From the NCBI GenBank assembly GCA_963718895.1, contig CAVRAG010000004.1:288001-352000 (forward strand): 64,000 bases of DNA. The letters are read 5' to 3'. Of the stretch, positions 1 to 64,000 are shown piece by piece (positions within the stretch are counted from its first letter, which is position 1; every line of letters begins with the position of its first letter). Position numbers and translations under genes: made by a program. Source of the DNA: an uncultured Nitrososphaerota archaeon. GTDB taxonomy: Archaea > Thermoproteota > Nitrososphaeria > Nitrososphaerales > Gagatemarchaeaceae. Under the pieces are notes generated by a model, which searched no databases, was not told the origin of the DNA, and saw only the letters and a program-made list of their open reading frames with translations.

Positions 1-1
1 G

Positions 2-812
2 GCGCTGCTCTCGTCATACCAGGTGCCCAACCAGGCGCTGCAGGTCTCGATCGGCTTCGCCAGCATCGCCTTCGCGCTGACCCTCGGGTTGGCTCTGGCC
101 ACATTCGTCAAACTATTCGGAATCTCTTTCCTGTCGCGGCCGCGGTCCGGAGAAGCCGAGCGGGCCACCGAGGTCCCCCGAACGATGATCGGCGGCATGG
201 CCGTCGGCGGGCGTGCTCTGTGTCGTGCTGGGCGTGCTGCCGTTCTTGGCGACGTCCGCCATCGCGTCGGCCTTCAATCTGAACCTGGGGCTGACCTCCC
301 CGTACTCCGCGCTCGGTCCCCTCGCCGTGGGTTACACCGCAAACGGCCTGAGCTCCGTCAGCAGCCTCTCGATGCCGACGGTGCTGATTCTCACCGGGTC
401 GGTAGGTGCTGCGCTCTTCGGCTTCGTGGCCCTCGCCGGCTCCGGACGGAAGCCGGTCGTTCGACCGTACCCGACATGGGAGGGTGGTTTCGGTCCACTC
501 AGCGAGAGGACCGAGTACACCGCCACTTCGCTCTCCCAGCCCATCCGCACCGCGTTCAAGGCGTTCTACAGGCCGCACACGAGCATCCATCGCGAGTACA
601 ACGGCTCAAATCGCATGGTCACGAGGTCGGTGAGCGTCGTCTCCGAGACCAGGGAGATATTCGAGGACTACCTCTACTCGCCGATCGTCAGCGGGACCCT
701 GTTCGTCCTCGACAAGGTGCGAAGGATCCAGACGGGCAAGGTGAACTCCTACCTCCTCTACATGATGATAGCGACTGTCTCACTGCTGCTACTGGCGGTG
801 CTCGAGCAATGA
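2..812 (+). CDS. hyfB: Hyf/Ehr antiporter-like membrane subunit (HyfB/NuoL-type), 3' part; frameshift near 205-213
   Basis: Frame from base 2 reads ALTLGLALATFVKLFGISFLSRPRS, and the 213..812 frame continues LCVVLGVLP...EYTATSLSQPIR...IQTGKVNSYLLYM, a typical HyfB C-terminus. Truncated by the window edge. Confidence 0.8.
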
Positions 813-1783
813 TGGTCTACGACTTCGCCCTGAGCGCCGGTCCTGTGGAGGTCGCAGTCATCGGGATTCTGCAGGCTGCCGGCATATTCGCCCTCGCGCC
901 CCTGCTGACGGGCATCATGCGCAAGGTCAAGGCGAAGACCCAGAAGAGGGTCGGGGTGAGTGTCATCCAGCCCTACTATGACCTGCTGAAGCTCCTGAAG
1001 AAGGACGAGGTTGTCTCCGAGCACGCCTCCTGGATCTTCTCCTGGGCGCCGTGGGTCGTCGCAGCCTCGACCATGGCCGCGGCGCTCTTCGTCCCCGTCT
1101 TCGTCCCGTTCAGCCCCGTCAGCTCCGCGGGAGACATCCTGGTCGTGTTGGGCCTGTTCGCCCTCGCGCGCTTCTTCACCATGCTCGCCGGGATCGACAC
1201 TGCCAGCGCGTTCGGTGGCATCGGAGTCAGCCGGGAGATGATGATGTCCTCGCTGGCAGAGCCAGGCCTGTTCCTCACCGTCTTCGTCGTGTCCCTCACC
1301 TTTGGCGGGACGAACCTCACCAGCCTCGTGGGAGCTGCAGCGGTGTCCGGGGTTACCATCGCCCCGAGCCTGCTCTTCGGGCTCATCGCGTTCTTCATCA
1401 TAGCGCTGGCCGAGACGGGGAGGCTGCCGTTCGACAACCCGGCCACCCATCTCGAACTGACCATGGTCCACGAGGCCATGGTGCTCGAGTACTCTGGGAG
1501 GGGTCTGGCCCTCATCCAGTGGTCCCAGTCGATCAAACAGCTGCTCCTGCTCGGGCTCATGGTGGACCTGTTCCTGCCGATCGGGATGCCCGCATCCATA
1601 GACTCGGGCCTGCCTCTCCTAGGCCTCGGCGCCGGCGCCGTCGTCTTCAAGGTGGTCCTCCTCGCGGCGGGCGTCTCCTACCTTGAGACCCGCGTGGCCA
1701 AGTGGAGGCTGTTCAGGCTGCCGGACCTGTTCACGATGGCCATCGCGAGCGCGATGGTCGGGATGGTGCTGTTCTACCTATGA
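809..1783 (+). CDS. hyfC: HyfC/HycD (NuoH-like) membrane subunit
   Basis: QPYYDLLKLLKK, AETGRLPFDNP and ELTMVHEAMVLEYSG motifs. ATG at 809 overlaps the upstream TGA. Confidence 0.9.
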   Translation: MMVYDFALSAGPVEVAVIGILQAAGIFALAPLLTGIMRKVKAKTQKRVGVSVIQPYYDLLKLLKKDEVVSEHASWIFSWAPWVVAASTMAAALFVPVFVPFSPVSSAGDILVVLGLFALARFFTMLAGIDTASAFGGIGVSREMMMSSLAEPGLFLTVFVVSLTFGGTNLTSLVGAAAVSGVTIAPSLLFGLIAFFIIALAETGRLPFDNPATHLELTMVHEAMVLEYSGRGLALIQWSQSIKQLLLLGLMVDLFLPIGMPASIDSGLPLLGLGAGAVVFKVVLLAAGVSYLETRVAKWRLFRLPDLFTMAIASAMVGMVLFYL

Positions 1784-1797
1784 TTGGTGAGATGTAG

Positions 1798-2469
1798 TTG
1801 CAGATAGGACAACCCGACATAGTCGCGTTCTCCTCGGTGGCTCTCCTTGTCTCGACCTTCGGCGTGGTCGTCCGACGGAGCTTCGCGGGCTGGCTGAGCG
1901 CCTACCGGTACCAGTCGGTGGTCCTCGCCGGCTCGACCGGGCTCATCGCCTACGCGACGGGCGTCTGGGAGATATACGCGGCGGCCGTCCTCACCCTGCT
2001 GATCAAGGCCATCGTGATTCCGAGGCTGCTGGTCCGGGTCACAGAGGGGGTGAATGACGAGTTCAAGATCGAAGCGAACCCGTACGTGAGTATAAGGCTC
2101 TCCGTCTTGGTCTCGGCCCTCTTGGTCGCCCTCTCCTACGCCCTCGTCCAGGAGACCCTGCCGTCAGCGGGGCTGGACGCCCTGGCCGCGGCCTACCTGC
2201 CAATCTCGCTCTCCCTCTTCTTCATCGGGCTCTTCGTCATGGTCAGCAGGAGGATGGCACTCAACCAGGTGGTCGGCCTCCTCATCATCGAGAACGGCCT
2301 CTTCCTCTTCACCACGGCGCTGACGAGCGGCGTCTCCCTCATAATCGAGGTCGGGATCCTGGCCGACATCCTGGTCGGCGTGATGATCTCCGTTCTGCTC
2401 CTAATCAGGATGACCCGGACCTACGACACTCTCGACATCGGCCGTCTGGAGAAGCTCAAGGATGATTGA
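1798..2469 (+). CDS. hyfE: HyfE-like membrane subunit
   Basis: Hydrophobic 223 aa with QVVGLLIIENGLFL. Position in the hyf operon; TTG start. Confidence 0.85.
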   Translation: MQIGQPDIVAFSSVALLVSTFGVVVRRSFAGWLSAYRYQSVVLAGSTGLIAYATGVWEIYAAAVLTLLIKAIVIPRLLVRVTEGVNDEFKIEANPYVSIRLSVLVSALLVALSYALVQETLPSAGLDALAAAYLPISLSLFFIGLFVMVSRRMALNQVVGLLIIENGLFLFTTALTSGVSLIIEVGILADILVGVMISVLLLIRMTRTYDTLDIGRLEKLKDD

Positions 2470-2475
2470 TCGGTC

Positions 2476-4029
2476 GTGTGGTGGTCGAACTTGCTGACCG
2501 TCGCTGGTCTGGTCCTCCCGTCGGGCTGGGGGGCCGTCCTTCTCACCATCATCTTGACCCCTGCCGTCTCGGCCGTGCTGGTGACCCTCACGCACAGGAA
2601 GAGGTGGGCCGAGGCCATCACGCTCGCCTCCGTAATGCTGGTGGGCCTCCAGGCCCTAGGGTTGGTAGCGGGCGTAATCGTTGGCAGGCAGGTCTCCGCC
2701 TTCGGCGAGATCCTGTACCTCGACGCGTTCGGCGCCCTGATCCTGATTCCGATAGCAGGCGTCGGATTCGTCGCCGCCCTCTACTCCATCAACTACATGG
2801 GGAGGCAGTACGACCGCGGCATCGTCGACGACCGGCACATAGTCAGGTACTACCAGGGATTCAACGGGTTCATGCTCACCATGCTCGTCGTCCCGCTTGC
2901 GAACGACATGGGGCTCATGTGGGTCGCAATCGAGGCGACCACTCTCGTCTCCGTCTTCATGATAATGCTCTACACGACCGAGGGGGCCATCGAGGCCGCC
3001 TGGAAGTACCTGACGATCGCCACGGTGGGGCTGTCCCTCGCCCTGCTCGGCATAGTCCTCTTCTCGTACGCGAACACCTCGGCATCGCCCTCGGCCTCAG
3101 GGATGGACTGGACGAGCATGGTCGCCAACTCGGCACTCCTCAACCCGGGGATCGTCAAGGTTGCCTATGTCTTCGTCCTTGTGGGCCTTGGAACGAAGGC
3201 CGGCCTCGCCCCTATGCACACGTGGCTCCCGGACGCCCACGGAGAGGCCCCGACCCCCGTCAGCGCGCTGCTCTCAGGCGTCCTACTGAACTGCGCCATC
3301 TACGGCGTGCTGAGGTTCTATATCGTAGCGTCCGGCACGCTGGGACCGGCATTCCCAGGCCAGCTGCTCATCCTGCTCGGCCTGCTTTCCATGGGCATAG
3401 CGGCGGCATCCATCTACTTCCAGAAAGACATGAAGAGGATGCTAGCGTACTCGAGTGTCGAGCACATGGGGATAGTCTCACTGGCGGTGGGCTTTGGAGG
3501 CTTTCTGGGGCTCTTCGCCGCCCTGCTCCACATAATCAACCACGCCATTGCGAAGCCCCTGATGTTCTTCGCGAGCGGCACGGTGAGCCAGAGGTACGGG
3601 ACCAAGGTGATGGCAGAAATCAAGGGGATCATCAGGGTCATGCCGGTCACGGGCGCCATGCTCCTCCTCGGAGGCCTGGCCATAGCCGGGATGCCCCCGT
3701 TCAACGTATTCCTGAGCGAGTTCCTCGTGATGACGGATGGATTCGGCACGGGACAGTTCTTGATCACCCCGATAATGATCATCCTCCTCGTGGTCGTCTT
3801 CGCGGGGTTCTTGCGGCACCTCGTGCCTATGGTGTTCGGGAACCCGGCCACCGGGAAGGCGGTCCCCTCCGAGAAGGGTTTGGGAACCGACGGCATGGGG
3901 GTGCTCGCGGTGGCCCCGATGCTAATCCTGGCGTCGCTGGTGATAGTCCTCGGATTCTTTGTCCCCCAGCCTCTGCAGACCCTCATCCGCGACGCGACGC
4001 AGGTGTTCAGCCAGGGGGCGGCATCCTAG
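2476..4029 (+). CDS. hyfF: HyfF antiporter-like membrane subunit
   Basis: MWVAIEATT, EAAWKY, GTKAGLAPMHTWLPDAHGEAPTPVSALLSG and KRMLAYSSVEHMG motifs. Confidence 0.9.
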   Translation: MWWSNLLTVAGLVLPSGWGAVLLTIILTPAVSAVLVTLTHRKRWAEAITLASVMLVGLQALGLVAGVIVGRQVSAFGEILYLDAFGALILIPIAGVGFVAALYSINYMGRQYDRGIVDDRHIVRYYQGFNGFMLTMLVVPLANDMGLMWVAIEATTLVSVFMIMLYTTEGAIEAAWKYLTIATVGLSLALLGIVLFSYANTSASPSASGMDWTSMVANSALLNPGIVKVAYVFVLVGLGTKAGLAPMHTWLPDAHGEAPTPVSALLSGVLLNCAIYGVLRFYIVASGTLGPAFPGQLLILLGLLSMGIAAASIYFQKDMKRMLAYSSVEHMGIVSLAVGFGGFLGLFAALLHIINHAIAKPLMFFASGTVSQRYGTKVMAEIKGIIRVMPVTGAMLLLGGLAIAGMPPFNVFLSEFLVMTDGFGTGQFLITPIMIILLVVVFAGFLRHLVPMVFGNPATGKAVPSEKGLGTDGMGVLAVAPMLILASLVIVLGFFVPQPLQTLIRDATQVFSQGAAS

Positions 4030-5696
4030 TGGCGGGGCAGACAGGGGTCGCTGGCTGCGAGGCGAAGCTGCGCGCCCGATTCACGATGGGGACGAATTCC
4101 ATTCGGCTGCTAAACGGAAACGAACTTCACTTCAGGATTAGTAGGAGGGAAGAGCTCCCGGACGTGTGCGCCTACGTGTACGATGAACTGAAAGGCGTCC
4201 TGGCGACGGTCGTCTGTTCCGACGAGAGGCGCCTCAGTGGAGAGTTCGTCCTCAGGTACGCCTTCGGCATCGGCGGTGAGGACCTCTTCATCGTGGTCGA
4301 GGCGGGGGTCGAGCAGGGTCACCCCGACTCGCCTTCCTCCTTCCCGAGCGTGGCGACCCGTCTGCCGGCCGCGACCCTCTATGAGCGGGAGGTTAGGGAC
4401 ATGTTCGGCCTTGTGCCAGAGGGCCATCCGGACGTGAGGCCGATGGTGCTTCACGAACAATGGCCCCACCGCGCGCATCCCCTGAGGAAGGACTTCGAGA
4501 TGGGCACCAAAGTAGGCAGGGTCACGGACCGTCCATACGAGTTCCTCAGGGTGGACGGAGAGGGCGTCTCCGAGATCCCGGTAGGCCCAGTCCACGCGGG
4601 GATAATCGAGCCCGGCCACTTCAGGTTCAGCACTCTCGGCGACACCATAGTCAACCTGGAGACGCGACTCTACTACACGCACAGGGGGGTCGAGAAGCTA
4701 TCGGAGTCGATGAAGCTGGACCATATCCTCCTTGTCAGCGAGCGAATATCCGGCGACGAGGCGGTGGCGAACTCGACGGCCTACTGCCAGGCCATCGAGA
4801 AGATCGCTGGAGTGACCCCACCACGAAGGGCGCTCCAGATTAGGGCCGTCTGCGCAGAGATGGAACGCATGTACAACCACATCGGCACGGTTGCAGGACT
4901 CTCGACCGATGTGGGGTTCGCCTACGGCTCCGCCAGGCTCAGCATCTTGAAGGAGAGGATGATGCGGCTGAACGAAGAGGTTGCGGGGAGCCGGCTCCTC
5001 TTCGGCGTCAACAGGCTGGGTGGGGTTGGCGTAGACCTGACCGAGGAGAAGGCCGGGCGAGTGCTTGCCGAGGTCGACGCAGTGCTGGGAGATTTCAAGC
5101 GTGTGGTGTCCGTCCTGAGGAACGATTCGTCAGTCATGGACAGGTTGAGGGGAACAGGGGCGATATCCTCCGCCGTCGCCCTGGAGTTGGGTCTGGTGGG
5201 GGTCGCTGCGAGAGCGTCGGGCGTGGACATCGACGTGAGGAGAGACCATCCCTACGGCGCCTACCGCTCTCTTCGTGTCGACTCGCACCACGACACCGGG
5301 GAGCGCGCGGCCCACTACGAGACCGAGATGAAGAGGAGAAGGGGAGACGTGCTTGCGCGCTTTGAGGTGAGGGTCGAGGAGGTCGACAACTCGGCAGCGG
5401 TCGTGAGAGAAGTGCTGCAGGACCTCGACGGTGGGCGGGAGCTAGTGGTCCCTCTAGCGAAGGACGCGCTCAAACCCTACGCCCACGCACTGGGCTATGC
5501 GGAGTCCCACAGGGGCCAGACCGTCCACTGGGCGATGATCGGGGAAGACCGGGACTCGCTCTTCCGCTACAAGGTGAGGACGGCGTCGTTCGCCAACTGG
5601 CCGGCGATAGAGACAGCTGTGCTCAATGACATAGTCGCTGATTTCCCTCTCGTGAACAAGAGCTTGGACCTGTCCTACGCAGGGAACGACCTGTGA
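4029..5696 (+). CDS. hyfG: HyfG/NuoCD-like large subunit lacking NiFe ligands (EhrL)
   Basis: YEREVRDMFG, HPLRKDF and VGPVHAGIIEPGHFRF motifs. The L1/L2 sites read ERISGDEAVAN and NKSLDLSYAGNDL, with no CxxC. GTG at 4029 overlaps the hyfF stop. Confidence 0.9.
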   Translation: MAGQTGVAGCEAKLRARFTMGTNSIRLLNGNELHFRISRREELPDVCAYVYDELKGVLATVVCSDERRLSGEFVLRYAFGIGGEDLFIVVEAGVEQGHPDSPSSFPSVATRLPAATLYEREVRDMFGLVPEGHPDVRPMVLHEQWPHRAHPLRKDFEMGTKVGRVTDRPYEFLRVDGEGVSEIPVGPVHAGIIEPGHFRFSTLGDTIVNLETRLYYTHRGVEKLSESMKLDHILLVSERISGDEAVANSTAYCQAIEKIAGVTPPRRALQIRAVCAEMERMYNHIGTVAGLSTDVGFAYGSARLSILKERMMRLNEEVAGSRLLFGVNRLGGVGVDLTEEKAGRVLAEVDAVLGDFKRVVSVLRNDSSVMDRLRGTGAISSAVALELGLVGVAARASGVDIDVRRDHPYGAYRSLRVDSHHDTGERAAHYETEMKRRRGDVLARFEVRVEEVDNSAAVVREVLQDLDGGRELVVPLAKDALKPYAHALGYAESHRGQTVHWAMIGEDRDSLFRYKVRTASFANWPAIETAVLNDIVADFPLVNKSLDLSYAGNDL

Positions 5697-6514
5697 TTGA
5701 CATGGACAAGTCTAGAGACATCCTCAGCAATGCGGTCGAGACCGACAGGGACGTACTCAACGGGGAAAGGTCGGTCTCAGGCTTTCGCGGAGACGTGTCG
5801 CTGGTGCCGCAGTCACCTGGCTTTGTAGCAGACCTTGAACTGTACGGGCAGCTGAAGAAAGTCTGCGCACCAAATGCGATTGCGGAGATTCCGGGCGAAC
5901 TCGGCCCCCAGCTTACACTCGACAAGGGCAGGTGCATAATGTGTGGGATGTGCAAGCAGGTCGCGCCCCAGCTAATCGTTGTCTCTGAGCACTTCGCCGC
6001 GCCCGTGAGAAGACAAAGAGAGCTCGTCGTCGCACAGATACCGGAGCCTCCTGACGGCGGCACCCGGCTCCAGCCCGATGAGATAGGGAGACAGCTGAAG
6101 GAGAAGGTGGTGCAGGCGCTCGGGAGATCGCTGGCGGTAAGGGAGGTAGATGCGGGCTCCTGCAATGGGTGCGAGGTCGAGGTCTCTGCGCTTAACAACC
6201 CGGTCTACGATGTCGAGAGATTCGGCGTGCACTTCGTAGCCTCTCCGCGCCATGCGGACGTCCTGTTGGTCACCGGGGTAGGTTCCAGGAACATGGAACT
6301 CGCCCTGAAGAGGGCGTTCGAGGCTACGCCGGACCCGAAGGTCGTTGTCGCTGCGGGAGCCTGCGCCTGTTCGGGAGGGTTGTTTGGGGATACGTATGCC
6401 ACAACAGGTGGGGTCGGAGGGATTGTGCCAGTTGATGTGTTCGTCCCCGGGTGCCCTCCGAGGCCTGAAGCGTTGCTGTATGGGCTACTCCTCGCGGTCG
6501 ATAGAATCCAGTAG
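5693..6514 (+). CDS. hyfI: Ferredoxin-NuoB fusion small subunit (HyfH/HyfI-like, EhrS)
   Basis: CIMCGMC, AGSCNGCE, ASPRHADVLLVTG, GACACSGG and VPGCPPRP motifs. Confidence 0.88.
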   Translation: MIDMDKSRDILSNAVETDRDVLNGERSVSGFRGDVSLVPQSPGFVADLELYGQLKKVCAPNAIAEIPGELGPQLTLDKGRCIMCGMCKQVAPQLIVVSEHFAAPVRRQRELVVAQIPEPPDGGTRLQPDEIGRQLKEKVVQALGRSLAVREVDAGSCNGCEVEVSALNNPVYDVERFGVHFVASPRHADVLLVTGVGSRNMELALKRAFEATPDPKVVVAAGACACSGGLFGDTYATTGGVGGIVPVDVFVPGCPPRPEALLYGLLLAVDRIQ

Positions 6515-6842
6515 CGCGTCTGGATTACGCGAGCATCCCAAGAAGGTTCGCCAAAAAAATCGTTCAAGAAAGAGTGGCGGATATGAATACCCCATTTCAC
6601 TTTGTCCAAGATTCTGTCTCAATTCTTACTCGGCTACCAATTCTAATGCCAAGCCGACCCACTTCAAACTCCCGGATTGATGGCGGATTCCAATGAACTC
6701 TTCCCGGCTTCTACGTGCGAACCGCGCCGAGGCCCGAGGCCCTTTGATAGGCCCCTTGTCCGTCGAGGCGCGACTATACGGTTAAGATAATGGGACGCGT
6801 TCGATCATCAACCCGAAGTGGCTAGCCTGACTACACTGCCTG

Positions 6843-7472
6843 CTATCCAGCCACCAAGTTGAACCCGGACGCCCCCGAGTACAGCTCGCCTACGTAGGGA
6901 ACTCCTGAACCCGAGACCAGAACCATCTGAACCATGACGCTCGTGCTTCCCACGGTCTCGGGCGTCGCTGTGTTACCGTAGGACAGACCCACGCTGTAGA
7001 TCGCGGATGGGTCGCCGGAAGCCGGGAAGCCTGAGAGCGTCAAGACGGCTCCTGAAACCTCAGAAGGGCCTCCAGTGTAGTTGACGTTCTTCGTGTCGAG
7101 CGCGGGATAGTTTCCCGTGTAATAGCTGAACTGGCTCATCCAGACCTTGGCGGGGTACGGCCCGATTGAGAAGGTGAGGTTTAGTCCCTGGACGCTGAAT
7201 CCTGTTGCATGCCATACCTTGAACCCAAAGGCGGCCGCGTTCCCGGTTGAGTTCGCGGTCAGAAGTCGCGCCGTCGAGTAGTTGAACTCTGCAAGCAGCA
7301 CTCCGGACGCGCTCTTGAAGTAGAGAGTGCTCCATCCCGGGCTCGGAGACCCGGCGAAGCTGGCCGACATGGTGTTATGAGATTGATACACCTGATAGCC
7401 AAACGCGTAGGCCGAACCGAGAAAGAGGAGAACCACTACCACCACGATTGGGACTAGGAGTTTCCTTCTCAA
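6843..7472 (-). CDS. Exported/membrane-anchored hypothetical protein
   Basis: Basic N-terminus plus hydrophobic helix (MRRKLLVPIVVVVVLLF), then a beta-rich domain with N-x-S/T sequons. Confidence 0.7.
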   Translation of the reverse strand: MRRKLLVPIVVVVVLLFLGSAYAFGYQVYQSHNTMSASFAGSPSPGWSTLYFKSASGVLLAEFNYSTARLLTANSTGNAAAFGFKVWHATGFSVQGLNLTFSIGPYPAKVWMSQFSYYTGNYPALDTKNVNYTGGPSEVSGAVLTLSGFPASGDPSAIYSVGLSYGNTATPETVGSTSVMVQMVLVSGSGVPYVGELYSGASGFNLVAG

Positions 7473-7502
7473 TTCCCTTCAGATTGGCCGGCTTGACTCG
7501 TC

Positions 7503-7522
7503 GATTTACGCTTTTGTCCGAA
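7503..7522 (-). promoter_or_regulatory. Conserved 20-bp accessory-gene element
   Basis: Minus strand TTCGGACAAAAGCGTAAATC, about 30 nt before TTG 7472. Confidence 0.6.
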
Positions 7523-7525
7523 CGC

Positions 7526-8665
7526 CTAGCCCGGTGGAGATGCTGTTACAGTGAAGGGAAGGATGACGCTGTCACCGAATGCGTCGAAGGCGACCATCGT
7601 GTAGTGGCCCGGGCTGAAGTGCTGGAACCCTGAGATCCCTTGTATCTGCGTATTTCCTTGACGGGGAATGCTCCAGTATCCTCCTATGTTGATGGTCGTG
7701 CTCAGCGCCTGGGAGGCGGCGAAGTCGTATACCGGAGCTCCGATGGATAAGCACAGCAAAGTGATTTGGCCGGTGCCGGCCGACGTGTTGGTGATCGAGA
7801 CGGAGAAGTGGATTGGGACGCCGTTTGACGGATCGTTCAGCAGCAAGGGGTCTCCAGACGAGTTGTAGACCATCACGAAGGCGGGCACCGGCGCGTCCAG
7901 CGGAGACAGCCCGCAGAACGGGATGTTCGGAAGGGTGTAGTACCAATAGCCCCCGTTGTTCGGGTTCGCGCCGTAGGGCAGAAGGGGATAGCCCGTGGTG
8001 TTGAGCTGCCTCGGGGCGTTCAGGTTGTTCTGCAACGAGAGCGAGATGGTCAGGTTGGTCCCCGAAGGCACCGTCGTGTTCCCCATCCCGAGGGACAGCG
8101 TCAGGCTCTCCTGGCAGTTCGTGTCGTGGGCCGACGGGCTGTTCGCAATCGACCCGCCAAGATCGCAGAGTTGCCCTTGGGTTATGACCTGGGTCACAGT
8201 GGTGGTAGTCGTCGTTGTCGTGGTCGTTACCAGGGGGATAGTTGTAGTACGTGAATCGAGGCCCTGAATCTGGTTGTACTCTATCGCCGACGCCGCGGCG
8301 AGGACGATCAGCACCACAACCAAGCCCGCAAGTATGGTATTCAGGTGCGGCACACGAATTGAGGGCCGCTGGAACGGACCACCCTCGCTCTGGTTCCTGC
8401 TCGCCTCCACAATCTGGAGAGCCTCCCTGCCTTCATCCGTGAGAGCATAGCTGCCTTCAGGGTTGAGCCTTACGAGGTCCCTCATCTTCCCAAGGTGGAA
8501 GGTGAGGAGGCCGTTGCTCTCCATGCCGGCCGCCCGCTTCAACTCCGAGTAGGCGAGAGGTTTGGCCGCCAGCTCCCGCAAAATCCGGATCCTCGTGGGA
8601 TGCCCGAGGGCTTCGAATACCTCCGCCTTGGAGGAGTTGAACGAGTCGTCGCTGTTCTCGGTCAT
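7526..8665 (-). CDS. ArsR-family wHTH - TM - Thr linker - extracytoplasmic domain (membrane-tethered regulator)
   Basis: N-terminal FEALGHPTRIRIL...SELKR...LTFHLGKM..YALT, single TM (ILAGLVVVLIVLAAA), poly-Thr linker, Cys-containing C-terminal domain. Confidence 0.8.
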   Translation of the reverse strand: MTENSDDSFNSSKAEVFEALGHPTRIRILRELAAKPLAYSELKRAAGMESNGLLTFHLGKMRDLVRLNPEGSYALTDEGREALQIVEASRNQSEGGPFQRPSIRVPHLNTILAGLVVVLIVLAAASAIEYNQIQGLDSRTTTIPLVTTTTTTTTTTVTQVITQGQLCDLGGSIANSPSAHDTNCQESLTLSLGMGNTTVPSGTNLTISLSLQNNLNAPRQLNTTGYPLLPYGANPNNGGYWYYTLPNIPFCGLSPLDAPVPAFVMVYNSSGDPLLLNDPSNGVPIHFSVSITNTSAGTGQITLLCLSIGAPVYDFAASQALSTTINIGGYWSIPRQGNTQIQGISGFQHFSPGHYTMVAFDAFGDSVILPFTVTASPPG

Positions 8666-8815
8666 CGCATTCCACGCTGGAGAGAAGATGATTCAGTTGG
8701 GATATAATCCCTCGGTCGTTGTCCAACCGCCGTCGGATGTTCTGGTCTTTGATTCTACAGGACAAGAGTCGTTGTCTAAGGTGAAGGGGTTCATTGCGCC
8801 TCCGCCGGGGCATCT

Positions 8816-9079
8816 TCACCAGTGAGGGTACGCACAGTTCCAGACGGAGTTCGACGTCAAAGACGGTTCTGGAAGACCGACTCCGCTGCCGCTGGGAACT
8901 TGGAGAAAATATCCGCCTACCGCGGCTCCGCACTGGAAGAGCGCGAACGAGGGTGAGACCCAGCCGATGTCCTGCGCGCCCGAACCTGCGTTCCTTCCGA
9001 CGGTCTGTACGAACGGGACAAAGATGAAGACGGCTATCACGATGACCGCGACAATTCCCCAGAGACGCCGGCTTCGCAT
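8816..9079 (-). CDS. Small membrane-anchored protein with Cys pair
   Basis: 87 aa. TM ends in FVPFV, followed by SPSFALFQCG; resembles 14744 and 16301. Confidence 0.6.
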   Translation of the reverse strand: MRSRRLWGIVAVIVIAVFIFVPFVQTVGRNAGSGAQDIGWVSPSFALFQCGAAVGGYFLQVPSGSGVGLPEPSLTSNSVWNCAYPHW

Positions 9080-9101
9080 ACATCCGCCAATGAGAATCTG
9101 T

Positions 9102-9121
9102 GACTAATACGCTTGTCAGAA
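9102..9121 (-). promoter_or_regulatory. Conserved 20-bp accessory-gene element
   Basis: Minus strand TTCTGACAAGCGTATTAGTC, about 22 nt before ATG 9079. Confidence 0.55.
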
Positions 9122-9257
9122 CGCTAGAACCCTCTGTAGCAGCTTGTTTGGTTGGATGCCTAAGAAAGGCATGCCACGCGTGGGGTTAGTTGCACCTCCG
9201 CAAGGGTATGCAACACAGTCGCCGCGTTGCTCATCCTTGAGCACCTGTTCCGCCGTA

Positions 9258-9785
9258 TCAGTGAGTCGGACAGGTTGGCGCCGTGTCCAAGTGCGGGATG
9301 ACGCAGTAGAGAGTGGAATTGGTGAACCATGCAGTGTAAACCACGGTCGATTGATTCTCGGTTATCGTAGTGATGTTCAGCCCGCCCGTTGAGTCGGTAT
9401 GAGTTTCTGTGACTGTTCCACCGCCAATGACCGTGTCGTTGTGGACATAATAGTAGGTACCATTGTAGCTGATCAGTTCAACGCTGAGCGATGCGTTAAC
9501 CTCTGATGGAGGACAAGTCGCGGCGATTGCATCGCACAGTCCGATGAACGCAGGTTCTCCGTGGACGGTGACGTTCGCGTTGACGATTCTCAGGCCGTTT
9601 CCCGAAGACACTGTGTTGATTGGAAGGGATGCGGCGGCAGAGGATGATCCGCCGGGATTGGGTGACAAGGTCGACGAGATGGGCTCGCTGCTATACACCC
9701 AGTAGCCCGTCCCAACGGCCATGACAGCCAAGACGACGCCCACGGCTGTAATCGTTCTGGCGACTGCCCATCTTTGGTGCTCCAA
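9258..9785 (-). CDS. Membrane-anchored exported hypothetical protein
   Basis: Probable TTG start at 9785. N-terminal TM, Ser-rich linker, four Cys. Confidence 0.65.
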   Translation of the reverse strand: MEHQRWAVARTITAVGVVLAVMAVGTGYWVYSSEPISSTLSPNPGGSSSAAASLPINTVSSGNGLRIVNANVTVHGEPAFIGLCDAIAATCPPSEVNASLSVELISYNGTYYYVHNDTVIGGGTVTETHTDSTGGLNITTITENQSTVVYTAWFTNSTLYCVIPHLDTAPTCPTH

Positions 9786-9814
9786 TCCAAGTCGTGTTTG
9801 AGAAGGTGATTCCT

Positions 9815-9834
9815 GATTAATAGTTTTGTCCGAA
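9815..9834 (-). promoter_or_regulatory. Conserved 20-bp accessory-gene element
   Basis: Minus strand TTCGGACAAAACTATTAATC, about 29 nt before TTG 9785. Confidence 0.7.
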
Positions 9835-10002
9835 CCGCGGCCGGCCCCGAGGCCGGAGCCAAGCCGTGCTCTTTCAACCCCAACATTATGATGAAATGCC
9901 CGGGCGGAGGTGCGATTCACCCTATGCGCATGGCACGAATCATCCATTTCCGCTATCCAAAGCCGTAATACCAGCTCCCCCGCGCGTCCCGTCGGTGAAC
10001 GC

Positions 10003-11286
10003 ATGCAGTTGCTGCCCGCGCACCGGAGCTACACCCTGATTGCCATCGCGATAGTCATAGCCGGGGTGCTGGTCTCGGCGTCACTCTATGCGACCGTGGG
10101 TCAACCGACGAAGACTGTGACCAGCACGTCTGCGAGCACGGCTACCGAAACCACCACACAGACGGCCACTACGATTCTGACCGTCTCCGGCACGACCACG
10201 TCGACGTACTTACTGACCACCACCTTGCTTCAGACCACGACTTCGACCGCGACCTCTACCTCCACGTTGACCTCCACGGTCACCTCGACCTCCACCGTCA
10301 CCAGGAACGTGACTTCCGTCTATGGAGCGCCCGTCTCGACCATCATGAAGGACAACCTGAGTCTGCCCCCAAAGAACATCTACTCCAGCATGTTCATTGT
10401 TCCTTCGACGGGCTTGGTCTATGTCATCGGGGGAGCACACCCGATAATCCTCAAGGAGTCTGACCGCACGACCAGCGTGAACGAGATTAACGTGAGTTCT
10501 TACTACGGCGCGGTGAACCCGGTCACGAACACGATTTACTTCAATAACGATGGGTGCCCGCCGTGCACAGATTCGGTCGTGACGGTGGACGCCTCAACGA
10601 ACAGCATAATCGGGGGCATCAACCTTGGAACCTACGTCAACGGCATAGCGGTGAACGCGAAGACCGATACCATATACATGACCAGCGCAAACACGGATTC
10701 CCTGTACATCGTCAATGGCACTGACAATGACTTGATCGCTACGGTACCGATGGGCGGCGAGGCGTTTGGAGTAGCTGTCAACTCGAACGACGGGCTGGTC
10801 TACGTGCCTGTCTGCGTGGCCCCATTCCCGGGTTCGTTCGTCTGCTCTCCGTATTACATTGCCGTCATGAATGGGACCACTGGCGCGATCATCTCCAAGC
10901 TCTCTATTCCTGAGTCATCGATGCTGGCAGACCCCACCACAAACACGGTATACATGACGAGCGGCAACACGTTGCTGGCCATTAACAGCAGCGGTGGCAT
11001 TGTGAGGACCACGACCCTGAGCGCCTACTCCGTGAACTGTTACGGTTTGGCCATGAACACGCCGCTGAACCAGATATACGTCGCTTGCAGTCCTCCCAAC
11101 ATCCCGGGTGGTCTGGGCTCCTTCCTGGTAGTTGACCGTTCCACGGGAGACATCCTGAACTCCTTCGCCTACAACGGTGTGGGTGGGGCCGTCGTCTTTG
11201 ACCAGGCGAGTCAGACAATCTATCTTCTGGACCAGAACGGGTACGTCTTGACGCTGAGCCTCGCCACGCCCCCGATTCTCCCCTGA
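10003..11286 (+). CDS. YncE/YVTN-type beta-propeller surface protein with Thr-rich stalk
   Basis: N-terminal anchor, Thr/Ser stalk, repeated AVNP.TN.IY / GIAVNAKTDTIY / GVAVNSNDGLVYV blades. Confidence 0.8.
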   Translation: MQLLPAHRSYTLIAIAIVIAGVLVSASLYATVGQPTKTVTSTSASTATETTTQTATTILTVSGTTTSTYLLTTTLLQTTTSTATSTSTLTSTVTSTSTVTRNVTSVYGAPVSTIMKDNLSLPPKNIYSSMFIVPSTGLVYVIGGAHPIILKESDRTTSVNEINVSSYYGAVNPVTNTIYFNNDGCPPCTDSVVTVDASTNSIIGGINLGTYVNGIAVNAKTDTIYMTSANTDSLYIVNGTDNDLIATVPMGGEAFGVAVNSNDGLVYVPVCVAPFPGSFVCSPYYIAVMNGTTGAIISKLSIPESSMLADPTTNTVYMTSGNTLLAINSSGGIVRTTTLSAYSVNCYGLAMNTPLNQIYVACSPPNIPGGLGSFLVVDRSTGDILNSFAYNGVGGAVVFDQASQTIYLLDQNGYVLTLSLATPPILP

Positions 11287-11299
11287 AGCGAACAACAAC

Positions 11300-11390
11300 T
11301 AGGGTTCTGTGTGCCGGTCGAGAAGGCGCATTGAACCCAACACGAAAACTCATACCCTAGGGAGAACAAGATGATCGTCACCGCCGGCGG
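11300..11390. repeat. Inter-TA repeat copy A
   Basis: AGGGTTC...AGGCGCATTGAACCCAACACG...TCATACC...GAGAACAAGATGATCG; matches 12908-12991. Confidence 0.7.
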
Positions 11391-11426
11391 GGTGGGGTCC
11401 ATCCAGACAACAGTTGGCCTAGGGGG

Positions 11427-11861
11427 TCACGGCTCCGAATCCAAAGTAGGCGTACCCAGGAAGACTACCTCGTCATCAAGATCTCTGAAGTGTTTGTCTC
11501 CCGTCACAACTTGAGCGCCCCACTGCCTGGCGGTAGCGAGCACAATTGAATCGGCCAGACCCCAATCCGGCACTTTCCGCTTTCTCTCAAGGTCTATCTC
11601 TCCGGCCTTTGTAGCTATCTCTCGGGTCAGGTCTAGGACGGTCGTCGATGAGGTTACGAATTCGAGCCTGCTCAATCTGCCTTCGGCTGTCTCGCGTCCA
11701 CCATCAATCTCTTTGAGCAGCTTCCGGCTCAGCTCAGCCATCACGACCGTGGGAGTCGCCGAACTAGCATCTTGTACATACCTCGTTGCGGACTTGCCCT
11801 TCGCCGACCCTGCGAAGTATTCAATCCAAGCGTAACTGTCGATCACATACTCATAGGTCAT
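11427..11861 (-). CDS. vapC: VapC PIN-domain toxin
   Basis: YVIDSYAWIEY, VMAEL, GLADSIVLATA and VVTGDKHF motifs. Confidence 0.9.
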   Translation of the reverse strand: MTYEYVIDSYAWIEYFAGSAKGKSATRYVQDASSATPTVVMAELSRKLLKEIDGGRETAEGRLSRLEFVTSSTTVLDLTREIATKAGEIDLERKRKVPDWGLADSIVLATARQWGAQVVTGDKHFRDLDDEVVFLGTPTLDSEP

Positions 11862-12051
11862 GGAACTCGGCCTCATCTTCGGCCTTGAACAGCTTCAAAC
11901 GAGGATTCGATCCAAGGAGCGAGTCCGGGGTTAGCAGCTTCTCCTTGATTAGCCCTCTGATAACCTCATCGTACGTCTTGGCTCCGGTCTTCCTCATGAT
12001 TTCTCGCAGCTGTTGCGCCGTTCTTTTGCTCGTTTGGATGGTCGTACTCAT
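11851..12051 (-). CDS. vapB: Putative VapB-type antitoxin
   Basis: 66 aa, TTIQTS...KTYDEVIRGLI; overlaps the PIN gene start. Confidence 0.75.
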   Translation of the reverse strand: MSTTIQTSKRTAQQLREIMRKTGAKTYDEVIRGLIKEKLLTPDSLLGSNPRLKLFKAEDEAEFHDL

Positions 12052-12125
12052 ACCGTGACTATAGTTATAGCCATAGCCATAGATAAATCTTGAGGAGGAA
12101 GCTCCTCACGCGACTCTTCAGAGCC

Positions 12126-12180
12126 AGGGTTCGTCTGGCCTGTTTACTGGCTACCCCAGGCGGAGGCGCTATGAACCCTA
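12126..12180. repeat. Inter-TA repeat copy B (short)
   Basis: AGGGTTC...CCCCAGGCGGAGGCGCTATGAACCC; 22/25 match to copy C core. Confidence 0.6.
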
Positions 12181-12190
12181 TACATGGCAT

Positions 12191-12586
12191 CTACTTTTCG
12201 CTATCTGACTCCTTCATTCTTATCCAGGTACGCTTGACTTCGGTGAAGTGAGGGTCGTCGGTGACGCATGAAACGCGGAGCCGCTTCGCGGTCGCCATGA
12301 TTAGGGAATCAGCCATCGGAATCCTCAGCCTGTGGCTGATCCTAGCGCCTTCCGCGGCAATCTCGGCGTCGACATCCATGATATCGAACTCATTCTCCAT
12401 GGTCGTGACCCTCACATCAGCGACCGACATGTCTTCGGACTCAATCGTCTGCTTGTAGACCTCGTAGATGCTGATCGAGGAGACGTAGGTCGTATCTGCC
12501 CGGTCGTAGATGGCTCTCAGTTCTCTTACGGTTCGCCGATCTTTGGATCTGAAGATGGCCCAGAAGTACCTTGTCTCGAAGAGCAC
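12191..12586 (-). CDS. vapC: VapC PIN-domain toxin
   Basis: LFETRYF, SSISIYEV, IPMADSLIMATA and VTDDPHF motifs. GTG start assumed. Confidence 0.85.
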   Translation of the reverse strand: MLFETRYFWAIFRSKDRRTVRELRAIYDRADTTYVSSISIYEVYKQTIESEDMSVADVRVTTMENEFDIMDVDAEIAAEGARISHRLRIPMADSLIMATAKRLRVSCVTDDPHFTEVKRTWIRMKESDSEK

Positions 12587-12593
12587 ACTGCCC

Positions 12594-12818
12594 TCATCCC
12601 TCTTCTTGCCGCATGGCGTCAAGGCGATCGAAGGCTTCTTTCACGTTCCCCTTGCTCGTCCCCGCCAAATCAAATACTGACGGGATTTTTGTGAATACCA
12701 CCTTGCCCTCCACAGCCTCAACCTTCAGCCTTGTTCCTTCCTCAATCCCCAGCTTCCTTCTCACGTCCACGGGGATCGTCGTCTGGCCTCTTCTCGTGAC
12801 CACGACCTCTTGAGCCAT
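12594..12818 (-). CDS. vapB: AbrB/MazE-family antitoxin
   Basis: VTRRGQTTIPVDVRRKLGIEEGTRL; directly upstream of the PIN gene. Confidence 0.88.
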   Translation of the reverse strand: MAQEVVVTRRGQTTIPVDVRRKLGIEEGTRLKVEAVEGKVVFTKIPSVFDLAGTSKGNVKEAFDRLDAMRQEEG

Positions 12819-12907
12819 GCATTCTGACATGGATTCCTACCTTAAAATGATTTCCTACCTATCCGTTAATCCTACTCCTGGTTTTTCTTGGCGTCTTCTC
12901 GATATGT

Positions 12908-12991
12908 TAGGGTGTCCCCCCGGCGGAGGCTCGATGAACCCCAACACGAGATCATACCTTCAGCGAGAACAAGATGATCGCCACGCAGGCG
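12908..12991. repeat. Inter-TA repeat copy C
   Basis: AGGGTG...CCCCCGGCGGAGGCTCGATGAACCCCAACACG...TCATACC...GAGAACAAGATGATCG. Confidence 0.7.
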
Positions 12992-13275
12992 CAGACAGGC
13001 TCCCGGTTTTTTTACATGCGAACCGCGCCTTGCCCGGAGGCCGAAGAGCCTCTTCCGGAATTGCGGTGAGGACGCAGAAGATTTGAACAACTTGATAAAA
13101 ACGCACGAAATCGATCTTGCAGACTTGCGTGCCCAGCTGCCGACGCTGGGGAAGATAGCAATCATGACAGAAGCAACGCAATCAGTTCGATCAAGTACCC
13201 CTAACCATATCAAGCATGGAGGCCCATGCTTTCTCTTCCACCCAAGACCAAAGAAATGAGGGCTGACCTCCTCGG

Positions 13276-13677
13276 TCACTCGCTCTTGTCAGCGCCAATG
13301 AAGGCTTGCATAGGTTCAACGGTCAGTCCGTACCGCTTGAACCTCTCGAAGTGCTTCACGTTTCCTGTGACCAGAGGCAAGCTGTTTGCTATGCACATGC
13401 TGGCTATCAATAAGTCCGGGTCCTCCACCACGGCTCCTTGACGCCTCAGTTCGCCGTAAATCCTTGAAGCTTCGCCTATGGCAGCATTATCAAGAGGGAG
13501 GACCTCGAGGTGTGATTCAACGTATGCCATGTATTCGGCCACGTCTTTCTTCAGGTAGGCCAATCCTCTGAGGAACTCGTAGAGTGATATGCAGGTTGTG
13601 TGAAGGCCGTCGAACTTGGAGATTCCGGCCTCGTACGCTTCAATGAGCGCGTCCGAATCTAGGACCGCGTCTTCCAT
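13276..13677 (-). CDS. vapC: VapC PIN-domain toxin
   Basis: VLDSDALI, ISLYEFLRG, DPDLLIASMCI and LVTGNVKHFER motifs. Confidence 0.9.
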   Translation of the reverse strand: MEDAVLDSDALIEAYEAGISKFDGLHTTCISLYEFLRGLAYLKKDVAEYMAYVESHLEVLPLDNAAIGEASRIYGELRRQGAVVEDPDLLIASMCIANSLPLVTGNVKHFERFKRYGLTVEPMQAFIGADKSE

Positions 13678-13871
13678 GGTCTCCCCTCTGCCACCAGCCG
13701 CTTCAGCTCCATGACTTCGCTCTTGCTGAGTTCGGGAGGTTTCGCCGCTGAGAAGGCATGCTCGAAGAATTCGTCCCAGGTGAGCTGGTTACCCTCGGTC
13801 ACCTCAAGCGACCTCTTTCTCCTGGCGAGGAGGTCCTTCGTTCTTCTATCAACCGAAATGGTCGTAGACAC
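13659..13871 (-). CDS. vapB: Putative VapB-type antitoxin
   Basis: TTISVDRRTKDLL...LTWDEFF; overlaps the PIN gene start. Confidence 0.75.
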   Translation of the reverse strand: MSTTISVDRRTKDLLARRKRSLEVTEGNQLTWDEFFEHAFSAAKPPELSKSEVMELKRLVAEGRPWKTRS

Positions 13872-14038
13872 GATAATTGCTAATCAATTGGTAATTGATA
13901 AACTTGACGAGATGAATCTTCCAGCGCCTAACTGCAGAAGACACATGCCGGGAACTTCAGGTCTACATGAAAGAAGGATAGAGGATGTCTTCATTCAGCT
14001 CTGCATATATACGAACCCGCGGCCATTTCCGAGGTCCC

Positions 14039-14677
14039 ATGAGGAAGGTGTACCTTTTCATGACGCTGAGCCTTGACGGCTACTTCGAAGGACCGGACCA
14101 TGACCTGTCGTGGCACAGGGTCGATGACGAGTTCAACGGATTTGCGATAGAACAGCTGAAGGATGCTGACATTCTCCTGTTCGGACGCAGGACGTATCAA
14201 ACCATGGAAGCCGCCTGGCCAAGGGCGGCTAGAGACCCCGCGACGTCAAAGCAGGACCTAGAAATCGCCAGTCTGATCAATAATGCCAACAAGATAGTGT
14301 TCTCAAGGACGCTCGACAGGGTCGAAGAGACCGAGAACTGGAAGAACGTCACGCTCGCTCGCGAGTTCGACCCCGCAGCGATAGAGCGCCTGAAAGACCA
14401 GCCGGGCAAGAGCATCTGGCTGGGCGGATCAGATTTGGCCGTGTCCTTCATCAAGGCGGGCTTAATCGATGAGTTTAGGTTCATGGTGGACCCGATTGTC
14501 CTGGGCGAAGGCACCCCGATATTCGAAGGGTTGCGCGGCAGATTGGAGCTCGAGCTCATTAAGACGCGCAGGTTTGACTCTGGCAACGTCCTGTTGTACT
14601 ACAAACCTGCCAAAAGGGAGCAAGCGATGGGTTCCAGGCGAGCATTCATTGACGGCGTTCCAAGCGGCCTTGGTTAG
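14039..14677 (+). CDS. Dihydrofolate reductase / RibD C-terminal domain family protein
   Basis: MTLSLDGYFEGP, LLFGRRTYQ, WLGGSDLA and GLIDEFRFMVDPIVLGEG motifs. Confidence 0.85.
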   Translation: MRKVYLFMTLSLDGYFEGPDHDLSWHRVDDEFNGFAIEQLKDADILLFGRRTYQTMEAAWPRAARDPATSKQDLEIASLINNANKIVFSRTLDRVEETENWKNVTLAREFDPAAIERLKDQPGKSIWLGGSDLAVSFIKAGLIDEFRFMVDPIVLGEGTPIFEGLRGRLELELIKTRRFDSGNVLLYYKPAKREQAMGSRRAFIDGVPSGLG

Positions 14678-14743
14678 CATCTAGATTGAGATGCCGCAGA
14701 TAGAGTTCATTGCACGTCCGCTCGCCATTTGTTTGGCGATTCA

Positions 14744-15025
14744 CTAGATGCAGGTGAGGTTTGATGTTTGCCCTGAGGATGGGAGCCACCAGAGATGACC
14801 GCCGGTGGGGACGTAGACCACTCCATAGTGCGACAACATATACGAAGCAGAGCCGTAGATCACCAGAGTCGGAGCCGGGTCGATTTCAGTGCCGATGCAC
14901 AAACCATGCTGTGAATACAAGTCATAGGTCGTGACTGTCGTCGGGATGATGGGAACGAGGAACAGGAAGGCCAACACACCAGCTGCACCGACGCAGGCTG
15001 CTACCACCTTGACGATGCGCTTCAT
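14744..15025 (-). CDS. Small membrane-anchored Cys-pair protein (paralog of 16301)
   Basis: LAFLFLVPIIP...DLYSQHGLC...YGSASYMLSHYGVVYV...LWWLP...TCI. Confidence 0.75.
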   Translation of the reverse strand: MKRIVKVVAACVGAAGVLAFLFLVPIIPTTVTTYDLYSQHGLCIGTEIDPAPTLVIYGSASYMLSHYGVVYVPTGGHLWWLPSSGQTSNLTCI

Positions 15026-15119
15026 GACGTCACCGCAGCCTCTTGGGAAGGCAGTCCTAATCGGCAGTTCTGACCGATGACCGAACTTGGAATCGGGTCG
15101 TCTGGTTCTTGGCGCTCCG

Positions 15120-15551
15120 TCATGCAATGCCAGCTCGGTAACCAAGGAGCGTCATGTTGTCGAAGTACATGTGCTGAATCGTGCCGTTGCCCGCAGAGAC
15201 GTCAACCTGGATTTGGCCGCTCATGTTCGGCGAGTAGAAGATTATCGTCTCGATTGAGGCTATGTTCGGTCCCCAGTCGTAGCCGAAGCTCGAGTATCGC
15301 TGGATGTGGTATTGGAGCCCGCCGGCGAGGGACTGGAACTGGGAGGTGTTCTCGATCATCGGAATGAGGAACGAGCCGAGGGACGATATCTGTCCGTCAC
15401 CGGGATAGCCGGGGTGCAGAGTCGGAGGGACCTGCTCGACCTGAGTACTGGCAGATGCCCCTGAGATGTTGAGTCCGACCGTAATCAGCAACAAGGTAAT
15501 AATCGTCGCTGCGGATATCGAGAGCGTCGCTCTGGCTCGGCGGGATGGCAT
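15120..15551 (-). CDS. Exported hypothetical protein
   Basis: MPSRRAR plus a hydrophobic helix; divergent from the wHTH gene. Confidence 0.6.
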   Translation of the reverse strand: MPSRRARATLSISAATIITLLLITVGLNISGASASTQVEQVPPTLHPGYPGDGQISSLGSFLIPMIENTSQFQSLAGGLQYHIQRYSSFGYDWGPNIASIETIIFYSPNMSGQIQVDVSAGNGTIQHMYFDNMTLLGYRAGIA

Positions 15552-15598
15552 GTCGAGTGGGCAGACATGGCATCGGGGGTTAAGGTTCCTTCCGACCG

Positions 15599-15618
15599 TT
15601 CGGAATAAAGTATTTATC
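15599..15618 (+). promoter_or_regulatory. Conserved 20-bp element (variant)
   Basis: TTCGGAATAAAGTATTTATC, about 22 nt before ATG 15641. Confidence 0.5.
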
Positions 15619-15640
15619 AACAGTTCCATCCTTTTGACCG

Positions 15641-16273
15641 ATGTCGCGGGCTTCCTTCGTCCTGGCAGTGGTCGTCGGGTTCGCGATCGCCAATACCGTG
15701 TTCCTGGGGGTCCACCTGGCGAGTCCGTCAGAATCGGGTCCCGCATTGCAAACCTCAATCACCAATCTTGGGACCGCCATCAACGGCTACTCGGCGGGTT
15801 CTCTCACCCCACTCCCGTCCACCACGCAGCCGGCGTTTCAGTTCCTACTCGCCAACTCTCCCGCCTTGTCCACGGCTAGCTGGGCTCTGGTTGGAGGCGT
15901 CTGGATCTGGCGGGGAAGGATGAAGTCGCGCTGGGAAGGCCTGGGCTTCGACTCGGGGATCTTCGACCTCTTCATCAAGATGAAGGGCGCCAAGACGAGG
16001 CTGAACCTCCTGGACTCGCTCTCGATGCCCAAGGACAGGCTGCAGCTCGCCCGGGAGCTCGGCCTTGACTGGAAGGCCGTCGACTACCACATCGTCCTGC
16101 TAAACAGGTATGGTCTGGTGCACGAGGACCACGCATTCGGGAACGTGAGGATGTACAGGCTCACGAAGCAGGGAGAGGTCCTGCTCCAGCTGCTAAGGGA
16201 GTTCGACAAGGGACCTCCGAGGGCTATTGAATCGGGTGGCGCGCCGGTTCCCTCTGCCTTGTCCGGGAGATGA
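15641..16273 (+). CDS. Membrane-tethered ArsR-like wHTH regulator (2 TM + C-terminal wHTH)
   Basis: TM-loop-TM, then KGAKTRLNLL...DRLQLARELGLDWKAVDYHI..L...GLV...YRLT. Confidence 0.8.
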   Translation: MSRASFVLAVVVGFAIANTVFLGVHLASPSESGPALQTSITNLGTAINGYSAGSLTPLPSTTQPAFQFLLANSPALSTASWALVGGVWIWRGRMKSRWEGLGFDSGIFDLFIKMKGAKTRLNLLDSLSMPKDRLQLARELGLDWKAVDYHIVLLNRYGLVHEDHAFGNVRMYRLTKQGEVLLQLLREFDKGPPRAIESGGAPVPSALSGR

Positions 16274-16300
16274 TTTGGGTGACAATCTGCATGCCAAGAC

Positions 16301-16597
16301 GTGGGTGAGATCGCAATCCCAATCCGCAGAGTAGCGCTATTCGGAATTTGCATAGCCACACTGGCGTTTCTCGTCCTTGTCCCAATTGTCCCGATGAGGG
16401 TCTCCACCCCAGACCTGTTCGCGCAGCATGCCTGGTGCTGGGGCGGGTCGGTGGCGGTCGGTGACAATCCGACGTCGTCGGTCTTCGGGTCGGTCTCGTA
16501 TGCGCTGTCCAATCACGGAGTCGTGTACGTTGTCTCTGGTGAGTATCTTTGGTGGGTCCCGGCGCAGTATCCGCCAGGAGGGATGACTTGCGCTTAG
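16301..16597 (+). CDS. Small membrane-anchored Cys-pair protein (paralog of 14744)
   Basis: LAFLVLVPIVP...DLFAQHAWC...FGSVSYALSNHGVVYV...LWWVP...TCA. Confidence 0.75.
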   Translation: MGEIAIPIRRVALFGICIATLAFLVLVPIVPMRVSTPDLFAQHAWCWGGSVAVGDNPTSSVFGSVSYALSNHGVVYVVSGEYLWWVPAQYPPGGMTCA

Positions 16598-17112
16598 CAC
16601 TCGACCCGAGGAAGTTGTCAAGGCGTACCACCGCTGCAATTGGGGCGGCCCTGCTCTTTGGGGGCATTGGGGCAATTCTGGTCCTTCTACCGGCGATTAC
16701 GCCATTCTGGGTTCTGAGTTGCAGCCCTATAGCGGGAGGTACGCAATGCTTCGGAGGTCCGAACCTCATCTACCCAATCGTCTTCCTAGTTTCGATGGTG
16801 GGGACGGTCCTAGTCTTCTCCGGCTTGTTCGGTCGAGGCTTCGTGACTGCTCCGCTCTTCGTCGCAGGTATGCTCCTGCTCGGCTGGGGTTCGGCAGGCA
16901 TTGTCTTCGGCTATCTGGACTCTGTGAGTAACGAATCATGTGCATCATTGTTCTCATTGTGCGTGAGCGGTCACCTGAGTACAGGACCGTTCGAGACGGC
17001 GATGGTCGGAGGGCCTTTACTGATTGGCTGCAACGGTTTCTGGTGCTTCTGGAGAAGTCCACAACACAGCCGAGGGCGCCGTCCAACGGAGGGGCTAAAC
17101 GAGTCCATTTGA
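16588..17112 (+). CDS. Four-TM membrane protein with Cys pairs in loops
   Basis: Four hydrophobic segments. TTG start assumed. Confidence 0.6.
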   Translation: MRLALDPRKLSRRTTAAIGAALLFGGIGAILVLLPAITPFWVLSCSPIAGGTQCFGGPNLIYPIVFLVSMVGTVLVFSGLFGRGFVTAPLFVAGMLLLGWGSAGIVFGYLDSVSNESCASLFSLCVSGHLSTGPFETAMVGGPLLIGCNGFWCFWRSPQHSRGRRPTEGLNESI

Positions 17113-17670
17113 GTTTGGACTCTCCTCCGGTGCTCCTGGGGCCTCTTCTTCCCTATCCTTCTTCCCGCTGAACAGCTCGAACATGAATATCAGCAACACG
17201 ATGGCAGCCACGAGGACATAGTTGAGCGGCGGCGGGAACGCCTCCGAGATCCTCCCGAGGAAGGGGAGCGACACGACGACCACTCCTTTCACGCACTGGG
17301 GTGGGACCGGAGGCCAGCTACCCGGCTCGTCTGGGCGCGTGTTCGTGAACCTGTTGTCGCCCCACGTTATCAGGCCCTCGCTGGTGATGTTGACCACCCT
17401 GTGCACTATGACCTCGCTCCCACAGCCTCCGCCTGGGTCCGGACGCGCGAAGACTATGACATCCCCGAGGTGGATGCTGGTGTACGGGACGCTGTGGATG
17501 ACCACGAGGTCTCCGACCTCCAGCGTCGGGGCCATGCTGTTGGTCGGATAGACGTCGTAGACCTGAATGCCTCCGACCTGGCTGTTCAGCAGGACGGCGG
17601 TCCCCGCGACGAGGAGCAGGACAATCGCCGCGTATCCCGCGGCGTGGCTGACCTTCCTCGGCGAGCTCAG
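17095..17670 (-). CDS. sec11: Signal peptidase I (archaeal Sec11 type, S26)
   Basis: TNSMAPTLEVGD (Ser), IVHRV (His) and ITWGDN motifs. The N-terminal TM requires a start at CTG 17670, after GGAGGAG. Confidence 0.85.
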   Translation of the reverse strand: MSSPRKVSHAAGYAAIVLLLVAGTAVLLNSQVGGIQVYDVYPTNSMAPTLEVGDLVVIHSVPYTSIHLGDVIVFARPDPGGGCGSEVIVHRVVNITSEGLITWGDNRFTNTRPDEPGSWPPVPPQCVKGVVVVSLPFLGRISEAFPPPLNYVLVAAIVLLIFMFELFSGKKDREEEAPGAPEESPNSNGLV

Positions 17671-17720
17671 GCCAACTCCTCCCTAGGATTGAGCGATGCG
17701 AGCCATGAAATGAAAGCGAA

Positions 17721-18311
17721 TCAATGTGTTGCAGACCTGAGTATCCCGTGCAATCCAGCACCCATCAGAAGAAGCCCGACAAAAGCCAGACCGAATTGGA
17801 ACCATCCTCCCCCCAGCGTGTTGTTGCCGAAACCAACGTTGCTTTGCAGAAGCCAGAAGTAGGCCCACAACAGCATGGTCCCGCCCAACGCAAGGAAGAC
17901 TACGCCTGCCTGGCCTTGCGGCGTGTAATCGACGGCGCCCGCGTTGATGGTCGGTGGGTCTGTGACCGCCGAGAGTTCGTCCTGGATTGATTCGCCCCCA
18001 TGCTCTGCGAGCGTCCTTGCGTTCTCGATGTCCTTGATCCACGCTTCCCTCTGGTCCTTCTCATAGATTCCGAAGCGGGCTATCTCCGAGTCGGCCGACT
18101 TTAGCACTATTTCGTCGCGGGTCGATTCGACCTTGCTTATGCTCCTCAACGCGACCACCTGCCTGGGCGGCCGCGCGAAGATGAAGACGAGATTCTTGTT
18201 CGTCAGCACGACTTTCCCACCTTCCTTGCGACCGGCGACCGACATCATGGAGCCGCCGTACTGTCGTATTTCCGTCAGGTTGTTGATAGGTCGGCCGGGT
18301 TCCGAGTTCAC
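17721..18311 (-). CDS. PH/GRAM-like domain protein with two C-terminal TMs
   Basis: GKVVLTNKNLVF...LRSISKVE...REAWIKDI pattern, plus two hydrophobic helices. Confidence 0.65.
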   Translation of the reverse strand: MNSEPGRPINNLTEIRQYGGSMMSVAGRKEGGKVVLTNKNLVFIFARPPRQVVALRSISKVESTRDEIVLKSADSEIARFGIYEKDQREAWIKDIENARTLAEHGGESIQDELSAVTDPPTINAGAVDYTPQGQAGVVFLALGGTMLLWAYFWLLQSNVGFGNNTLGGGWFQFGLAFVGLLLMGAGLHGILRSATH

Positions 18312-18350
18312 TTCACATCGCCGTTGCGTATCAGATAAGGTCAGTTCTGT

Positions 18351-18370
18351 GATTAATAGTTATGTCCGAA
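18351..18370 (-). promoter_or_regulatory. Conserved 20-bp accessory-gene element
   Basis: Minus strand TTCGGACATAACTATTAATC; identical to 58509-58528. Confidence 0.75.
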
Positions 18371-18499
18371 AGCCGAACGAGGACCAGTCGCATCACGCTG
18401 TCAAATTCGTCATATCTGTTATCCGGAGATAACCTCCTGACCCGTGTGACTCTCCGTCTCAGAATATTGAAATGGGTTGTCTAAGGAAGGCCCTTCCTG

Positions 18500-19402
18500 A
18501 TGAATCGGGACGCGCTCCCCTTGGTCGTCAAGATCAGAAAGGCGAAGCCTTCTGATAAGGGCCCTCTCCTGGATTTCATCAAGGACGTGTGGGGAGGTCA
18601 CGACTACATCCCGGGAGTGTGGGACGAGTGGCTCGCGGACACCAGAGCGAAGATGTTCGTGATCGAGGTCGACGGAACGCAGGTCGGGATGGACAGGATG
18701 CGCTTCCTTCCCGACGGGTCGGGTTGGCTCGAGGGAGTGAGGATTCATCCGGACTACAGAGGACGGGGGCTCGCCTCCATGCTCGGAATCCACTCGATGA
18801 AGGCGGGTGCGAGGAACGGCGTCGCCGTATACCGACTGGCCACGTATAGCCGGAACAAATCCGCACGTAGACAGATATCAAAGATGGGTTTCGGGGAGAT
18901 AGCTAGGGCCAACTTCTATGAGCCTGAACCCGGCGCTAGGTTTCCGAGACAGAAGGGCGTGTGGATGGCGGAGAAGAGAGAGCTCCCAGAGATCTTGGAA
19001 ATGGTGAGCGGGTCGAAAGAGTACAAGCTCGGAGCAGGCGTCTATTGGGACGTCTCCGCGGCAGTGAGGCTCGCGCCGAACGTCCTGGCAGACTTGATCG
19101 GAGACGGATCGGTCTTCCGAACCGATGGCGCCGTCGCGGTCGCAAGAATTGGTGCTCAGGGCGGGGAGTTGTGGAATCAGATCTGCTTCTTGACTGGCAG
19201 ACCTGAGGCTGCGGCGAGGCTTGTGAAACACCTGCTGGCGAAGAAGGATGAGGTCAAGATGAGCTGGACTGTCGCGTACCTGCCACGGGGTTCGCCCCTC
19301 GCCGGGACGCTCAAGGAAATTGGCATGAAGAGAACCCAGTCTCTCCTGCTGTTCGAGGGTATGGCACCGGACCCGGTAGGGAAGCGGAAACAGAGGGACT
19401 GA
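18500..19402 (+). CDS. GNAT-family N-acetyltransferase
   Basis: WGGHDYIP, WLEGVRIHPDYRGRGLAS and KMGF motifs. Confidence 0.85.
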   Translation: MNRDALPLVVKIRKAKPSDKGPLLDFIKDVWGGHDYIPGVWDEWLADTRAKMFVIEVDGTQVGMDRMRFLPDGSGWLEGVRIHPDYRGRGLASMLGIHSMKAGARNGVAVYRLATYSRNKSARRQISKMGFGEIARANFYEPEPGARFPRQKGVWMAEKRELPEILEMVSGSKEYKLGAGVYWDVSAAVRLAPNVLADLIGDGSVFRTDGAVAVARIGAQGGELWNQICFLTGRPEAAARLVKHLLAKKDEVKMSWTVAYLPRGSPLAGTLKEIGMKRTQSLLLFEGMAPDPVGKRKQRD

Positions 19403-19427
19403 CCAGCAAGACCATATCCACCCTCGG

Positions 19428-19868
19428 ATGATGTTGCGTGGGCGACAGAGAATGGTCAAGGCCGTTCGCATAATGAATTCGGTCGTAATGTTCCTGTATC
19501 GCGCTTCCGGTGGGAGAGTCGCGGCCAGGATGCAGAAGGCACCAATCATGCTCCTCACGACCATGGGCTCCAAGAGCGGTAAGCCCAGGACGAACCCAGT
19601 CCTCTACGTCGTCGACGGCGATGACCTAGCGACCGTCGCCTCGGCGGGAGGCGCCGAGAAGGACCCCTCCTGGTTCGTGAACCTGATGCACACTCCTCAG
19701 GCCACTGTCACGATAAAGCGCGAGACGAGGAAGGTGCGCGGAAGAAGGGCCACCCCCGAGGAGCGTGCGAGGCTGTGGCCGCGCCTCGCGGCCGTTTACA
19801 CTACCTACAACGACTACGCCAAGAAGACCAAGCGGGAGATCCCGGTGGTCATACTCTCCCCCGCTTGA
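19428..19868 (+). CDS. F420-dependent (deazaflavin) nitroreductase/oxidoreductase, Ddn family
   Basis: LLTTMGSKSGKPRTNPV, VASAGG...PSWFVNL and Y..KTKREIPVVIL motifs. Confidence 0.88.
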   Translation: MMLRGRQRMVKAVRIMNSVVMFLYRASGGRVAARMQKAPIMLLTTMGSKSGKPRTNPVLYVVDGDDLATVASAGGAEKDPSWFVNLMHTPQATVTIKRETRKVRGRRATPEERARLWPRLAAVYTTYNDYAKKTKREIPVVILSPA

Positions 19869-19951
19869 AGGTGTCCAGCGCTTTCGGTCTCGTAGGCATA
19901 CGAGAACCCTAATTAAGGGACGGTCGAGCGCAAGTTCAGGTTAAGCGGCAA

Positions 19952-20989
19952 TTGACGGTATGGATCGATGAGGATAAGGTATTCAGGCTGATCAGGGAAC
20001 GAAAACCCAAGGGCATAGTGGTCAACGCTCCCGGCGGCCTACTGCGGCAGACGAGGACCCTCATCGAGAAGATAGAGGCGGAGTATGGCATCCCCTGCTT
20101 CCTCGTCGGAGACTCGTGCTTCGGGATATGCGACACCATGGATGACGATGTCACCAAGCTCGGTGCCGATCTGGCGCTGCACATCGGTCACAACGCTGTC
20201 GTCGAGGAGATCGGCGATTTCACCCATCTCATAGACGCCAAAGACGACGTCAAGTTCGACGCGATCATAGAGAAATCCATCCCTATCTTCAAGCAGTACA
20301 AGCGGATAGGCCTTGCGACCTTCAGCCAGCACCTCGACGAGCTGGAGCCGGCGAGGAAGCAGCTTGAGGCTGCCGGACTAGAGGTACACCTCGGCAGGAA
20401 GAACAACCTCCTCCTCCAGTCCCAGACCTTCGGCTGCGACTTCTCGACGATCTATCCGATGTCCAAGGAGGTCGACGCCTTCTGCTACCTTGGAGAGAGC
20501 GAGTTCCACGCCGTCGGGGTCGCACTTGCCACGGGGAAGCCCACGTACCTTCTCGACCCCTACCTGGAGGAGATACGCGACATGAAGGAGGAGGCTGAGA
20601 TTCGAAGGAAGCGCTCCATACTCGCCGTGTACAAGGCGCTGGACGCGCGCGTCTTCGGCGTCGTCACCGGGCTCAAGGAGGGCCAGAAGATGCTTGGGCG
20701 GTCCAGATGGATATCGAAGAGGCTCGAGATGAACGGAAGGAAGGTCGTACAGCTCGCGATGCGGGACATAACCCCGGACCGGTTGGCCCCCTTCAGAGAC
20801 ATAGAGGCGTTCGTCCAGACGGCGTGCCCCAGGATATCGATAGATGGGTTCACGTTCGACAGGCCGGTCCTCTCCATACCGCAGGCGGACGCGCTGGTCG
20901 GATTGATGGAAGGGAGGGGGATGGGGGAGTTCCTAGAAAGACCTAAGTGGATTGAGTTGACCACCGGATTGATACCAAAGTCGAGATGA
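19952..20989 (+). CDS. dph2: Diphthamide biosynthesis radical-SAM-type enzyme Dph2
   Basis: DSCFGICD, HIGH, QTFGCDF and TACPRISID (three Fe-S Cys). Confidence 0.92.
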   Translation: MTVWIDEDKVFRLIRERKPKGIVVNAPGGLLRQTRTLIEKIEAEYGIPCFLVGDSCFGICDTMDDDVTKLGADLALHIGHNAVVEEIGDFTHLIDAKDDVKFDAIIEKSIPIFKQYKRIGLATFSQHLDELEPARKQLEAAGLEVHLGRKNNLLLQSQTFGCDFSTIYPMSKEVDAFCYLGESEFHAVGVALATGKPTYLLDPYLEEIRDMKEEAEIRRKRSILAVYKALDARVFGVVTGLKEGQKMLGRSRWISKRLEMNGRKVVQLAMRDITPDRLAPFRDIEAFVQTACPRISIDGFTFDRPVLSIPQADALVGLMEGRGMGEFLERPKWIELTTGLIPKSR

Positions 20990-21558
20990 AGATGAGCGAG
21001 AACAAGCAATCGAGAGCACTGCCGGGAGACGCGCTTGCGGTCTCAGAGGAATACCTGCCTGGGAACAACGCGTATGACGCGGACGGGACCATCAGGGCGC
21101 TGCAGGCCGGAATCGTCGTGAAGGACCTCCAGCAGAGGGAGATCAACATAAAGTCGACAGCGGTGCCGAAGGTCCCGAGCGTGGGGGACGTCGTCACCGG
21201 GCAGATCGAGGTCGCCCAGTCGAGCACCTCCAACCTCAAGATATACTACCTGAACGGGAAGCCGACCCAGGGTGGCTTTGTCGGGATAATCTTCCTCAGG
21301 GAGGAGAGGGGAGGAAGGGGGATGAGGAGGACGGCCGTGAAGCTCGGCGACATTGTGAGGGCCAGGGTGATTAGCACGATGAACGCGATGATCCACCTCT
21401 CCGTAGGCGAGCCCCATCTCGGCGTGATCGCCTCCCTCTGCAGCAACTGCGGAAGGCCGCTGACGCTGAGCGGCGGAAGGGCGCAGTGCAACAACTGCGG
21501 CAACGTGGAGGATCGGAAGTTCGCCGACGACTTCGGCAGAGAGCCGATCCAACCGTGA
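20986..21558 (+). CDS. csl4: Exosome RNA-binding protein Csl4
   Basis: PGD.L...EEYLPG, S1 domain GDIVRARVIS, C-terminal CxxC...CxxC..EDRK. Confidence 0.92.
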   Translation: MKMSENKQSRALPGDALAVSEEYLPGNNAYDADGTIRALQAGIVVKDLQQREINIKSTAVPKVPSVGDVVTGQIEVAQSSTSNLKIYYLNGKPTQGGFVGIIFLREERGGRGMRRTAVKLGDIVRARVISTMNAMIHLSVGEPHLGVIASLCSNCGRPLTLSGGRAQCNNCGNVEDRKFADDFGREPIQP

Positions 21559-21594
21559 CCTTAATAATACCCTGAATTCGGACGGGTCAGAACA

Positions 21595-21882
21595 ATGCAA
21601 GTCCAGGTGTTGCGAGAGGGCGAGAGGGAGTTCACGGTAGAGGTCACTGGCGAGGACTACTCCCTCGGAGAGATAATCCATCACGAACTCTTGGACGAGA
21701 AGAACGTGACCTTCGCCGGCGTCCTCCCGCCGCATCCCCTGATCAAGAAGCTGGTGGTCAAGGTGCGGGCTCAGAGGATAAAGCCGGAGAAGGCGTTCCT
21801 GAGCAGTCTGGAGAGGGCCCAGAGCAACACCCACGAGCTGCTGGAAGCCGTGAACAAGGCGTTCACCGGTGGAGCGGAATGA
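21595..21882 (+). CDS. rpoL: RNA polymerase subunit Rpo11 (L)
   Basis: GEDYSLG...V.FAG...PHPL; csl4-rpoL-tfs order. Confidence 0.88.
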   Translation: MQVQVLREGEREFTVEVTGEDYSLGEIIHHELLDEKNVTFAGVLPPHPLIKKLVVKVRAQRIKPEKAFLSSLERAQSNTHELLEAVNKAFTGGAE

Positions 21883-22223
21883 AGTTCTGTCCAAAGTGTG
21901 GCACCAGACTCAAGCTGAAGCAGATCAGGTCGGACAAGAGCAGCGTCATGACCTACGTCTGCGATAACTGCGGCTTCTCTGACAAGGCAGGCAAGACCGT
22001 GACCCAGACGACCGAGGATGAACTGGCTGACGCTCCGGTCATAAAGGTCGTCGGAGAGAAGGAAGGCAAGCTCACCTCCCTCCCGACCACGAAGATAGAG
22101 TGCCCCAAGTGCGGACATGGCGAGGCCATGTGGTGGTTCCTGCAGACCCGGAGCGGGGATGAGCCGCCGACCCAGTTCTATCGCTGCATGAAGTGCAACC
22201 ACACGTGGCGATCCTATTCATAG
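21879..22223 (+). CDS. tfs: Transcription factor S (TFS)
   Basis: MKFCPKCG and CPKCGH...QTRSGDEPPTQFYRC motifs. Confidence 0.95.
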   Translation: MKFCPKCGTRLKLKQIRSDKSSVMTYVCDNCGFSDKAGKTVTQTTEDELADAPVIKVVGEKEGKLTSLPTTKIECPKCGHGEAMWWFLQTRSGDEPPTQFYRCMKCNHTWRSYS

Positions 22224-22278
22224 CTCTCGACGCCCGTTGGGCGATTTTTGGGCGGCTGCCGACCCACCGCAGAACTTC

Positions 22279-22842
22279 CTAGACCGAGTCCTTCGTGTAG
22301 ACGATGCTTGCGTCTCCGTTCGAGATCAGGACCTCGGCGTTGGCCGAGGGTATCTCAGCCACGTCGTGGACCCTGAACGGGCCATACCGGTTCAGGTCGA
22401 AGCCGACGACCTCCCCGAGCGGCCTCAGGAAGCGGACGGTCACCTTCTTCCGCATCTGCTCCTTCTGCAGAATCGTGAACGTGGACTGCTGGCCGTTGGC
22501 CATGGCCTTCACGAACCTGCCGCGCATCCTCTCAAACTCCATGTAGAACTCGCACACGAACTTCTCTTCCGGGAGGAGGTCTCTGATGTCATGCCTGCTC
22601 ACGGCTTTGGCGATCCTGTGGTCGAGGAGCTGTCCGCCCATCCCCTCCAGAAGGGAGAGCTGCTTTCTCGTAAGCCTGCTGAGAGGGTCGTCGGCCGTGG
22701 CGTCGCTCCCCTTGCGCAGCTTCTGCACGTAGGTCGCAACCCTGGTGTAGGTGTCGGCGGGCAGCTTCGTGAGCTGCTCCGACTGCTCCTCCGCGTCGAG
22801 CAGCCGCTTCAGGACCTCTATCGTCTCTTCTTCTGTCCTCAA
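22279..22842 (-). CDS. gins15: GINS subunit (Gins15/51)
   Basis: LTKLPADTY, LLPEEK and C-terminal B domain VGFDLNRYGPF..DVAEIP..NA; downstream of priS. Confidence 0.85.
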   Translation of the reverse strand: MRTEEETIEVLKRLLDAEEQSEQLTKLPADTYTRVATYVQKLRKGSDATADDPLSRLTRKQLSLLEGMGGQLLDHRIAKAVSRHDIRDLLPEEKFVCEFYMEFERMRGRFVKAMANGQQSTFTILQKEQMRKKVTVRFLRPLGEVVGFDLNRYGPFRVHDVAEIPSANAEVLISNGDASIVYTKDSV

Positions 22843-23915
22843 TTGATCGCGCCCAGCCCTCTTGCCAGAAGGAATACCGCTGCGTAAATAGGTATCTGGA
22901 CCGTCGAGTCGTTGTAGGGGCCGAACCTGACCCCGTTGAGGAAGAATTCAGGCGAGTAGTAGATTCGCACCGCGACGGTCTCGCCGCCAAGGACCACAGG
23001 GTCCTTCTGCGGGTCGAACTTCTCCAGGGATGCGATCCTCATCTTCAGGAGCCCCGAGCTGCCGTGGAGGGTCCCGGGCATCCGGAACACGCGGTGTATG
23101 TCGGTCGTCACAGATTCGTCTATGAGCGCAGCATTGGCTGCTATGATCTGGTTCGTGAGTTTCTGGGTCCTCTTTGGACTGGGGGTGCCCCCCTCGGTCG
23201 CCTTTGCCAGGAACAGGCTGGTCCTCCGGCTCCAGCCCAGCTCCACATGACTGGTCACCCTGTCCTGCACCTTGAGGTTGAGGCCGCTGCCCCTGATGTA
23301 GTTGGCTATCTCGGCCCTCGTCTTGGGGTCTGCGGTCTCGAACCTCTTGTCGCTCACGTGGGCATGGTACCCTCTGTTGCCCGAGAAGTACAGCTGGATG
23401 TCCTCGCGGTCTATCCCGAAGTCGTCCTGAAGGAAGTCCACGAGCCGCTTCACGTGCTCTTTGGTCGCATTGAGGCACTCCCGGCAGCTCCAATGCACCT
23501 GCTCGAGGGTCTGGCCCTGGCAGCCCGGGCACTTCGCAGGCTTCGTCCCCATGCCACCCTTGTGGCAGTTGTTGCAGAACCACCACGTGTGCCTGGTCTT
23601 GCAGGATGTGGGAATGGCATCGGCGTCTATGTCGAAGATCAGCTCGGCTCCCTTCCACCCCTTCTCGTCCATCTGAAGGGTCGGACTTTCGTAGACCGCG
23701 TTCGAGCAGTAGACGGAAGAGGGCGCCTGCTTCACCAGCTCCGCGAAGAGCTCCCCTCCGTTCTTGAACGAGAGGTGCCTTATCATGCCGCCTCCGAACG
23801 GGATGTAGCCGAACTCCCTTGAGGCCATCTCCGATGGGATCTCGACCAGGTCGTGGCGTTTGAAGTAGTGTCCACGATAGACCTTGCGAAGGAAGGAGAC
23901 GACCTTTTCATCCAT
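22839..23915 (-). CDS. priS: DNA primase small subunit
   Basis: REFG, ELIFDIDAD, YFSGNRGYH and IDESVTTDIHRVFRMPGTLH motifs; Zn-binding insert. Confidence 0.95.
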   Translation of the reverse strand: MDEKVVSFLRKVYRGHYFKRHDLVEIPSEMASREFGYIPFGGGMIRHLSFKNGGELFAELVKQAPSSVYCSNAVYESPTLQMDEKGWKGAELIFDIDADAIPTSCKTRHTWWFCNNCHKGGMGTKPAKCPGCQGQTLEQVHWSCRECLNATKEHVKRLVDFLQDDFGIDREDIQLYFSGNRGYHAHVSDKRFETADPKTRAEIANYIRGSGLNLKVQDRVTSHVELGWSRRTSLFLAKATEGGTPSPKRTQKLTNQIIAANAALIDESVTTDIHRVFRMPGTLHGSSGLLKMRIASLEKFDPQKDPVVLGGETVAVRIYYSPEFFLNGVRFGPYNDSTVQIPIYAAVFLLARGLGAIN

Positions 23916-24068
23916 CGGGAATCGGCGCCAGCGGGATGGCTAAAAACGAATTGTTTCGGGTGCCGGGCACCGAACCCCGACGTGAGGGTGTTCACCGGCC
24001 CTAGGACGATTGACCCCGGCCACAAAACAACGCTTTAAGATTCTGTTACTCCCCACTCTCAATTCCAC

Positions 24069-25172
24069 ATGGAAGGTATCACGGACCGCCGCCTCTCTAA
24101 CCAGCGCATCACGCTCGACTCTACGGTGAAGTCTCCAGAAGATGTGCTGACCTCCCTGGGTGCCATCCAAGCACAGGATTACGCGGCCGCACTGTGGGCC
24201 ATAGGCCTGCGGTGCAAGGACTCCACGAGAGAAGATGTGGAGAAGGCCATAGCCGAGAAGAGGATTTCCCGCACGTGGCTGATGCGCGGCACTCTCCACT
24301 TCGCCTCGTCCCAGGACGTCCACTGGATGCTCAATCTCTTCGCTCCCCGACTGGTCAACACCGCCATAGCAAGGGACCGACACTTGGGCCTCAGCGACGA
24401 TGCCGTCACGAAGGCCGAGAGCCTGTTCGCGAAGGCGCTCAAAGGCAACGGCCGGCTCACAAGGAGCGGTATGTACGAGGTACTCGAGAAGGGCGGCCTC
24501 CAGATTCCCGGGAATCTCGGTTACCACATGCTTTACAGGGCCGCCTGGGATGGCGTGATATGTTTCGGACCGCACGATGGGAAGCAGCCGACGTTCGAGC
24601 TCTTGGACGAGCGAATCGCAAAGAGGAGGCCGCTTTCCAGTGAGCAGGCTCTGACCGAGCTGGTCACCCGGTACTTCACCAGCCATGGGCCGGCCACCAT
24701 CAAGGACTATGCGTGGTGGTCTGGGCTCAGAATTTCAGATGCCATGGTGGGCATAGAGGGGGCGTCCAGAAGGCTTGTTTCGGAGAAGATAGCTGGGAAG
24801 ACGTACTACAAGGCTAGGAAGTTGCCGAGGGTCGACAAAGGTGAGGGCGAGGTGCACCTCCTGCCGGCGTTCGATGAGTACCTCTTGGGCTACAGCGACA
24901 GATCAGCCATGCTCGGTAACGAGGACACACAGGAGATGCTGCGAAGTGGGAAGCTGTTCTTCACGCACAGCAACGGGATATTCCTTCCTGTGGTGGTGGC
25001 CGACGGGGAGGTTGTTGGTACGTGGAGAAGGAGGAACGAAAAGGACAGAGTGATTGTGATGGTAAAGCCGTTCGTGAAGCTGGATGAGAAGAGGGTGAAG
25101 GGAGTGAAGGAGGCCGCGGGAAGGTACGGGCACTTCCTCGAGACCCCGGTTGTCGTCATCTTTGACGACTAG
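24069..25172 (+). CDS. AlkZ/YcaQ-like (HTH_42) DNA glycosylase family
   Basis: AIQAQD, RTWLMRGTLH, YFTSHGPATIKDYAWWSGL and LLPAFDEYLLGY motifs. Confidence 0.88.
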   Translation: MEGITDRRLSNQRITLDSTVKSPEDVLTSLGAIQAQDYAAALWAIGLRCKDSTREDVEKAIAEKRISRTWLMRGTLHFASSQDVHWMLNLFAPRLVNTAIARDRHLGLSDDAVTKAESLFAKALKGNGRLTRSGMYEVLEKGGLQIPGNLGYHMLYRAAWDGVICFGPHDGKQPTFELLDERIAKRRPLSSEQALTELVTRYFTSHGPATIKDYAWWSGLRISDAMVGIEGASRRLVSEKIAGKTYYKARKLPRVDKGEGEVHLLPAFDEYLLGYSDRSAMLGNEDTQEMLRSGKLFFTHSNGIFLPVVVADGEVVGTWRRRNEKDRVIVMVKPFVKLDEKRVKGVKEAAGRYGHFLETPVVVIFDD

Positions 25173-25337
25173 CGCTGAAGGGGAGCGAACCGCATATTTT
25201 GGCAAGGACTTCAATGGAACGACTTCTCTATGGAAGAGAGAATCTCCTGCTGACCAGGTGCCGTGGTCGGTGACCCTGAGGAGACGCCAGTGCCATCCTT
25301 GACCGAGGCAAGCCAGGTGGGCAAAAGCGGATTTTCG

Positions 25338-25357
25338 CGCGGACATAACTATTAATC
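25338..25357 (+). promoter_or_regulatory. Conserved 20-bp accessory-gene element
   Basis: CGCGGACATAACTATTAATC, about 40 nt before ATG 25398. Confidence 0.7.
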
Positions 25358-25397
25358 AACGGTAAATCTTGAACGTCTTCGAGGCCTGATTCTCCGG

Positions 25398-26111
25398 ATG
25401 AGCGCTACCCCAGCCCGAAGCTACACTCGCATCGCAATCGCCGTCGTCGTAGCGGCCGTCGTGATCGGGGCAGGAATAGTCGCCTCCATGTATCTCGCAG
25501 CGACGGCGACATCGACAGGTACGGTGACCGTCGGGCCCAGCCTCGCCCGGCTCTGCAACGAGCAGGTGTGGAGCGCCGGCAGCTCCCAGAGCAATGGGGA
25601 GGTCCCGGTGCTCCTCATGCAGCCCCTGTCGACGGCCTACGTCTGCGTGACCTACCAGTCGGAGTGGCAGGGAAGCGCGAACCAATATCACAGTGAGTAC
25701 ACTAGTGGCGGGACGGATCAGCTCGGCCTCTACATGAGTCCGGGACACTGCATGATGGTCGCGGTAGGGTCCAACGGGGAATCGGTCAGCTGCGCCGCCG
25801 GGGCCCCTAACCCCTTCATGACCAGCGGCCCCTTCTCGTTCCAGCCGTCGGCTGCCACCGACTACGTGACTGTGGTGTTCACGGTCAGCTCGCTGGGCAA
25901 CTCGACGGGGTTCTACGACTATGCGCCGTCGAATTCCTGTGGCTCGATGCCGATGGCGGTGGGTTACACGGCCTCCCAGCTGAACGCATCGGACTTCGGT
26001 CCCAGGGTACAGCCTCAGGGGTGCATGCCGCTCGCGTTGGAGCCCTCGTCTGTGAGCGTCGGCGGGATGAGCGTGGCACACGTCGCGCTCGAAGGCGCCT
26101 TCGACCTATGA
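25398..26111 (+). CDS. Exported Cys-rich hypothetical protein (RSY-anchor type)
   Basis: PARSYTRIAIAVVVAAVVIGAGIVAS anchor; six Cys. Confidence 0.7.
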   Translation: MSATPARSYTRIAIAVVVAAVVIGAGIVASMYLAATATSTGTVTVGPSLARLCNEQVWSAGSSQSNGEVPVLLMQPLSTAYVCVTYQSEWQGSANQYHSEYTSGGTDQLGLYMSPGHCMMVAVGSNGESVSCAAGAPNPFMTSGPFSFQPSAATDYVTVVFTVSSLGNSTGFYDYAPSNSCGSMPMAVGYTASQLNASDFGPRVQPQGCMPLALEPSSVSVGGMSVAHVALEGAFDL

Positions 26112-26133
26112 GATGCAGGTCAAGGCCTCGCTT

Positions 26134-26395
26134 TATGTCGCTGGCCCTTCTGGCTCTGGGAGTCCTCACGACCGCCGCAGTGCTATTCAAAGTAAATTTC
26201 ACTCAGACCGGCTGCCAGCACGGTCCAGCCCCCAACCGCCTCAGGGCTGCGGCTACATCCCCCAACTGGTCCTGTTCGTCTGGGGCGAATACCTGGGGTT
26301 GGTCGACGACCTGTAGCTGATCTACCTCGGCTGCGCGGTCCTGGTCATCCGCTGGCTGGTGTACATTTGGCCGAGGGTCCTGAAGGAAAGCACCA
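26134..26395 (+). pseudogene. Possible degraded small membrane-protein gene
   Basis: Hydrophobic fragments in two frames (MSLALLALGVLTTAAVLF..., GCGYIPQLVLFVWG...DL*LIYLGCAVLVIRWLVYIW) with an internal stop. Confidence 0.3.
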
Positions 26396-26426
26396 AACTC
26401 CCATGAGGAGCGGCGCCTCCTGGCCG

Positions 26427-26448
26427 TTCGGACAAAGATGTATTAGTC
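26427..26448 (+). promoter_or_regulatory. Conserved element (spacer 2 nt longer)
   Basis: TTCGGACAAAGATGTATTAGTC, about 32 nt before TTG 26481. Confidence 0.6.
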
Positions 26449-26480
26449 GCAGAATTCGCCTTACCACAAGGCGCTTCGGT

Positions 26481-27530
26481 TTGAGCTCTCAGTCGGTTCG
26501 GAGCTATCGCATGATTGCCGCGGCGATAATCATAGCGGGTGTGCTGATTTCAGCGAGTCTGTTTGTCGCCATCGGAGGAGCGAAGACAACGACCGTCACA
26601 ACCACTTCGACCGCGACCTGCACCGACAGAGGCTCCAACGCCACGAACGTCTCCTCCACCGATTGCAACCTGGGGATCACCCTGGGCCTTGCGGTCACTC
26701 CAGAGGTCCTAGCGGGACGGAACGAGACCTTCCACCTCTCGGTGACCAACGACCTAGCAAGGAGTTCCACTGTCAACTACACCAGCCTCCCCACCCTCCC
26801 CAACGGCCCCGCGCTGTCTTCTGTCGCGGCGAGTGTCGACATGTTCCCTCCGCCCCCCATCTGCGGTTACCCATCATTAGGCAACTACGTACCTGCCTAC
26901 ATAGTGATTTACAACGGGGCGGGCGTCCCGGTCCAGCTGACCGACTCTGCCATAGCGACATTGAGCTGCCTGCACGAAACGGGTGATTCCCTCTCGTTCA
27001 ACGCCTTCCAGACCATCACGGAGGACCTCAGCATAGGGGGCGTGTGGACGAGCACGGACGTGGACCAGCCTTGGATCAACGCGACCTACAGCCAGTTCAG
27101 CCCCGGGAACTATTTCGTGGTAGCTTTCGACGCATGGGGCCAGCTCGCCGAGCTGAACTTCTCGGTCGGCCTCAGTCCCAACGCGGACTATCTGACGGCC
27201 GGGACCATCTGCACCGGGCCTGGAGGCTACGTGCCGTGCTTTGGTGGAAGCATGCCCAACAATACCCCATACTTCTTCAACTGCGCAGCCGCGGCAGCGA
27301 CGCCACAGGGTTGCACCCAGAAAGTGACCTACACTGGAGTGCCTCTGGTCAGCCAGGTGCCGAGCTATGTGATCAACATCAGGTTCACCAACCAGACGGC
27401 TCCGTGGTGGGCCAACTGCCTGTGGAGCGTGCAGGGGACAACAGCCGGGCAGGAGTATGGGTACTGCATGATGGTCAGCTCCACCTCGTTCGCATTGGGA
27501 GAGCCGACCCCGCCGCCGGTCGGTGGATGA
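26481..27530 (+). CDS. Exported Cys-rich protein (RSY-anchor type) sharing a domain with the 7526-8665 regulator
   Basis: RSYRMIAAAIIIAGVLISASLF anchor; FSPGNYFVVAFDAWG matches FSPGHYTMVAFDAFG. Confidence 0.75.
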   Translation: MSSQSVRSYRMIAAAIIIAGVLISASLFVAIGGAKTTTVTTTSTATCTDRGSNATNVSSTDCNLGITLGLAVTPEVLAGRNETFHLSVTNDLARSSTVNYTSLPTLPNGPALSSVAASVDMFPPPPICGYPSLGNYVPAYIVIYNGAGVPVQLTDSAIATLSCLHETGDSLSFNAFQTITEDLSIGGVWTSTDVDQPWINATYSQFSPGNYFVVAFDAWGQLAELNFSVGLSPNADYLTAGTICTGPGGYVPCFGGSMPNNTPYFFNCAAAAATPQGCTQKVTYTGVPLVSQVPSYVINIRFTNQTAPWWANCLWSVQGTTAGQEYGYCMMVSSTSFALGEPTPPPVGG

Positions 27531-27554
27531 CTCAGCACTGGCGCGCTGTTTACC

Positions 27555-27579
27555 TTGCCATGGCAACCGCTGTTAAATA
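27555..27579 (+). promoter_or_regulatory. TTGCCATGGCAA palindrome followed by TATA-like TTAAATA
   Basis: 12-bp palindrome at 27555-27566 and TTAAATA at 27573-27579. Confidence 0.45.
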
Positions 27580-27610
27580 TCGATCCGCCCTGTTCTTGTG
27601 CTAAAAACAA

Positions 27611-27691
27611 CGAACGACCGACGATTCGGACCCCGAAAGGGAACGGCATGAGAAGCTTGGCTTCTCAGGTCGTGCCGCACAGGATGCGGCA
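27611..27691 (+). ncRNA. Candidate structured RNA / leader upstream of the LAGLIDADG gene
   Basis: CCC-GAAA-GGG, TGAGAAGC-TTG-GCTTCTCA and TGCCGCA-CAGGA-TGCGGCA hairpins; long-range ACGACC/GGTCGT pairing. Confidence 0.35.
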
Positions 27692-27791
27692 AACTGGCGA
27701 CGTGCAACGGCCCCATCTTCGGCCATAAATCGCCTCAGAAGTCATTCGATTTCTTTCAACTGAACGGGTAGCAATCTGCAAATCCTCTATC

Positions 27792-27844
27792 GATGTTGCC
27801 AAACTCAGTGGCAATGTTGCCACCATGTTGCCATTGGCAACATC
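27792..27844. repeat. Nested inverted/direct repeat array of TGTTGCCA boxes
   Basis: GATGTTGCCAA...TTGGCAACATC outer IR, GTGGCAA-TG-TTGCCAC and ATGTTGCCA-T-TGGCAACAT. Confidence 0.75.
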
Positions 27845-27902
27845 TAGAATCCTGGGATAGCATGCCCTGTGGGGCTTTTCTAGGCTTCTGCACTCCTTTG
27901 CG

Positions 27903-29621
27903 ATGGACGAAGAGAACTCTGTCCAGAAAGAGACTCCGAAGACGAGAATAGGAGACTCCAAGACGGTTTCGTCCCCGGATGTCAAGCAGGAACCTGCCTT
28001 TTCTGAGGTTCCAAGCGACGCCGGGTCTCAGGCGGAAGGGACGGAAGGTCAGGTGAGCATCGAACGGACGGATGAGGCGACCCAGACGACGCTGGCAAGG
28101 TTCAACGAGGTTCAGGGTTCAGCAAAACCAGCAAGCGCGCCGCCGAGCGAGAGGGAACAGTTCGAATCAAATCCGACTGTGCTCGAAACAAGAGTCTATG
28201 GTCACACGTACACGAAGAAGAATGGGGAGCTTGGCTCGAACCTGATGTTCAGACTGCCTTGGCGGAAGCTCAGAAGCCCCGAGGGAGCGAGGCTGGAGGC
28301 CGAGAAGCTCTACCGAGTATCCGGGAAGGTCGATGGAGACTTCGAGTTCGAAAGCTACGTCCAAACGACCGGATTCCGGTCACTGATTGTCTACGTGCCC
28401 GTGAAGTACGCCGATAGGGTAAGACCCTCGGAGGTTCACAAGCTTTCCATCCTCGGAGTCGCCTTGGTAGAGACGAAGAAGCCGGTTGGCGAGCTCGTGA
28501 ATGGGATTCGCATCACGTCTTGGAGGAGGTTCGCCAGGTCGAAGTATGTGGACGAGGTTAACGGAGAGGAATTTGGCGATGGGCCGCCGAGGCAGCTAAG
28601 TGAAATCGAGAGGTCATGGCTCGCTGGGGTCATTGATGGAGAGGGCTCGATCTTCATTACGAAGTTGAACAGAGGGCTGGCTGCCCAGAGAAGACGCGGC
28701 TTCGCCTATGCTCCTGCCATCAATCTCAGCAGCTCCAACGAGGAGTTTGCGAGAAAGGTGAGGGACGTGATTGGAAGGGGATCGGTGAATTTCCAAGAGG
28801 AGCGGCGGTATGAGTGGAAGGATAGATGGTGCTACCGAGGCGCTGCCATGGTCCTTCGGGGGCTGTTGCCACAGCTAGTGACTCACCTGCTCATCAAGAG
28901 GGAGGCTGCAGAGAGTATGCTGGAGTACCTTGCATTCGTCGATGCACACCCAATCAACGGTCTCATGGACATTCCAGCAGGCTACTATGAGAAGGTAGAT
29001 TCGCTGTACTTGGCGCTCAAGAAGAAGAACGAGAAAGGAAAGGACCTCTCGGATGAAGAACTGGCTACTCTGCTCGCGTTGCCGAAAGGGTTGAAGAGAA
29101 AGGGGCGGGGTTCCAGGGCGACCGAATGCCGGACTCTCACAGAAGAAGAGATTGTTTGGCTGGCAGGTGTCATAGATGGAGAAGGGGCGATATTTCTCTC
29201 CAAGGTCGTTCATCCTGCGTACAGCAGAGGATACTTCTACAGGCCGCAGCTCAGTGTGACCAACTCCAACCGGCAGTTCTGCGTGAAGGTGATGGAGATT
29301 ATAGGGGAAGGGACAGTGAATCTAGCTCGTAGAGGGGACGCGGTGACCAGGACGAGATGGGAGTATCAGGCGAACTCTGGCGTCTTACGTGCGATTCTGC
29401 CCCAGGTTATGCCCTACTTGATTATCAAACGTGGGGTTGCCGGTCACGTCCTCGAGTACCTTCGATTTGTAAGGGAGAGCTACGCGCCCAGCAGAAGTGC
29501 CCAGCCCGGCTGGTATTATGAGAAGTTGGATACGCTTTACGGAATGATAAAGAGGCTGAACGAGAAGGGGAAGAAACCCAGCCCGTCGGCGGATGGTGCG
29601 GATACGCTAAATATTAGATAA
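27903..29621 (+). CDS. Free-standing tandem LAGLIDADG endonuclease-like protein with N-terminal extra domain
   Basis: Two approx. 150-aa repeats, each WLAGVIDGEG...L.IKR...YYEK.D.LY...NEKGK. No intein splicing motifs. Confidence 0.85.
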   Translation: MDEENSVQKETPKTRIGDSKTVSSPDVKQEPAFSEVPSDAGSQAEGTEGQVSIERTDEATQTTLARFNEVQGSAKPASAPPSEREQFESNPTVLETRVYGHTYTKKNGELGSNLMFRLPWRKLRSPEGARLEAEKLYRVSGKVDGDFEFESYVQTTGFRSLIVYVPVKYADRVRPSEVHKLSILGVALVETKKPVGELVNGIRITSWRRFARSKYVDEVNGEEFGDGPPRQLSEIERSWLAGVIDGEGSIFITKLNRGLAAQRRRGFAYAPAINLSSSNEEFARKVRDVIGRGSVNFQEERRYEWKDRWCYRGAAMVLRGLLPQLVTHLLIKREAAESMLEYLAFVDAHPINGLMDIPAGYYEKVDSLYLALKKKNEKGKDLSDEELATLLALPKGLKRKGRGSRATECRTLTEEEIVWLAGVIDGEGAIFLSKVVHPAYSRGYFYRPQLSVTNSNRQFCVKVMEIIGEGTVNLARRGDAVTRTRWEYQANSGVLRAILPQVMPYLIIKRGVAGHVLEYLRFVRESYAPSRSAQPGWYYEKLDTLYGMIKRLNEKGKKPSPSADGADTLNIR

Positions 29622-29635
29622 GATGATGGAGAATA

Positions 29636-30391
29636 TTACGACTCCTGGATGCGCGGCGCCAAAAAATAGGAAATTATTGCACCTTGTTCGTTGAGCTTGA
29701 AGGTCAGCTTCGCAGGCTTCTTGCTCGAGAACTGGAGCAGCACGGTCTCGGCGGTGCTGCCTAGTGCCCGCGAAATACTCATGAAATAGTCAATGTTGTA
29801 GCTCGCCTTGGCCTCCGCCTTCACGTCCATCTCCAATACGTCTGCCCCGTTCTTGTCCAGCTGGATCGTGGCCGCCCCGATGTCTGACTTGCCGCCGAAC
29901 GAGACGCCCTCCTTCAGCGCGCTGATCGCGACCTGGTCTGCGACCACGGAGATGTCGCCCAAGACCTTCTCGAAGACGCTCTTGCTCATGGAGATGCTGG
30001 CGTCGAAGTCGAGCTTCGGGAGAGGCGCGGTCCCGGACGTGCTCTCGATTAGGTGGATCCTGAACTCCCTCTTGTAGCCGTTCATCAGCCTCAGGAGGAG
30101 CGCGTCCTCTTCGGTGGACGTCAGCTCGATGCTGTCCTTCGAGTCGGTCCTCCCGATCAGCTTCACAAAGTCCTCCACGCGGATGCTGAACTTGAACGGC
30201 TTGTCGCACTCGTACTTCTCGAACGCGACCGCTGGCCAGGCCAAGTCGACCAGAGCTATGTGGGAAGGGTCCATCGCCCTGAAGATGAGCGCCTCGCTGC
30301 TCGCCTCGAAGGTAGCCTCCTCCACGAGGGTCTTGATTGCAGAAGCGACGGCCTTCCATTCGACAGCGCTTGAGGTCTTTGTAAACAGCAA
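29636..30391 (-). CDS. pcn: PCNA sliding clamp
   Basis: LVEEATF, RAMDPSHIALVDL, FEKYEC and YFLAPRI motifs. Confidence 0.95.
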   Translation of the reverse strand: MLFTKTSSAVEWKAVASAIKTLVEEATFEASSEALIFRAMDPSHIALVDLAWPAVAFEKYECDKPFKFSIRVEDFVKLIGRTDSKDSIELTSTEEDALLLRLMNGYKREFRIHLIESTSGTAPLPKLDFDASISMSKSVFEKVLGDISVVADQVAISALKEGVSFGGKSDIGAATIQLDKNGADVLEMDVKAEAKASYNIDYFMSISRALGSTAETVLLQFSSKKPAKLTFKLNEQGAIISYFLAPRIQES

Positions 30392-30709
30392 AGGAATCCG
30401 ACGCGGGTTCGAGGGCTAGCCGTAATTAGCTTTTGGGTTGCCCAGTTCTGGTAGCTTAGCGTCACCTCCGAAGAAGTCTTCTGGGTGTTAACTGCCGTCA
30501 CCCCGTTTAGTTCGGGACCAGCGGACCAAGGATCGCAAGAGGCGAACTGAAAAGCCTCAGGGGCCCTAGGAAATACTCTGCGGTGGCCGCTGGAATCAAG
30601 GTCGAGGGCGAGAAAAGTGGATTACCCTAATCCAGAACGCGGCAAGCCGTAAGACGTCGGACCCGATGTTACGAGGATTAATTAGCCCCTCCCAGCCAAG
30701 AAATGCAAG

Positions 30710-31069
30710 ATGGCCGAACTTAGTGGCTGGCTCTACGACCAGCTCAGAGAAATCCCACGCGGGGCGGACCCGATCACCCTCGTGGAATGGTCTCGCATCA
30801 TAGAGAGGAAGGCCATCGAGTGCTGCCGCGACTTCGACAAGACGCGCATCCGGTTCAAAGGAACAGTCGCCAAAGGCAGATTCGCGCTTGGTATAGATGC
30901 CAGGGATTCCGCCACGATGCTGTGCCTGCTCACGGCTATTCAAGACCACCTTGACCTGATGCCAAGGATGACCAAGGAGTTCTATACCGTGGTCATGATT
31001 ACGTTGGCTTCGCAAGCGGAGAAGAACGGGCTTATCAACGAACATCCGGCGTCAGGTCACGAAAGTTAA
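30710..31069 (+). CDS. Hypothetical protein
   Basis: 119-aa ORF with coding-like composition; TTAATTA about 25 nt upstream. Confidence 0.55.
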   Translation: MAELSGWLYDQLREIPRGADPITLVEWSRIIERKAIECCRDFDKTRIRFKGTVAKGRFALGIDARDSATMLCLLTAIQDHLDLMPRMTKEFYTVVMITLASQAEKNGLINEHPASGHES

Positions 31070-31203
31070 CAGGGCGAAGTAACAACAGGTGACGCTGTTA
31101 CCAGAGTCGGGTCGCCCGCAAGAACGAACTGACAGAATGCGGATTCGACTGAACTGTTTCCGGCGATGAAACCTTCCCCCGACCCAAGATTCGCGCCGTG
31201 CTA

Positions 31204-31623
31204 CTACGGGACCAACCCGCCACAAGCCGTCGCGCTTCCGCTCGGAGCTGATGTGTTGCGTATTTCCAGGGGATAAGGACCATTGACGGTGTAGACACTC
31301 ACCGTTAGGGTGCCGTTGGAGTTGTCGAGCTTGCTCGCCTGTGCACAGAAATAGACTCCACCTTTGTCGTAGTCACCGGGGGATATCTGGACCGACACGA
31401 TTCTTGAGCTGTTTCCCGTCCCCGCATAGCCTCCCGTCCCGACCTGGTTCTGCGGCGCAGGCCCGCCCCAATATGAGGTCCACGACACCTGCCAGGGCCC
31501 CTGATAGGCGACCTGAACCTGGAAATCGAAGGTCTTTGGATACAGCTCAACGGCTGCGAACGATGCGGCGATGATTGTGACCATGACTATTATTACAAGA
31601 AGAACCCTGCGTGTGCCGAGCAC
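31204..31623 (-). CDS. Small exported beta-sandwich-like protein
   Basis: N-terminal TM; VQVAYQGPW...KLDNSNGTLTVSV...TSAPSG. Confidence 0.65.
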   Translation of the reverse strand: MLGTRRVLLVIIVMVTIIAASFAAVELYPKTFDFQVQVAYQGPWQVSWTSYWGGPAPQNQVGTGGYAGTGNSSRIVSVQISPGDYDKGGVYFCAQASKLDNSNGTLTVSVYTVNGPYPLEIRNTSAPSGSATACGGLVP

Positions 31624-31655
31624 TTTGAGATACGGTGCGAGGTCTGCTGAGTCGT

Positions 31656-31675
31656 GATTAATGGCTTTGTCCGAT
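31656..31675 (-). promoter_or_regulatory. Conserved 20-bp accessory-gene element
   Basis: Minus strand ATCGGACAAAGCCATTAATC, about 32 nt before GTG 31623. Confidence 0.65.
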
Positions 31676-31729
31676 AAGGCTTATCTGCTTCGGTCCTCAC
31701 ATCCAAGCTGGAGGGGGCTACGGTGGGAT

Positions 31730-32198
31730 TTGAGCCGAACATTCACAGTGAGGAGGGCGAGGACGGAGGATATCGGGTCCGTAAAGCGGATGGTTCGTAC
31801 GTGGTTGCGTTTTGCTCCCGCGAGTGGAAGGACTGAGTCGATCAAGAGTTCGATTTCAAAGAAGGAACTCCTCGTAGCCGAAGTGGGTTCCAGAGTGGTG
31901 GGGTTCATTCACTGTGATACACGACGACATCATAGATGGGGCCCCGAACTCTTTCATTACGGCATTCTACGTGTCGCCCGCGTACAGAGGCGCCGGTGCG
32001 GGTTCTGCGCTCCTTAGCCGCGCCACACGGGACTCTGCGGACCGGGGTGTCCTGTTCATGGAGACCTCGACGACTCAAGGAAGGGCGAGAGATTTCTATC
32101 TGAGGCGTGGGTTCAGACAATCGCGTGGGGATATCGGCGAGGTGTTTCTAGAGCTGGACATACTCTCCAGTGTAGGTGTCGCAGACAAGGAACGTTAG
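31730..32198 (+). pseudogene. GNAT acetyltransferase, frameshifted near 31913
   Basis: VRRARTEDI...LLVAEVGSRVVGFIH in one frame continues as VIHDDIIDG...FYVSPAYRGAGAGSALL...FYLRRGF in another. Confidence 0.7.
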
Positions 32199-32246
32199 CT
32201 GACCACAACGCATAAATTTGGATTGCTTAGGAGTCGGCTGAAAACG

Positions 32247-32525
32247 ATGAAGATCCCCAAGGAACTTAATACATTCTGTGCACATTGTAAAAAGCACACG
32301 CCGCATTCCGTCAGCCTTTACAAGAAGGGAAAGGAGAGGGCCTCATCTTGGGGTGCACGGCGCCAGGCCCGCAGAAAGCTGGGGTACGGTGGTCAGAAGT
32401 TCCCTGAGCTCGTCAGGACCGCAAAGACCACGAAGAAGGCGACGCTCAGGCTGAAGTGCAAGACGTGTAACAAGGAAGTGATGCGCAAGGGCATGAGATT
32501 GAGAAAGGCGGAGATAAGCAATTGA
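32247..32525 (+). CDS. rpl44e: 50S ribosomal protein L44e
   Basis: MKIPK...CAHCKKHT, GYGGQKFP and KTTKK..L.LKC motifs. Confidence 0.95.
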   Translation: MKIPKELNTFCAHCKKHTPHSVSLYKKGKERASSWGARRQARRKLGYGGQKFPELVRTAKTTKKATLRLKCKTCNKEVMRKGMRLRKAEISN

Positions 32526-32719
32526 AGAGGGAGCGGGAGTTCATACCGAAGCCTCGCAGCAGCTTCGTCCTGATCAAGTGTCCGGACTGCGGAGAGGAGA
32601 GGGTGATGTTCTCCGCGTCGACCAGGGAGGTGACCTGCAAGGGCTGCGGAAGGAAGCTCGCCGAGAGGACGGGCGGCAAGGTAAGGGTCGACGCCCAGGT
32701 AATCAAGAGACTCGACTAG
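32522..32719 (+). CDS. rps27e: 30S ribosomal protein S27e
   Basis: PKPRSSFVLIKCPDC...CKGCG..LA..TGGK. Confidence 0.95.
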   Translation: MKREREFIPKPRSSFVLIKCPDCGEERVMFSASTREVTCKGCGRKLAERTGGKVRVDAQVIKRLD

Positions 32720-32761
32720 CCTTCGCAATAGCTAAAGGTATCCCGTAAGGGTGTAGACTCC

Positions 32762-33562
32762 ATGGAAGCCTCCGAACTGCCAGACCGCGGAGAGATCGTT
32801 CTCTGTACCGTCAGGGAGATCACGCCGCACGGCATCTATGTAGACCTCGACGAGTACAACAACATGAACGGCTTCCTGCACATCTCAGAGATATCCACCG
32901 GCTGGGTAAGGAACATCGACAGAGTGGCGAAGGTCCAGCAGAAGCTCGTCCTCAAGGTAATCAGGGCCGAGAGGTCGAGGAGGGAGGTGGACCTCTCACT
33001 GCGGCAGGTCACCAACGAAGAGAAGAGGAACAAGCTGATCGAATGGAAGCAGAACGAGAGGGCGACGACCATCATGGGCACGGTCAAGAAGAAGCTCGGC
33101 CTGGGAGACGTCCAGTTCAACGAGATCGTCGCCAAGCTGGAGAAGGAGCACGGCTCCCTCTACGACGCCCTCGAGGCAACATCAAAGAAGGGTGAGAAAG
33201 CTATCGCCTCCCTGGAGCTTCCCGAGGCGATCGGGAAGGAGATAGTCGAGGCGGCGAAGGAGAAGATAACTTCGCCCAAGTACGAAGTGGGCGCCATAGT
33301 GGAGGTAAGCTCGAAGGCGTCGGATGGGATCCAGCAAATCAAGGATGCGCTCGACGCGGCGGTCGGGATTTCGACTACGGCCGAAATCAGGGTGAGCTAC
33401 GTGGGGGCTCCGAGATATCGCCTCCGCGTGATAGCCGACGACTACAAGCAGGCTGACAAGCTGATGAACTCCGCGCTGGAGCACATCCAGGAACAGATCG
33501 GGAAGCACGGCACCTTCAGCAGTAAGAGGGAGATGTCGCGCAAGTACGGTGGGGTAGCCTGA
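32762..33562 (+). CDS. eif2a: Translation initiation factor aIF2 alpha
   Basis: S1 domain LDEY...HISEISTGWVRNI, VDLSLR and YVGAPRYR motifs. Confidence 0.95.
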   Translation: MEASELPDRGEIVLCTVREITPHGIYVDLDEYNNMNGFLHISEISTGWVRNIDRVAKVQQKLVLKVIRAERSRREVDLSLRQVTNEEKRNKLIEWKQNERATTIMGTVKKKLGLGDVQFNEIVAKLEKEHGSLYDALEATSKKGEKAIASLELPEAIGKEIVEAAKEKITSPKYEVGAIVEVSSKASDGIQQIKDALDAAVGISTTAEIRVSYVGAPRYRLRVIADDYKQADKLMNSALEHIQEQIGKHGTFSSKREMSRKYGGVA

Positions 33563-33729
33563 AGGGACTGCTCCTCAGGTGCCCCATCTGCCATGGCTAC
33601 ACCATGAAGGACGCTTGCCCGAAGTGTGGGGCGGCTACCGTCGTTGCGCACCCTGCGAAATACTCCCCCGACGACAAGTACGCGAGATACCGGAACCCCC
33701 TGGCCTATCAGCAGCAGACCGAAAGCTGA
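33559..33729 (+). CDS. nop10: H/ACA RNP protein Nop10 (not in ORF track)
   Basis: KGLLLRCPICHGYTMKDACPKCG...HPAKYSPDDKYARYR. CTG start overlaps the aIF2a TGA. Confidence 0.92.
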   Translation: MKGLLLRCPICHGYTMKDACPKCGAATVVAHPAKYSPDDKYARYRNPLAYQQQTES

Positions 33730-36045
33730 CTAGCCGCTGCTGTTAGTGTTGACCTTGTAGACCAGTACCGACGTGAAGCAGTCTATCGGGTTGCTCGAGG
33801 TCCCTCCGCAGGCAATCGGGTTGTTGAGGCTGTTGGACGAGAACGCCACCTGGAACGGGCTGGTGCTGCTGCTCAGTTGGTAGGTGACGGGGTAGTTGAA
33901 CAGCTCCAGCGGAGGATTCCCGTTCGAGTCGAACTGGTAGGCTTGGCTGACGGTCCCGTTCGACAGGCTGTACCAGCCGCCGAACGTGAAGGGGAGCATC
34001 TGGCCGAACAGGGTGTTCTGCAGCGTGTAGGGCGTAAGGTTGAAGTCGTCCACGTTCGTGCACAACGCTGAGATCGTGGGACATTCAAGGTACGTCGACT
34101 CGTTGAGTCCCGCTATGCGTATGAACCATTGCTTCTTGCTCTCGTCCCCGCCGCCGGCTGTGAACCCGCTGCCCGAGGGGATCTGCAGGGTGTAGTACGC
34201 CGGTGTTGTACCCGAGTAGAGCAAGCTCCCGGTGATGAAGGACAGCACGTAAACCGGACGCCCGTTGGCCATGTCCTTCGCCAGGACCTCGGCCTGGGTG
34301 AGGTTCGACATGAACATCTGCCCGATCTCGGCGATCCTGGTGTCGTTCAGCGTGGCGTTGTCCGCGACGGTGGTCCTGTTCGCCATGACGTTGATCCAGT
34401 ACCCATAGTCCCACCACGCGATTATCACCGCGTTCTGCGGTGTGTTCGCCTTTATCCACGCCAGGGCCTGCGTCCAGTCTGTCAGCTCAGAGTGGGCGAA
34501 GATTGTCCCTCCGTTGGCGATGCTGACGCCGTAGTCGGCGGGGCTCTGGTCGCATATGAGGCTGCCCGAGGTGCACGGCACAGGGTTGGGTATCCAGAAT
34601 ATGCTCGCCGGGAACGCGAGCAGGGCGATGAAGGCCACGGAGTAGACGGCGCGCATCTCGTTTCCTGTGGAGTACGCGGGCTTCCGCTTGACCATTGAGG
34701 ATGAGGACGGCTTCATGAGAGAGAAAGCGAGCTCAGCGAACCCGATTCCAGCCAGCAGGACGAATGCGATTGACGAGTACACCAGCAGACGTGAGAAGGC
34801 GGCCGAGGCATAGATCATTGTAATCCCTGTCACAAGAGCGAAGACGGTCGCGGGACTTCTCCTTCTGAATGCGATTATCGCCCCGAAGATGCCCAGCAGG
34901 AGAAGAAGAAGATAGGACGAGAAGTAGTCGCTTCCTGTGGGCAGCGCCTGTTCTGCGACCGACTCCACGAGGGGGTTGCCGCTCCTGACCCACGGGAATA
35001 TCACCGAGAGGTATCTGGCGCTCAGCGTAGAGACAGACCCGAAGCTGACGAGCGCGACAGCCGCCAGGGCGGCTCCGAACATGACCTTCACCAGGGTCTT
35101 CTTGAAGTCATCGGGCTTGACCCAGCCCTTCAGCCAGTTGGCCACTATGATGAAGAGCGTCCCTCCGATTATGGCGAGTCCCTCTGCGCTGGTTACCACG
35201 CCGACGCCCGGTCTTGGGAAGATAGCGCTGCCGAAGATGTCGCCCGCCGTGAAGAAGAGGCCCGTGATGGCGAGCTTCGAGAGATCGAGGTCGAGGAAGG
35301 GCAGCACGATGAAGAACAACCCGAAAGCAGCAGTGAAGTACTCGGCGCCGCCCCACGCGGTGTTCGCGTAGCCGAGGAGGAAGCCTGCGAATATCCCCCT
35401 GAGCACCCTCTGCCTCGCACTCATGTCGCTGTCTAGGAGCGTGAGGAAGATGTAGGCGGAGACGGCGAAGAGGAATATGCCCAGGGGTTCTGACTTGAAC
35501 CATCCCAGGTTCCCCCTTTCAAGTATCGGCGGAGAGACTGCGAACATGAGCGCGGCGAAGAGGCCGCCGGCAGCCCCTGCGATCCTCTTCACAAGGAAGA
35601 AGATGACGATGGACGTCAGCGAGCCTATGAAGACCGGGAAGAGGACCAGGTAGTCATACAGGCTCATCTGCAGGCCGAAGATGTTCCGGAAGAAGAGGTA
35701 TGACAGGGCCCCGGCGAACTGAAGCCCGTCCTGGGAGGTCGGGGCAACAGCCCTGCCTTCAGGGAACCACGTCGTATAATCCGTCCAGTGGAAGTAGGTC
35801 AGCAGACCAGGAAGACCTCCGTGACCTGCGGCCCAGCTGGCGTCGAACGAGCTGACTATGAACTGGGCGGCTTTGTAGTCGTAGTAAGGGTCGAACTCGT
35901 TGAGATAGAAGCCGTACTTGGCCGGGAAAGACCTCATGAAGAGCGCGACGACGAAGACGCTTGTTAGCGTCAAGGCAATAATCATGTTTTGCCTTGAGAT
36001 CGTCGGCCTTCTCACGAGGGCCTGTAGCTGGCTGCCTAGCTTCAA
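33730..36045 (-). CDS. aglB: Oligosaccharyltransferase AglB (STT3)
   Basis: EFDPYY, WFPEGR, SVAEQ, WWDYGYWI and ADNAT.N motifs. Confidence 0.95.
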   Translation of the reverse strand: MKLGSQLQALVRRPTISRQNMIIALTLTSVFVVALFMRSFPAKYGFYLNEFDPYYDYKAAQFIVSSFDASWAAGHGGLPGLLTYFHWTDYTTWFPEGRAVAPTSQDGLQFAGALSYLFFRNIFGLQMSLYDYLVLFPVFIGSLTSIVIFFLVKRIAGAAGGLFAALMFAVSPPILERGNLGWFKSEPLGIFLFAVSAYIFLTLLDSDMSARQRVLRGIFAGFLLGYANTAWGGAEYFTAAFGLFFIVLPFLDLDLSKLAITGLFFTAGDIFGSAIFPRPGVGVVTSAEGLAIIGGTLFIIVANWLKGWVKPDDFKKTLVKVMFGAALAAVALVSFGSVSTLSARYLSVIFPWVRSGNPLVESVAEQALPTGSDYFSSYLLLLLLGIFGAIIAFRRRSPATVFALVTGITMIYASAAFSRLLVYSSIAFVLLAGIGFAELAFSLMKPSSSSMVKRKPAYSTGNEMRAVYSVAFIALLAFPASIFWIPNPVPCTSGSLICDQSPADYGVSIANGGTIFAHSELTDWTQALAWIKANTPQNAVIIAWWDYGYWINVMANRTTVADNATLNDTRIAEIGQMFMSNLTQAEVLAKDMANGRPVYVLSFITGSLLYSGTTPAYYTLQIPSGSGFTAGGGDESKKQWFIRIAGLNESTYLECPTISALCTNVDDFNLTPYTLQNTLFGQMLPFTFGGWYSLSNGTVSQAYQFDSNGNPPLELFNYPVTYQLSSSTSPFQVAFSSNSLNNPIACGGTSSNPIDCFTSVLVYKVNTNSSG

Positions 36046-36092
36046 CTTCGACGAGAGCCTCTCACCTCACTTTATGAAGTTTTTCACAGCTA

Positions 36093-36497
36093 CTACTTTC
36101 CAAGAGAAGCCAAGAATTCTGCGTACTGGTCTGCGGTCAGCAGCGCGAGCTTCTCCGCTGCGAGGTTCGATGCGTCGATCTCCACAATCCAGCCCTCTCC
36201 ATAGGGCGACTGGTTCACCAGCTCCGGACGGGTCAGCAGTTCGGAGTTCACCTTCCTTACCGTGCCTGAGAGAGGCGAGTACAGCTCCGAGACGGCTTTT
36301 ATCGACTCGATTGTGCCGAATGTCTTCAGCTGCTTCAGGTTCTCACCTAAGGATGGCAACGAGAGGTAGACCACGTCGTTCAGCGTCTTCGCTGCGTACT
36401 CGGTGATCCCGACCCGGGCTACCGAACCCTCGAGTCTGGTCCACTCGTGCTCTCTCGTGTAAAGCAAGTCCCCAGGGACTGTATATGAATCGGTCAT
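36093..36497 (-). CDS. gcvH: Glycine cleavage system H protein
   Basis: YTREHEW, ESIKAVSELYSPLSG (lipoyl Lys) and NQSPYGEGW motifs. Confidence 0.95.
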   Translation of the reverse strand: MTDSYTVPGDLLYTREHEWTRLEGSVARVGITEYAAKTLNDVVYLSLPSLGENLKQLKTFGTIESIKAVSELYSPLSGTVRKVNSELLTRPELVNQSPYGEGWIVEIDASNLAAEKLALLTADQYAEFLASLGK

Positions 36498-36538
36498 CCG
36501 CGGACGCCTGCTTCAAATTCATGGGACTATTATCCTTG

Positions 36539-37663
36539 CTATTTGATCCGCTTCCAGCCGTAGAGGGTTTCGTCATAGAACGGTGGTTTGACGATCATCC
36601 CTTGGCTTGGGGAGCCTCTGATGACCACCTGGACGGCCGCGCCCACTTGTGAGTCAGGCGTCTCTATGTACCCGATCCCTATCCCCTTCCTGAGAAGGGG
36701 GGAGAACGTCCCGCTGGTTATCTCACCTATCTGCCGGTTTGAGACGTCGGTTATCGCGAAACCGTGGCGCGGAATCTTGTCGGCCATCATCACGCCCCTG
36801 CGCAGTCTTCGGGGCCGCGCCATCCTGTACCGTGACACAGCCTCGTCCCCGACATAACCCGTCTTCCCCTTCGAGATGACCCAGGACAGTTCGGCCTCGA
36901 TAGGGTTGGTGGTCTCGTCGATGTCCGAGCCATACAGGGGCAGACCCGCCTCGATTCTGAGTGAATCCCTCGCGCCGAGCCCACAGGGCGTCGCCCTGGT
37001 CGCCAGGTCGTTCCACACCGAAGCGGCCAGGGAGTTGTTCCTAATCCCTGAATCGTGGAGGATGACCTCGAAGCCGTCTTCCCCGGTGTATCCTGTCCTC
37101 GTGACGGTCGCGTCGCTCCCTCCTACCTTGGACCTCGTGTGGGTGAACCTCTTGATCTCTGAGAGATCCACGGCGCTCAGAGGTTGAAGGGCGAGATTCG
37201 CCTCCGGTCCCTGGATCGCGATCATGGTTGTGTCGTCTGTGATGTCCTCTATGTCCACCGCGAACGGGCTCGAGACGTTCCTGATGTGTGCAAGGTCCTT
37301 GGCCTTGTTAGCGGCGTTCACGACAATGAGATAGTCGTCAGATCTCTTGATGATTATGATGTCGTCGATTATGCCGCCGGCTGAATTGAGCAGCAGCGTG
37401 TAGTACGACTTTCCAGCCGGTTGTGGAGCACTATTGGTCGGCACGAGCGATTCGATGAACCGCGTGGCGTCTACGCCGCCGACCACGACCCGTCCCATGT
37501 GCGAGACGTCGAAGATCCCGGAGTGGTTTCTTACCGCAAGGTGCTCTTCGGTAATGCTGGAGTACCAGATCGGCATGTCGTAGCCCGCAAATTCGACCAC
37601 TCTTCCGTTTGCCGCATGGAAGTCATAAAGTGGGGTTCGCTTCAACTCTTCACGCCCCCTCAC
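36539..37663 (-). CDS. gcvT: Glycine cleavage aminomethyltransferase T
   Basis: FDVSHMG, RTGYTGEDGFE and GLGARDSLRIEAG motifs. Confidence 0.95.
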   Translation of the reverse strand: MRGREELKRTPLYDFHAANGRVVEFAGYDMPIWYSSITEEHLAVRNHSGIFDVSHMGRVVVGGVDATRFIESLVPTNSAPQPAGKSYYTLLLNSAGGIIDDIIIIKRSDDYLIVVNAANKAKDLAHIRNVSSPFAVDIEDITDDTTMIAIQGPEANLALQPLSAVDLSEIKRFTHTRSKVGGSDATVTRTGYTGEDGFEVILHDSGIRNNSLAASVWNDLATRATPCGLGARDSLRIEAGLPLYGSDIDETTNPIEAELSWVISKGKTGYVGDEAVSRYRMARPRRLRRGVMMADKIPRHGFAITDVSNRQIGEITSGTFSPLLRKGIGIGYIETPDSQVGAAVQVVIRGSPSQGMIVKPPFYDETLYGWKRIK

Positions 37664-37696
37664 TTCTTTATTTAAGCGGAATATGGAAGCGCGGTC

Positions 37697-38482
37697 GTGA
37701 TAACGCTCTCACCGCTCAAGACCGAGAGGAGGAGCGGCGCCTTCAATCTTCTCGACCTTCTCGACGGACTCGTTGGCAGGAAGCTGCAGACAGGCGACGT
37801 CCTGGTCGCGTCCAGCAAGTTCATCGCGATCTCTGAGGGCAGGGTCCTATCCCTGAACACGGTCGTGCCCACCGGCTATGCGAAGGAACTCTCGTCGAGA
37901 TTCAACATGTCGCCGCAGCTCTGTGAACTGATAATCAGGGAATCTGATGAAGTGCTTGGAGGAGTCATCGGGTTCATACTCGCTTCCAAGGACGGACTTT
38001 TGTCTCCCAATGCGGGGATCGACAAGTCGAATATCGAACCGGGCAAAGTCGTGCTCTATCCCAGGAACGCGCTGGAGTCAGCCTCCGCCATCGTCGACGC
38101 GATGGAGTTCCGGCACGGCGTGCGCATCGGCGTGGTCGTCTCCGATAGCCGGCTGATGCCCACCCGCCGCGGCACGACGGGCGTCGCACTAGCGGCCGCC
38201 GGTCTGGAGGCGGTCGTCGACCTTCGAGGCAAGGAAGACCTGTTCGGGAACATCCTGAGGGTTACAAGCCAGGCCATAGCCGATGACCTCTGCTCGGCGG
38301 CTCAGCTGGTCATGGGAGAATCTGACGAGGCCACACCGTTCGTCCTGGTCAGGGGCGTGAATGATAGTCTGATTGGGAAGGCGAAGTACTCTGCCTCGAG
38401 TTTCTCCGTAAGAGCAGATCAATGCGTGTACATGAGGAGCCTCGGGTACTCGGCTAGGCGAACTTTCCCTCGAGCTTCATGA
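37697..38482 (+). CDS. cofE: Coenzyme F420-0:gamma-glutamyl ligase
   Basis: SSKFIAISEGR, NAGIDKSN, DSRLMPTRRGTTGVA and DLRGKEDLFG motifs. Confidence 0.85.
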   Translation: MITLSPLKTERRSGAFNLLDLLDGLVGRKLQTGDVLVASSKFIAISEGRVLSLNTVVPTGYAKELSSRFNMSPQLCELIIRESDEVLGGVIGFILASKDGLLSPNAGIDKSNIEPGKVVLYPRNALESASAIVDAMEFRHGVRIGVVVSDSRLMPTRRGTTGVALAAAGLEAVVDLRGKEDLFGNILRVTSQAIADDLCSAAQLVMGESDEATPFVLVRGVNDSLIGKAKYSASSFSVRADQCVYMRSLGYSARRTFPRAS

Positions 38483-38648
38483 CGTCGACCTTGAAGTTGC
38501 TCGGGCTCAGTTTCGCGCCGCACTTCTTGCAGGAGTAGCCCATCGGCTTGAGAATATCGTTTGGTGAACGGAGGTCGAAACCGGAGTATATCGTATGGCC
38601 GCATTTTGAGCAGATGAGTTCGTACGTCACGGACGCGGCCAATCTCAC
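38454..38648 (-). CDS. Small Zn-finger protein
   Basis: CSKCG...CKKCGAKL, 64 aa. Confidence 0.7.
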   Translation of the reverse strand: MRLAASVTYELICSKCGHTIYSGFDLRSPNDILKPMGYSCKKCGAKLSPSNFKVDVMKLEGKFA

Positions 38649-38707
38649 CCTAATCTTAAAAGCATTACAAGAACCGTGACGCTTCAGCGACTGCGGATTG
38701 AAGCTCC

Positions 38708-40813
38708 ATGGACAAACTGCCCCCTGACTACTGCCTCGTCATCTGCGAGAAGCCCGACGCCGCTAGGAGGGTAGCTGATGCACTGGCGAGTGATGGGGTG
38801 GAGTCGATGCTGGTCAACGGGGTCCAGGTCTTGAGCTTGGAAAACGGGGGTCGCAGCTACGTCGTCTGCTCCGCGATGGGCCATCTGTACGCAATCTCGG
38901 ACTCGTTCCGCCGGAGGGAGACCTATCCCGTCTTTGACCTCGAGTGGTACCCTGCCCACCTGATAGACAAGGAGGCGGGGCACATCGAAAAGCGCATCAT
39001 CTCGATAGGGAAACTGGCGGTTGGGGCTGGGTCATTTGTCAATGCGTGTGACTACGACGTGGAGGGAGAGACGATTGGCCACAACATCCTGAGGTATGCC
39101 TGTGGCGGCAGAGAGGACACGGCGCTCCGAGCCAAGTTCTCCACCCTGACGAAGGAAGAGCTGGTCGCGGCCTTCGGAGAGGCGGAGGTCGGTCTCGGCA
39201 AGGGGCTGGCGAAGGCCGGCAGGGCCAGGCACTTTCTGGACTTCGTCTGGGGAATCAATCTGTCCCGCGCCCTCTCAGGGGCACTCTCGACCTCATATTC
39301 AGGGTACAGGACGGTCAGCATTGGACGTGTCCAAGGTCCGACGCTTGGGTTTGTGGTGGAGAGGGAGATCGAGATTCGAAGCTTCGTGCCAACACCCTAC
39401 TGGACAGTCACAGGGCTCTTCGACAAGGACGGGTTCAGTTTCGAGGCGCCGAGCGCCGAGTCCAGCTTCGCGAAGAGGGCTGATGCCGAACAGGTGAGAG
39501 ACGGATGCCGGGGGAAGGCCGCTCGCGTCTCCGAACTCACACGGAGTGTCTTCAAGCAGCCCCCTCCTCCGCCCTTCAACATAGGAGATTTGCAGAAGGA
39601 GGCGTACAGGAGCTTCGGTTACACGCCGAGCAGGACTCTGCAGATCGCCGAAAGGCTGTATCTCGACGCGCTGATATCATACCCCAGGACGAGCAGCCAG
39701 AAGCTCCCCCCCTCAATCAGGTATCGTGAGATTCTATCGAACCTTGGCAAGATGAGTGAGTACGCCGTGCCGGTCGAGGAGCTGCTCAAGGAAGAGCTAC
39801 GGCCGAGAGAGGGCGACAGGTTCGATTCCGCGCACCCAGCCATATACCCCACGGGTGAGATCCCGAGGCGCCCGCTGAGTACCTGGGAGGGCAGGTTGTT
39901 CGACCTGATAGTCCGACGCTTCCTCGTCAGCTTCGCAAGAGACGCCATCCGTGAGAGGGTAGGTGCGGAAATCAGAGTGGGGGAGCACCTGTTCCGGATG
40001 ACCGGGAGGAGGACCCTCAAAGCGGGCTGGATGCGCTATTATGCAAGGTACACCGGAATCGAGGACCGGGCCATCCCGTCGCTGAAGAAGGATGACGTGC
40101 TTTCCTTGGTCGGGGTCGATTGTGCGGAGAAGCTTGAGGCTGCTCCCCCAAGATACAATCAGAGCAGTCTGCTCGAGAAGATGGAAAGGGAGGGCATCGG
40201 CACGAAGGCGACCCGCGCCGAGACCATCTCGACCTTGATAAGCAGGGGCTACGTGTCGGGGGACAGCCTCATCGCCACCGAGCTGGGAATCTCGGTGGTT
40301 GAAACGATGCAGGAATACTGCCCTCAGATAATCTCTACAGAACTGACGCGTGAGACAGAGGCAGCGCTAGAAGCGGTGGAGCGCGGCGAAGACGACGGGA
40401 CGGCGCTCATAGAACGGGCAATCGATCTTCTCTCCGGGCAGATCGAGAGGCTGAAGCTGAACGAGCTGGAGATTGGTCGCAGGATCAACGATTCTGCCGT
40501 CCAGACCAGCATCTCCCAGAGCGTCCTGGGCGCTTGCCCCGTCTGCAAGACCGGGAAGCTCAGGCTCATCCGGTCCTTCAAGACCAAGAAGAGATTCGTC
40601 GGCTGTACGAACTACCCGGCCGGGTGCAGGGCCTCGGCGCCGCTCCCACAGAGAGGCACGATAAAGGCCACGAGCAGGCCCTGCAAGGTCTGTGGGTGGC
40701 CCGTGGTCTACGTCAGGGCGGGAAGGTATCCCTGGAGGCTGTGCGTCAACATCAACTGCCCAAGCAAGGAGGAGAAGAAACATGCAGTGCAAACTTTGCA
40801 GAAGAGAAGCTAG
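38708..40813 (+). CDS. topA: DNA topoisomerase IA
   Basis: ICEKP, ACDYDVEGETI, GRVQGPTL, ISYPRT, GIGTKATRA and C-terminal Zn ribbons. Confidence 0.95.
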   Translation: MDKLPPDYCLVICEKPDAARRVADALASDGVESMLVNGVQVLSLENGGRSYVVCSAMGHLYAISDSFRRRETYPVFDLEWYPAHLIDKEAGHIEKRIISIGKLAVGAGSFVNACDYDVEGETIGHNILRYACGGREDTALRAKFSTLTKEELVAAFGEAEVGLGKGLAKAGRARHFLDFVWGINLSRALSGALSTSYSGYRTVSIGRVQGPTLGFVVEREIEIRSFVPTPYWTVTGLFDKDGFSFEAPSAESSFAKRADAEQVRDGCRGKAARVSELTRSVFKQPPPPPFNIGDLQKEAYRSFGYTPSRTLQIAERLYLDALISYPRTSSQKLPPSIRYREILSNLGKMSEYAVPVEELLKEELRPREGDRFDSAHPAIYPTGEIPRRPLSTWEGRLFDLIVRRFLVSFARDAIRERVGAEIRVGEHLFRMTGRRTLKAGWMRYYARYTGIEDRAIPSLKKDDVLSLVGVDCAEKLEAAPPRYNQSSLLEKMEREGIGTKATRAETISTLISRGYVSGDSLIATELGISVVETMQEYCPQIISTELTRETEAALEAVERGEDDGTALIERAIDLLSGQIERLKLNELEIGRRINDSAVQTSISQSVLGACPVCKTGKLRLIRSFKTKKRFVGCTNYPAGCRASAPLPQRGTIKATSRPCKVCGWPVVYVRAGRYPWRLCVNINCPSKEEKKHAVQTLQKRS

Positions 40814-41000
40814 GGCGGGGGGTGAGCTCTGTCGCTACCATTCGGAGGCGAGAGATGCACTTAAAAGGGCTTACGAGGCCTGGGAGCAAGCCTATTCTGG
40901 CGTGGCGTGGCGAGATTACTTGAATAGAGTTAAAGCCCTTGACGAGACGGGTCAGTGGATAAAAGACGTGATTACTTTGGAGGAGGCGAGCGGTCTTTGA
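40782..41000 (+). CDS. Small Zn-binding hypothetical protein
   Basis: MQCKLC...LCRYH...Y..W..AY...ETGQWIKDV; coupled to topA. Confidence 0.75.
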   Translation: MQCKLCRREARAGGELCRYHSEARDALKRAYEAWEQAYSGVAWRDYLNRVKALDETGQWIKDVITLEEASGL

Positions 41001-41392
41001 TAAGAACGTGGGTTGAGTCTCGCTTAGGCGGAGTCTGGCAGAGGCTTGGCAAAGCCGCCGACAAGAGCGGACTTGTCTCCGAGCTGAAGGACAGATGGAT
41101 GGAGATACTCTACATCCTAGGAATCGTCCTCATGACGGCTGGGATAGTCAACGCGGCCATACAGCCCGTGAACTTCGGATACGTGATATTCCCGTCGACG
41201 GGTGCGCAGTCAGCCACTGAGACCGGGGTCGACGCGCTGGCGCTCATCATAGGGGCGGCTGGAATCTACATGTCATACCTCAGTGGAAGGCAGACGACGA
41301 AGCCGAGGATGGTCAACTTCTTCCTTGCGATCGGCCTGCTCCTGATCGCCATCGCCGTCTACATCGGAATCTACGTGCTCGGCTCCAAGTAG
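40997..41392 (+). CDS. Three-TM protein, OSTC/Ost3-Ost6-like
   Basis: TAGIV...P..VIFPSTGAQSATE...IGAAG...KPR...IGLLL pattern; TTGA-coupled start. Confidence 0.55.
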   Translation: MIRTWVESRLGGVWQRLGKAADKSGLVSELKDRWMEILYILGIVLMTAGIVNAAIQPVNFGYVIFPSTGAQSATETGVDALALIIGAAGIYMSYLSGRQTTKPRMVNFFLAIGLLLIAIAVYIGIYVLGSK

Positions 41393-41997
41393 AGCGGAGT
41401 ACTGAACCTGCCGTTCGGCCAGCTCTGGACCCCGTCGCATCTGAACGTGAGACGGTCCACGTGGACTTCGGTCAAGACCTGCAGATCTGCCGCGGCCGAG
41501 AGCGACCTCTTCGTCGTCCTGTCGGCCGCCGAGTCCCCCTCTGTCTTGTAGACTGTTCCGAAGACGAACAGGTCGTTGATCCGAGCCTCGTAGGAGAGCA
41601 GCCGGATGAAGGCGAAGAGACGCTGGGTCCCGGACCGGCGCTTGTCTGAGGAGAGGAGATAATACAAAGCGTTTAGGTCGTCGATGAGGACTGCGCCCGT
41701 CTTCATGGCGAGGACCTCGGTTATCGAATCTTCGAGCCGTTGGCCATCTTGCGGTGTAATCAGCGTCGATTGCTGCAGGAAACCCCTTGGCAGCGACTGC
41801 GTAAGGGCGCCCATGTTGGCTCCATAGAACGAGCTCGTGTCGAATATGACGGCGTGCGTCCTCGATGCCGCCAGGCACCCCAGAAGGAGGTGAGCGACCC
41901 TGGAGTTCGTTCTCCTGTTCGGTGTGATGAATACCGACGCCCTCCCCCTGAGCGGCGCGAGGAATGCAAATGCCTGTCTTGGTGTAGGAACGCTCAT
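41371..41997 (-). CDS. Degenerate RecA/RadB-like P-loop fold protein
   Basis: Walker-B-like AVLIDDLNALY and AVIFDT present; no GxGKT/S. Confidence 0.55.
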   Translation of the reverse strand: MSVPTPRQAFAFLAPLRGRASVFITPNRRTNSRVAHLLLGCLAASRTHAVIFDTSSFYGANMGALTQSLPRGFLQQSTLITPQDGQRLEDSITEVLAMKTGAVLIDDLNALYYLLSSDKRRSGTQRLFAFIRLLSYEARINDLFVFGTVYKTEGDSAADRTTKRSLSAAADLQVLTEVHVDRLTFRCDGVQSWPNGRFSTPLYLEPST

Positions 41998-42023
41998 TAA
42001 GTGCTACCGTCCCAAGAACAGAT

Positions 42024-42638
42024 ATGAAGGTTGTTGGCGTCGCAACCTCCGATAGCAGGGCTTACTATTCGATTCTATCCAGGCTCAAGGAGACCAACCT
42101 GCGGTTCGTGAGTCTGACGCCCTCCCAGGTGGTGAACGAGGTCCCCGAGCCGATCATAACCACCAAAAGCGAACTCGGATTGTTCAGCGTCGTCTCCATC
42201 CCGATAGAGGACCTCGACGAGAATCCACTTGTAATGGAGGGGCAGATCATCTCGAAGACGCTCAGCGAGAGCAAGCGAGCTATCTTGATAGGGGTGGACC
42301 CAGGCTTGAGGATAGGGGTCGTGGTCTTCTATGGAGGTTCCGGGCTGGGGTCGTTCACTGTCAACTCGATAGACTCGCTCCAGTCCAAGATAGTCAGCCT
42401 CGTGCACAACATACCGAATTCCGACGTTGTAATCAAGGTCGGGGATGGGGCTCCGAAGCTCTCGAGGAGGATTGTCAGAGCGATAGTAGAGCAGCTTCCG
42501 CAGGCGAAGGTCGAGGTCGTGGATGAGAGGGGCACGACCATCAACAAGCCAAAGTCAAGAGGGTTGACGAAGGATCAGCGCGCTGCGGAGAGGATAGCCT
42601 TTCGCAAGGGCACCAGCTTCAGGCAGAAATCCAACTAA
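42024..42638 (+). CDS. RNase H-fold (YqgF/RuvC-like) protein
   Basis: IGVDPG..IG, KVGDG, VVDERGTT and KDQRAAERIA motifs. Confidence 0.7.
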   Translation: MKVVGVATSDSRAYYSILSRLKETNLRFVSLTPSQVVNEVPEPIITTKSELGLFSVVSIPIEDLDENPLVMEGQIISKTLSESKRAILIGVDPGLRIGVVVFYGGSGLGSFTVNSIDSLQSKIVSLVHNIPNSDVVIKVGDGAPKLSRRIVRAIVEQLPQAKVEVVDERGTTINKPKSRGLTKDQRAAERIAFRKGTSFRQKSN

Positions 42639-44497
42639 ATCGCAAAATCCCTCACTATCTGCTCGATTTCTTGGTATTTGAAGTCGCCTTCGTGCAAATC
42701 CTGCTTTAGCCATGCCGGGAGCATCTCAATTACCTCCTGGTCATCGAACCTCGAGTCGAGCAAGAACACCATGCCCCGTTTGTCCGGACTCCGCATGTGC
42801 CGGCCAGCCGACTGTATTGCTTTTCTCACCGCAGGCAGCAGAGATATCACTAGATAGGCATCGTGCTTGCTGAAACCTGACCGGGTGTACTCCGCGTACA
42901 TGGTCGGGGATGGAGGAGGGAGGGAGAGGCCCACCACTACGGAAGCGTCCATCTGTTCCCCAGGGAAGTCCTCGCCCTCCGAAAACCGGGCACCCTGGAC
43001 GGCGAGCAGGATGGAGCCAGGTCTAGACTTGAAGGACTGCATTATCTCGTCCGCCTCCACGTTTCCCAGGTTGCGGGCCTCGGTCAGCAGGTTCCGGCCT
43101 CTCCCTGCATCAAGGAGCAGGGGTCGGAGAGACTCCAGCACGCCGTATGAGGGCACGAATATGCCTATCCCGCCGTGGACAGCGGCGCATATCGCCGAGA
43201 TCTTCTGGGTCATCTTACTGAACATCTCTGCCGTCCGCTGTTTGAAGCGCGTGCTGACTCCCACGTCGATGACCGTCCTGACCCTGAAGGTCTTGCTCGG
43301 ATTGACCTTGTGAATCCGGGTGCGCCCGTCCAACCCGATTGATTTCAGGAACAGGTCGCTTGGATTTATCGTCGCGGAGAGCAGCACCAAGCTCTTGTAG
43401 TCCTGTACAAAGCTTGTGAATCGGCCGGGCGTGTCGGTATCCACCAGGAACAGGGCTCTGTCTGATTTCGCAAGGATCGTCTTGTCAGAGCCGGGCGAAG
43501 AGAGGAGCTCTCTCAGGAAATCGCCGACCTTGGTGATCGAAGTCGGCAGGTTTCTTCCGGTCGCGATCGACTGCCAGGCCACGCCGGAACAGGTCGAGAG
43601 CTCGAATGCGATGTTGGATAGCCAGGTCGCATCGTGCGATTGGGAGACCCTCTCTATCAGCCGACGCTTGTCCACATACCAGGATGCGTTCTTGGCACAG
43701 AAATCTATGAGCGATTCCAGAATCTCCGCGAGCGACGACTCGATTTGCCCCAGGTACAGCTCGCGCGCATCCTTCAGCGCCTTTTCGAGGTCGGCAAAGG
43801 AGAGTTCGGTCGTGGACGAGTCTCTGATGAAGTCTCTCAGGTTGTGCGCCTCATCTATGACGACTATGGTCTGTGAAGGGGTCCACCTGGCGCTGTTGAG
43901 CAGGAGTGACCTTGACGCGTCATCGAAGAGATAGTGGTAGGTCGTGACCAAGACCCGTGAATCGGCTATGGCCAGACGAGCCACCTCATACGGACATACG
44001 TGCGAGGTCCTGCACATCCCAAGGAATCTTGAATGGCTCTGTACCGACGAGCTGAACTCTCTCACCAGTGATTCTACCTCCTTGCTCAGCAGACTGATGT
44101 TCAAGAAGTAGGAGCAGAGGTTGTTTGTGACGTTGAAGCTGCAGTACCACTTGAAGGACTCTTGGCTTACGGGAAAACGCGATGTCTCCTTGAGCAGACA
44201 GTAGTCGTTCTTGGCGAAGAGGTACGTCGTGCGCACCGGAGTCTTCCTCTGTATTCGTTCTATCTCCTCCATCACCCGGAAGACCTGCCTCTTGGTCCTA
44301 CAGGCGTAGATTATGCGATTGTCGTCCTCTTCTGCCGCGAGGATCGAACCTGTAAGGACCGGTGCAGTCTTTCCGAAGCCGCTCATCGCCTCGACGACGA
44401 GTCGGTTTCTGGTCTTGCAAGTCTCGTAAACAGAACCGGCCAGGTCTGACTGCCCTTCCCTGAAGGAAGAGTACGGGAATAGCTCTTTGAGGTTCAC
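42635..44497 (-). CDS. xpd: XPD/Rad3/DinG-family Fe-S DNA helicase
   Basis: FREGQ, AMSGFGKT, Fe-S Cys (..VCPY), IDEAHNL, LSATI, SEGEDF and QSAGR..R..D.RG motifs. Confidence 0.88.
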   Translation of the reverse strand: MNLKELFPYSSFREGQSDLAGSVYETCKTRNRLVVEAMSGFGKTAPVLTGSILAAEEDDNRIIYACRTKRQVFRVMEEIERIQRKTPVRTTYLFAKNDYCLLKETSRFPVSQESFKWYCSFNVTNNLCSYFLNISLLSKEVESLVREFSSSVQSHSRFLGMCRTSHVCPYEVARLAIADSRVLVTTYHYLFDDASRSLLLNSARWTPSQTIVVIDEAHNLRDFIRDSSTTELSFADLEKALKDARELYLGQIESSLAEILESLIDFCAKNASWYVDKRRLIERVSQSHDATWLSNIAFELSTCSGVAWQSIATGRNLPTSITKVGDFLRELLSSPGSDKTILAKSDRALFLVDTDTPGRFTSFVQDYKSLVLLSATINPSDLFLKSIGLDGRTRIHKVNPSKTFRVRTVIDVGVSTRFKQRTAEMFSKMTQKISAICAAVHGGIGIFVPSYGVLESLRPLLLDAGRGRNLLTEARNLGNVEADEIMQSFKSRPGSILLAVQGARFSEGEDFPGEQMDASVVVGLSLPPPSPTMYAEYTRSGFSKHDAYLVISLLPAVRKAIQSAGRHMRSPDKRGMVFLLDSRFDDQEVIEMLPAWLKQDLHEGDFKYQEIEQIVRDFAI

Positions 44498-44531
44498 GAG
44501 CCCGTAGTCCGCTGCACTATTTTAGGACAAC

Positions 44532-45824
44532 CTAGAGCGAGATACGCGACGTGAAATCCTCCCTTCCAAATATGGTCTGTACGGCACGGCCCACCTTGTT
44601 TCTCTGCTCCGGAAGAGAGTAGACGCGCAGCACGTCGGTGAAGCCTGTGATCGAGCCGACGAGAGGGAGTTCCGTGATTGATATCCTCTCGCTGCGCCTT
44701 CCGCTGAAATCGTCGGAGACCAGGGTAATCGAGTTCAGGGCCTCTCTCGTGTAGGTGTGCGGGACGGAGGGGGTCGTTGGCACGTCGATGTAGACGTTCG
44801 TCGCCTCGACACCTGCCTGTTTCGCTATCTCGCCGATGAGCTCATCCCTGACTCTCTTCTGACTGAAGATCTTCTCAACGACGCGATCCTTGCGCTGCAT
44901 CACCTTTTCGAAGACGCATTTGACGAGCCTCCTGTTGTTGTAGTTCTCGGCCAGTTCTCTTGCGAGCCTGAGCTTCTTGTTCTTGGGTCGGAGAGAGATT
45001 AGGCGGTGAACGACGACCTCGTCGGTAAGCTCCAGGTATCTCCCTATCTTTGATAGGTTCGTCAGTCCGAGCTCTTCGTCAGCTAGGGCCATAGAATGGG
45101 CGAGCATCAGTTCTGCCGCCCTGACGGTCCTGTGAAAGTACACGGCCTTGAACATCTCGTACCTGGCAATCAGGAGAGCCTCGAAGGCGTACAGCGCAGC
45201 CTGGTCGAGAACCAGGTGGCCCTCCATCACCTCGAGCGAGTCGATCACACGGTGGATGTCCACCTTGCCGTATTCGACGCCGGTGAAATAGGAGTCTCTG
45301 AGCAGGTAGTCCATGATATCGGCGCTCAGACCGCCTGCAATCACCTCGTTCATGAAGGGCCGAGTCTTCTGCTTGCCTATGCAGAGCTGAGACATGGCTC
45401 TTGGCGAGATGCTGTATCTCTCGAGGATCTCTTTTATGTCCGACTCCATGACTATCCGTTGCGACATTTCTTCGTGGCTGAGACCTGTCTTCTCGGTAAG
45501 GACCTCCTCAAAGAGGTGCGAGAACGGCCCGTGACCCACGTCGTGCAGCAGGGCGGCCAGTCTCAGTTCCTGTATCTGTTCCTCGTCGATGTCGACCTTG
45601 TCGGCGATTGACTCGGCTATGAGCCCGGCCACGTGCATCGTGCCTAGCACGTGCTCAAACCTGCTGTGGACGCCTCCCGGATAGACCATGTAGGCGCCCG
45701 CCAGCTGATGTATCCTCCTTAGTCTCTGCACGAAGGGCGAGTCTATTATGGCGCGCTCTTCCTCTGTGATCTTGATGTAACCGTGTACCGGGTCTCTGAT
45801 CTCCGCCACGTATCGAAGCGTCAT
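44532..45824 (-). CDS. HD-domain phosphohydrolase (dNTP triphosphohydrolase-like)
   Basis: IRDPVHGYI, QRLRRIHQL, HSRFEH, LLHDVGHGPFSH and DYLLRDS motifs. Confidence 0.92.
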   Translation of the reverse strand: MTLRYVAEIRDPVHGYIKITEEERAIIDSPFVQRLRRIHQLAGAYMVYPGGVHSRFEHVLGTMHVAGLIAESIADKVDIDEEQIQELRLAALLHDVGHGPFSHLFEEVLTEKTGLSHEEMSQRIVMESDIKEILERYSISPRAMSQLCIGKQKTRPFMNEVIAGGLSADIMDYLLRDSYFTGVEYGKVDIHRVIDSLEVMEGHLVLDQAALYAFEALLIARYEMFKAVYFHRTVRAAELMLAHSMALADEELGLTNLSKIGRYLELTDEVVVHRLISLRPKNKKLRLARELAENYNNRRLVKCVFEKVMQRKDRVVEKIFSQKRVRDELIGEIAKQAGVEATNVYIDVPTTPSVPHTYTREALNSITLVSDDFSGRRSERISITELPLVGSITGFTDVLRVYSLPEQRNKVGRAVQTIFGREDFTSRISL

Positions 45825-46459
45825 AGTCTGGACCTCAGCCGGGCATCGAGGTTGCCTTTCACGACTTGGACGATTGAGTTGTGCACACCCCTGACGCTCC
45901 CTGACCCGTCGACGGTCATCCAACCGAACTTCGGCGCCAGCTCTTTGTAAAGCGATTGGACGCTGACCTGCAGTGCGTGGTCCTTTTCGTATGAGTCCTT
46001 TGTCCCCGGCCGCCTCGATGCCATGGCCTTGGAGGGTGCGTCGAGCACGATGACCAGGTCGGACTTCGGAATCCCCTCCTCCAGCGCGGCCAGCCATTCG
46101 AGGCGAAGCCCGTGCGCGGCACCATAGACCAAGTTTGACTCTGTGTACCTGTTTACGATTACTATCTCGTTCGCGATCTGCGATTCTCTTATCACAGGCA
46201 CTTTCTCCCACCTGTTTGCTGCGAACAGCATGTGCCTCACCTCGGCTTGGAAATCGCGTTTGCCTGCCAGGAAGGCCTTGATCTCTCTCCCGATCGGGGT
46301 TTCATAGTCTGGGAATGAAAGCGACGTCACCTTGATCCCGTTCCTCCTGAGCCAGTTCTGCAGTCGAAGGCTCTGCGTGCGCTTTCCTACCGCGTCAATG
46401 CCCTCTATGGCGATTATTCGCCCTCTACGGCTCAACGAGCGCGACTTGGATGTCTTCAA
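45821..46459 (-). CDS. tmk: Thymidylate kinase
   Basis: IEGIDAVGKRTQ, FPDYETPIG, LFAANRWE and NRYTESNLVYG motifs. Confidence 0.93.
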   Translation of the reverse strand: MKTSKSRSLSRRGRIIAIEGIDAVGKRTQSLRLQNWLRRNGIKVTSLSFPDYETPIGREIKAFLAGKRDFQAEVRHMLFAANRWEKVPVIRESQIANEIVIVNRYTESNLVYGAAHGLRLEWLAALEEGIPKSDLVIVLDAPSKAMASRRPGTKDSYEKDHALQVSVQSLYKELAPKFGWMTVDGSGSVRGVHNSIVQVVKGNLDARLRSRL

Positions 46460-48207
46460 TAAAAGAGTGTTATGGCAGTAAGCAGAAGGATTGCCGGCAC
46501 CACCACCTTCACGTAGGCTTTGGCGAGGGATATCGCGTCCTTCGTCAGCCCCGCGAAATCGTCGAGTGATTCAGTGCCTATCAAGGGAGTTTCCATCTCG
46601 AATCGCGCAACTGTAAGCTCGCAGGGAGCCACCCTGCTCTCCGCGACGGCGACAAGTTTCTTGACCGCGTCTACTACAGTGTCCGCTCCGCTGCCCTCGC
46701 CCAGAGCGAAGTATCCTCGGTCGGTCCGGTTCCTCGCTGCGAAGTTGTGGGTGTCTGAGGTGCAAAGTTCGATCAACCCCGTGCCGGTCTTTCCTAACTC
46801 CTCTGTGATTCGTTCCCTCAAGCCTGAAACAGCGTTGTTGGAATCTGCGCTCACGAGCGCGTTCTTGGTGCCATCGGTAGCGAAGAGTGTGACGCATATC
46901 CCGCCTTCGCTGACATCGGGACCGAGTTTCAGCCCCGTCTCTGTTGAATCTGCGAACCCCATGCTGAATGTTCTCTCTGGGAGCGCCAGGACTCTTGCGA
47001 ATATGGACTCCCACTGATTTCGAGAAATCTGAGATTGTGGTCGGCTTTCGCCGTCTACCGAGTTGTGAGCATCCACCATCGAGAGCTTGAGGCCGAGCTT
47101 CGCCGCGGCGTCTGATGCGTCCGTCACGGTCATTGGATCGAGATCGTCAGAGAGGAAGGGTGAGTTTGAGATTATCGAGAGGATGCTGCTCCCAAAAGCC
47201 AGCGTGGTTATGTTGGTGATACCAACCTTTTCATGCACCGGGCCTCTCATCAGGGCCCTCCCCGAGACGCGCAGTGAACCGACGAATCGTGCAATCTCTG
47301 AGGCATACGCCGCAGCGAGATTGTTCGTCGGTGTGTTCCTCTCATGCCCACCGGTCCCATGGAGTACGACCGGAGCAACCCCATCGGCTTGGAGAGCTCG
47401 GTGGATCAGTTCGGAGAGATTGTAACTTCCGACCGGGAAGAACGGGCCGGGATGAACGCCCGGGAGGACCAAGGCGACCTTCTTCCCCTTGCTTTCAGCC
47501 AGCACGACGTCTGTGACCACCGATTCGCTCTCCGCATAGTTCGAGAAGTATCCTTCAAGGTCGTCGGGTTCATGAGCGACCCAGGTCTTCAGGAATGATT
47601 GGAGGACCTGCAGTGCCGGTATTCCGTGTTTTGTCTTCAGGTTCTCAAGCCTGAGCAGAAAGAGCACCATCAGGATCAGGGCTGCCGCCCCGGTGACGGC
47701 GGGATACACGTACAGGTATCCCCCGGCAGATAGAGCGATTATCAGTATAGAGAGCGGGTGAACTGCGGCGAGGACGAGTGCAATCAGGGTGTTCCTGACG
47801 AACGCCCCGTTGATGACGACGGATTCGAACCCCCAGACAAGAAACGCGCCGAAGATGAACTCGTTCATGCCTGCGTGCAGCCCAGTGAACGACGAGACCG
47901 CCACCCCCAGCGTCAATGGAACAATCCAAACCAGCGTCGATACGAAGAGCAGGCCGAAGAGCCGTCTGGCCGATGCGATCGACTTGTGGTCGATGATTCG
48001 AACCAGACCCGTCAGAAGAAATCCCGCGGCAGGCGTCGCGATGATGCACGCGATGATTACCTCAAGGGAGAGTTGCCTGGCGAGCGACGCTAGTCCCACG
48101 AGCGCGCTGCTCGATACTACCAGGAGTACGAATGAGACTGCGAAGGAGGGCAGGACGAAGAGATGTCTGTATCTCTTTGCTAGCTGCGCCGTTGATGACC
48201 CGTACAG
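46456..48207 (-). CDS. DUF2070-family membrane protein
   Basis: VHPGPF, VDAHN, DSNN and CTSDTH motifs. The open frame extends to CTG 48207 (AKRYRHLFVLP + TM); the GTG at 48099 falls mid-helix. Confidence 0.8.
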   Translation of the reverse strand: MYGSSTAQLAKRYRHLFVLPSFAVSFVLLVVSSSALVGLASLARQLSLEVIIACIIATPAAGFLLTGLVRIIDHKSIASARRLFGLLFVSTLVWIVPLTLGVAVSSFTGLHAGMNEFIFGAFLVWGFESVVINGAFVRNTLIALVLAAVHPLSILIIALSAGGYLYVYPAVTGAAALILMVLFLLRLENLKTKHGIPALQVLQSFLKTWVAHEPDDLEGYFSNYAESESVVTDVVLAESKGKKVALVLPGVHPGPFFPVGSYNLSELIHRALQADGVAPVVLHGTGGHERNTPTNNLAAAYASEIARFVGSLRVSGRALMRGPVHEKVGITNITTLAFGSSILSIISNSPFLSDDLDPMTVTDASDAAAKLGLKLSMVDAHNSVDGESRPQSQISRNQWESIFARVLALPERTFSMGFADSTETGLKLGPDVSEGGICVTLFATDGTKNALVSADSNNAVSGLRERITEELGKTGTGLIELCTSDTHNFAARNRTDRGYFALGEGSGADTVVDAVKKLVAVAESRVAPCELTVARFEMETPLIGTESLDDFAGLTKDAISLAKAYVKVVVPAILLLTAITLFY

Positions 48208-48213
48208 TTGGAC

Positions 48214-48378
48214 CTACCTGAAGAGCAGGTTCATTATGATGGAGCCGACTATGAGTGCCATGGAAGCAGCCAGGACGAATTGAGGCCTCACCTTCACCCC
48301 TTCGGTTTCGTCTTCGAAGAAGCGCAGTAGACCCGCACTGGATGCCGGCATCGGCGCATTTTTCTTCTTGCTGCTCAT
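48214..48378 (-). CDS. secG: Preprotein translocase subunit Sec61beta/SecG (not in ORF track)
   Basis: MSSKKKNAPMPASSAGLLRFFEDETEGVKVRP plus TM. Confidence 0.92.
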   Translation of the reverse strand: MSSKKKNAPMPASSAGLLRFFEDETEGVKVRPQFVLAASMALIVGSIIMNLLFR

Positions 48379-48506
48379 TGCTTGCTCGCTCCGCTACGCT
48401 CGTTGTGGCGCCCTCCAAGCCTTCTAAAATAGGTTGTGTAGTGGAGGAGTTTGCAGCTTCCCTTCCGCAAACATATAATTAGCGAAAGGTCCCTCAAGAG
48501 GGCTGG

Positions 48507-49835
48507 ATGTCATATTCGTCAGATTACAAGAAGATCACTAGTCTGGTGGCGGAACACGAGAAGTGGTTCTCCGAGAGCCTGCCTCTGGTTGCAAGCGAGA
48601 ACGTTGCGTCGCGCGGGGTCAGGGAGGTCCTTTCTTCCGACCTTGGACAAAGATACGCCGAAGGATGGCCGGGTGAGAGGGTCTACGCTGGCTGCAAGTA
48701 CATCGACCAGATTGAGCTCTACGCGATTGATCTGGCAAAGGAGCTGTTCAAGGCAGAGTTCGTCGACGTCAGGCCCGTCTCCGGCGCCTGCGCGAATCTG
48801 GCAGTCTACTCGGCAATCTCCGACCCCAACGACACTTTGATGGCGCTCTCCATCCCCAACGGCGGTCACGTGTCAGCGGCGAAGAAGGAGTTCTCCGGGA
48901 CGGCTGGTCTCGTCCATGGTCTGCAGATAGAGTACTTCGCCTTCGACAAGGCGAGCATGAACATCGACGTTGACGAGTCGAAGAAGAAGCTGAGAGCGCT
49001 CCGGGCGGAGGGGCGCAGGCTGAAGATAGTGATGTTCGGAGGCAGCCTCCTGCTCTTCCCTCAGCCCGTGCGAGAATTGAGCGAGGTAGCAAGGGAGATC
49101 GGGGCCGTCCCATGCTATGACGCGGCGCACGTTGCTGGCCTCATAGCAGGCGGGCAGTTCCAGGATCCTCTGCGGGAGGGCGCCCACCTCATGACCTTCA
49201 GCACCCACAAGACCCTCTTTGGCCCCCAGGGTGGCGCGATAGCAGCGAAGGCGGAATATGGCGAGGCCATAAAGAAGGCGGTCTTCCCGGGAACCTCGAG
49301 TAACCATCACCTTCACAACGTGGCCGCCAAGGCGCTGACGTTCGCTGAGTTCCTGAAGTACGGCAGGGCGTACGCGAGCGACGTCACCAAGAACGCGCTT
49401 GTACTCGCCGAGCGACTCTCAGAGTTGGGCGAGAACGTGGTCGGGGAGAGCGTGGGCTTCACCAAGTCCCATCAGGTCGCCCTTGACGTGACGCGGTATG
49501 GAGACGGCGGAGTCGTGGAGAAGAAGCTCGAGTCCATGAACATAATTGCCAACAGGCAGCTGCTCCCGGGCGACCTCGCGGCAGGACGGCACTACACCAA
49601 CCCCGGCGGCGTCAGGCTGGGCGTCTCTGAGCTTACGAGGCTGGGCATGAAGAAGGACGACATGGAGGAAGTCGCGGATATCCTCCATCTGGCTCTGAGG
49701 TCGGACAAGGTCGCGGAGGTCAAGAAGCGCGTCCGAAGCCTGCGCAAGTCGCACCAGAATGTCCACTACTCGTTCAAGACGTCGGCGGCGTACTTCTATG
49801 CTCAGACGGGCGCGAAGTCTGTCAGCTCCAATTGA
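48507..49835 (+). CDS. glyA: Serine hydroxymethyltransferase
   Basis: LVASEN, RYAEG, YDAAHVAGLIAG, STHKTLFGPQGG and FPG..SNHHLH motifs. Confidence 0.95.
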   Translation: MSYSSDYKKITSLVAEHEKWFSESLPLVASENVASRGVREVLSSDLGQRYAEGWPGERVYAGCKYIDQIELYAIDLAKELFKAEFVDVRPVSGACANLAVYSAISDPNDTLMALSIPNGGHVSAAKKEFSGTAGLVHGLQIEYFAFDKASMNIDVDESKKKLRALRAEGRRLKIVMFGGSLLLFPQPVRELSEVAREIGAVPCYDAAHVAGLIAGGQFQDPLREGAHLMTFSTHKTLFGPQGGAIAAKAEYGEAIKKAVFPGTSSNHHLHNVAAKALTFAEFLKYGRAYASDVTKNALVLAERLSELGENVVGESVGFTKSHQVALDVTRYGDGGVVEKKLESMNIIANRQLLPGDLAAGRHYTNPGGVRLGVSELTRLGMKKDDMEEVADILHLALRSDKVAEVKKRVRSLRKSHQNVHYSFKTSAAYFYAQTGAKSVSSN

Positions 49836-52800
49836 GTGGAGCGTTCACGCTCGTTGAAGAGCTGATCCAGCTCTCTCACCAAGAGGTCGAGCCTGCCCTT
49901 GATGTACTCGTCCACGTCGTAGTCGTTCGCGAGTCTCCTCGCCAGAGAGAGGTACTTCTCGACTGAGCCGCGCGTCAGGGTCTCCCTCAGGTCCTGGCCG
50001 CACATGTCACACGTGCCGGATATCGTCGGTCTTCGGAAGGAACGGCCGCAACCTCTGCACTTGAACGATTGGGTGGCGTACTTCTTCATGTTCCCCATGA
50101 TGTCTCTCAGAAGGTGGGTCTTGATTATCGACTCCACGACATCCTTGGTCGAGACAGCCTCAATCTTCTCCGCCACCTCGATTTGTTTGGATATCTTCTC
50201 GTTGAGGCTCGTCAGTGTGGGGTACGCGCTCCTCGGATGCTTGATCGTTATCGACTCTGTCCCGTTTGTGAAACCGTATCCGTAGAACTGTCCCTCCTTG
50301 TTGAGTCTGTCGCCGATCCGCTCGATCAGGCGTGACACCTTCGATGGGTTTGGGGTCTCTTGGCTCAGCCTGTAGAATTCCGATGGGTACGTCCACGCTA
50401 CGTCGAAGTTGTGCGCCTGATCGTCCACCTCGGCCGGTAGAAGTATCGGCTGGATGAGCAGGGGCGTGTCCATGAGGCCGCCTATCTGGTTCGGAATGTA
50501 CTCCACCGAGAAGTTCAGCAGCACGTCCACGAGGAGCAGGAGCGAATCGCCGTCGCCGTCGCAGTCCCTCCTCTTCGCCGCGTGCCAGCAGGGATTAGCG
50601 AAACACACCTGGGCGTTGGTGAAGCCGACTATCCTCCCGACCACTCCCACAGAGGTGTGCGGCGCCAGGCCGACCGCTATCTTTCCCAGGAGGTCCGGGA
50701 CCGTGTTGATGTTGTATATCTTGTCTAGGTTGTATATGGTCTCCAGCTCTTCATCTGCGAACTTCGCGATTCTTACGAGGTCGGAGGCGATGTTCTCCGG
50801 GATGATTATGTCCTGCGGTTTGAGCTCGAGTATCTGGTCGACGCTGGTGAGAGGCGCCCGATGGATGTCCTTGGTGTAGCCGAGTGAGATGAGCTTCTCG
50901 ACAGCTATGTGAGTGTCACGCGGGCGGAAATGTGTCAGCGTCGCATTTGTAAGGTCGATCCTCGTCGTTCCGTCCTTGTAGACGTAGACTTCGTGCTTGC
51001 TTCGAAGCGCGCCCTTTTCGATGAGCTCGCAGAATTTTGACTCGCTCGAGAGCCCGCGGACCCCTTTGATGGGTTTCCCGCTCATCGTTGGTACTCTCCG
51101 CATCGCTCGTTCCATTCCAAACCTGAGGTCGTACCCGTAGCTCGAGTGTCTGACCCCGTCCACCTTGCAGTTCGGGCAGGTTCTCACGTCCTTCAGGACC
51201 TGGCCGCACCTCGGACAGCTCAGGAAACGTATGGTAGCCTCGCTGCATTCCTGGCACTTGCTCGAGAGCCTTCTCTGGCCGCATGAAGGACAGATCACGT
51301 TGACCACGTCGATGGCCACGACCCCCGCCTTTGATGCCGTGAGCAGGTCTCTGGCGCTGCCCCCACCGCTCCCGACCGGGAAGAGAACGTGGACGGGCGG
51401 CTTCAGGTGCCTCAGCATCGCCTTCTCCGGCCGTCCCACCCGCATCCCTATGGTAGCGGTTGTCTGCCGGGTCACCCTTATTCCGGAGATCTTGCTCACC
51501 ATCTCAACTGTGTCTGCAAACTGCTGCTCGGAATCGATGGTGCCGCCCAGCCGCAGCAACCTAGTCAGGACCAGGGCTGTGTCCCCCTCCATGACCGCCG
51601 TCCCCATCTCACGGGTGTAGGGTACGAGCAGACTATGCAGCATCGATTCTACGTGGCTTGATGCGATTTCGACGTGTACATGATGACCTACGAGCTTCAT
51701 CGAGGATCTCAAGGTCAGAAGGTCGGGGATTGAGAGCCTGTCAAAGCGAGGATTATGGAACGGGTTTATCGGTATGTCCATCCCTTCAGCTATCTTCATC
51801 GCCTCTGCGGCTGTCGGGAGGCTCCCGCTTCGGATTTCTGACATCCTCGCGTCTCCGATGATGCTTCGGGTGGAGGCGGCTCTCTCTTGATTGAGAAGGG
51901 CGTGCTCGAGGTCTTCCAGCCACCACTCCTGTACGTACGGGGACGGCTGGATGGCCTTGTTGTTCTCCAGGAAATCGCCGAAGCTAATCAGTGCGTCCCC
52001 CAGGTCGATTATTCGGACTACGTCGTCGTGGTAAATCTCCGCCTCCTTCACCGTGTTAATCTTCCGCACCGAGCCGTCCCGCATCACGACGGTCGGGCCT
52101 TCGATTGAGTCGACGAAGGCGATGGTCGCGGATTTGCCGGGCGTATCTACCTTGACCTGGGTCCCGGCGACCACGGCATCATCCAGGAGCGTGGCAAGCA
52201 CGGGGTGGATTCCCAGCGTCGACAGCCCGGTATTTATCGACCTGCCGTATCGTATCCTGAAACCTCCCTTCGCGTTGTGGGATGAGAGGACTGCGCGGCC
52301 TGATATGACCTCCTCGAAGTGGGCACCAGCCTTCTCGGTCTCATTGGTGGACTCCTGCTTTCCTCCCTTCAGTTGAGGCAGCCACTCCCAACCGGAGATT
52401 TCCAGTTCCCGGAGGACCTTCGTCAGCTTGTGGGCGCGACCGATTATCCCGTCGTTCAGGACCCTGAGGGCTCCTCCCCTGACCCGGTCGGTGCTCACCC
52501 TCTTCAGGTTCCGGTGTACGACGACCTCGACCGGATCGGTCTCGACGCCGTCGATTTCGACTGGGAGGTTTGATATCGCCACCCGTACGTCTTCGTCGGT
52601 GACCCGGTACTGGAAGTTGCCGACCTCGCGTTCGTACACTCGAAGCTCCTCGATGTATCGTCCAATCTCCTCTTCGCGCGCCCGGTATGGTGAGAGCCCC
52701 AGCTTCTTCCTTACGACATCTCCGATCAGCACTGAAAGTGCGGCTTCGGTCCCTCCTGCGGAACGCATGGGACCGGCATACGAGATTGACGCGTAATCGC

Positions 52801-53251
52801 TATTGTCATCGTTCTTCTTTATTGAGACGGAGTAGATTCCCTGTATCGGGGCGACGGTCACGCCGTCGGTGATTACTGCCAAGCCTGCTCGCACAGCATG
52901 GTCCAGCGCCTGCTCGATCTTCATGGGTCCGAACTTCCCGAGTGCTATCTCCTCCGCTATGGTCAGGGTGGCCCTCTCCTTCGAGGTTGACTTGAGGAGC
53001 TCCCGGAGCCTGTCGGCCAAGCCTTCGAACTGGGTGAGACCGAGCATCTGGTTGACCCTGTCCGCCAGATCGAAGACGACCTTCGACTCGACGAACTCGT
53101 TGGGGTCTAGACCCTTCGCCTTCGCCTTCTCGGCCGTGTTGAACGTAGATTCGTACTCCGCGAGTATGCCCTTGTAGTAATCCTCGAGATGAGGGGGGAA
53201 CGCCGTGAGCTGCCTCATTCGCTCCCAAGAGGTCTCGGCCGAGAAGGGCAT
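49802..53251 (-). CDS. polC: DNA polymerase D large subunit DP2
   Basis: YAGPMRSAGGT, GFRIRYGRS, RVGRPEKA, KRRDCDGDGD and C-terminal PIP-like QLELTDF. Confidence 0.96.
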   Translation of the reverse strand: MPFSAETSWERMRQLTAFPPHLEDYYKGILAEYESTFNTAEKAKAKGLDPNEFVESKVVFDLADRVNQMLGLTQFEGLADRLRELLKSTSKERATLTIAEEIALGKFGPMKIEQALDHAVRAGLAVITDGVTVAPIQGIYSVSIKKNDDNSDYASISYAGPMRSAGGTEAALSVLIGDVVRKKLGLSPYRAREEEIGRYIEELRVYEREVGNFQYRVTDEDVRVAISNLPVEIDGVETDPVEVVVHRNLKRVSTDRVRGGALRVLNDGIIGRAHKLTKVLRELEISGWEWLPQLKGGKQESTNETEKAGAHFEEVISGRAVLSSHNAKGGFRIRYGRSINTGLSTLGIHPVLATLLDDAVVAGTQVKVDTPGKSATIAFVDSIEGPTVVMRDGSVRKINTVKEAEIYHDDVVRIIDLGDALISFGDFLENNKAIQPSPYVQEWWLEDLEHALLNQERAASTRSIIGDARMSEIRSGSLPTAAEAMKIAEGMDIPINPFHNPRFDRLSIPDLLTLRSSMKLVGHHVHVEIASSHVESMLHSLLVPYTREMGTAVMEGDTALVLTRLLRLGGTIDSEQQFADTVEMVSKISGIRVTRQTTATIGMRVGRPEKAMLRHLKPPVHVLFPVGSGGGSARDLLTASKAGVVAIDVVNVICPSCGQRRLSSKCQECSEATIRFLSCPRCGQVLKDVRTCPNCKVDGVRHSSYGYDLRFGMERAMRRVPTMSGKPIKGVRGLSSESKFCELIEKGALRSKHEVYVYKDGTTRIDLTNATLTHFRPRDTHIAVEKLISLGYTKDIHRAPLTSVDQILELKPQDIIIPENIASDLVRIAKFADEELETIYNLDKIYNINTVPDLLGKIAVGLAPHTSVGVVGRIVGFTNAQVCFANPCWHAAKRRDCDGDGDSLLLLVDVLLNFSVEYIPNQIGGLMDTPLLIQPILLPAEVDDQAHNFDVAWTYPSEFYRLSQETPNPSKVSRLIERIGDRLNKEGQFYGYGFTNGTESITIKHPRSAYPTLTSLNEKISKQIEVAEKIEAVSTKDVVESIIKTHLLRDIMGNMKKYATQSFKCRGCGRSFRRPTISGTCDMCGQDLRETLTRGSVEKYLSLARRLANDYDVDEYIKGRLDLLVRELDQLFNERERSTQLELTDFAPV

Positions 53252-53397
53252 TTGGGCACCTGAAAGTGTGAGGGGCTTAAAGGCTTACTTCGGCACTACC
53301 GTACGCCTTGAAGAAATCGGAGAGACCCGACTGAAGGCGGACAAACGCTGTTAGCGGGTCTCGTCGGCTGCGCCGCAAGGTCGTCTTAGGATGACGA

Positions 53398-53694
53398 CTA
53401 GCCTTCTAGACTGATTCGGGCGATGTACGCGTACTCGTGGGGCGTGGGCGGATGATGCTCATCCTGGTGCTCTGGCTTCGGGGTTCCTTCGCGCTTGTCA
53501 GATTTCAGGTGGACCTGAAACTCTGGGTCAGTCAGCTGGTACGTCAGGATGATCTTCTTGCTGGAAGTATCGATTATCTCGACGCTGGAGATTGGTTGGA
53601 AGCCTTTCTCTTCGAGACCCTCCATCCTCTTCCACATATCGCGGGCGGCGTCCCTCACAGTATCACCTCTCCCATCAATCGTTATGGCAGGCAA
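53398..53694 (-). CDS. Hypothetical protein
   Basis: 98-aa ORF with coding-like composition. Confidence 0.6.
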   Translation of the reverse strand: MPAITIDGRGDTVRDAARDMWKRMEGLEEKGFQPISSVEIIDTSSKKIILTYQLTDPEFQVHLKSDKREGTPKPEHQDEHHPPTPHEYAYIARISLEG

Positions 53695-53720
53695 CCCACG
53701 ACCGAGGTGTGTGGGTGATA

Positions 53721-54467
53721 CTAAACCTTAGTCCTCAATTCAGCGCTGGTCGCATTTCCCGCCGGATGATTCACGAGGCACAATGAGCAATCTCCACACA
53801 AACAGTCTGCCGGGCAACACCTATCGCTGCAAGGTTGCGCGGGGATGTTCTGAAAGTGCGTCGCCGCCTCCCTCACACATAGAAAGGTCGCGATCGTGAG
53901 GACAGACCAGTTGCTGACGAGGGGGATATAGTTCCAACCGCGCAGGTTCAAGTCCCACTGTATCAGATTACTGATAGAGCTCGTCATCTGCAGGTAGTTT
54001 GCAGCCAGAAGGATGACCGTGGAGAACACTATGGCCGGAAGGCCGAAGATCTTGACGGCGTTTATTATTCCTGTTCTGAAAGACACGCAGACGATGGTCA
54101 GGCTCCAGACCGCGAAGGCTGCGGCCCCGGATTCATAGGAGGATGCAAAACTGTAGTACGTTGCGTCTACTATGGCAAACAGGATATAGACAAGGCCTCC
54201 GGAGAGCGTCAGAGTCATCACCAACCATCTGGGAAAGCGCGGAGCAATCGGCCTGCTGAGCCAAGACGGGAGAGACGGCTTGATGATCAGGAACAGGGCC
54301 ACGACGGATGCGATTACCAGTCCCTCTGCGATCTCACTGAGGGAGTCCAGGCGAAAGGGAGACAGAAGGCAGGCCTCTTCGCATCCTCTCGAGACGAGCA
54401 CAAACAGAGCAAGGGAGACAGTCATGAAGGCGAAGACGACCAGCATCCAGCGACCCCTGCTCATCAT
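53721..54467 (-). CDS. Multi-TM membrane protein
   Basis: About six hydrophobic segments and a Cys-rich tail. Confidence 0.55.
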   Translation of the reverse strand: MMSRGRWMLVVFAFMTVSLALFVLVSRGCEEACLLSPFRLDSLSEIAEGLVIASVVALFLIIKPSLPSWLSRPIAPRFPRWLVMTLTLSGGLVYILFAIVDATYYSFASSYESGAAAFAVWSLTIVCVSFRTGIINAVKIFGLPAIVFSTVILLAANYLQMTSSISNLIQWDLNLRGWNYIPLVSNWSVLTIATFLCVREAATHFQNIPAQPCSDRCCPADCLCGDCSLCLVNHPAGNATSAELRTKV

Positions 54468-54724
54468 TTGATTCGTCCCATTCCCGCCATCTAACAAGTT
54501 CGACTTGACCGTCCTAGTGAGGAATGCCCTGGTACTGAAAAGGGTTGCCGTCGGCTGAATCGAAAGGTTGGATGTCCGCGAGTCGGATGGATGGGAAGTA
54601 GGTGCCGCGCTGTGTATGATGAATCGTCCCCCTCGACATCTTGGGCATGTTCTAGTCCGGAACGCTCCCTCATCTAAAGTTATGTCAGAGCTACCCCGGC
54701 CGTCCTGGGGATTACATGGTCGGA

Positions 54725-55645
54725 TTAGTTCTGAGCTGGCGATTGACCATCATGATGGGAGCGGGGTCGTGGCGGTGCGGTCGCGACCGACTCCGGCTCT
54801 TCAGCGACGACCAGCTTCCCTGCGAGCCATGGCTTCATCACGAGGTCCCACCGAGTAATCACCTTGCCTCCCCGGATCACAAGGCATTCGGCCCCGTGCT
54901 TCTGCAGCTTCAGGGCCGCCTCCCCAAGGTTCGTCCGCTGGCCGACCGCGACGGGTCCGGCGCTCCAGAGTTCGCCTATCGGCGTAACCAGCGGGTCGCG
55001 ATGAGGCTCATAGACCAGCGAGTCGAGGCTCTCCGGGTTGAGGATGTAATCAATCATGGACCTGTCGGAGACGTAGCACCCGTCACCTTCGATGAATATC
55101 CGTCTGTACTGGCGCTCGAACATGGTCTCAAGCGCATCGCGGACGGGCGTGTCGCCCGGCATGGAAAAGATCGGGCTCGCGACATCCTCGGCCGTCATGT
55201 CAGTCTTGAGCAATCCCGTGTCATAGAGCCTGAGGACGTCACCGAGCGTCACGAGGCTCGGCCTCCCGCGTGAACCGGACGCTCTCAAGCCTGCGCAACC
55301 GAGCTTCCTGGACCTGAAACAATCCAGCAGCTCCCCGAGCTCCTGGTCTGCTGTGAGGGAGTCCAACCGGTCCGAGGCCTTGACGCATGGTCCCTGGACA
55401 AAAGAGGCAAAGCGCTTGTGCCCCATCGTGACGAGCTTCTCCAGACTCGAGAACCCGAGGACGGCCCTGCATTCGTCGTTGTCAGAGGTGAGGGGGACCG
55501 CAGCCAAGTCCTGCATCCTGAGCAGGTACAGGACGGTGATGAGCGGAAAGTCCGGTTTTACTATGGCACGCTGCCTTTCGAGTACGAATGGGAGCGCCGA
55601 GCCTAGCCGCAATCCTTGTAACCCCACGTGTAGCATAACCCTCAC
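54725..55645 (-). CDS. CBS-domain protein (divergent)
   Basis: SLVTLGDVL, SPIFSMPGDTPVRDALETMFERQYRRI and KVITRWDLV. Start uncertain. Confidence 0.75.
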   Translation of the reverse strand: MRVMLHVGLQGLRLGSALPFVLERQRAIVKPDFPLITVLYLLRMQDLAAVPLTSDNDECRAVLGFSSLEKLVTMGHKRFASFVQGPCVKASDRLDSLTADQELGELLDCFRSRKLGCAGLRASGSRGRPSLVTLGDVLRLYDTGLLKTDMTAEDVASPIFSMPGDTPVRDALETMFERQYRRIFIEGDGCYVSDRSMIDYILNPESLDSLVYEPHRDPLVTPIGELWSAGPVAVGQRTNLGEAALKLQKHGAECLVIRGGKVITRWDLVMKPWLAGKLVVAEEPESVATAPPRPRSHHDGQSPAQN

Positions 55646-55646
55646 A

Positions 55647-55709
55647 TCTTAACTATTTGTCCGAATTTCGAGAGAGAATTGGTGTTTTTTGCCACTTTTC
55701 GAAATTCGG
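55647..55709. promoter_or_regulatory. Conserved element variant overlapping an 11-bp inverted repeat between divergent genes
   Basis: Minus strand TTCGGACAAATAGTTAAGA (55647-55665); CCGAATTTCGA 55661-55671 / TCGAAATTCGG 55699-55709. Confidence 0.5.
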
Positions 55710-55748
55710 CGGCGGGAGACAGGTTAAAGGCCCCGGGCCGGGCCGCAC

Positions 55749-56003
55749 TTGATGCAGATGCCTGACGACAACGTCATCGTGAAGGTCTCGAAGGTCCTCG
55801 ACAAGGGACTAGTCTCGATCCCGCTCGAGATAAGGGAGAAGCTCGACTTGCAGCCTGGTACCAAGATGATCGTTTTCGCCACGGAGGACGGGGTAGTGCT
55901 GAGAAAAGCGGAGCTCTTCTTCGAGAGGGAACCCCCGGCTGGGTTGCTGAGCAGGATTCGCGGGATATTCTCAAAGGTCCCGATAAGGGACATAGAGGAG
56001 TGA
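55749..56003 (+). CDS. AbrB/MazE/SpoVT-family regulator
   Basis: KVLDKGLVSIPLEIREKLDLQPGTK. Confidence 0.85.
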   Translation: MMQMPDDNVIVKVSKVLDKGLVSIPLEIREKLDLQPGTKMIVFATEDGVVLRKAELFFEREPPAGLLSRIRGIFSKVPIRDIEE

Positions 56004-56064
56004 CTTGGCGGTAGTCTGAAAGCTCTTGCCTGGCTGATGCCGGGTGGTGTCCGAGTGTGGGGGA

Positions 56065-56087
56065 AACCGACCCAGTTAGGGTCGGTT
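56065..56087. terminator. Hairpin between convergent genes
   Basis: AACCGACCC-AGTTA-GGGTCGGTT. Confidence 0.35.
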
Positions 56088-56108
56088 CCTGGCTCACGAA
56101 CCTGACCT

Positions 56109-56582
56109 TCAGGCCGGGCCCTTGATCTGTCCTGCCGTCGCGCTCATTGATGCCACCTGTGCCAAAGGCGCTGGTCCTCTCCACCTGAGGGTCATTATGC
56201 CGCCCGCTATACCCAATACCGCTCCTATGACGAATCCTCCCGTCCCTAAGAAGCCCAGAATGGAGAAGATGACTATCAACAGTCCGAAGAGGACCGACTG
56301 GTTCGGGTACACCCTCAGCATGACGCCGGAGCCGAGCACGATGAGACCCGAGATGAGCCCGAACGAGCCTACCCCTTCCAAGACACCGCTCACGAAGCTG
56401 GGAATGTTCTGAGCCGATATCGATCCCATCGGGTTGTTGAATACGGACGCGTTCAGATGAGGAGTCACGAAGACGGAGACCCCAAGAATGAGGAGCCCGG
56501 CCGCGATCATGAGACAGCCACCTACCATAGCGAGTACAGATCCCGTGTTGGGATATCCTGTTGCCGTTTTTTGTGAAGTCAT
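56109..56582 (-). CDS. Four-TM membrane protein (DUF6114-like)
   Basis: GLISGLIVL...P......G.LIVIFSIL....GGFVIGAVLGIAGG. Confidence 0.7.
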   Translation of the reverse strand: MTSQKTATGYPNTGSVLAMVGGCLMIAAGLLILGVSVFVTPHLNASVFNNPMGSISAQNIPSFVSGVLEGVGSFGLISGLIVLGSGVMLRVYPNQSVLFGLLIVIFSILGFLGTGGFVIGAVLGIAGGIMTLRWRGPAPLAQVASMSATAGQIKGPA

Positions 56583-56684
56583 TTTTTGAATCACAGGGAG
56601 TGTATGGTACTGGTGCGACTAAATCGGTTCGCTGATACGATAATGATATGGTAGCGAGTTGGATGAAACGATTCTGATACGGAT

Positions 56685-57233
56685 TCACGTCGCTGCCTTC
56701 GGAATCTCTTCGAGGGAGCGCGCGATGTCAGTGCTCCAGGCCTCGATGTCCTGCCAGTCCCTGAAGTCGCCCTCCTGCATCGTCTTGCGAATCGTCTCTG
56801 ACTTCCGCAGTTGGCGGTAGAGGAAGCCCTGTTTGTCGCCCTCCAGAGCGCCGAAGAAGACCCGATGGCCCTTTGCCTGCAGGTCTCGTTTCAGCCCATC
56901 AAGCTCGGACGGACCGGAGACCGAAGGATCGAGAAGGTCTTGGCCTTTGGCATTCTTTTTCTCCTTGCCTGTCGGACCGCTGCTGAAGAGCCAGACCGGC
57001 CGCGTCGACAGGATGGCGTTGTTCCGCGATGCAAACCGTTTTGCCTCTTTCATCCAGTGAAACATGTACAGGGCGCTGCCAAGCACGAAAGCGTCGTAGG
57101 CCCCAAGATTCTGGACTTGGCTGACCTCAAGGACGTCGACGTCCAGCCCTCTCTGGCGGAGCTTCTCTCCGATGAAGTCGGCGATACCTTTGGTCGACCC
57201 GTGTTTGCTCGCGTAGGCGACAAGAATCTTCAT
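56685..57233 (-). CDS. Flavodoxin-domain protein (HemG-like)
   Basis: VAYASKHGSTKGIA, VLGSALY, WLFSSGP and GDFRDW motifs. Confidence 0.88.
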   Translation of the reverse strand: MKILVAYASKHGSTKGIADFIGEKLRQRGLDVDVLEVSQVQNLGAYDAFVLGSALYMFHWMKEAKRFASRNNAILSTRPVWLFSSGPTGKEKKNAKGQDLLDPSVSGPSELDGLKRDLQAKGHRVFFGALEGDKQGFLYRQLRKSETIRKTMQEGDFRDWQDIEAWSTDIARSLEEIPKAAT

Positions 57234-57350
57234 CTTCGTTCGCTCACCTTTTGGTGAGCGGCATAACGGTTTTTTGACGGCGGTGTTCAGACGTACACAA
57301 TGCTGTGCATAAGACCGAGGTCAGTTTGATGGAGGTGACTGTCCTTCGTT

Positions 57351-58493
57351 CTATCCGACACTGTTCCAGATTTGCGTTCCTGGAGGCAGTGGTTGAGTGG
57401 CGCTGATGCTGAATTGGTCGCCTGCATAGGCGGTCGGATTCTGGATCTGCCCTTGGACATTCCAAGGAGATGCAGAGTATGACACCGCAGACGCGATGTA
57501 GTGCCACACGCCGCTGCTCATGTACTGCGCAGATTGGATGTTTATAGTGTTGAACCTGAAAGGAGCTACAGCTGTCGTCTGTTGTTCGAGTAGCACATGC
57601 GGCTGGGTCGAGATGGACGCGATACTTGAGCCGAAGTCATAGGTTCCAAATTCTATTCCGTTGAAGTAGAATCCCCATATGTCGGAGTTGGGAGCTATGG
57701 CCTCGGCCATGAAGGTGTTGTATGAAGGTTGCGAGACGGTGGTCGAAGGCCCGGAACTGGAAGACATGGGGGCGTAGGGCAGAGTTGTCACGTTCCATAC
57801 TTGGCCGAACGGTAGGATCGTGTCGTTTCCCGTCTGGAAGTACCCTACTTGGATGAAGAGATCGTCCGGGAGGTAGTCGTCGATGAAGACGGCAATCAGA
57901 TTTGAGGACCTTTCGCCTACCGTGGTCTGGGGAACAGCTTCTATTGTCGCCCTTATCCCGGAGTTGCCTGCCATATTGACGTCAGACGATGTGATACCCG
58001 TGTAGAAGTAATTGACCGCGTCCGCTATTGAGGTCGTGGTTGTTGTACCCGACGATGAGGTGGAGCTCGAACAGAAAGAACCCTCCCCACACGTAGAACT
58101 TGACGTGGTGGTGGTCGATATGGTGGTGCTTGAAGTCGTCGACGCAGTTGTGGTCGATTTGCTTGATTCCGCTGAAGAACTCGAAGTTGTAGATGAGGTG
58201 ATCGTGATGCTTGTTGTTGAAGGCGGCGGGCTAGTTATGGAGGCTGTGCTCGAGATAGTCGTGCTGGATGTGGTAGTGCTTGGGGTGGTTGCGCTTGGCG
58301 TCGAGTATGTTGAGGACGATAGAGTCGACTCGGTGGTCGCCAGCTTGCTCACGCTCTGCTCCCCGAACCTCGTGTACGCCAGGACGACCGTGAGGGACGC
58401 TAAAGCTACCACCACCACAATAGCCACTGCCAGTATCTTGCGAGATGGTCCTCCGGTTGCTATTGCCGTCAAGCGAGCCAGCCTCGTAATCAT
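57351..58493 (-). CDS. Membrane-anchored Ser/Thr-stalk protein with putative glutamic-peptidase-like beta-sandwich
   Basis: TM, long S/T linker, FIQVGY...WGFYFNG...VLLEQ. Start may be TTG 58472. Confidence 0.7.
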   Translation of the reverse strand: MITRLARLTAIATGGPSRKILAVAIVVVVALASLTVVLAYTRFGEQSVSKLATTESTLSSSTYSTPSATTPSTTTSSTTISSTASITSPPPSTTSITITSSTTSSSSAESSKSTTTASTTSSTTISTTTTSSSTCGEGSFCSSSTSSSGTTTTTSIADAVNYFYTGITSSDVNMAGNSGIRATIEAVPQTTVGERSSNLIAVFIDDYLPDDLFIQVGYFQTGNDTILPFGQVWNVTTLPYAPMSSSSGPSTTVSQPSYNTFMAEAIAPNSDIWGFYFNGIEFGTYDFGSSIASISTQPHVLLEQQTTAVAPFRFNTINIQSAQYMSSGVWHYIASAVSYSASPWNVQGQIQNPTAYAGDQFSISATQPLPPGTQIWNSVG

Positions 58494-58508
58494 TTCGGGC
58501 CGGATTGC

Positions 58509-58528
58509 GATTAATAGTTATGTCCGAA
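58509..58528 (-). promoter_or_regulatory. Conserved 20-bp accessory-gene element
   Basis: Minus strand TTCGGACATAACTATTAATC; identical to 18351-18370. Confidence 0.75.
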
Positions 58529-58563
58529 CGGTGGCTCTATCTGAGTGCACGATCTAACTAAGC

Positions 58564-58583
58564 CACTGACAAAGCCGTATATC
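58564..58583 (+). promoter_or_regulatory. Conserved element variant
   Basis: CACTGACAAAGCCGTATATC, about 35 nt before ATG 58619. Confidence 0.4.
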
Positions 58584-58618
58584 TCGGAGGTTCAGAGTTC
58601 GTACAAGGGTGCTGAGCC

Positions 58619-58878
58619 ATGGGATTCTTCAGCCGTTGTCCGGCGTGCAGGGGACGCTTTGGAGTCAAGCGCCTGGACCGGAAGCTCGTTAAGAGTGAAC
58701 GGGAACCGAGACGATAATGCGGCCGGTCGCAGCCAGCCCGGCAAACGTCAAGGGGGCTTCGAGGGTCGTCGAGGTCCCGGAAGTGATCTCATTCACGAAG
58801 AAGGAGTTCGAGGAGAGCTACAGATGCCCAAAGTGCGGGCACCAGTGGTCCGTCCAAATCGATGTGGTATCTCGCTGA
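58619..58878 (+). pseudogene. Zn-ribbon protein, frameshifted near 58703
   Basis: MGFFSRCPACRGRF...KSERE, then in another frame TETIMRP...YRCPKCGHQWSV. Confidence 0.6.
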
Positions 58879-58937
58879 AAGGAACCTCGATGACCGACTT
58901 CTTCCCCTTGTTTGTGGCGCTTCACTGGGCTTCCTAA

Positions 58938-59420
58938 TCACCCATGGGACGTTCGCCGGGTGATGTCCTTCTTCATTGCCGCCGCGAGATTGACCCACGC
59001 CTGTGAGTCTTCCTCCATGAGCTTCTTCGACATGGCAGCAATCTCGGACGGGGAGGGAATCTTCTTCCCTTCTTCGATCTGAGCGCCGTTGTAGTCCAGG
59101 CGCGAGGCGTTCTCACCCTCGGAGACGATCTGGTAGATGAATTGTGAGTACTTTCCCGGGTCGGAGACTCTCGTGTTGGTCCACATCAACAGCTTCGGGT
59201 AGAGCCGCACGACCTTCACCTTCGTGGTCTTCGCGCTCCCGGTGTCGACTTCGTCCGTCAGGATGACCGTGGCATCGTCGGTCCACTCTATCCGTCGAGA
59301 GCCTTTCATGCCTTCGAGCGCGATGTCGCCCGCGTCATAGTCGGTGCACCATCGATACGCCTCGGCGGCCGGGAACGGGAACCGCTGGCTGAAACCAAAA
59401 TGGACGGTATAGCTTGGCAT
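58938..59420 (-). CDS. SRPBCC/START-like hypothetical protein
   Basis: FPFPAAEAYRWCTDY...beta strands...C-terminal helix WVNLAAAMKKD. Confidence 0.65.
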   Translation of the reverse strand: MPSYTVHFGFSQRFPFPAAEAYRWCTDYDAGDIALEGMKGSRRIEWTDDATVILTDEVDTGSAKTTKVKVVRLYPKLLMWTNTRVSDPGKYSQFIYQIVSEGENASRLDYNGAQIEEGKKIPSPSEIAAMSKKLMEEDSQAWVNLAAAMKKDITRRTSHG

Positions 59421-59519
59421 AGGCTTCGCTATGGAAACTCGCAGTAATAGAATCTCCGCCCTTTTCGTTCGATATTTCATCTGGAGGAGGGGTATTCGCG
59501 ACCGGATGGATTCTTTGTG

Positions 59520-59681
59520 CTAGTCCTTCTCGATGACCAACTTCCCTTTCTTGAGCCTCTGCCGCAGTTCCTGACCCTCCTTCCAGCCCAGCTCCTTGAC
59601 CTTGGCCGGAGGGATGACGACCGTCCACCGGAAGTACTCCTTCCCCTTGACTTCTCGCGTCTTTTGCTTCTGGAGGCGCAT
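59520..59681 (-). CDS. Small AbrB-like DNA-binding protein (not in ORF track)
   Basis: MRLQKQKTREVKGKEYFRWTVVIPPAKVKELGWKEGQEL...GKLVIEKD. Confidence 0.8.
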   Translation of the reverse strand: MRLQKQKTREVKGKEYFRWTVVIPPAKVKELGWKEGQELRQRLKKGKLVIEKD

Positions 59682-59797
59682 GCAGACGACGTGGTAATGG
59701 TTTAGACGCCTAATAAGCGCGATTCAGGTAGCGCTTGCACACAGCACTGTGTAAGCGTACACATCTTCGCCAACTAAACGCTATCTGCGGCAGCGGA

Positions 59798-60331
59798 TTA
59801 CCGGTTGGGCAGTCTGCGGTGGTTCAGTATCGCCCTGAGCTCCGCGAGCGAGAACGGCTTCTGGATGGTCTCCAGCCCGGAGGCGTGGGCCTTCCCGATG
59901 ATCGAGTCGTCCGCGGTGGCGATTATGATCCTCACGGACCTGTTCACCTCCCGTATCCTCATGGCAGCGTCGAGGCCGCTCATGCGCGGCATCCGGTAGT
60001 CCATGAGTATTATGTCGGGGTGGACCTGCTCCTGCATCAGCGCCTCGACAATCTCGCTCCCGTCATAGCCGACGAACTCCTCAGTGTACCCAAGGTCACG
60101 CAGCGCGTATCGGTAGACTCCGACCAGGTCCCTCTCATCCTCGACGATTGCTATCCGGGTGAGCGCCTGCGCGGAGGACTTCTGTTTCGGTCCTGCTGGG
60201 GCGTCCTTGTCCGCGGTGTCGCTCTCCAGGCCTGCCGCGGCTTTCTTCCTCTGTGGGTGTTCCCGGCCGTCGCCTTCGTCCTCCAGCGTGTAGACGCGAA
60301 CGTGCACCTGCTGCCACGCGCGGTCCCTCAT
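59798..60331 (-). CDS. Stand-alone receiver-domain response regulator
   Basis: IAIVEDE, PDIILMDYRMPRMSG, IIATAD and QKPFS motifs. Confidence 0.9.
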   Translation of the reverse strand: MRDRAWQQVHVRVYTLEDEGDGREHPQRKKAAAGLESDTADKDAPAGPKQKSSAQALTRIAIVEDERDLVGVYRYALRDLGYTEEFVGYDGSEIVEALMQEQVHPDIILMDYRMPRMSGLDAAMRIREVNRSVRIIIATADDSIIGKAHASGLETIQKPFSLAELRAILNHRRLPNR

Positions 60332-62127
60332 GCCGGGCCTCGCGGCAGAAGCACCTCCACCCTAGTGCCCTTCGAAGGGTCACCGGCCACCCTGTCGAGG
60401 ACCCTCACCATCCCGCCGTATCTTGCGACCACGAGGGCGTGGACTATCGAGAGGCCAATGCCGCTCCCGCTCTCACTCTTCTGGTATCTGGTGAAGACCC
60501 TCGGCTTGACCTTGTCGTCTATCCCCCTGCCATGGTCGGTTATCGCGACCTTCCAGCATTTCGTGCGCCGCGTTTCCCCTCCCGCGCCCTCGGCCGCCGC
60601 GGCGAGGTCCGCCTCCTCCTCTGTCAGCTCGATGGCTATGGGGACGTCGACGCCGTCGGTGTACTGCACCGCGTTCGAGAGGATGTTCCTGAAGACCTCG
60701 TCCAGAAGGTCGTCAGCGAGCACTTGGGCGGCGGACCATCCCCCCAGCTCGGGGGCGTAGGTGACGGTTACCGCCCTCTTGAGGTTCGCCTGTGTTATCA
60801 GTTCGACCGACCTCTCGACCGGGGACCGCAGGTCGAGGAGCCACAGCTCCGGGATCTGCTCAGTTATCCTTGCGAGCTTCTTCGCCCTGTCTATCAGGTT
60901 GGTCGTGCCGTCGGCGGCGTCATCTATCGAGTCCAGGAGCGCCGCGAGCCGAAGCGAGTCCAGCTGCTGCCTCAGCAGGTCGACGGACAGCTTCGAGACC
61001 TGGACGAAGTTCCTGATGTCGTGCGTGAGTATGTCCTGGAGGAGCTGGGCCTGGCGCCTGCTGCTCCTCTCCTTCTCGAGCAGGGCCTGCTCCCTCTCCC
61101 GGAGCTCGGTGTCCTCCATCACCCTCTCGAAGAACCTGATGCTCGCGTTCACGGTCGGGCCCGTCGTGGCATAGGTCGCGAAGCCGATGGCGTCGGCGAA
61201 GTCGGGGGTCGATGAGTCCCTTTCCTCGATGACCAGCGTCGCGCTCTTGTCCACGACAAGCACCGTAATCCCGTTCCCGCCGCGCGCCTGCTGGATTGCC
61301 TTGAGCGTGATGGACCCCTTCCCCTGTGCGTCCGCCATGCCCTTCTCGGCGCTGCCGGACTGGATGGGGATTCCCTGCGGGCCGGCCCCTATCGCCGCGT
61401 CGATAGGAGAGAGTATCTGCACCACCGCCCCGCGCCTGGCGGCCTGCGCGAGCGAGTCGAATATCCCAATCTTCTCCTGGCGGTGGAACGCGTTCGAGGT
61501 GGGGAGCAGCAGCAGAACCTCCTCGTGGGCCTGCTGGACGAGCCTAACGTAGATGTCGCGCACTTCGGCGGGGCTCGTGACGACCCGCAGGCTCTGGGCC
61601 TCCGTCCCCTCCTCCAGCGCGCGAATGCGCAGCCGGCCGGGGGTCGCGGACCGCCACATGAGCTGGAATATCTGGTGCGCCTGCGAGACGACGTCGGCAC
61701 TCGTGGACCAGACGATCTCGCGTGGCGTCGCAGCCCCGGAGGAGACCTGCTCGTCCATCGCCGAAAGTGGGGTCGCGCAATACTCGCCCTTGCTTAGCAG
61801 GAAGGAGACTTTGTTGTCTTCGATATGCTTGACGTCGATGCCCGCGTCCATGACCTGCCTGTAGTAGTCCATATTCTCGCGCCGGAGGTCGACTATCATC
61901 TCGAAGCGGAACCCAGGGTTGCGCGCGAACATACCCTTGACATACTCCACCACCGGCTTGGTCTCCTTCGGGATCTTGTCGTCTGTCACGGCGGCGAGGT
62001 AGGACGACGTGACGGCCCTGTCGGTCACGGCGAATGAGACCTCGATTATCTCCTTGTCGCCCCTTACGACCTTCGTCTCTCCGCCCTCGACCAGAGTGTT
62101 GGGAGGTGCGGTCTGCTCTTCGTTCAA
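60328..62127 (-). CDS. Cytoplasmic sensor histidine kinase
   Basis: H box LTHDIRN, N box NILSNAVQY, G1 DHGRGI, G2 GSGIGLSIV. No TM. Confidence 0.92.
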   Translation of the reverse strand: MNEEQTAPPNTLVEGGETKVVRGDKEIIEVSFAVTDRAVTSSYLAAVTDDKIPKETKPVVEYVKGMFARNPGFRFEMIVDLRRENMDYYRQVMDAGIDVKHIEDNKVSFLLSKGEYCATPLSAMDEQVSSGAATPREIVWSTSADVVSQAHQIFQLMWRSATPGRLRIRALEEGTEAQSLRVVTSPAEVRDIYVRLVQQAHEEVLLLLPTSNAFHRQEKIGIFDSLAQAARRGAVVQILSPIDAAIGAGPQGIPIQSGSAEKGMADAQGKGSITLKAIQQARGGNGITVLVVDKSATLVIEERDSSTPDFADAIGFATYATTGPTVNASIRFFERVMEDTELREREQALLEKERSSRRQAQLLQDILTHDIRNFVQVSKLSVDLLRQQLDSLRLAALLDSIDDAADGTTNLIDRAKKLARITEQIPELWLLDLRSPVERSVELITQANLKRAVTVTYAPELGGWSAAQVLADDLLDEVFRNILSNAVQYTDGVDVPIAIELTEEEADLAAAAEGAGGETRRTKCWKVAITDHGRGIDDKVKPRVFTRYQKSESGSGIGLSIVHALVVARYGGMVRVLDRVAGDPSKGTRVEVLLPRGPA

Positions 62128-62331
62128 CCGTGGTAGGGCCTCGCGTTAGGGCGGAATGGGCTGCACAGACCGACGACGGGACTCTGGCGTCCTGTCACTT
62201 CATCACTCGAGTGCAAATTCGTGGAGATGATATATGAAGATTCCTCCAAGGCTGCACGGCCGCTGGAGGGCACCACAGAACATGTAAGGTTCGGACGCCA
62301 AGAAAGTGAAGGGTGTTACATAACAAAACTA

Positions 62332-62350
62332 CTCGGACAAATGTATAATC
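62332..62350 (+). promoter_or_regulatory. Conserved element variant
   Basis: CTCGGACAAATGTATAATC, about 23 nt before ATG 62374 (short signal-peptide-like ORF). Confidence 0.5.
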
Positions 62351-62494
62351 AGAAATCCTCTCTTTAGTATTCAATGTCTCGCAGCCATCCGCGGCTCGGT
62401 ATAGCGCTGCTGGCAGTAGTCTATGCGCTGAAACCCTCCTTCGCCGGCACGACCAGCGCCAGAACCAATATCGCGGCTCCGGCTCGTACCAGCC

Positions 62495-62824
62495 TCATCT
62501 GCCCGCGGGCTCTCCGAGCAGCTCAAGCAACGACCGTCCGAAGGGCGTGACCCGGTACATCTTCACCCGACCGTAGGTTGCATCCTCATCCACCAGGCCG
62601 TGCCTGCTCATCACGACGACGTGATAGTCCACGGCGCCCCAATCGAGGTCCAGCTCTTGCGCGAGTTGCAGCCTGTCCTTCGGCTCCGACAACGCACACA
62701 GGAGATTCAGCCGCGTCCTGGCTCCCTTCATCCTTGTGAAGAGATGGAACGTACCGGAATCGAACCCGAGGCTCTCCCAGCGGGATCTCGTCGTCCCCCG
62801 CCATATCCAGGCCCGCGTGCTCAT
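62495..62824 (-). CDS. ArsR-like wHTH regulator; soluble paralog of the 15641 C-terminus
   Basis: WIWRG..SRWE.LGFDSG...KGARTRLNLL...KDRLQLAQEL.LDW.AVDYH. Confidence 0.85.
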   Translation of the reverse strand: MSTRAWIWRGTTRSRWESLGFDSGTFHLFTRMKGARTRLNLLCALSEPKDRLQLAQELDLDWGAVDYHVVVMSRHGLVDEDATYGRVKMYRVTPFGRSLLELLGEPAGR

Positions 62825-62853
62825 GAGAGCTTCTTCGGGGTCGGGGGCCCATA

Positions 62854-62901
62854 GTCCTACGCTTTAGGGCGGAGTCGGAACGCTGTCCTAATCCTTAGGA
62901 C
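62854..62901. promoter_or_regulatory. Two GTCCTA-N5-TAGGAC palindromic operators
   Basis: GTCCTA-CGCTT-TAGGGC at 62854-62870 and GTCCTA-ATCCT-TAGGAC at 62885-62901. Confidence 0.65.
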
Positions 62902-62924
62902 AGGTCCCGATTGCACACCCCGAA

Positions 62925-63347
62925 CTAGGTATCCCGGGTCGTTGCGTAGGTCTTGAAGGCCTCGTACGCCGTTATGACTACAGCCGCGGAGTTCACGATT
63001 AGCGCGAAGAAGTAGAGGGAGGTGACCGAGGCCGGCCGGAACACCGTCAGCAGGATTGCCAGGGTGCTCAGGAAGAAAGCCGCGTACGCCGTCTGAAGCG
63101 GTATTATCGTCTTCCTTATCCTGATGACGTTCTCGAAGATGACCCTGTCGACCGCGTAGCCCCCCTCCCTTTCCTGGACGAGCCCGGCTCGGACGAGCTT
63201 CTTGATGTGGTACTCGGCCACCGAGGGCGAGCTCAGCGAAAGCGCCCTCTGGACGTCGCGGATGCCCACCGCAGTACCCGCTCTGTACATGTAGCGATAG
63301 ACGCGGAGCGTGGTGCCGCTGACGTAGTCCTTGAAATCCTCACTCAT
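62925..63347 (-). CDS. wHTH regulator with two C-terminal TMs
   Basis: GTTLRVYRYM...GIRDVQRALSLSSPSVAEYHIKKL..GLV...Y, followed by two hydrophobic helices. Confidence 0.85.
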   Translation of the reverse strand: MSEDFKDYVSGTTLRVYRYMYRAGTAVGIRDVQRALSLSSPSVAEYHIKKLVRAGLVQEREGGYAVDRVIFENVIRIRKTIIPLQTAYAAFFLSTLAILLTVFRPASVTSLYFFALIVNSAAVVITAYEAFKTYATTRDT

Positions 63348-63405
63348 GGCATCACGCGTCCACACGGTATCGCCGCGTTGCGGACTTATCCTTATGGAAC
63401 CGGGC

Positions 63406-63424
63406 ATCCTAAAACGTAGGACTA
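63406..63424 (+). promoter_or_regulatory. Third GTCCTA-N5-TAGGAC-type operator
   Basis: ATCCTA-AAACG-TAGGAC, adjoining TATA-like CTATAT before ATG 63453. Confidence 0.6.
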
Positions 63425-63452
63425 TATCGATAGGGTCCGAGATACCCTCAGG

Positions 63453-64000
63453 ATGTCACAGCCGGGAAAGGTGGTTGCCGGGGCGGGGGTAGCGGTCATC
63501 GCAGCCGTCCTGCTCGGAGTGCTGGCGAGCGCCAGCTTCCCGTCGGGGGCGCCGTCCCTGACCTTCACCACCACGACCACACCCACCGTCGCCGTCACAT
63601 TCACGGTCATCGCCACTTCGACGGTCACGGCCACCTACGGCGTCTCCACTTCCGCGTCGACGGTGAGCTCCTTGAGCACCACAACGACTTCGGTGGCGAC
63701 GACGAACTCGGCCACAGTCAGTGCTACAACGTCTGCCACATCGACGAGCACTGGGACAACTGAATCTTCGACCACGACGTCGCCGTGCGGATCGCCGGGG
63801 GTGTACTGCGGGAACATCCAGATCACTTCGGCGAACCTGACCGTCGGCGCAAGCGGCAGTTTCCTGCAGGTCACTTTGCTCGAGGTGGGCAACTCCTACA
63901 TCGGCAGCGCGACCGTGTACGTCAACGGGACGGTCATCGGCGTCCCGCCCGCCTCCCAATACGAACCTCCTGGGAACATCATACTGAACGTCCAACCCGG
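63453..64000 (+). CDS. Exported Thr/Ser-stalk protein, 5' part (runs off window)
   Basis: MSQPGKVVAGAGVAVIAAVLLGVLA, long Thr/Ser tract, CGSPGVYCGNIQITSANL. Confidence 0.75.
   Translation, partial: MSQPGKVVAGAGVAVIAAVLLGVLASASFPSGAPSLTFTTTTTPTVAVTFTVIATSTVTATYGVSTSASTVSSLSTTTTSVATTNSATVSATTSATSTSTGTTESSTTTSPCGSPGVYCGNIQITSANLTVGASGSFLQVTLLEVGNSYIGSATVYVNGTVIGVPPASQYEPPGNIILNVQP

Follow-up and report, generated by a model that had tools for sequence, protein, structure and literature searches.

A conserved structured leader and a GTTGCCA array precede a free-standing LAGLIDADG endonuclease gene beside PCNA in a soil archaeon

Results

The locus between PriS and PCNA

The stretch of DNA analyzed here is 64,000 nucleotides long and is referred to as the window. 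In its PriS-PCNA spacer, beside the PCNA gene of a soil archaeon, lies an ORF for a tandem LAGLIDADG protein, preceded by a long leader (Table 1). The features listed by an earlier sequence-only reading, namely TTAAATA at 27573, the hairpins, the repeat block at 27792-27844 and the tandem LAGLIDADG ORF at 27903-29621, were all found where that reading had placed them.

Table 1. Features of the endonuclease locus (positions are those of the window).
Feature	Position	Strand	Remarks
PriS (primase small subunit)	22845-23915	-	Left conserved flank of the insertion hot spot; tblastn with the L035 PriS ORF as query
Palindrome TTGCCATGGCAA	27555-27566	.	Double GTTGCCA-type site just upstream of the TATA box; window's copy only
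GTTAAATA	27572-27579	+	TATA-box-like promoter element; left edge of the shared cassette
Conserved structured core	27596-27710	+	115 nt; three hairpins; covariance model R1
CCGA-CGAT-TCGG hairpin	27618-27629	+	Restricted to the window's copy
Hairpin 1, CCC-GNRA-GGG	27632-27641	+	Kept in 8/8 copies
Hairpin 2	27643-27673	+	13 bp with 1x1 internal loop; kept in 8/8 copies
TGAGAAGC/GCTTCTCA helix arms	27649-27656 / 27660-27667	+	From sequence
TGCCGCA/TGCGGCA helix arms	27673-27679 / 27685-27691	+	From sequence
Hairpin 3	27674-27690	+	Kept in 8/8 copies
Degenerate TGGCAACRTG box	27695-27704	+	3' of hairpin 3
Semi-conserved leader spacer	27711-27791	+	Mean pairwise identity 0.62-0.76; lacks T runs of five or more
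Array of (A)TGTTGCCA sites	27792-27844	.	Three direct sites plus an inverted one; probably the operator of a DNA-binding protein
LAGLIDADG ORF	27903-29621	+	572 aa, tandem
Shared N-terminal part	27903-28047	+	About 48 codons, acidic; right end of the cassette; aligned across 9 genes
Small beta-barrel domain	28176-28517	+	No Pfam family; AlphaFold model
Two tandem LAGLIDADG domains	28605-29582	+	LAGVIDGEGS (residues 240-249), LAGVIDGEGA (residues 420-429)
PCNA	29636-30391	-	Right conserved flank, convergent with the endonuclease gene; Pfam PCNA_N and PCNA_C

The PriS at G000:C4:310845-311915 is 92% identical to the L035 PriS ORF in tblastn. In the empty alleles about 50 nt separate the PriS start from the PCNA stop codon, and no interrupted gene is seen at the junction. 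Among the 15 genus genomes having a PCNA match, the site is empty in six, occupied in eight and rearranged in one, and in all seven related loci PCNA follows directly downstream of the endonuclease gene. The insertion falls between the PCNA stop codon and the PriS promoter: on the left the alleles share a junction after AATTG[CT]T[CT], and on the right the insert adjoins the stop codon of PCNA. Decay or truncation affects some copies: that of G013 is in pieces, that of G002 is frameshifted and those of G020 and G021 are without the N-terminal part. Moreover, a second polymorphic insertion, the G011b gene, separates the diphthamide synthase gene from the SRP54 gene; in the window's genome these two are neighbours.

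Polymorphic presence at a precise site, conserved flanks and decayed copies are as expected of a free-standing mobile homing-endonuclease gene, and the gene looks selfish, as had been supposed. The earlier view that it is neither an intein nor an intron also stands: it is a free-standing gene inserted in an intergenic spacer, and Rfam gives no intron match.

The endonuclease protein

Its motifs and matches mark the ORF as a free-standing homing-endonuclease gene of the single-chain (tandem) LAGLIDADG type. LAGLIDADG enzymes read DNA by protein, and a single-chain member has two motifs, each in an alpha-beta-beta-alpha-beta-beta-alpha domain. The sequence carries two motifs, each ending in an acidic residue. 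Domain 1 matches Pfam PF00961 with 32 bits (cut-off 23.1), and a sequence search of the PDB, with hits that cover domain 2, returned I-MsoI first (3fd2, E 5.5e-13) and then I-CvuI and I-CreI. The two nuclease halves also match each other in tblastn. I-MsoI, I-CvuI and I-CreI (PDB 3fd2, 5a74 and 1bp7) are the best sequence matches of each half, with the motif and its terminal acidic residue aligned, although the similarity is distant, at 27-52 bits; in the I-MsoI alignment the Asp of GDG stands opposite the Glu of the second GEG. The catalytic motifs are intact, and the 572-aa protein would be expected to cut DNA. These three enzymes are homodimers with one domain per chain, and their genes lie in organellar group I introns, whereas the protein found here is a free-standing tandem single chain with an extra beta-barrel and an acidic N-terminal tail. 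Strong homologues were detected in 8 of the 41 genomes searched, all of one genus, and no protein relative was found in viral contigs.

The shared N-terminus is probably disordered. For the beta-barrel, the AlphaFold model has eight strands and a mean pLDDT of 72.7, and the nearest matches in structure are 2glw (Z 7.6) and 2d9r (Z 7.0); Foldseek returned no match at E <= 0.001. Its relatives amount to only 19 representatives among 1.84 billion proteins, and of 12 that were scanned, two contain LAGLIDADG_3 above the cut-off and a third weakly. This domain is a probable DNA-binding module.

Structure and conservation of the leader

The 331-nt leader folds at -120 kcal/mol, against -96.3 +/- 5.2 kcal/mol for shuffled sequences (z -4.5, with 0 of 100 shuffles as good), which is beyond chance. 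The opposite strand folds well too (z -3.9), so that the z-score alone carries no strand information. The core is the best-conserved stretch of the shared cassette, with a mean identity of 0.83-0.84. Its covariance model has full-length matches in four related genomes (E 1e-18 to 1e-32), scoring 111 bits in the window and 83-134 bits in seven other distinct copies, and 94.6% of the cells in the core alignment are paired, compared with 24-45% in slid controls. Of the helix cluster described from the sequence, the three hairpins are conserved in all copies, while the CCGA/TCGG hairpin is present in the window's copy alone.

The stems of the core hold where the sequence varies. The loop of hairpin 1 reads GAAA, CAAA, GCAA or GCGA, compensatory A-U to G-C changes are present among the copies, and the window's hairpin 3 stays paired through a register shift. 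In seven of the eight copies a G-U pair in the outer helix fits the plus strand only, as the other strand would have an A-C mismatch. The proposed comparison of upstream regions yielded a core conserved in eight copies, but with compensatory change in only two pairs among these closely related sequences; 12 of the 21 helix pairs show no variation at all, and the covariation score was reached by shuffles in 32 of 500 trials. With covariation this thin, the core may also be read as conserved palindromic DNA.

Outside the core, RNAalifold pairs 27596-27601 with about 27780-27785 as a closing helix, which is weakly supported and broken in the window's copy. The pairing probability of the AUG ranges from 0.42 to 0.79 across the eight copies, so it is not clearly sequestered, and the sole common pairing at the start region is an invariant 5-bp UGGAC/GUCCA stem. 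The 3' arm of hairpin 3 could alternatively pair in a switch-like manner with a GCCGAT further downstream, but the copies preserve this pairing less than the local hairpin, and it was set aside. A small leader ORF of 57 aa (27555-27728, TTG start) was likewise dismissed because of single-base indels between copies, as was the ATG at 27648 as a small-ORF start, which reads CTG in two copies.

The Rfam scan suggested earlier gave no gathering-score match in the 64-kb window, and at E <= 10 the sole Rfam 15 match within 27400-28000 was noise of 13.7 bits, to Hrs1. A tRNA search of the window was negative.

A shared 5' cassette

The core was found in eight distinct copies, all in one genus. In every copy an ORF with the same N-terminus of about 45 residues follows 272-355 nt downstream, and no core lacks a downstream ORF (0/8); the suspected conservation of an upstream structure linked to nuclease genes thus holds throughout. 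The ORF bodies behind the core differ, and comprise two LAGLIDADG types, one weak HNH/EndoVII-like type and one without assignment. For the body of the G011b gene, no match was obtained in Pfam or PHROGs, and its protein atlas value of 0.81 is at chance level. The copies are homologous from the TATA box to about codon 48 (28047), and the shared 5' cassette measures about 480 nt (27565-28047). The N-terminal tail and beta-barrel are joined either to the tandem LAGLIDADG domains or, at the same PriS-PCNA site, to a weak HNH/EndoVII-like domain.

In the N-terminal part (nine genes), indels occur in multiples of three, dN/dS is about 0.3-0.9 and nucleotide identity is 0.61-0.95. The two copies of G007 have an identity of 0.91 in the leader and 0.66 in the N-terminal coding part, which indicates leader exchange between loci. 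On sequence comparison, the cassette shows that promoter, structured leader and operator block travel as a unit with nuclease genes. The leader is dispensable: four orthologous genes at the PriS-PCNA site (G005, G013, G020 and G021) have no core. That of G005 retains only the last ~45 nt of the leader, where a TATA-like TTTTCTAT precedes the ATG by about 28 nt, and this remnant fits a proximal promoter and a leaderless mRNA.

Outside its genus, the core was found neither in 92 family genomes searched with the covariance model nor in a further 150 genomes from the class. When metagenome and genome collections were scanned with a strict pattern, only loci of the same genus came up (5 and 6, respectively), and diverged copies could have escaped so strict a pattern. 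Viral contigs gave no match to the core RNA pattern.

Promoter elements and GTTGCCA arrays

TTAAATA (27573-27579) lies 330 nt before the ATG at 27903, and GTTAAATA is invariant in the seven aligned copies. Ahead of ATG starts in this genome, TTAAATA ranks with the most enriched 7-mers, and 15 of its 29 occurrences fall at -40 to -31; by this distribution it is the genome's usual TATA box. Closer to the ORF, TTTTCTAG precedes the ATG by 28 nt, as is usual for leaderless genes in this genome, and the proximal TATA-like TTTTCTA is not conserved between copies. The b-type copies have only about 21 nt between array and ATG, too short a gap for a second TATA box, and no run of five or more T occurs from the core to the ATG.

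In the repeat block, an inverted repeat GATGTTGCCAA/TTGGCAACATC (27792-27802 and 27834-27844) encloses three occurrences of ATGTTGCCA. The block had been taken for a nested repeat hairpin and is better described as an array of GTTGCCA sites, whose number and orientation differ between cassette copies. Such arrays also stand beside other GTTAAATA promoters in 11 of the 23 genus genomes (a reversed control pattern gave 0-1 matches), which argues for a DNA operator rather than an RNA hairpin; in the window's genome the sites of the other arrays, which have a spacing of 11 or 21-22 nt within the array, lie just upstream of GTTAAATAC promoters. The array is probably a protein operator, and the arrays point to a regulator or a family of non-coding elements specific to the genus. 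The TGGCAACRTG box within the leader corresponds to the repeat unit further downstream in inverted form, and the palindrome TTGCCATGGCAA occurs once in the 3.1-Mb genome. Fifteen ATGTTGCCA arrays in viral contigs were considered as relatives and judged unrelated: they have no other sequence in common with the element of this genome, and many of their periods are a multiple of three.

Discussion

Proposed regulation of a selfish nuclease, and the alternatives

We lean towards a cis-regulatory leader and operator that control a selfish nuclease, in the manner of the endonuclease genes of phage T4. A LAGLIDADG homing-endonuclease gene would have invaded the short PCNA-PriS spacer, its cassette being made up of the TTAAATA promoter, the ~300-nt leader, the GTTGCCA array and the first ~45 codons. 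Transcription would start about 25 nt past the TATA box and continue through the leader into the ORF. Such a single long transcript is suggested by TTAAATA being the usual TATA box, by the lack of a T run between core and ATG, by the missing room in b-type copies and by the poor conservation of TTTTCTA. The array would be bound by a putative DNA-binding protein of the genus, and the folded leader and protein-bound array may hold the output of a potentially genome-cutting enzyme low or conditional. The cassette would pass between nuclease genes by recombination. Both the transcript and its regulatory role are what we infer from this arrangement.

The locus might instead hold two units, the TTAAATA promoter giving a separate sRNA of ~110-190 nt, which works in trans or restrains the nuclease or its mRNA like an antitoxin, and the endonuclease being made from a leaderless mRNA with a weak proximal promoter under the control of the array. 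The closing helix would then make 27596-27785 a self-contained domain, TTTTCTAG has the proper leaderless distance, G005 keeps the proximal part without the RNA core, and the other arrays of the genome are upstream of a TATA box and not within a transcript. However, the closing helix is weak and not formed in the window's copy, a terminator-like T run is missing after the core, the proximal element is unconserved and has no space in b-type copies, and the core never occurs alone; we regard two units as somewhat unlikely. That the core acts only as DNA, offering palindromic sites to regulators or recombination proteins with no RNA function, seems to us decidedly improbable. The nearly equal folding of the two strands, the 12 invariant pairs, which are uninformative for RNA, and the inverse repeat unit in the TGGCAACRTG box would agree with it, but DNA would have no reason to retain the outer-helix G-U, a mismatch there, in seven copies, and the variable loops on constant stems, the A-U to G-C changes and the register shift of hairpin 3 also speak against it.

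The sequence-only reading had favoured an analogy with HEARO-type loci. In such an RNA-protein system the RNA would bind the LAGLIDADG protein and guide or license cleavage, in a HEARO/IscB-like or maturase-like way; some intron-encoded LAGLIDADG proteins indeed bind RNA as maturases. As in HEARO/IscB omega-RNA loci, a structured RNA and a nuclease ORF lie on one strand, with the RNA immediately 5', in all eight copies and in a selfish context. However, Rfam 15 finds no HEARO/omega-RNA, intron or other family in the 64-kb window, and Pfam finds LAGLIDADG families only and not the RuvC plus HNH of an IscB-type protein. In addition, the same RNA precedes different, unrelated nuclease folds, whose common acidic N-terminal peptide is an unlikely RNA binder, the four orthologues do without the RNA, and no variable, guide-like segment is evident in the alignment. 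As a mechanism the analogy is unsupported, and we hold such a system to be extremely improbable. Even less credence is given to a decayed intron, whether of group I, of group II or of the archaeal bulge-helix-bulge type, that lost its host gene and left the leader as a remnant. Genes of the I-CreI/I-MsoI type normally reside in group I introns and the leader has GNRA-type loops, but Rfam shows no intron even at E <= 10, the insertion is intergenic with empty alleles that interrupt no gene, and the element begins with a promoter.

A bolder extension of the regulated-nuclease reading, which we consider quite unlikely, is that the ~480-nt cassette is a portable module for control and mobility, exchanged by recombination among archaeal homing nucleases of unrelated fold, with the RNA as an active partner. 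Such a partner could, for example, be an RNA of antitoxin or sensor type, permitting cleavage only in the presence of an empty allele or in a particular cell state.

Relation to known systems

Free-standing homing endonucleases are well studied in phages, while to our knowledge those of archaeal chromosomes are far less described; a brief literature search found nothing on the latter. In modular homing endonucleases, as in the NUMOD concept, nuclease domains are shuffled onto common DNA-binding modules. The present proteins resemble this in having one N-terminal tail and beta-barrel with an exchangeable nuclease region, but here the shared unit adds a promoter, a structured leader and an operator array.

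Homing-endonuclease genes of phage T4 are controlled by operators that overlie the promoters and by RNA hairpins with an inhibitory effect, formed in transcripts that start at distal promoters (PMC2988022). The T4 seg and mob genes, cases of intronless homing, are likewise placed between conserved essential genes without intron or intein, and the T4 genes share the presence/absence polymorphism at a precise spot (PMC2988022). Operator sites and RNA structure on distal-promoter transcripts control expression in T4, and may do so here. In contrast to T4, the host is an archaeal chromosome and not a phage, the enzyme is LAGLIDADG where the T4 genes are GIY-YIG or HNH, the leader is long (~300 nt), conserved and part of a cassette common to several nuclease types, and there is no Shine-Dalgarno sequence to sequester. 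The main text of the Gagatemarchaeaceae genome paper has no mention of endonuclease, LAGLIDADG, mobile, intron, PCNA or non-coding (PMC10640624).

If the leader regulates expression, it would be among the few cis-regulatory RNAs proposed in Nitrososphaeria, and would show how a host or an element tames a genome-cutting enzyme. The PriS-PCNA site also offers a natural series beside an essential replication gene, with empty, occupied, nuclease-type-swapped and decayed alleles.

At the same site, synonymous differences cluster in the last six codons of PCNA between one empty and two occupied alleles, too few to count. They may mark the target site or the edge of co-conversion, and are given here as a lead only.

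A leader cassette shared by different nuclease genes

The sequence-only reading had proposed that a structured RNA is paired with a free-standing tandem LAGLIDADG gene, and every feature it listed is present in the sequence at its coordinates. No Rfam family reached its gathering score in the 64-kb window, a search around the leader at E <= 10 gave only a 13.7-bit noise match, and no tRNA was found in the window. By blastn and alignment, the upstream region is kept in three orthologous loci, beginning exactly at GTTAAATA. We then used a covariance model, R1, built on the core of the leader (27596-27710). R1 gave seven full-length matches in five of 97 genomes of the family, all in a single genus (rerun with laxer filters on 23 genomes), and no match in 150 other genomes of the class. 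Strict pattern scans of metagenome and genome collections added one further core sequence, which makes eight distinct copies.

In a sliding identity profile over the eight copies, homology starts at about 27560-27570 and stops near 28047. Identity peaks at 0.83-0.84 across 27629-27675, and is 0.55-0.76 through the repeat block and 0.56-0.78 over the first ~48 codons. Each of the eight cores has, 272-355 nt farther down the same strand, an ORF starting MD[EQ][ED]..VQ..[TA]PK...G.S..., and a core without the ORF was never found. This shared N-terminal part is translated and weakly constrained, since its indel lengths are multiples of three and its dN/dS is about 0.3-0.9. The two copies in genome G007 have a leader identity of 0.91 and an N-terminal identity of 0.66, and their N-terminal codons group with different genomes; the leader has therefore been exchanged between loci.

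The ORF bodies after the core are not alike. Four copies, at the PCNA site (G000, the source genome, G001, G002 and G007), carry an I-MsoI-like tandem LAGLIDADG body. Two carry a second tandem LAGLIDADG type, which has helix-turn-helix domains: in Pfam, G007b matches HTH_20 and LAGLIDADG_3 weakly, and it matches PHROG 5046 at E 5e-26, while G002b, cut by a contig end, resembles it by eye and has no Pfam match. A metagenome copy, also located at the PriS-PCNA site, shares the tail and barrel but has a cysteine-rich C-terminus, which matches only PHROG "endonuclease VII" families (E about 1e-3) and shows by eye an HNH-like DH..N...CxxC pattern. For the last body, G011b, no family was identified in Pfam or PHROGs; it is itself an insertion, separating the diphthamide synthase gene from the SRP54 gene; in the source genome these two lie side by side. 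A 1073-aa ORF of the source genome (C8:1067704-1070925) has 27% identity over 446 residues to the G011b body and no R1 match.

The apparently new part is the combination, across nuclease folds, of a promoter with a conserved structured leader, an operator array and an N-terminal tag. We found no description of such a ~480-nt cassette in a search for archaeal free-standing LAGLIDADG genes, and the main text of the Gagatemarchaeaceae genome paper (PMC10640624) contains no relevant words; as a basis for novelty this is thin.

Features of the endonuclease locus (positions in the window; residues where stated)
Feature	Position	Strand	Remarks
PriS	22845-23915	minus	4 kb upstream of the endonuclease gene
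AlkZ-like DNA glycosylase gene (Pfam E 1.7e-63) and two hypothetical secreted or membrane-anchored protein genes	24069-27530		between PriS and the endonuclease gene
TTAAATA	27573-27579		330 nt 5' of the ATG at 27903
Hairpins of the sequence-only reading	between 27618 and 27691
Perfect inverted repeat, 11 nt	27792-27802 / 27834-27844		ATGTTGCCA three times within
LAGLIDADG ORF	27903-29621		572 codons; ORF call
Acidic tail	about 48 residues		N-terminal to the nuclease region
Small beta-barrel domain	about residues 92-205		between acidic tail and nuclease region; no Pfam family
PCNA	29636-30391	minus	Pfam; neighbour of the endonuclease gene

The endonuclease and its insertion site

By its motifs, acidic residues and Pfam score, the predicted product is a new member of the LAGLIDADG family, and its catalytic motifs look intact. 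Residues 240-304 match LAGLIDADG_1 (32 bits against a cut-off of 23.1). In a search of PDB sequences, residues about 410-540 match I-MsoI (E 5.5e-13), I-CvuI and I-CreI, with the catalytic Asp of the GDG motif aligned to the Glu of LAGVIDGEG. Because the same motif, LAGVIDGEGS, is present in the first half, which also matches the second half by tblastn, the protein is a tandem, single-chain one. The barrel (mean pLDDT 72.7 in the AlphaFold model) had no Foldseek match at E <= 0.001; its closest structures, with middling scores, are PhS018 (2glw, Z 7.6, 82 residues aligned) and PG0164 (2d9r, Z 7.0). It is rare, with 19 representatives in 1.84 billion proteins. LAGLIDADG_3 is above cut-off in two of the 12 scanned barrel proteins, and a third has a weak match only. 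The barrel is probably a DNA-binding module.

Strong protein homologues were found in eight of 41 genomes searched (the source genome included), within a single genus, and PCNA lies directly downstream and convergent in 7/7 related loci. Among the 15 genus genomes with a PCNA match, the endonuclease gene stands between PriS and PCNA in eight, the site is empty, with PriS directly beside PCNA, in six (G011, G012, G018, G022, G017 and G010), and G009 is rearranged. The spacer of the empty G011 allele is about 48 nt. Occupied alleles share a left junction after AATTG[CT]T[CT] and on the right run up to the PCNA stop codon; the inserts measure 1.9, 2.15 and 5.7 kb. As PriS and PCNA are adjacent in empty alleles, some 3.5 kb of further cargo has been added at this hot spot in the source genome. 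Some copies are decayed: that of G013 is broken, that of G002 frameshifted, and those of G020 and G021 lack the N-terminal part. Because it combines a precise intergenic site beside an essential gene with presence/absence polymorphism and decay, the locus bears the sequence signature of a free-standing homing-endonuclease gene, and as a mobile element it is comparable in behaviour with the free-standing endonuclease genes that T4-like phages carry.

We also compared the 3' end of PCNA (window 29636-29660 and the matching part of loci L046, L047 and L035). Relative to the empty G011 allele, two occupied alleles have three or four synonymous changes in the last six codons: Pro and Arg codons differ in both alleles, an Ile codon in L035 and a Glu codon in G001. 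The 14 codons before them show one (L035) to four (G001). These differences may indicate either the target of the endonuclease or a border of co-conversion. In G010, the PCNA match (L059/L061, G010:C2:372493-373243) is split, with residues 1-89 in one frame and 89-250 in another, from either a frameshift or an assembly error. ORFs near PCNA in G022 (L056, 3014-3559, on the opposite side of PCNA) and G009 (L058, 77-709) begin with a CxxC...QKYCxxC zinc ribbon resembling the one in the HNH/EndoVII-like variant; nuclease genes may quite generally insert in the neighbourhood of PCNA.

Structure of the core

The core is likely a real RNA structure. Every one of the eight copies retains three hairpins: CCC-loop-GGG at 27632-27641; one of 13 bp, containing a 1x1 internal loop, at 27643-27673; and GCCGnn/nnCGGC at 27674-27690. 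In the model-based alignment, 94.6% of cells pair, against 24-45% with partners slid. The first stem is constant, with GAAA, CAAA, GCAA or GCGA in its loop, and compensatory A-U to G-C changes occur at two pairs, in the second and third hairpins. In the window copy, six pairs of the third hairpin are held through a one-column register shift, which the count table scores as "not paired". Against this, the sequences are close kin, 12 of 21 pairs are invariant, and the covariation score was reached by 32 of 500 shuffles. The 331-nt leader folds better than its shuffles (z -4.5, 0/100 as good); fold energy alone says little, because the opposite strand does so too (z -3.9). A CCGA/TCGG hairpin, also proposed earlier, is not conserved in the alignment of copies. 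A conserved small ORF in the leader was ruled out by single-base indels between copies.

GTTGCCA arrays

What had been read as a nested repeat hairpin is instead an operator-like array: its unit, (A)TGTTGCCA, differs in number and orientation among copies and recurs beside other promoters. In most copies the leader itself also contains the unit inverted, as TGGCAACRTG, and the window copy has a palindromic double site ahead of its TATA box. The source genome has three more arrays, each just upstream of a GTTAAATAC box (C5:9967-10072, C5:10583-10671 and C8:1210462-1210550); its arrays with three or more GTTGCCA sites are only those at C4:315795, C5:9967-10671 and C8:1210462. Arrays with at least three sites, spaced by 11 nt or 21-22 nt, occur in 11 of 23 genus genomes, and the reversed control pattern gave 0-1 matches. 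They look like binding sites of a DNA-binding protein.

Expression of the endonuclease gene

TTAAATA occurs 29 times within 80 nt of 1,735 long-ORF starts and 15 of these lie at -40 to -31, so it is the organism's usual TATA box. We favour one long transcript that would run from it through the leader into the ORF, because there is no run of at least five T between core and ORF, the array-to-ATG gap is only about 21 nt in the b-type copies, the TATA-like TTTTCTAG 28 nt before the window ATG is not conserved, and no copy of the core lacked the ORF. The structured leader and operator array would then hold a dangerous enzyme scarce or conditional, a reading to which we give slightly better than even chances; on folding, the start codon shows no clear sequestration. 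This parallels the control of T4 homing-endonuclease genes, which, according to PMC2988022, are repressed by operators over promoters and by inhibitory hairpins on distal-promoter transcripts.

The main rival, which we consider rather unlikely, is a separate small RNA with a leaderless mRNA from a weak proximal promoter. The G005 orthologue lacks the core and retains just the final ~45 nt of the leader, so the gene can exist in that form. That the palindromes act as DNA only seems improbable: both strands fold about equally well, but a G-U pair in seven of the eight cores is compatible with the plus strand only. An RNA-guided or RNA-licensed nuclease is very improbable, as Rfam gave no HEARO match, the core precedes nuclease bodies of different folds, and four orthologous genes lack it. 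Least probable of all is a degenerate intron: Rfam gave no intron match even at E <= 10, the insertion is intergenic, with no interrupted gene in the empty alleles, and the element begins with a promoter. The earlier view that it is neither intron nor intein holds.

Other elements with arrays

A conserved non-coding element of about 970 nt (source genome C5:9982-10949; also C8:1210330-1210560) consists, in order, of a GGGTTGCCAA array with 21-22-nt spacing, GTTAAATAC, 5+3 tandem hairpin repeats (AATGCnCAAGGGTTGnGCATT, then TAGTCGCAACCCTTGCGAC), a GATGTTGCCAA array, a second GTTAAATAC, about 225 nt and a T10 run. It has 70-88% identity to loci in G001, where it is multi-copy, G021 and G003, and may represent either a small mobile element or a family of genes for non-coding RNAs. 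Two paralogous 584-aa ORFs on the minus strand of the source genome (C8:1203646-1205397 and 1207322-1209073) resemble group II intron reverse-transcriptase/maturase ORFs by eye; one has about 600 nt of highly structured-looking sequence 5' of it, itself downstream of a promoter with a GTTGCCA array.
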